Below are positions 1 through 5,303 of a DNA stretch of 5,303 nt, piece by piece (positions within the stretch are counted from its first letter, which is position 1; every line of letters begins with the position of its first letter). Made by a program: the position numbers and the translations under genes. The stretch is from a virus: IMG/VR virus record IMGVR_UViG_3300022670_000052, positions 1 to 5,303 of that record. The stretch is one strand, 5' to 3'. The notes under the pieces were generated by a model. The model ran no database searches, was not told the origin of the DNA, and was given only the letters and a program-made list of their open reading frames with translations.

Positions 1-144
1 ACGCACGCTCATCGACGTGGATCGTCGGGAAGCGTAGGAGGGCCATTATCCAGAGCCCACCATGTTCAGGAAAGAATTTACGACGGAATGAAAACTTTCC
101 GACAACTGAGCTTTTTCCCGAATGGGATCCAAGAGCAGCATCGT
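1..144. repeat. Terminal direct repeat, copy 1 (linearisation or assembly overlap of a circular genome)
   Basis: Read base by base, 1..144 (acgcacgctcatcgacgtgg...aagagcagcatcgt) is identical to 5160..5303. The repeat sits exactly at both window ends and lies inside the capsid coding frame. Confidence 0.95.
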
Positions 145-883
145 CAGTTCCATCAACGTCATAGCCGCTAAGCCAGAAACGGTTGCGGCCAATAAGGGTC
201 GGCCGCTGATCAGCGTCCGTATTGACCGTCGACCCGAACGCGGTGTTGAGAATGTCATTGTATCGTTCACCGAAATAAGTCCGATCGACATCAGTTGAAT
301 ATTGAGCTTGCACACGGTTCAGATCCGCGATGTCAAAGCTGGTAGTAGACGGCACATCCCTGAAAGAAGGGTCGACCCCTTCAGTGACGCCCGTAGACCA
401 CGGCGTAGGCAGATAACCGCATTTACGACCGGCGACACGCTCGGCGGAAGTAGTAAGGACCTCATCACCAACAAGTTCTTCGTTGTCAGTGGGCGACCGG
501 AAGTACCGGTTCCAGATGTCATTGTAACCAGCCGAGACCCAGCTCGGGAACTGTTCATTGTCAAGATAATGAGTTCCCATGTAGTCAAGCTCCTGCAGGG
601 AGCTTTGTGAAGGGAAGGTAACCGTATTACGGAGACCGTCCTTGATGAAATCAATCCAGTCCTCGCCATAAGTATGACGATGCGGGACATAGAACGCAAA
701 GAGATCGACATTACAGTCGACCACTAGCGAACGCCGTAACGGCGAAAGGCGGAAAACCCCTTCGAGGTTAAGCGACATACTGTCGCCCGCCATAACAGGA
801 ATTAACGACAAGGTTTGAAGCTTGCCGATATCACCTGCAGAGAAGGAGAAGTGAGAAAGATCACAGCGATACCGCTTGGCCAT
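1..883 (-). CDS. F: Major capsid protein F, N-terminal 294 codons; the CDS continues across the circular junction into 5159..4780
   Basis: I translated this by hand. The ATG is at 883..881, preceded by GGAGG (897..893), and there is no stop down to base 2. The track omits it because it runs off the window edge. The translation begins MAKRYRCDLSHFSFSAGDIGKLQTLSLIPVMAGDSMSLNLEGVFRLSPLRRSLVVDCNVDLFAFYVPHRHTYGEDWIDFIKDG. Further on it contains FWLSGYDVDGTDDAALGSHSGK and FFPEHGGLWIMALLRFP. These align with remembered phiX174 F segments DLSHLGFLAGQIGRL, PVIAGDS, LRLSPLRRGL, FYVPHRHVYGEQWIKFMKDG, LWASGYDVDGTDQTSLGQFSGR and FFVPEHGTMFTLALVRFP. Confidence 0.95.
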   Translation of the reverse strand, partial: MAKRYRCDLSHFSFSAGDIGKLQTLSLIPVMAGDSMSLNLEGVFRLSPLRRSLVVDCNVDLFAFYVPHRHTYGEDWIDFIKDGLRNTVTFPSQSSLQELDYMGTHYLDNEQFPSWVSAGYNDIWNRYFRSPTDNEELVGDEVLTTSAERVAGRKCGYLPTPWSTGVTEGVDPSFRDVPSTTSFDIADLNRVQAQYSTDVDRTYFGERYNDILNTAFGSTVNTDADQRPTLIGRNRFWLSGYDVDGTDDAALGSHSGKSSVVGKFSFRRKFFPEHGGLWIMALLRFPTIHVDERA

Positions 884-1026
884 TAGAACTTTCCTCCGCC
901 CTGATAGTACTTTTTGGGCGATTTGCCGACAGAACGAACAGATTTTCTCGAAGTCGTGCCGCCCTTACGGCGGCCTTTCGAATTCCGACGAGACTTCTTG
1001 GAGTAGCTTCTTCCACGACTAGGCAT
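883..1026 (-). CDS. J: Small, highly basic DNA-binding/packaging protein J (47 aa)
   Basis: Hand translation gives MPSRGRSYSKKSRRNSKGRRKGGTTSRKSVRSVGKSPKKYYQGGGKF, with 17 of 47 residues K or R. The C-terminal YYQGGGKF resembles phiX174 J ...LWYVGGQQF. GGAGG (1040..1036) lies 9 nt upstream of the ATG at 1026..1024. The start overlaps the D stop (ATGCCTAG) and the stop TAA (885..883) overlaps the F ATG (TAATG). Its position between D and F matches phiX174. It is below the length cutoff of the ORF track. Confidence 0.88.
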   Translation of the reverse strand: MPSRGRSYSKKSRRNSKGRRKGGTTSRKSVRSVGKSPKKYYQGGGKF

Positions 1027-1525
1027 CAGATTTAGCCTCCAGAGGTTGCGCATCACCGATCACGTCCCGAAGGGCACGACCGGTGCGCTTGCGCCATTGC
1101 GCCTGACCAGCAGGAGCAAGGCCATAGAGCATGCAACATAGCCCGAAGAGCTTCTGGGCAGTCACAGACTCAAGAGAACCGCCAAACGATAGGTTTTCAG
1201 CGGTAGGACCAGTTTCAAGCCACCGGCATGCTACAGCAATGTTACCGGGAGCACAGAAAGTAGTAATTATCCCGGCACGATATTCAGCAGGGACTTCAAT
1301 CCGGGGCAGACCAAGGACGTCAAGTACGCCGTGGGTAAGAGTGTTAAGCACAGCGCTAACTCTCGTACGATCAGAGCCAATCCAAGGTATGCTATCACAG
1401 CACAGATGAAAGTCATCGTCAGAAATACCAAGGCTCTCAAAGGCATCATTAACGCTTCCATTTTTAATCAGCTCCATACAGTTTTTTGCGACTTGAAAGG
1501 ATACTTCAGTACGCTCAGAACTCAT
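1019..1525 (-). CDS. D: External scaffolding protein D (168 aa)
   Basis: The segment DDDFHLCCDSIPWIGSDRTRVSAVLNTLTHGVLDVLGLPRIEVPAEYRAGIITTFCAPGNIAVACRWLETGPTAENL aligns with remembered phiX174 D segment EDDFDFLTSNKVWIATDRSRARRCVEACVYGTLDFVGYPRFPAPVEFIAAVIAYYVHPVNIQTACLIMEGAEFTENI. An AAAGG Shine-Dalgarno-like motif lies 8 nt upstream of the ATG. The start overlaps the preceding stop as ATGA, as at the phiX C/D junction. Confidence 0.93.
   Translation of the reverse strand: MSSERTEVSFQVAKNCMELIKNGSVNDAFESLGISDDDFHLCCDSIPWIGSDRTRVSAVLNTLTHGVLDVLGLPRIEVPAEYRAGIITTFCAPGNIAVACRWLETGPTAENLSFGGSLESVTAQKLFGLCCMLYGLAPAGQAQWRKRTGRALRDVIGDAQPLEAKSDA
1267..1461 (-). CDS. Candidate single-gene lysis protein (E-like by architecture, no sequence similarity); 64-aa membrane-type ORF nested in the +1 frame of D
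   Basis: It has a true ATG at 1461..1459, with GGAG 10 nt upstream. The product is MEALMMPLRALVFLTMTFICAVIAYLGLALIVRELALCLTLLPTAYLTSLVCPGLKSLLNIVPG. It contains an uninterrupted hydrophobic stretch of about 23 aa (ALVFLTMTFICAVIAYLGLALIV) and a second hydrophobic segment. It lies wholly inside D on the same strand, in the same relative frame (+1) as phiX174 E within D. Confidence 0.45.
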   Translation of the reverse strand: MEALMMPLRALVFLTMTFICAVIAYLGLALIVRELALCLTLLPTAYLTSLVCPGLKSLLNIVPG

Positions 1526-1770
1526 TTATTTAACCTTTCCAGAAGGCGAACGTTGAACGCGCCAACATCCTCAAGCGAACGCCGGAGGATTTGTTTATGT
1601 ATACCCGTGTGCATTGAAGCAACGTACATTCCATGGATCGCAGTAAGAAGAAGATCCATTTCCTTGACCATCCAAAGATCATCATCGGGCCGGAGCGTGA
1701 CAAGTTCCGCCGGCTTGCGCGAAGCGTTTCTCATCCCGTCCAAAGACTGTTTCAAACTGCCGGATAACAT
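1522..1770 (-). CDS. C-position small protein (82 aa); probable DNA-maturation protein C analogue (K-versus-C assignment is ambiguous)
   Basis: It fills the slot between A/B and D. Its stop overlaps the D start (ATGA), as the phiX C stop does. Its ATG overlaps the B stop (TGATG). Codons in this frame are mostly purine-initial, which looks coding. Its size is 82 aa, against 86 aa for phiX C. I see only weak similarity (DDDLW versus DEEKW). Confidence 0.6.
   Translation of the reverse strand: MLSGSLKQSLDGMRNASRKPAELVTLRPDDDLWMVKEMDLLLTAIHGMYVASMHTGIHKQILRRSLEDVGAFNVRLLERLNK
1530..1685 (-). CDS. Hypothetical 51-aa overlapping ORF whose ATG is coupled by ATGA to the A stop
   Basis: Hand translation gives MMIFGWSRKWIFFLLRSMECTLLQCTRVYINKSSGVRLRMLARSTFAFWKG. 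The ATG at 1685..1683 overlaps the A stop TGA at 1684..1682, which is the phiX174 A-stop/C-start arrangement and the same frame as B. It lies entirely inside the 82-aa ORF in another frame. The W/F/C/R-rich composition looks like an off-frame product, so this is a weak call. Confidence 0.25.
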   Translation of the reverse strand: MMIFGWSRKWIFFLLRSMECTLLQCTRVYINKSSGVRLRMLARSTFAFWKG

Positions 1771-3265
1771 CAGAAGCGGCCGTTTTGTTCAAACTCGGCG
1801 TCTCGGTATTCGTAGAATTCGGCGAGTTGGAGTTGGTCGTCGTCCGCATCAAAGACCGCAACCGCGCGACGATAGGCGGCCGTGGAGCCACGGCCAGGAG
1901 CAATTTCCGTGCTGTCGACTTGACCCAGCCATTCGGCTCGATGTCGTCCATCTCGGACTTCTTCCGTTTCAGGAGGATCTTGAGCATTATCAACCGGCAC
2001 ATCGTCTCCGGTATCTTCATCTCCCGTGGGTGGAGCAACTGCCGGATTTTCCCGTGGTATTTCAGGACTTCCAGTAAAGATTCCGTCTCGCACATCTCGC
2101 TCGCGCGCCAGATCCGCTGCTGACCGAACCCTCTCGACATTCTCGTCCGCCATTGTTCATTCCCCTTGTCGGATGCATAGGATTTCGTAATGTATTTAGC
2201 CAAGTAGAACGCCAGAGCCGCCGGAGGCTTCGCCGTGATCGGCAACTTATTCTTAACCGGCCAGCGCCAACCAAGGCGCCCGAAGGGGTCTTCTCCAGAG
2301 AACCTAGCGGCAGTGGGCATCGACCAGCCATAGGGCCAGAACTCTCTTAAAGGATCAATAATCCGTTTCTCAGGTACTGCAGAGCCACGATTAGGGTCCC
2401 GCTTCCAACTAGGCGGGATTTCCTTCATCAAATGAACCACATGGATATGGAGACGGCCAGCACGACTGCCCCGCTCGACCACACCAAAGTATGTATGATA
2501 GGGTGATTCCACTCGAAGTTTTGCAGCTTTCGGTATACTACCATGAACCAGACTACCAACGATCCGATCAATATCTCGGATGTAGAACGCCCATAAACGA
2601 GATCCGGTTTCAAAAACCTTTGTATAGTCTTCGTTACGGACGGTGAGAGTGTTGAAAACACAGTACCATCCTTGAGACACACGAAGTTCAATCTCTTCTT
2701 TAAGACGCCAGGACATTTCAGAGACACGGGCCTGTAATCCTTTCTTCTTTACCTTAGCCATGGCATCGAGGATCCATTCCTCAGTGCCACTAGAAGGTTT
2801 TATATTAACTACATCGCCGAATATTTCTTCGGCCATTTGTACGGGGGAACCCATATTTTTCAGCTCTCTACGGATGACAGACAGTAATTCATCTTCATCG
2901 CTGTACCACTCTCCCGTGGTGGGGTCAACCAAACCATCCAATTGCTTGGCGTCGGAGACGTGCTCCGACAAGTGAGTGAGCTTCGCTCCCTCTGCGGGAA
3001 GTGTTTTCAAGCTCTCGTGGGGTTGGGTTGTTAAGGAGGTGTTATCAAGTAGACACCTGAGATGCCCAAGATGGGACAGTATAGGGGCCGCTGCGAGGGC
3101 GGAGAGGCCCCAGTCAGTCCGAAGTTGCCCTTCGGTGGACCTACCCTCAAGCCAGGACAGTTGCTTCTGTATGAGCCGCATACGGCTGTTAATCGCATTG
3201 CTGACACGAAAGAGTGGGTCGGCGGCAGATAGCTCGCCGACCGTAAGTGATTCTTGAAGGTTCAA
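1682..3265 (-). CDS. A: Rolling-circle replication initiator protein A (HUH endonuclease). The maximal ORF is 527 aa; the start is uncertain between TTG at 3265 and the first ATG at 3181
   Basis: The HUH motif GRLHIHVVHLM (DNA 2432..2449) matches phiX GRLHFHAVHFM. The twin catalytic tyrosines AFYLAKYITK (2183..2206) match GFYVAKYVNK. Other matches are GWYCVFNTLTV versus GWFIVFDTLTL, WPYGWSMP versus WPYGYSMP, GWRWPV versus GWLWPV, and RTRMSRGFG versus RIRMSRNFG. The TTG at 3265 has GAGGA 8 nt upstream and overlaps the H stop. The ATG at 3181 has no Shine-Dalgarno motif. I could not call an internal A*-type start. Confidence 0.93.
   Translation of the reverse strand: MNLQESLTVGELSAADPLFRVSNAINSRMRLIQKQLSWLEGRSTEGQLRTDWGLSALAAAPILSHLGHLRCLLDNTSLTTQPHESLKTLPAEGAKLTHLSEHVSDAKQLDGLVDPTTGEWYSDEDELLSVIRRELKNMGSPVQMAEEIFGDVVNIKPSSGTEEWILDAMAKVKKKGLQARVSEMSWRLKEEIELRVSQGWYCVFNTLTVRNEDYTKVFETGSRLWAFYIRDIDRIVGSLVHGSIPKAAKLRVESPYHTYFGVVERGSRAGRLHIHVVHLMKEIPPSWKRDPNRGSAVPEKRIIDPLREFWPYGWSMPTAARFSGEDPFGRLGWRWPVKNKLPITAKPPAALAFYLAKYITKSYASDKGNEQWRTRMSRGFGQQRIWRASEMCETESLLEVLKYHGKIRQLLHPREMKIPETMCRLIMLKILLKRKKSEMDDIEPNGWVKSTARKLLLAVAPRPPIVARLRSLMRTTTNSNSPNSTNTETPSLNKTAASDVIRQFETVFGRDEKRFAQAGGTCHAPAR
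1770..2153 (-). CDS. B: Internal scaffolding protein B (127 aa), fully nested in gene A in the +2 frame
   Basis: The C-terminus QLQLAEFYEYRDAEFEQNGRF matches remembered phiX174 B C-terminus RIQPAEFYRFHDAEVNTFGYF. It has an ATG at 2153..2151, with AAGGGG 8 nt upstream. The body is acidic. It ends 88 nt before the A stop; by my memory of phiX coordinates the equivalent distance there is about 85 nt. Confidence 0.88.
   Translation of the reverse strand: MADENVERVRSAADLARERDVRDGIFTGSPEIPRENPAVAPPTGDEDTGDDVPVDNAQDPPETEEVRDGRHRAEWLGQVDSTEIAPGRGSTAAYRRAVAVFDADDDQLQLAEFYEYRDAEFEQNGRF
2917..2944 (-). other. Candidate viral-strand replication origin, option 2
   Basis: The minus strand reads CAATTGGATGGTTTGGTTGACCCCACCA, matching CAACTTGATA at 7 of 10 positions. 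It encodes QLDGLVDPTTGEW at A residues 108-120 (TTG numbering). That is nearly the same residue index as phiX QLDINNTIDHRPEGDEKW, and the spacing to the GW(F/Y) motif is similar. Confidence 0.25.
3017..3052 (-). other. Candidate viral-strand replication origin (nick site), option 1
   Basis: The minus strand reads CTACTTGATAACACCTCCTTAACAACCCAACCCCAC. The first 10 nt match the phiX174 minimal cleavage decamer CAACTTGATA at 9 of 10 positions. ACTTGATAACAC equals phiX ACTTGAT[ATTAAT]AACAC with a 6-nt gap. It lies in the N-terminal third of A, as the phiX origin does. The predicted nick is between minus-strand positions 3046 and 3045 (G/A). Confidence 0.4.
3217..3242 (-). other. GC-rich stem-loop just downstream of the H stop (8-bp stem GGTCGGCG/CGCCGACC, 10-nt loop)
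   Basis: Read directly: 3235..3242 pairs with 3217..3224. On the minus strand it is followed by CACTCTTTCG, which is only a weak T-tract. It lies between the H stop and the first ATG of A, which is the only stretch of the genome that could be non-coding. Confidence 0.35.
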
Positions 3266-4143
3266 CGAGCCATTCCTCGCACGGACGATTGAGAGCCTTT
3301 GAAGGCTTTGAGGGCACCCTTGGCTAAGCCAGCGATGCCCATAGCCTGGAAGACACCCGCGAGCTCGCCCTTAGCAAGGCCGAGACCACGGATCCAGGAC
3401 ATGTTTTCACGTACCCATTTAGTCAGATCAGTATCAGCACCAGAGATTCGAAACGCTCGAGCGCGGATCGCCGCGGCCGCGGCGTCGGTGAGGGAGCTGA
3501 ACTCCTTCCCGATATGAGCTGTAGCCAGCTCTTTTTTGATCCACATTTCTTGATGTTTAGTAGCAGCATTTTCCCAAGCAGCTTCAGCTTGTTTTTCTTG
3601 AGCAGCGACGCCACGGAACCCGACACCAGGGCCGGGACCGGCGCCGCCAGCAGTCTCGCCAGTAGCGATCCAGTTACCGGCCGGCACCACATTGGCCGAG
3701 CCGATCTTATCAGCATGAGCAACGGCCGCAGCGCGGCCTTGAATTTGAGCATTCGATTGTTGAACCGCGACCTGATTGGCCGCGATAGATTTTTGAGTAG
3801 TTTGTTGAGACGTCGCCACAGACGACTGAGTGCGCGCCATGCGCTTAGACGAATTATCCTGAACCTGGGCAGTCATAGCTTGCCCGATAGGATTTCCAGC
3901 ACCTAGACGTTCCCAAGGGTTTGTCCCAGGGAACGCCTCATTATAATACTCTCGGGCTTGAACGCCCTGCGCACCTCCAGTTTTTGGAACGGTGAGACCC
4001 TGAGCGGATGAACCCGCCAGAGCAGTACCGACGGCGCCACCAAAGGCGCCCCCGGCAGCCCCACCGAAGTAGGTCCCGACCGCAGTACCAGCGGCCGGGA
4101 GGATAGACTTGAAGGATTTGAAGACCTTTGAGAAGAAGCCCAT
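3262..4143 (-). CDS. H: DNA pilot (minor spike, DNA-ejection tube) protein H, 293 aa
   Basis: The N-terminus is Gly-rich and hydrophobic (GTAVGTYFGGAAGGAFGGAVGTALAG), like phiX MFGAIAGGIASALAGGAMSKLFGGG. REYYNEAFPGTNPWERLGAG matches phiX RDYLAAAFPELNAWERAGAD. The central region is Q/A-rich and looks helical. The ATG overlaps the G stop (TAATG). Its position after G matches phiX174. Confidence 0.92.
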   Translation of the reverse strand: MGFFSKVFKSFKSILPAAGTAVGTYFGGAAGGAFGGAVGTALAGSSAQGLTVPKTGGAQGVQAREYYNEAFPGTNPWERLGAGNPIGQAMTAQVQDNSSKRMARTQSSVATSQQTTQKSIAANQVAVQQSNAQIQGRAAAVAHADKIGSANVVPAGNWIATGETAGGAGPGPGVGFRGVAAQEKQAEAAWENAATKHQEMWIKKELATAHIGKEFSSLTDAAAAAIRARAFRISGADTDLTKWVRENMSWIRGLGLAKGELAGVFQAMGIAGLAKGALKAFKGSQSSVRGMAR

Positions 4144-4778
4144 TAGCGATTAGGATCAAAGGGCGAGAGATCCTCCTCGTAGCGTTGGATCCCGACAGAC
4201 TGAAACCAGTCGTCGAACGTAGCCACATCAGCACCGCTATTAGCGACCACGAAGCCGAAGATTAGATCAGTTTGCCGCTCCTCATCGAGACGGCCAAGCC
4301 AGTTACCAGTAAGCGTCGTCATATTGACGCCAGCAGCAAGGGGACCGCGACCAGACGCGGAACCACCAGAGTTTGAAGTATCGGTATGAGGGATCAAGGT
4401 CCAAGAGGCCAAGATACCCTCGCTTTCACCACTATTTTCACAGTGACCGAGAAGAGCGAAGACATCCACATCGTCATCCGACGAGAAGATACGCATGGCG
4501 CCAGACACGCCGAACAGATATTGCCGGTTCTCAATCAGAGACCGGGAATTGATTTTTACACCAAGAAGGATAGCCTCCGTTCCATTGAGAGTAAAGGAGC
4601 CGACCTGACGTGACGAGTGAGCATTCACGCCCTGAGGCGCGATAGCATCACCGACCACTAGATAACGGATAAACCCGAGAGCGCCAGCAGCGGCCTCGAT
4701 ATCCGTACCATTTATTAACAGCTCTTGATTCTCCATATTGGAGATCTGAGCCGGACCGATCCGATTGATACGGAACAT
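4143..4778 (-). CDS. G: Major spike protein G (211 aa), assigned mainly by position
   Basis: It lies between F and H as in phiX174. GGGAG (4789..4785) is 6 nt upstream of the ATG at 4778, which sits 1 nt after the F stop. It starts MF.. like phiX G. The only weak motif resemblance is near the C-terminus (LIFGFVVANS versus VYVGFMVWSN). It is longer than the roughly 175-aa phiX G. Confidence 0.7.
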   Translation of the reverse strand: MFRINRIGPAQISNMENQELLINGTDIEAAAGALGFIRYLVVGDAIAPQGVNAHSSRQVGSFTLNGTEAILLGVKINSRSLIENRQYLFGVSGAMRIFSSDDDVDVFALLGHCENSGESEGILASWTLIPHTDTSNSGGSASGRGPLAAGVNMTTLTGNWLGRLDEERQTDLIFGFVVANSGADVATFDDWFQSVGIQRYEEDLSPFDPNR

Positions 4779-4779
4779 A

Positions 4780-5303
4780 TTAGACTCCCGCGTACAGAGA
4801 AGAACGAGAAGGAGGAACGGTGCGTTGGCAGCTAATATCTAGCCTGCCAGCCACGTTCCAGTGACGAAGTTGATTTGTCTGGAAGACGTCATCGTACTCC
4901 GTGTCGCCAACATAGTTGGCTTTGTCTTGTGTATCGATTGGAGTATCGATGAAAGAATAACCGTCCAGAACTTTGTATAGACGGTGAACGATATTCGGAT
5001 GATATCGGTAGTGTTGTCCGAACGGGATAGCGCCGAAGCCGCTACCAGAACCGTTCGAAAAGAAGTCTGCAGGAACCATGTCCACAGGAGGCTCAGCAGA
5101 TACCAGAGCAGGATCACCCGCTTGCTCCAGGTAGGAGGCATCAACTTGTTGAAGGAGGAACGCACGCTCATCGACGTGGATCGTCGGGAAGCGTAGGAGG
5201 GCCATTATCCAGAGCCCACCATGTTCAGGAAAGAATTTACGACGGAATGAAAACTTTCCGACAACTGAGCTTTTTCCCGAATGGGATCCAAGAGCAGCAT
5301 CGT
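4780..5303 (-). CDS. F: Major capsid protein F, C-terminal part; 5160..5303 duplicates 1..144, and the stop TAA is at 4782..4780
   Basis: The track ORF 4780..5205 is in frame with the 883..2 reading frame (44..46 equals 5203..5205). The joined product is 420 aa, against about 426 aa for phiX174 F. The C-terminal segments AGDPALV, QHYRYHPNIVHRLYKVLDGYSFI and QLRHWN resemble phiX AGDPVLY, QWYRYAPSYVSPAYHLLEGFPFI and QLLQWN. Confidence 0.93.
   Translation of the reverse strand, partial: DAALGSHSGKSSVVGKFSFRRKFFPEHGGLWIMALLRFPTIHVDERAFLLQQVDASYLEQAGDPALVSAEPPVDMVPADFFSNGSGSGFGAIPFGQHYRYHPNIVHRLYKVLDGYSFIDTPIDTQDKANYVGDTEYDDVFQTNQLRHWNVAGRLDISCQRTVPPSRSSLYAGV
5160..5303. repeat. Terminal direct repeat, copy 2
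   Basis: Identical to 1..144. The offset between the two copies is 5159 nt. Confidence 0.95.

Follow-up and report, generated by a model that had tools for sequence, protein, structure and literature searches.

The stretch of DNA analysed here (5,303 nt in full length, hereafter the window) carries the full phiX174 plan that an initial annotation had read from it (A, nested B, a C slot, D, J, F, G and H). The genes follow one another as in phiX174, A(B)-C slot-D-J-F-G-H, and all of them lie on the minus strand, a location not stated in that annotation. Reverse-complementing the window gives the viral (+) strand. The genome unit comprises positions 1-5159, has a GC content of 52.8% and contains no intergenic DNA at all, every base being coding, and this complete absence of non-coding DNA is possibly a new item. 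A scan for consensus promoters and terminators did not rise above shuffle expectation on the coding strand, and the viral strand, folded as DNA in sliding windows in search of a complementary-strand origin hairpin, gave nothing prominent (best z about -3.8).

The two ends of the window are copies of each other: positions 1..144, inside gene F, are 100% identical to positions 5160..5303, with a repeat spacing of 5159 nt, as had been annotated, and the F ORF runs uninterrupted over the junction (which falls in codon 295), in agreement with the continuous capsid frame reported for it. The same 5159-nt unit was independently assembled from the same sample in the Logan assembly of run SRR7467840 (L003, 5189 nt, with a 30-nt overlap), and since that circle is broken at window position ~1069, it spans the 5159/1 junction of the window. 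The exact 5,159-nt genome is found in both JGI and Logan data. Because an overlap of the identical 144-nt length recurs in 10 or more unrelated contigs of IMG/VR (projects 3300022670, 3300022690 and 3300023223), the terminal repeat is to be attributed to the k-mer overlap left by the assembler on a circular sequence, and not to a biological terminal redundancy. In consequence, from the former description of the genome as complete and terminally redundant, the completeness is retained, with the circle closed by two assemblies, and the redundancy is not. Could the repeat instead derive from a prophage, a tandem concatemer or a chimeric assembly? There are precedents among the relatives, in which L004/L005 appear as a concatemer of four units and L006 is an integrated prophage. 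Nevertheless, the window contains exactly one unit plus 144 nt, the second assembly closes the same circle elsewhere with its 30-nt overlap, all bases code for a single coherent gene set, and no host gene, host flank (the sign of a prophage according to the initial annotation), integrase or dif-like repeat, such as the site of the L006 prophage, is present in the window, so that an origin of this kind is extremely improbable, close to negligible. The Rfam and tRNA scans of the window gave no matches either, and it is the lack of host flanks, dif-like site, integrase and tRNA or Rfam matches that points to a lytic lifestyle. Two scans of 185,579 GTDB species genomes, one with the F profile and the other with P0107, returned no related prophages.

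Gene F encodes the major capsid protein in an ORF of 420 aa on the minus strand, running from 883 to 1 (codons 1-295) and continuing in the same frame from 5159 to 4780 (codons 295-420 and the stop), and matches Pfam Phage_F with 212 bits. Its identity to the F of phiX174, G4 and alpha3-like phages is 36-41%; against phiX174 it amounts to 38.6% overall and to 61.3% in the best 75-residue stretch, close to the ~60% previously estimated for a stretch of ~75 residues. The search for homologues returned 431 F proteins, about 30 of them 57-68% identical and located on public contigs of 5.0-5.4 kb. Gene H (3262..4143, minus strand) encodes a DNA pilot protein of 293 aa with a glycine-rich N-terminus, which is recognized by Pfam Microvir_H (27.8 bits, cut-off 22.7) and PHROG 1471, shares 27-35% identity over one patch with H of phiX174, G4 and WA13 and, as an iterated profile, retrieves H of the Bullavirinae with E-values from 1e-43 to 1e-46.

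Gene G (4143..4778, minus strand; 211 aa) has no match to Bullavirinae G by sequence (BLAST, Pfam, PHROG and iterated profile), and tblastn against GenBank phages yielded nothing at E <= 0.01. However, its AlphaFold2 model, obtained from a 136-sequence alignment (pLDDT 91.7, pTM 0.89), is an all-beta barrel whose top five Foldseek matches in the PDB are the G proteins of PJNS001, phiX174, PJNS002, alpha3 and G4 (E 3e-8 to 7e-7, probability 1.0, TM 0.57-0.64), the sixth match dropping to E 5e-4 and TM 0.2, and the search of BFVD agrees with this result. By its confidently modelled fold only, the protein is assigned as a homologue of the phiX174-type major spike protein. Therefore, the earlier view of G as essentially unrecognizable holds for the sequence, but not for the fold. 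What would otherwise be a “hypothetical protein” after F is modelled with the phiX174 spike fold, and the pequeñovirus counterparts match this model closely. As regards the methods, an earlier AlphaFold run on a 6-sequence alignment had reached a pLDDT of 59 with marginal Foldseek matches only, and was replaced by the deep-alignment model. The word-indexed search for homologues retrieved just the protein itself from the single sequence and 6 from a profile, an exhaustive search of representatives being required; the family comprises 232 clusters at 50% identity.

Gene A (1682..3265, minus strand) encodes a rolling-circle replication initiator of 527 aa, whose TTG start overlaps the H stop (TTGA), an arrangement shared by five relatives. 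The protein matches PHROG 713 with 260 bits and Pfam Phage_GPA with 29 bits (under the cut-off), is 27-38% identical to A of phiX174, G4 and WA13, and contains an HUH motif (RLHIHVVHL, at aa 273) and a tyrosine pair (FYLAKYITK, Y-x3-Y, aa 354/358). In phiX174-type origins, the A-protein cleavage site CAACTTG/ATA lies in gene A and is followed by a spacer and a key sequence. The predicted viral-strand origin of the window is likewise located in gene A (3023..3052, minus strand; CTACTTG/ATAACACCTCCTTAACAACCCAA), with a predicted nick between 3046 and 3045. Its core, CTACTTGATA at window 3052-3043 on the minus strand, matches 9 of the first 10 bases of the phiX174 origin (CAACTTG/ATA...), and the count is 16/30 over 30 nt, with the downstream 20 nt diverged. 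The motif ACT[TA]GAT occurs only once in the whole genome, and 29 of 41 related genomes (phiX174, G4 and WA13 included) share both its frame and its location in the N-terminal part of A. As far as the sequence allows to predict, A would cleave at CTACTTG/ATA, and the cleavage core ACTTG/ATA appears to be kept across the whole phiX174-type lineage. Another candidate origin, at QLDGLV (CAATTGGATGG, window ~2945), was dropped; CTACTTGATA at 3052 is the one fitting the clade consensus.

Nested in A, in the +2 frame, gene B (1770..2153, minus strand) encodes an internal scaffolding protein of 127 aa, in which only the C-terminal 32 residues match Pfam Phage_B (28 bits, over the cut-off). The C-terminus reads LAEFYEYRDAEFEQNGRF, versus PAEFYRFHDAEVNTFGYF in phiX174, and an iterated profile retrieves the B proteins of phiX174, G4 and WA13 with E-values from 1e-24 to 1e-29. 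The ORF in the C slot (1522..1770, minus strand; 82 aa) has as its first base the last one of the B stop codon, runs over the 3' end of A and terminates on the start codon of D (ATGA). Conserved ORFs of 82-101 aa with the same boundaries are found in the relatives L007-L010, and 93-aa ORFs occupy the slot in L049 and L050. The ORF may correspond to C, yet neither Pfam, PHROG nor hhalign on the family related it to the C or K proteins of phiX174, G4 and WA13, and for lack of an hhalign signal homology to C is not claimed. One ORF spans the positions from the K start to the C end, with no separate K. Gene D (1019..1525, minus strand) encodes the external scaffolding protein, with 168 aa, and is supported by Pfam gpD (55.4 bits, cut-off 25) and PHROG 1386 (121 bits); its identity to the D proteins of phiX174, G4 and WA13 is 29-32%. 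Gene J (883..1026, minus strand), whose longest ORF extends back to 1056, has an ATG after GGAGG and a stop that overlaps the F start. Its position between D and F, its composition (17 K/R and zero acidic residues) and its C-terminal tail (YYQGGGKF, versus LWYVGGQQF in phiX174), which is kept in L007-L011, identify the product as the DNA-binding core protein, of 47 aa; it has no significant match by BLAST or Pfam.

The lysis function deserves separate consideration. No homologues of K and E of phiX174 were detected in the genome by BLAST, Pfam, PHROG or hhalign. There is, however, a candidate E-like lysis ORF of 64 aa (1267..1461, minus strand), located within D in the +1 frame, which has a GGAG upstream of its ATG and contains a hydrophobic transmembrane stretch; it is the sole alternative-frame ORF in the genome with a 19-residue hydrophobicity mean >2.1. 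Similar +1 transmembrane ORFs are present in L007-L011 and L050, and a weaker one in L049, although open hydrophobic +1 frames are common in relatives and the codon-resampling result is marginal (P = 0.058). The candidate shows no similarity to phiX174 E and occupies different D codons (about 22-87 versus 60-152). It is conceivable, although rather doubtful, that the subclade formed by the window, L007-L011, L049 and L050 encodes its own single-gene lysis protein, which would be a short membrane protein overlapping D in its +1 frame, as E does in phiX174. If this were true, there would have been an independent birth or relocation of an “amurin” within the same host gene (D), in a genome cleared of all non-coding bases, whose promoters and complementary-strand origin would thus have to sit within coding sequence as well. 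The candidate inside D is, in any case, possibly a new item.

By homology with phiX174, the life cycle of this virus can be proposed as follows. A would nick the origin CTACTTG/ATA in its own gene and start rolling-circle replication, procapsids would be assembled from 60 copies of F and 12 G pentamers with the help of the internal scaffold B and the external scaffold D, the basic J would go in together with the ssDNA, and H would pilot the DNA into the host. The role of C would probably fall to the 82-aa ORF located between B and D, and lysis may come from the small membrane protein overprinted in D.

Regarding its placement, the circle of 5159 nt, Phage_F and an A with HUH motif and tyrosine pair assign the genome to the Microviridae (Petitvirales), a group of small circular ssDNA-type genomes that encode a single-jelly-roll F/VP1 capsid protein and an HUH rolling-circle initiator. 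D (by Pfam and PHROG), a separate spike G (by fold only) and monophyly against gokushoviruses (in neighbour-joining only) assign it to Family 1 / Suborder I, in which Bullavirinae and the pequeñovirus MAGs were united by Kirchberger 2022 (PMC9239249). F and A trees were built by neighbour-joining with p-distance-type corrections, their deep nodes being without resolution. The phiX174-type ingroup is separated from VP1 of the gokushoviruses phiMH2K and SpV4 with 100% bootstrap. In both trees, the crown group of Bullavirinae (Alphatrevirus, Gequatrovirus and Sinsheimervirus) has 100% support and leaves the window outside, as expected from the initial annotation; contrary to the new branch anticipated there, the window groups with L007-L011 and SD_SC_1 (bootstrap 99% for F and 92% for A). 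The link of the window to Eel River KP087943 is weak (24% bootstrap). This clustering of F and A with SD_SC_1 outside the crown corresponds to the pequeñoviruses, an informal group without formal demarcation. Judged by these sequences, the genome belongs to the pequeñovirus-like radiation, within a subclade of 5.0-5.4 kb genomes, and SD_SC_1 is its nearest named member. Altogether, the window very likely represents a single complete copy, circularly permuted, of the circular and presumably ssDNA genome (5,159 nt) of an uncultured phiX174-type microvirus with a lytic lifestyle from that radiation, in the subclade nearest SD_SC_1.

Two other placements have to be weighed against this one. The first would make the genome a new genus inside Bullavirinae proper, rather than counting it with the pequeñoviruses as a group apart. 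In its favour are the gene plan, which is entirely that of Bullavirinae, with D and the G-fold spike, and the F tree, in which the Bullavirinae crown nests within the pequeñovirus-like radiation and is not a clean sister. That nesting makes the boundary between both groups a taxonomic matter, and the pequeñoviruses, described as sister to the enterobacterial microviruses (Bryson 2015, as cited in PMC6116155), are not confirmed in that position by this tree. Nonetheless, a crown of three ICTV genera with full support excludes the window, F identity among phiX174, G4 and WA13 is 66-81% (roughly twice that of the window to them), K and E homologues were not detected and no enterobacterial host link was found, which leaves this placement very unlikely. 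The second is a deeply novel lineage, newly extending the Bullavirinae branch beyond its enterobacterial cluster. The genome is indeed far diverged from cultured Bullavirinae, as had been claimed (with identities of 36-41% for F and 27-38% for A, both below the 80-90% set then as the limit of novelty), G finds no sequence match in GenBank phage records and there are no DNA-level matches longer than about 120 nt among 50,697 phage records. But novelty at the lineage level is refuted by the closer GenBank genomes, published as pequeñoviruses (PMC6116155), with F identities of 53.7% (SD_SC_1) and 43-50% (Eel River), by the approximately 30 still closer public contigs and by the F tree. The presumed extension was already published (Bryson 2015; PMC6116155, in which two Ciona-gut genomes were placed in the clade; PMC9239249), and the smaller size, also taken as a novelty, is shared with SD_SC_1 (5090 nt) and the near relatives (5.0-5.4 kb), so that this second placement is highly improbable. 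The genome thus adds a member to an already described and well-sampled group, not a new lineage.

What is gained is one complete annotated genome for the rare phiX174-type lineage, for which the summary in PMC9865509 of Kirchberger 2022 gives 60 genomes among about 13,000 microviruses. With 431 F homologues and 232 G-family clusters, raw public data cover the lineage far better than the literature does. The understanding of microviruses remains unchanged, and the use of the genome lies in annotation and in choosing genomes to synthesize for the search of non-enterobacterial hosts.

Among the known systems, phiX174 (Sinsheimervirus), G4 (Gequatrovirus) and alpha3/WA13 (Alphatrevirus) share with the window the order A-B-C slot-D-J-F-G-H, an A with HUH motif and double tyrosine, the origin core ACTTG/ATA in A, the B C-terminus, the J tail motif and the G fold. 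In contrast, their G, C, K and E are not detectable by sequence in the window, D is about 30% identical, phiX174 has J-F, F-G and H-A spacers where the window has none, and the Bullavirinae genomes are larger (5386-6259 nt versus 5159 nt) and of lower GC (45% versus 53%). A cultured, non-enterobacterial microvirus with a D gene is also available, the Vibrio phage vB_VpaM_PG19, whose closest F match is an enterobacterial phage (46%) and which lacks a G homologue according to its authors; from the published description, it resembles the window in its genes A, B (nested), D, F and H, and has an ORF without annotation in the slot of G (PMC9431446). The Eel River basin pequeñoviruses (KP087943, KP087947 and NC_026665; Bryson et al. 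2015) resemble the window in the phiX174-type capsid, the nesting of B within A, the presence of H and of the external scaffold D, and a G-slot protein belonging to the same family. Their genomes, in contrast, are larger (5.3-6.2 kb) and of lower GC (31-48%), have true intergenic regions as well as additional small ORFs located between A and D, and no +1 transmembrane ORF was found in their D. SD_SC_1 (MH572352.1), from the gut of Ciona robusta and counted among the pequeñoviruses by Creasy et al. 2018 (PMC6116155), differs in a longer D ORF (209 aa) without the +1 transmembrane ORF and in having no C-slot ORF >=30 aa between A and D. Nevertheless, it is the nearest named relative, with a circular genome of ~5.1 kb, the same order F-G-H-A(B)-D, a similar GC (53.7%), an A 38% identical to that of the window and a G-slot protein that falls in the same G family (phmmer 5e-11; BFVD structure match with TM about 0.8).

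The initial annotation described the window as a complete circular genome of the phiX174 type, and it was right to do so: the terminal repeat, the capsid reading frame and a second assembly agree. The first and last 144 nt are identical at a spacing of 5159, as had been claimed, and, once the 5159-nt unit is circularised, the F frame indeed continues across the ends (883 to 1, then 5159 to 4780, minus strand, 420 aa), with the junction at codon 295. The genome is present in two public assemblies, the JGI contig of 5303 nt and a Logan contig from SRR7467840 (5189 nt, with a 30-nt overlap), whose 5159-nt unit is base-for-base identical; since the latter is cut at window position ~1069, it reads through the 5159/1 junction. 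A 144-nt overlap is also found on at least 10 unrelated IMG/VR contigs (projects 3300022670, 3300022690 and 3300023223), so the repeat is an assembler overlap of a circular molecule and not a biological terminal redundancy. The annotation had named flanking host DNA as a sign of a prophage or tandem artefact, and no host genes were found in the window; scanning it also returned no tRNA, Rfam family or dif-like site.

Tandem artefacts do arise among the relatives of this genome, since a 23.6-kb contig (ENA ERZ25069810 ctg131751) holds ~4 head-to-tail copies of a 5.9-kb genome with an F 43% identical to that of the window, probably a rolling-circle or amplification concatemer. Integration is seen as well: a 23.4-kb Logan contig (SRR23272327) carries at 9012-14629 a prophage of the same lineage (~5.6 kb, F 45% identical to that of the window), flanked by a 15-bp dif/XerCD-like direct repeat (TCGCATAATATATAT) and with a GC content of 36-45%, versus 55-57% in the flanks. 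It sits between recX and a DUF676 hydrolase gene, with ntrY-ntrX-trkA-trkH-hfq-hflX adjoining, and the TrkH and NtrX encoded in the flanks cluster at 90% identity with proteins of a "Proteobacteria bacterium" MAG (MCR9213596/8); to us, the synteny looks alphaproteobacterial. The 42.8-kb IMG/VR contig IMGVR_UViG_3300020050_002980 (42,762 nt) also carries a related F gene (41% identical); it is either a further concatemer or a second case of integration, and might point to a host.

All long coherent ORFs of the window lie on the minus strand. In coding-strand order, they begin with A (3265-1682), in which B (2153-1770) is nested, followed by an 82-aa ORF in the C slot (1770-1522), D (1525-1019), J (1026-883), F, G (4778-4143, 211 aa) and H (4143-3262). 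Neighbouring genes overlap at every junction except that of F and G, which are separated by 1 nt. Stop and start codons overlap at H/A (TTGA), B/C-slot ORF, C-slot ORF/D (ATGA), J/F and G/H, and D and J share 8 nt. The genome thus has no intergenic DNA, unlike phiX174, with its J-F, F-G and H-A spacers, and this is why it is the smaller of the two. A, B, D, J (GGAGG), F (GGAGGA) and G each have a Shine-Dalgarno-like sequence upstream, and the assignment of an unusual TTG start to A is backed by five relatives whose H stop likewise overlaps the A start (as ATGA in three of them, TAATG in another and TTGA in the fifth). Neither promoters nor a complementary-strand origin could be placed in this fully coding genome. 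The GC-rich DNA at the start of H (4005-4124, minus strand), which encodes its glycine-rich N-terminus, has the most stable local viral-strand hairpins (about -26 kcal/mol per 100 nt, z about -2 to -3) and is the only, weak, candidate seen for that origin. On the plus strand, an arginine-rich 248-aa ORF (1331-2077), antisense to the 3' end of A, B, the C-slot ORF and the 5' end of D, is presumably non-coding; at 53% GC, the genome contains many long ORFs in antisense and alternative frames.

F is homologous to the capsid protein of the Bullavirinae (Pfam Phage_F, 212 bits), with 36-41% identity to the phiX174, G4 and WA13 proteins; the roughly 60% estimated by eye for its best ~75 residues was accurate, as the best 75-residue stretch is 61.3% identical. 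A (PHROG 713, 260 bits) is 27-38% identical to its counterparts in the same three phages and keeps the HUH motif (RLHIHVVHL versus RLHFHAVHF in phiX174) and the tyrosine pair (FYLAKYITK versus FYVAKYVNK), and D (Pfam gpD, 55 bits; PHROG, 121 bits) shares about 30% identity with the Bullavirinae. The match of B is limited to its C-terminal ~30 residues (LAEFYEYRDAEFEQNGRF versus PAEFYRFHDAEVNTFGYF; Pfam, 28 bits), and a profile iterated over relatives reaches Bullavirinae B at E 1e-24 to 1e-29; likewise, H (Pfam Microvir_H, 27.8 bits) leads by an iterated profile to Bullavirinae H at E about 1e-43 to 1e-46. No significant matches were obtained for J, a protein of 47 aa with 17 K/R and zero acidic residues, whose tail YYQGGGKF (LWYVGGQQF in phiX174) is kept in the six closest genomes.

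For the 211-aa product of the ORF after F, neither Pfam, PHROG and BLAST nor tblastn against 50,697 phage records gave a match, and an iterated profile covering 35 related genomes never reached Bullavirinae G; an exhaustive profile search gathered 232 representative clusters, a family of ~200-220 aa. Its AlphaFold2 model (136-sequence alignment; pLDDT 91.7, pTM 0.89) is an all-beta barrel, for which the best five Foldseek matches in the PDB are the five solved microvirus G spike proteins, from PJNS001 (9k3m), phiX174 (2bpa chain 2), PJNS002 (9k3n), alpha3 (1m06 chain G) and G4 (1gff chain 2), with E 3e-8 to 7e-7, probability 1.0 and TM 0.57-0.64 on the target; the sixth match drops to E 5e-4 and TM 0.2. 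In BFVD, eight unnamed proteins (197-220 aa, TM 0.56-0.84) match best, ahead of the Enterobacteria phage ID204 G protein; their lengths and accession series lead us to regard the eight as proteins of pequeñoviruses and Ciona phages. Judged by these fold matches of the predicted model, the G slot holds a true G-fold protein, diverged beyond sequence recognition. The cultured, D-carrying Vibrio phage vB_VpaM_PG19 was reported to have no G homologue, and its unannotated ORF6 (167 aa) lies directly after F (PMC9431446); because the G of the window is recognisable by fold only, ORF6 may, by analogy, be a diverged G as well.

In phiX174, the origin of viral-strand synthesis (CAACTTG/ATATTAATAACACTATAGACCAC) lies inside A. 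The motif ACT[TA]GAT occurs a single time in the whole window genome, in the N-terminal part of A and in the codon phase of phiX174, within a predicted origin at 3052-3023 (minus strand; CTACTTGATAACACCTCCTTAACAACCCAA) that A would nick between 3046 and 3045, with the putative cleavage after G in CTACTTGATAACACC. Overall, 16 of its 30 positions match phiX174, the downstream 20 nt having diverged. This core is found in frame in A in 29 of 41 lineage genomes (phiX174, G4 and WA13 included) and make up 29 of the 49 heptamer occurrences across them. The uncultured genome L024 (IMGVR_UViG_3300020042_011556, 5054-nt unit) has an origin 30-mer identical to that of phiX174 at 25 of 30 positions (CGACTTGATATTAATCTCCCTATAGACCAT).

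The C-slot ORF, which begins with the final base of the B stop and finishes on the D start, is kept in four close relatives (L007-L010, 82-101 aa), and two others (L049 and L050) have 93-aa ORFs at that position. Profile comparison of this family with C or K of phiX174, G4 and WA13 gave no signal; reaching from where K starts to where C ends, the window's 82-aa ORF is C-like in position and size only, and a separate K gene is absent from the genome. Neither SD_SC_1 (MH572352) nor L011 has a C-slot ORF of at least 30 aa between A and D, so the gene is not universal even in the near subclade; both have a D ORF extended at the N-terminus (204-209 aa versus about 165). A TTG-initiated 57-aa ORF (1530-1703, minus strand) runs in the third frame over the C-slot gene, and hydrophobic ORFs in L008 and L010 begin just past the A stop, where phiX174 C sits; all of them are probably spurious, since neither kind is conserved in L007 or L009.

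In the +1 frame of D, that of phiX174 E, lies a 64-aa ORF (1461-1267, minus strand) with a strong hydrophobic segment and GGAG upstream, the sole alternative-frame ORF of the genome with a 19-residue hydrophobicity mean >2.1; resampling of synonymous D codons gives P = 0.058 for such an ORF. Equivalents of 41-99 aa with a similar transmembrane stretch are present in L007-L011, the 41-aa ORF of L050 starts clearly at the same D site and that of L049 is weaker (34 aa); none was found in more distant pequeñoviruses. Caution is needed, as open and hydrophobic +1 frames are common in the relatives' other genes and the shared start ATG coincides with a conserved Asn-Gly of D. The ORF covers other D codons than phiX174 E, to which it shows no similarity, and is a candidate lysis gene rather than a finding.

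By tblastn of F against GenBank phages, the closest record is Microviridae sp. SD_SC_1 (Ciona gut, 5090 nt; 53.7%), followed by Eel River basin pequeñoviruses (49.6%, 46.8% and 43.2%) and the Bullavirinae (about 40%), and at the DNA level nothing in phage records is similar beyond about 120 nt, in F. Searching a protein collection of 5.8 billion clusters yielded 431 homologues of F. The closest shares 68% identity with it, and about 30 fall at 57-68% and are encoded on 5.0-5.4-kb contigs, several of which originate from NCBI WGS metagenomes and IMG/VR. In neighbour-joining trees of F and A (200 bootstraps), the phiX174-type ingroup separates from gokushovirus VP1 at 100%, the window groups with the SD_SC_1 subclade (99% in F, 92% in A) and with L007-L011 (96% in A), and the Bullavirinae crown group (100%; F identity 66-81% among phiX174, G4 and WA13) excludes it. 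Support for the deep nodes is poor. The F tree places the Bullavirinae among pequeñovirus-like genomes, with the 5.05-kb L024 as the nearest neighbour of the crown group.

The premise of a tight enterobacterial cluster that this genome would extend is out of date. According to PMC6116155, the pequeñoviruses, which encode an external scaffolding protein, were put forward in 2015 as sister to the enterobacterial microviruses, and two genomes from Ciona have been placed among them. Kirchberger et al. (2022) united pequeñovirus MAGs with the Bullavirinae and with Klebsiella prophages as Family 1 / Suborder I, defined by spike and external scaffold (PMC9239249) and put at 60 genomes in PMC9865509. 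The window genome is real and complete, an additional member of a known, rarely sampled lineage. Its mechanism would, by homology, be that of phiX174. Possible novelty is confined to the candidate membrane protein overprinted in D and to the lack of any non-coding DNA.

Follow-up and report, generated by a model that had tools for sequence, protein, structure and literature searches.

A candidate overprinted membrane-protein gene in the +1 frame of scaffolding gene D of a microvirus

The window, by which we mean the whole 5,303-nucleotide stretch analysed here (IMG/VR virus record IMGVR_UViG_3300022670_000052), begins with 144 bases that are an exact copy of positions 5160-5303, and this 144-nt terminal repeat identifies it as a complete circular microvirus genome of 5159 nt, assembled with overlap. 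Its genes follow the phiX174-type order A/B-C-D-J-F-G-H and all lie on the minus strand:

3265..1682, minus strand: A, 527 aa, with weak Phage_GPA matches
2153..1770, minus strand: B-like acidic ORF, 127 aa, inside A in the +2 frame, with a weak internal scaffolding PHROG match
1770..1522, minus strand: C-like ORF
1525..1019, minus strand: D, external scaffolding protein, 168 aa (PF02925, E=8.7e-15; phrog_1386, E=6.7e-35)
ending at 883, minus strand: J, basic
883 to 1, then 5159 to 4780, minus strand: F, 420 aa, spanning the circle junction
4778..4143, minus strand: G-like ORF
4143..3262, minus strand: H

A megablast of the whole window against the phage collection gave no DNA-level match; in D protein it comes closest, among annotated phages, to a Ciona-gut microvirus (44% identity) and the Eel River 'pequenoviruses' (33-39%), with phiX174 at 31% and Vibrio phages at 28%. 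No protein of the genome matches a lysis family in Pfam or PHROG, nor is there a muralytic enzyme gene for holin-endolysin lysis, 8/8 genes being accounted for without an enzyme-family match. Inside A, the DNA at about 3014-3076 (minus strand, codons 64-84) is kept in 14/14 genomes as 'C[AT]ACTTGATAA..CCTCC...CAC' and resembles the phiX174 replication-origin core CAACTTGATA. Its codons show a same-codon identity of 0.53-0.61 where 0.34 would be expected, and it is probably the origin cut by protein A. On the plus strand, a 248-aa GTG ORF at 1331-2077 runs antisense to D, C and the end of A; because microviruses transcribe only one strand, it is probably a codon-usage artefact.

Within D, a further reading frame is open, with these features:

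1461..1267, minus strand: nested ATG ORF, 64 aa, MEALMMPLRALVFLTMTFICAVIAYLGLALIVRELALCLTLLPTAYLTSLVCPGLKSLLNIVPG, in the +1 frame of D, codons 22-85
1351..1461, minus strand: retained core, the start codon and first hydrophobic helix, residues 1-37, D codons 22-58
1366..1434, minus strand: predicted transmembrane helix, residues 10-32, ALVFLTMTFICAVIAYLGLALIV, mean Kyte-Doolittle hydropathy 2.57
1306..1359, minus strand: second, weaker hydrophobic segment, residues 35-52, mean hydropathy 1.87
1475..1472, minus strand: GGAG, Shine-Dalgarno-like, with a 10-nt spacer to the ATG, formed by D codons Met17-Glu18

A sequence-only reading of the window had described a 64-aa ATG ORF with an upstream GGAG, and both ORF and motif, checked on the minus strand, are exactly where it had placed them; it had also set the span at about D codons 22-86, apart from the part of D that holds E, and the ORF indeed covers codons 22-85 with its stop, TAA, at codon 86. 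Its frame relative to D is +1, as (1525-1461) mod 3 = 1, and no alternative start lies between the in-frame upstream TGA and the ATG. The predicted helix is flanked by R9 and by R33-E34, and the product as a whole has a GRAVY of 1.53, a best 19-residue hydropathy of 2.45 and a net charge of +1. Neither the nested ORF nor the similar ORFs of relatives match any Pfam or PHROG family. Of the genomes compared, the window, L003 and L005 alone have the GGAG motif ahead of the ORF; in the window genome, J, F and G are preceded by GGAGG or GGAG at spacers of 6-9 nt.

Such an ORF could be a non-functional by-product of codon bias, with no useful translation and with lysis achieved otherwise, an explanation that we regard as the main rival of a lysis gene and as nearly as likely, and several properties of the frame speak for it. 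Third codon positions in the clade are 41% T, and because these T-rich positions become second positions in +1, that frame is naturally open and hydrophobic; the long alternative-frame ATG ORFs of the genome, B aside, all lie in +1 frames (130, 110, 109, 89 and 81 aa), and relatives have many comparable hydrophobic +1 ORFs in F, G, H and A. With the D protein held fixed and its synonymous codons redrawn or shuffled, an ATG arose at +1 codons 19-30 in 81-97% of synonymous redraws for the window D (45-100% across 18 genomes), being forced by the conserved Asn/Asp-Gly of D (AAT/GAT GGx) and also by Asn-Asp, and a helix-bearing ORF of at least 30 aa arose in 35-42% of redraws of the window. An ORF at least as long as the nested one (64 aa) appeared in 2.8-5.6% of trials within D and, genome-wide, an ATG ORF of at least 60 aa with a 19-residue Kyte-Doolittle value of at least 2.4 in 5.8-9.6% of trials. 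With P thus about 0.03-0.06 within D and 0.06-0.10 genome-wide, the nested ORF is by itself only borderline unusual, and in the window its hydrophobicity is no higher than that of shuffles (P=0.42).

The comparison drew on 17 other D genes from the clade; 13 come from complete circular genomes that share the window's gene order. Their products are 45-78% identical to the window's D over a core that aligns without gaps, which lets the +1 frames be matched one codon at a time. The closest relative found has 74% D identity over the full length (78% over the gap-free core), and D-based scans of metagenome contigs and genome contigs returned nothing. Taking +1 ORFs that start at D codons 22-28, the 18 genomes divide as follows:

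Window's own D-based group (window, L006, L005, L003): Met22 and hydrophobic helix in 4/4; 64, 38, 41 and 46 aa
Second D-based group (L001, L016, L017, L018): +1 ORF with Met and hydrophobic helix in 4/4; 64, 57, 99 and 59 aa
Others with the ORF (L015, L011, L012): 41, 30 and 76 aa
Weak (L009): 38 aa, weakly hydrophobic
Not hydrophobic (L007, L008): 34 aa, basic
Early stops (L010, L013, L014, L002): helix-bearing ORF absent

The Met and first helix are retained in 11/18 genomes, in ORFs that range from 30 to 99 aa overall and from 38 to 46 aa in the closest relatives. Conservation of the nested ORF, which the sequence-only reading had raised as a test, does not extend to its full 64 aa: in the four nearest relatives the +1 frame stops after 38, 46, 41 and 41 codons. 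Because these stops fall before or within the second hydrophobic segment, that segment is not a conserved feature, and the proposed architecture of a helix of about 23 residues plus a second hydrophobic segment is present in the window in both parts and loses its second part among relatives. L014 and L002 have no strongly hydrophobic alternative ORF anywhere, and in 14/14 D genes from farther afield (30-41% identity) numerous stops interrupt the +1 frame. Where the frame is open, it is not simply inherited; we rejected shared ancestry as the reason because synonymous sites are saturated (median same-codon identity in F 0.409 against 0.40 expected). This saturation, with Met and helix intact throughout both four-member groups, speaks for a real gene. 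Same-codon identity over D 21-45 is itself only slightly raised (0.47 against 0.41 expected; 0.70 against 0.30 in the A/B overlap). Other features count against a function and fit a codon-bias by-product: 6-7/17 relatives and all 14 outgroups lack an intact hydrophobic frame, so that the distribution is patchy, the length is variable, the ribosome-binding motif is unconserved, and same-codon identity is barely raised.

Against a by-product stand statistical signs of selection on the +1 frame. In the stop test, the region had been fixed beforehand by the sequence-only reading, and the window was left out, so that the counts come from the 17 relatives:

+1 codons 22-85 of D: 32 stops against 46.6-47.1 expected, P=0.0005
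+1 codons 22-58 of D: 10 stops against 19 expected, P=0.004-0.0065
+1 codons 59-85 of D: 22 stops against 27-28 expected, P=0.05-0.10
+1 codons 86-150 of D (control): 26 stops against 23-24 expected, not depleted, P 0.73-0.78

The comparison of the nested frame among relatives that the earlier reading had called for thus favours it, with stops depleted over codons 22-85 and the neighbouring control neutral. Codons 22-58 are fully open in 10/17 relatives, where 5.1 would be expected (P=0.0035-0.0115). When the 64-codon +1 stretches of A, D, F, G and H, 483 in all, are ranked by stop depletion, D 21-84 comes first (z=-3.4), and D 24-60 likewise heads a set of 432 (z=-3.5); the peak of depletion, an extreme of the whole data set, coincides with the nested ORF's own boundaries, which counts against a by-product.

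Third-position T (T3) points the same way. Over D 26-55 it exceeds the amino-acid prediction by z=+3.5, the top value of 353 stretches, and raw T3 in the enriched stretch is 50% against 38.5% in the rest of D. A side effect of preferred codons at conserved residues was rejected as the source: the ratio of observed to expected T3 is 1.12-1.23 in D 22-60 and 0.98-1.02 elsewhere in every conservation class, and the most conserved part of D, codons 66-105, is not enriched (z about 0). A local enrichment explained neither by amino-acid content nor by conservation again argues against a by-product. The +1 peptide over codons 30-55 has a pooled hydrophobicity of 1.18 against 0.84 in synonymous shuffles, a value reached by 0/1000. 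Stop depletion, T3 and hydrophobicity are not independent signals, since all three stem from extra third-position T.

Two benchmarks place these signals. Depletion in the nested ORF is partial, unlike the complete depletion of B inside A: the ORF at 2153..1770 is a clear B homologue, and this positive control, scored across 14 genomes, contains 0 stops in the +2 frame where 20-41 are expected per stretch. In phiX174 and ID11, each taken as a single genome, the open E frame has a shuffle P of 0.01-0.026, and T3 reaches 0.51-0.57 in the codons of the E helix, compared with 0.30-0.33 in the remainder of E; with the E benchmark so much alike, the nested-ORF signals match in kind and size those of a true helix-only overprinted lysis gene.

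Gene A contains another hydrophobic +1 ORF that recurs:

2428..2544, minus strand: ATG ORF, 38 aa, in the +1 frame of A, codons 241-279, MVVYRK...AVVLAVSISMWFI, with a hydrophobic C-terminal stretch

An equivalent open hydrophobic stretch occurs in 12/14 genomes, over the catalytic-motif region of A, with 1 stop against 8.1 expected (z=-2.83), and the ORF is a possible second hidden membrane-protein gene. The nested D ORF is therefore not the sole candidate; the earlier statement that the genome encodes no other obvious lysis function is right as far as annotation goes and needs qualifying for this ORF. Its existence bears on another explanation, which we think improbable: that the nested ORF is a real overprinted membrane-protein gene with an accessory role like that of phiX174 K, for example in burst size or superinfection exclusion. 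Lysis would then come from elsewhere, a supposition just as improbable in our view, for instance from the A(+1) ORF at 2544..2428 or from a structural protein with a second role. K is accessory and non-essential in phiX174, an example of how a gene can be small, hydrophobic and overlapping without serving lysis; the patchy distribution of the nested ORF among relatives would fit such a role, as would the recurrence and stop depletion of the A(+1) ORF. Yet the evidence favours no particular alternative function, the sequence of the A(+1) peptide follows largely from the invariant catalytic-motif region of A, and the lysis genes of small phages are themselves patchy and shift position (PMC7693330).

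That +1 ORFs in both A and F recur merely from overlying invariant motifs also lends weight to a by-product in D. The F(+1) ORF 'MTLMEL...' (window 46-162, minus strand, F codons ~241-279) lies over the invariant WLSGYDVDGTDDA motif of F, which accounts for its presence in many relatives; stops are not depleted there, and the ORF is probably a by-product. In H, a 109-aa +1 ORF lies at 3423-3752 (minus strand, H codons 131-240); T3 enrichment at H codons 117-146 equals that of the D region (z=3.5), and in relatives we saw no ORF conserved at that position. Codons 83-121 of A, which have 3 stops in the +2 frame where 12.5 are expected, were considered as a hidden gene; the idea was rejected since the alignment there is gappy, and the synonymous conservation beside it, at A codons 46-105, was put down to the replication origin ('CTACTTGATAAC', like the phiX origin core). 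Relatives whose genomes lack a detectable homologue of the window's C-like protein carry short, strongly hydrophobic ORFs between A and D (L012 3892-4014, L013 2930-3046, L017 4676-4801), which are possible alternative membrane or lysis genes in those phages.

Taking the observed ORF, its frame, its hydrophobic helix and the signs of selection in relatives together, we tentatively read the nested ORF, at a little less than an even chance, as an overprinted gene for a membrane protein, plausible and conserved in part, whose function is probably lysis and which is unrelated to E. From these features we infer its translation, membrane insertion, lytic action and target as follows. The functional core would be the start codon and one transmembrane helix, about the first 37 codons, over D codons 22-58. 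It would be translated at a low level off the abundant D message via the weak internal ribosome-binding site, and the product would insert in the inner membrane and act as the phage's single-gene lysis protein. Most likely the helix would, like phiX174 E at MraY, block a step in the supply of cell-wall precursors that is embedded in the membrane; direct envelope damage would be an alternative mode of action. The gene would have originated independently of E, enabled by third-position T in D, which yields hydrophobic residues and few stops in the +1 frame. The suggestion of an independently evolved overprinted gene accords with the lack of relationship to E and with the different part of D, and is good only if the ORF is real.

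At the position in D where coliphages carry E, the window has no homologue: we rejected one there on account of +1 stops at D codons 86, 98 and 122, and an ATG is missing at the E-equivalent start because the His codon is CAC. Among the relatives, only three have strong helix-bearing +1 ORFs at this position, namely L003 (4115-4402, 95 aa), L013 (3279-3407, 42 aa) and L012 (4134-4364). The 95-aa ORF of L003 reads FGLVLLLLLFLPVILLSLV and then a basic tail, where the window has stops. Its candidacy as a relative of E was rejected: BLASTP gives 28% over 39 residues (E=0.035 in a single comparison), no more than one would see on translating homologous D genes in that frame.

These ORFs allow a wider conjecture, to which we give a rather low probability, that the +1 frame of D is a nursery of helix-only lysis proteins that have arisen at least twice, perhaps three times. 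Its members, on this unlikely but coherent scheme, would be the D 22-58 ORF, the E-position ORFs of L003, L012 and L013, and coliphage E. By analogy with RNA phages, and with the same small likelihood, lysis genes would be gained, moved and lost between fairly close phages.

Single-gene lysis by overprinting on D is already known; what would be new, if the nested ORF is a lysis gene, is the other position and the unrelated sequence. D would then carry a second overprinted lysis gene of independent origin, implying that in DNA microviruses, as in RNA phages, lysis genes arise de novo time and again, and together with the E-position ORFs of relatives the nested ORF would point to repeated de novo lysis-gene birth in one host frame. 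Its product, about 40-64 residues long, would be a new small inhibitor, a membrane peptide whose target may be a cell-wall synthesis step in a non-enteric host. Should the lysis function fail, the locus would be a well-documented case of codon bias making convincing membrane-protein-like ORFs. Stop depletion combined with third-position T enrichment, benchmarked on real E, offers a reusable screen for hidden genes.

Of the known lysis proteins, E of phiX174, G4 and alpha3 (PF04517) is the obvious comparison. Like the nested ORF it is a small ORF in the +1 frame of D, and the claim that the two share a relative frame is confirmed by the phiX174 coordinates, (568-390 = 178) mod 3 = 1. E has an N-terminal transmembrane helix over T-rich third positions, at a T3 close to the 0.55 of the nested ORF, and in each case the internal ribosome-binding site is weak and the genome has no other lysis gene. 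E inhibits MraY and depends on SlyD. The differences begin with position: phiX174 E starts at D codon 60 of 152 and covers codons 60-151, its start corresponding to about window codon 66, and its helix aligns with window D codons ~75-93, across the first of the window's +1 stops at 86 and 98, whereas the nested ORF occupies codons 22-85. E starts at a conserved Tyr/His-Gly of D and takes up the C-terminal two thirds, a start and a placement that the nested ORF does not share. The family profile PF04517, against which phiX174 E scores 1.8e-22, does not match the nested ORF, and BLASTP finds no alignment between the two at E<=100, in keeping with the reported absence of sequence similarity to E. 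The E-type architecture proposed for the nested ORF does not hold: E has a mid-helix proline and a strongly basic cytoplasmic domain (+10), whereas the nested ORF is hydrophobic throughout (+1) with a proline-free helix, and its versions in relatives have no conserved helix proline. Finally, the E frame is open in both Bullavirinae genomes checked, whereas the nested ORF is not kept throughout its own clade. As every testable E-family feature fails except the frame, the nested ORF would be an analogue of E and not a member of its family.

phiX174 K, like the nested ORF, is a small hydrophobic overlapping-frame protein in a Bullavirinae-type genome; it spans the A/C junction instead of lying in D and has no similarity to the nested ORF. 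For D-bearing microviruses outside the coliphages, we found no lysis gene reported in the literature, and the paper on Vibrio phage PG19 lists gpE as absent (PMC9431446). The remaining parallel is with the single-gene lysis proteins (Sgls) of ssRNA phages (MS2 L, LysM and the metagenomic set), which belong to RNA phages and other host genes, whereas the nested ORF is in a DNA phage. Of the RNA-phage candidates tested by Chamakura et al. 2020 (PMC7693330), most of which have a predicted helix, 33/293 proved active in E. coli, a low success rate that favours a by-product here. The Sgls of small phages are patchy, lack mutual similarity and sit at differing positions in related genomes; those of ssRNA phages are embedded in essential genes, mostly in the +1 frame, and are short and helix-bearing (PMC7693330). 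Sgl searches took ORFs of at least 25 codons with a Shine-Dalgarno-like motif and a predicted helix (PMC7693330), and the nested ORF has all three.
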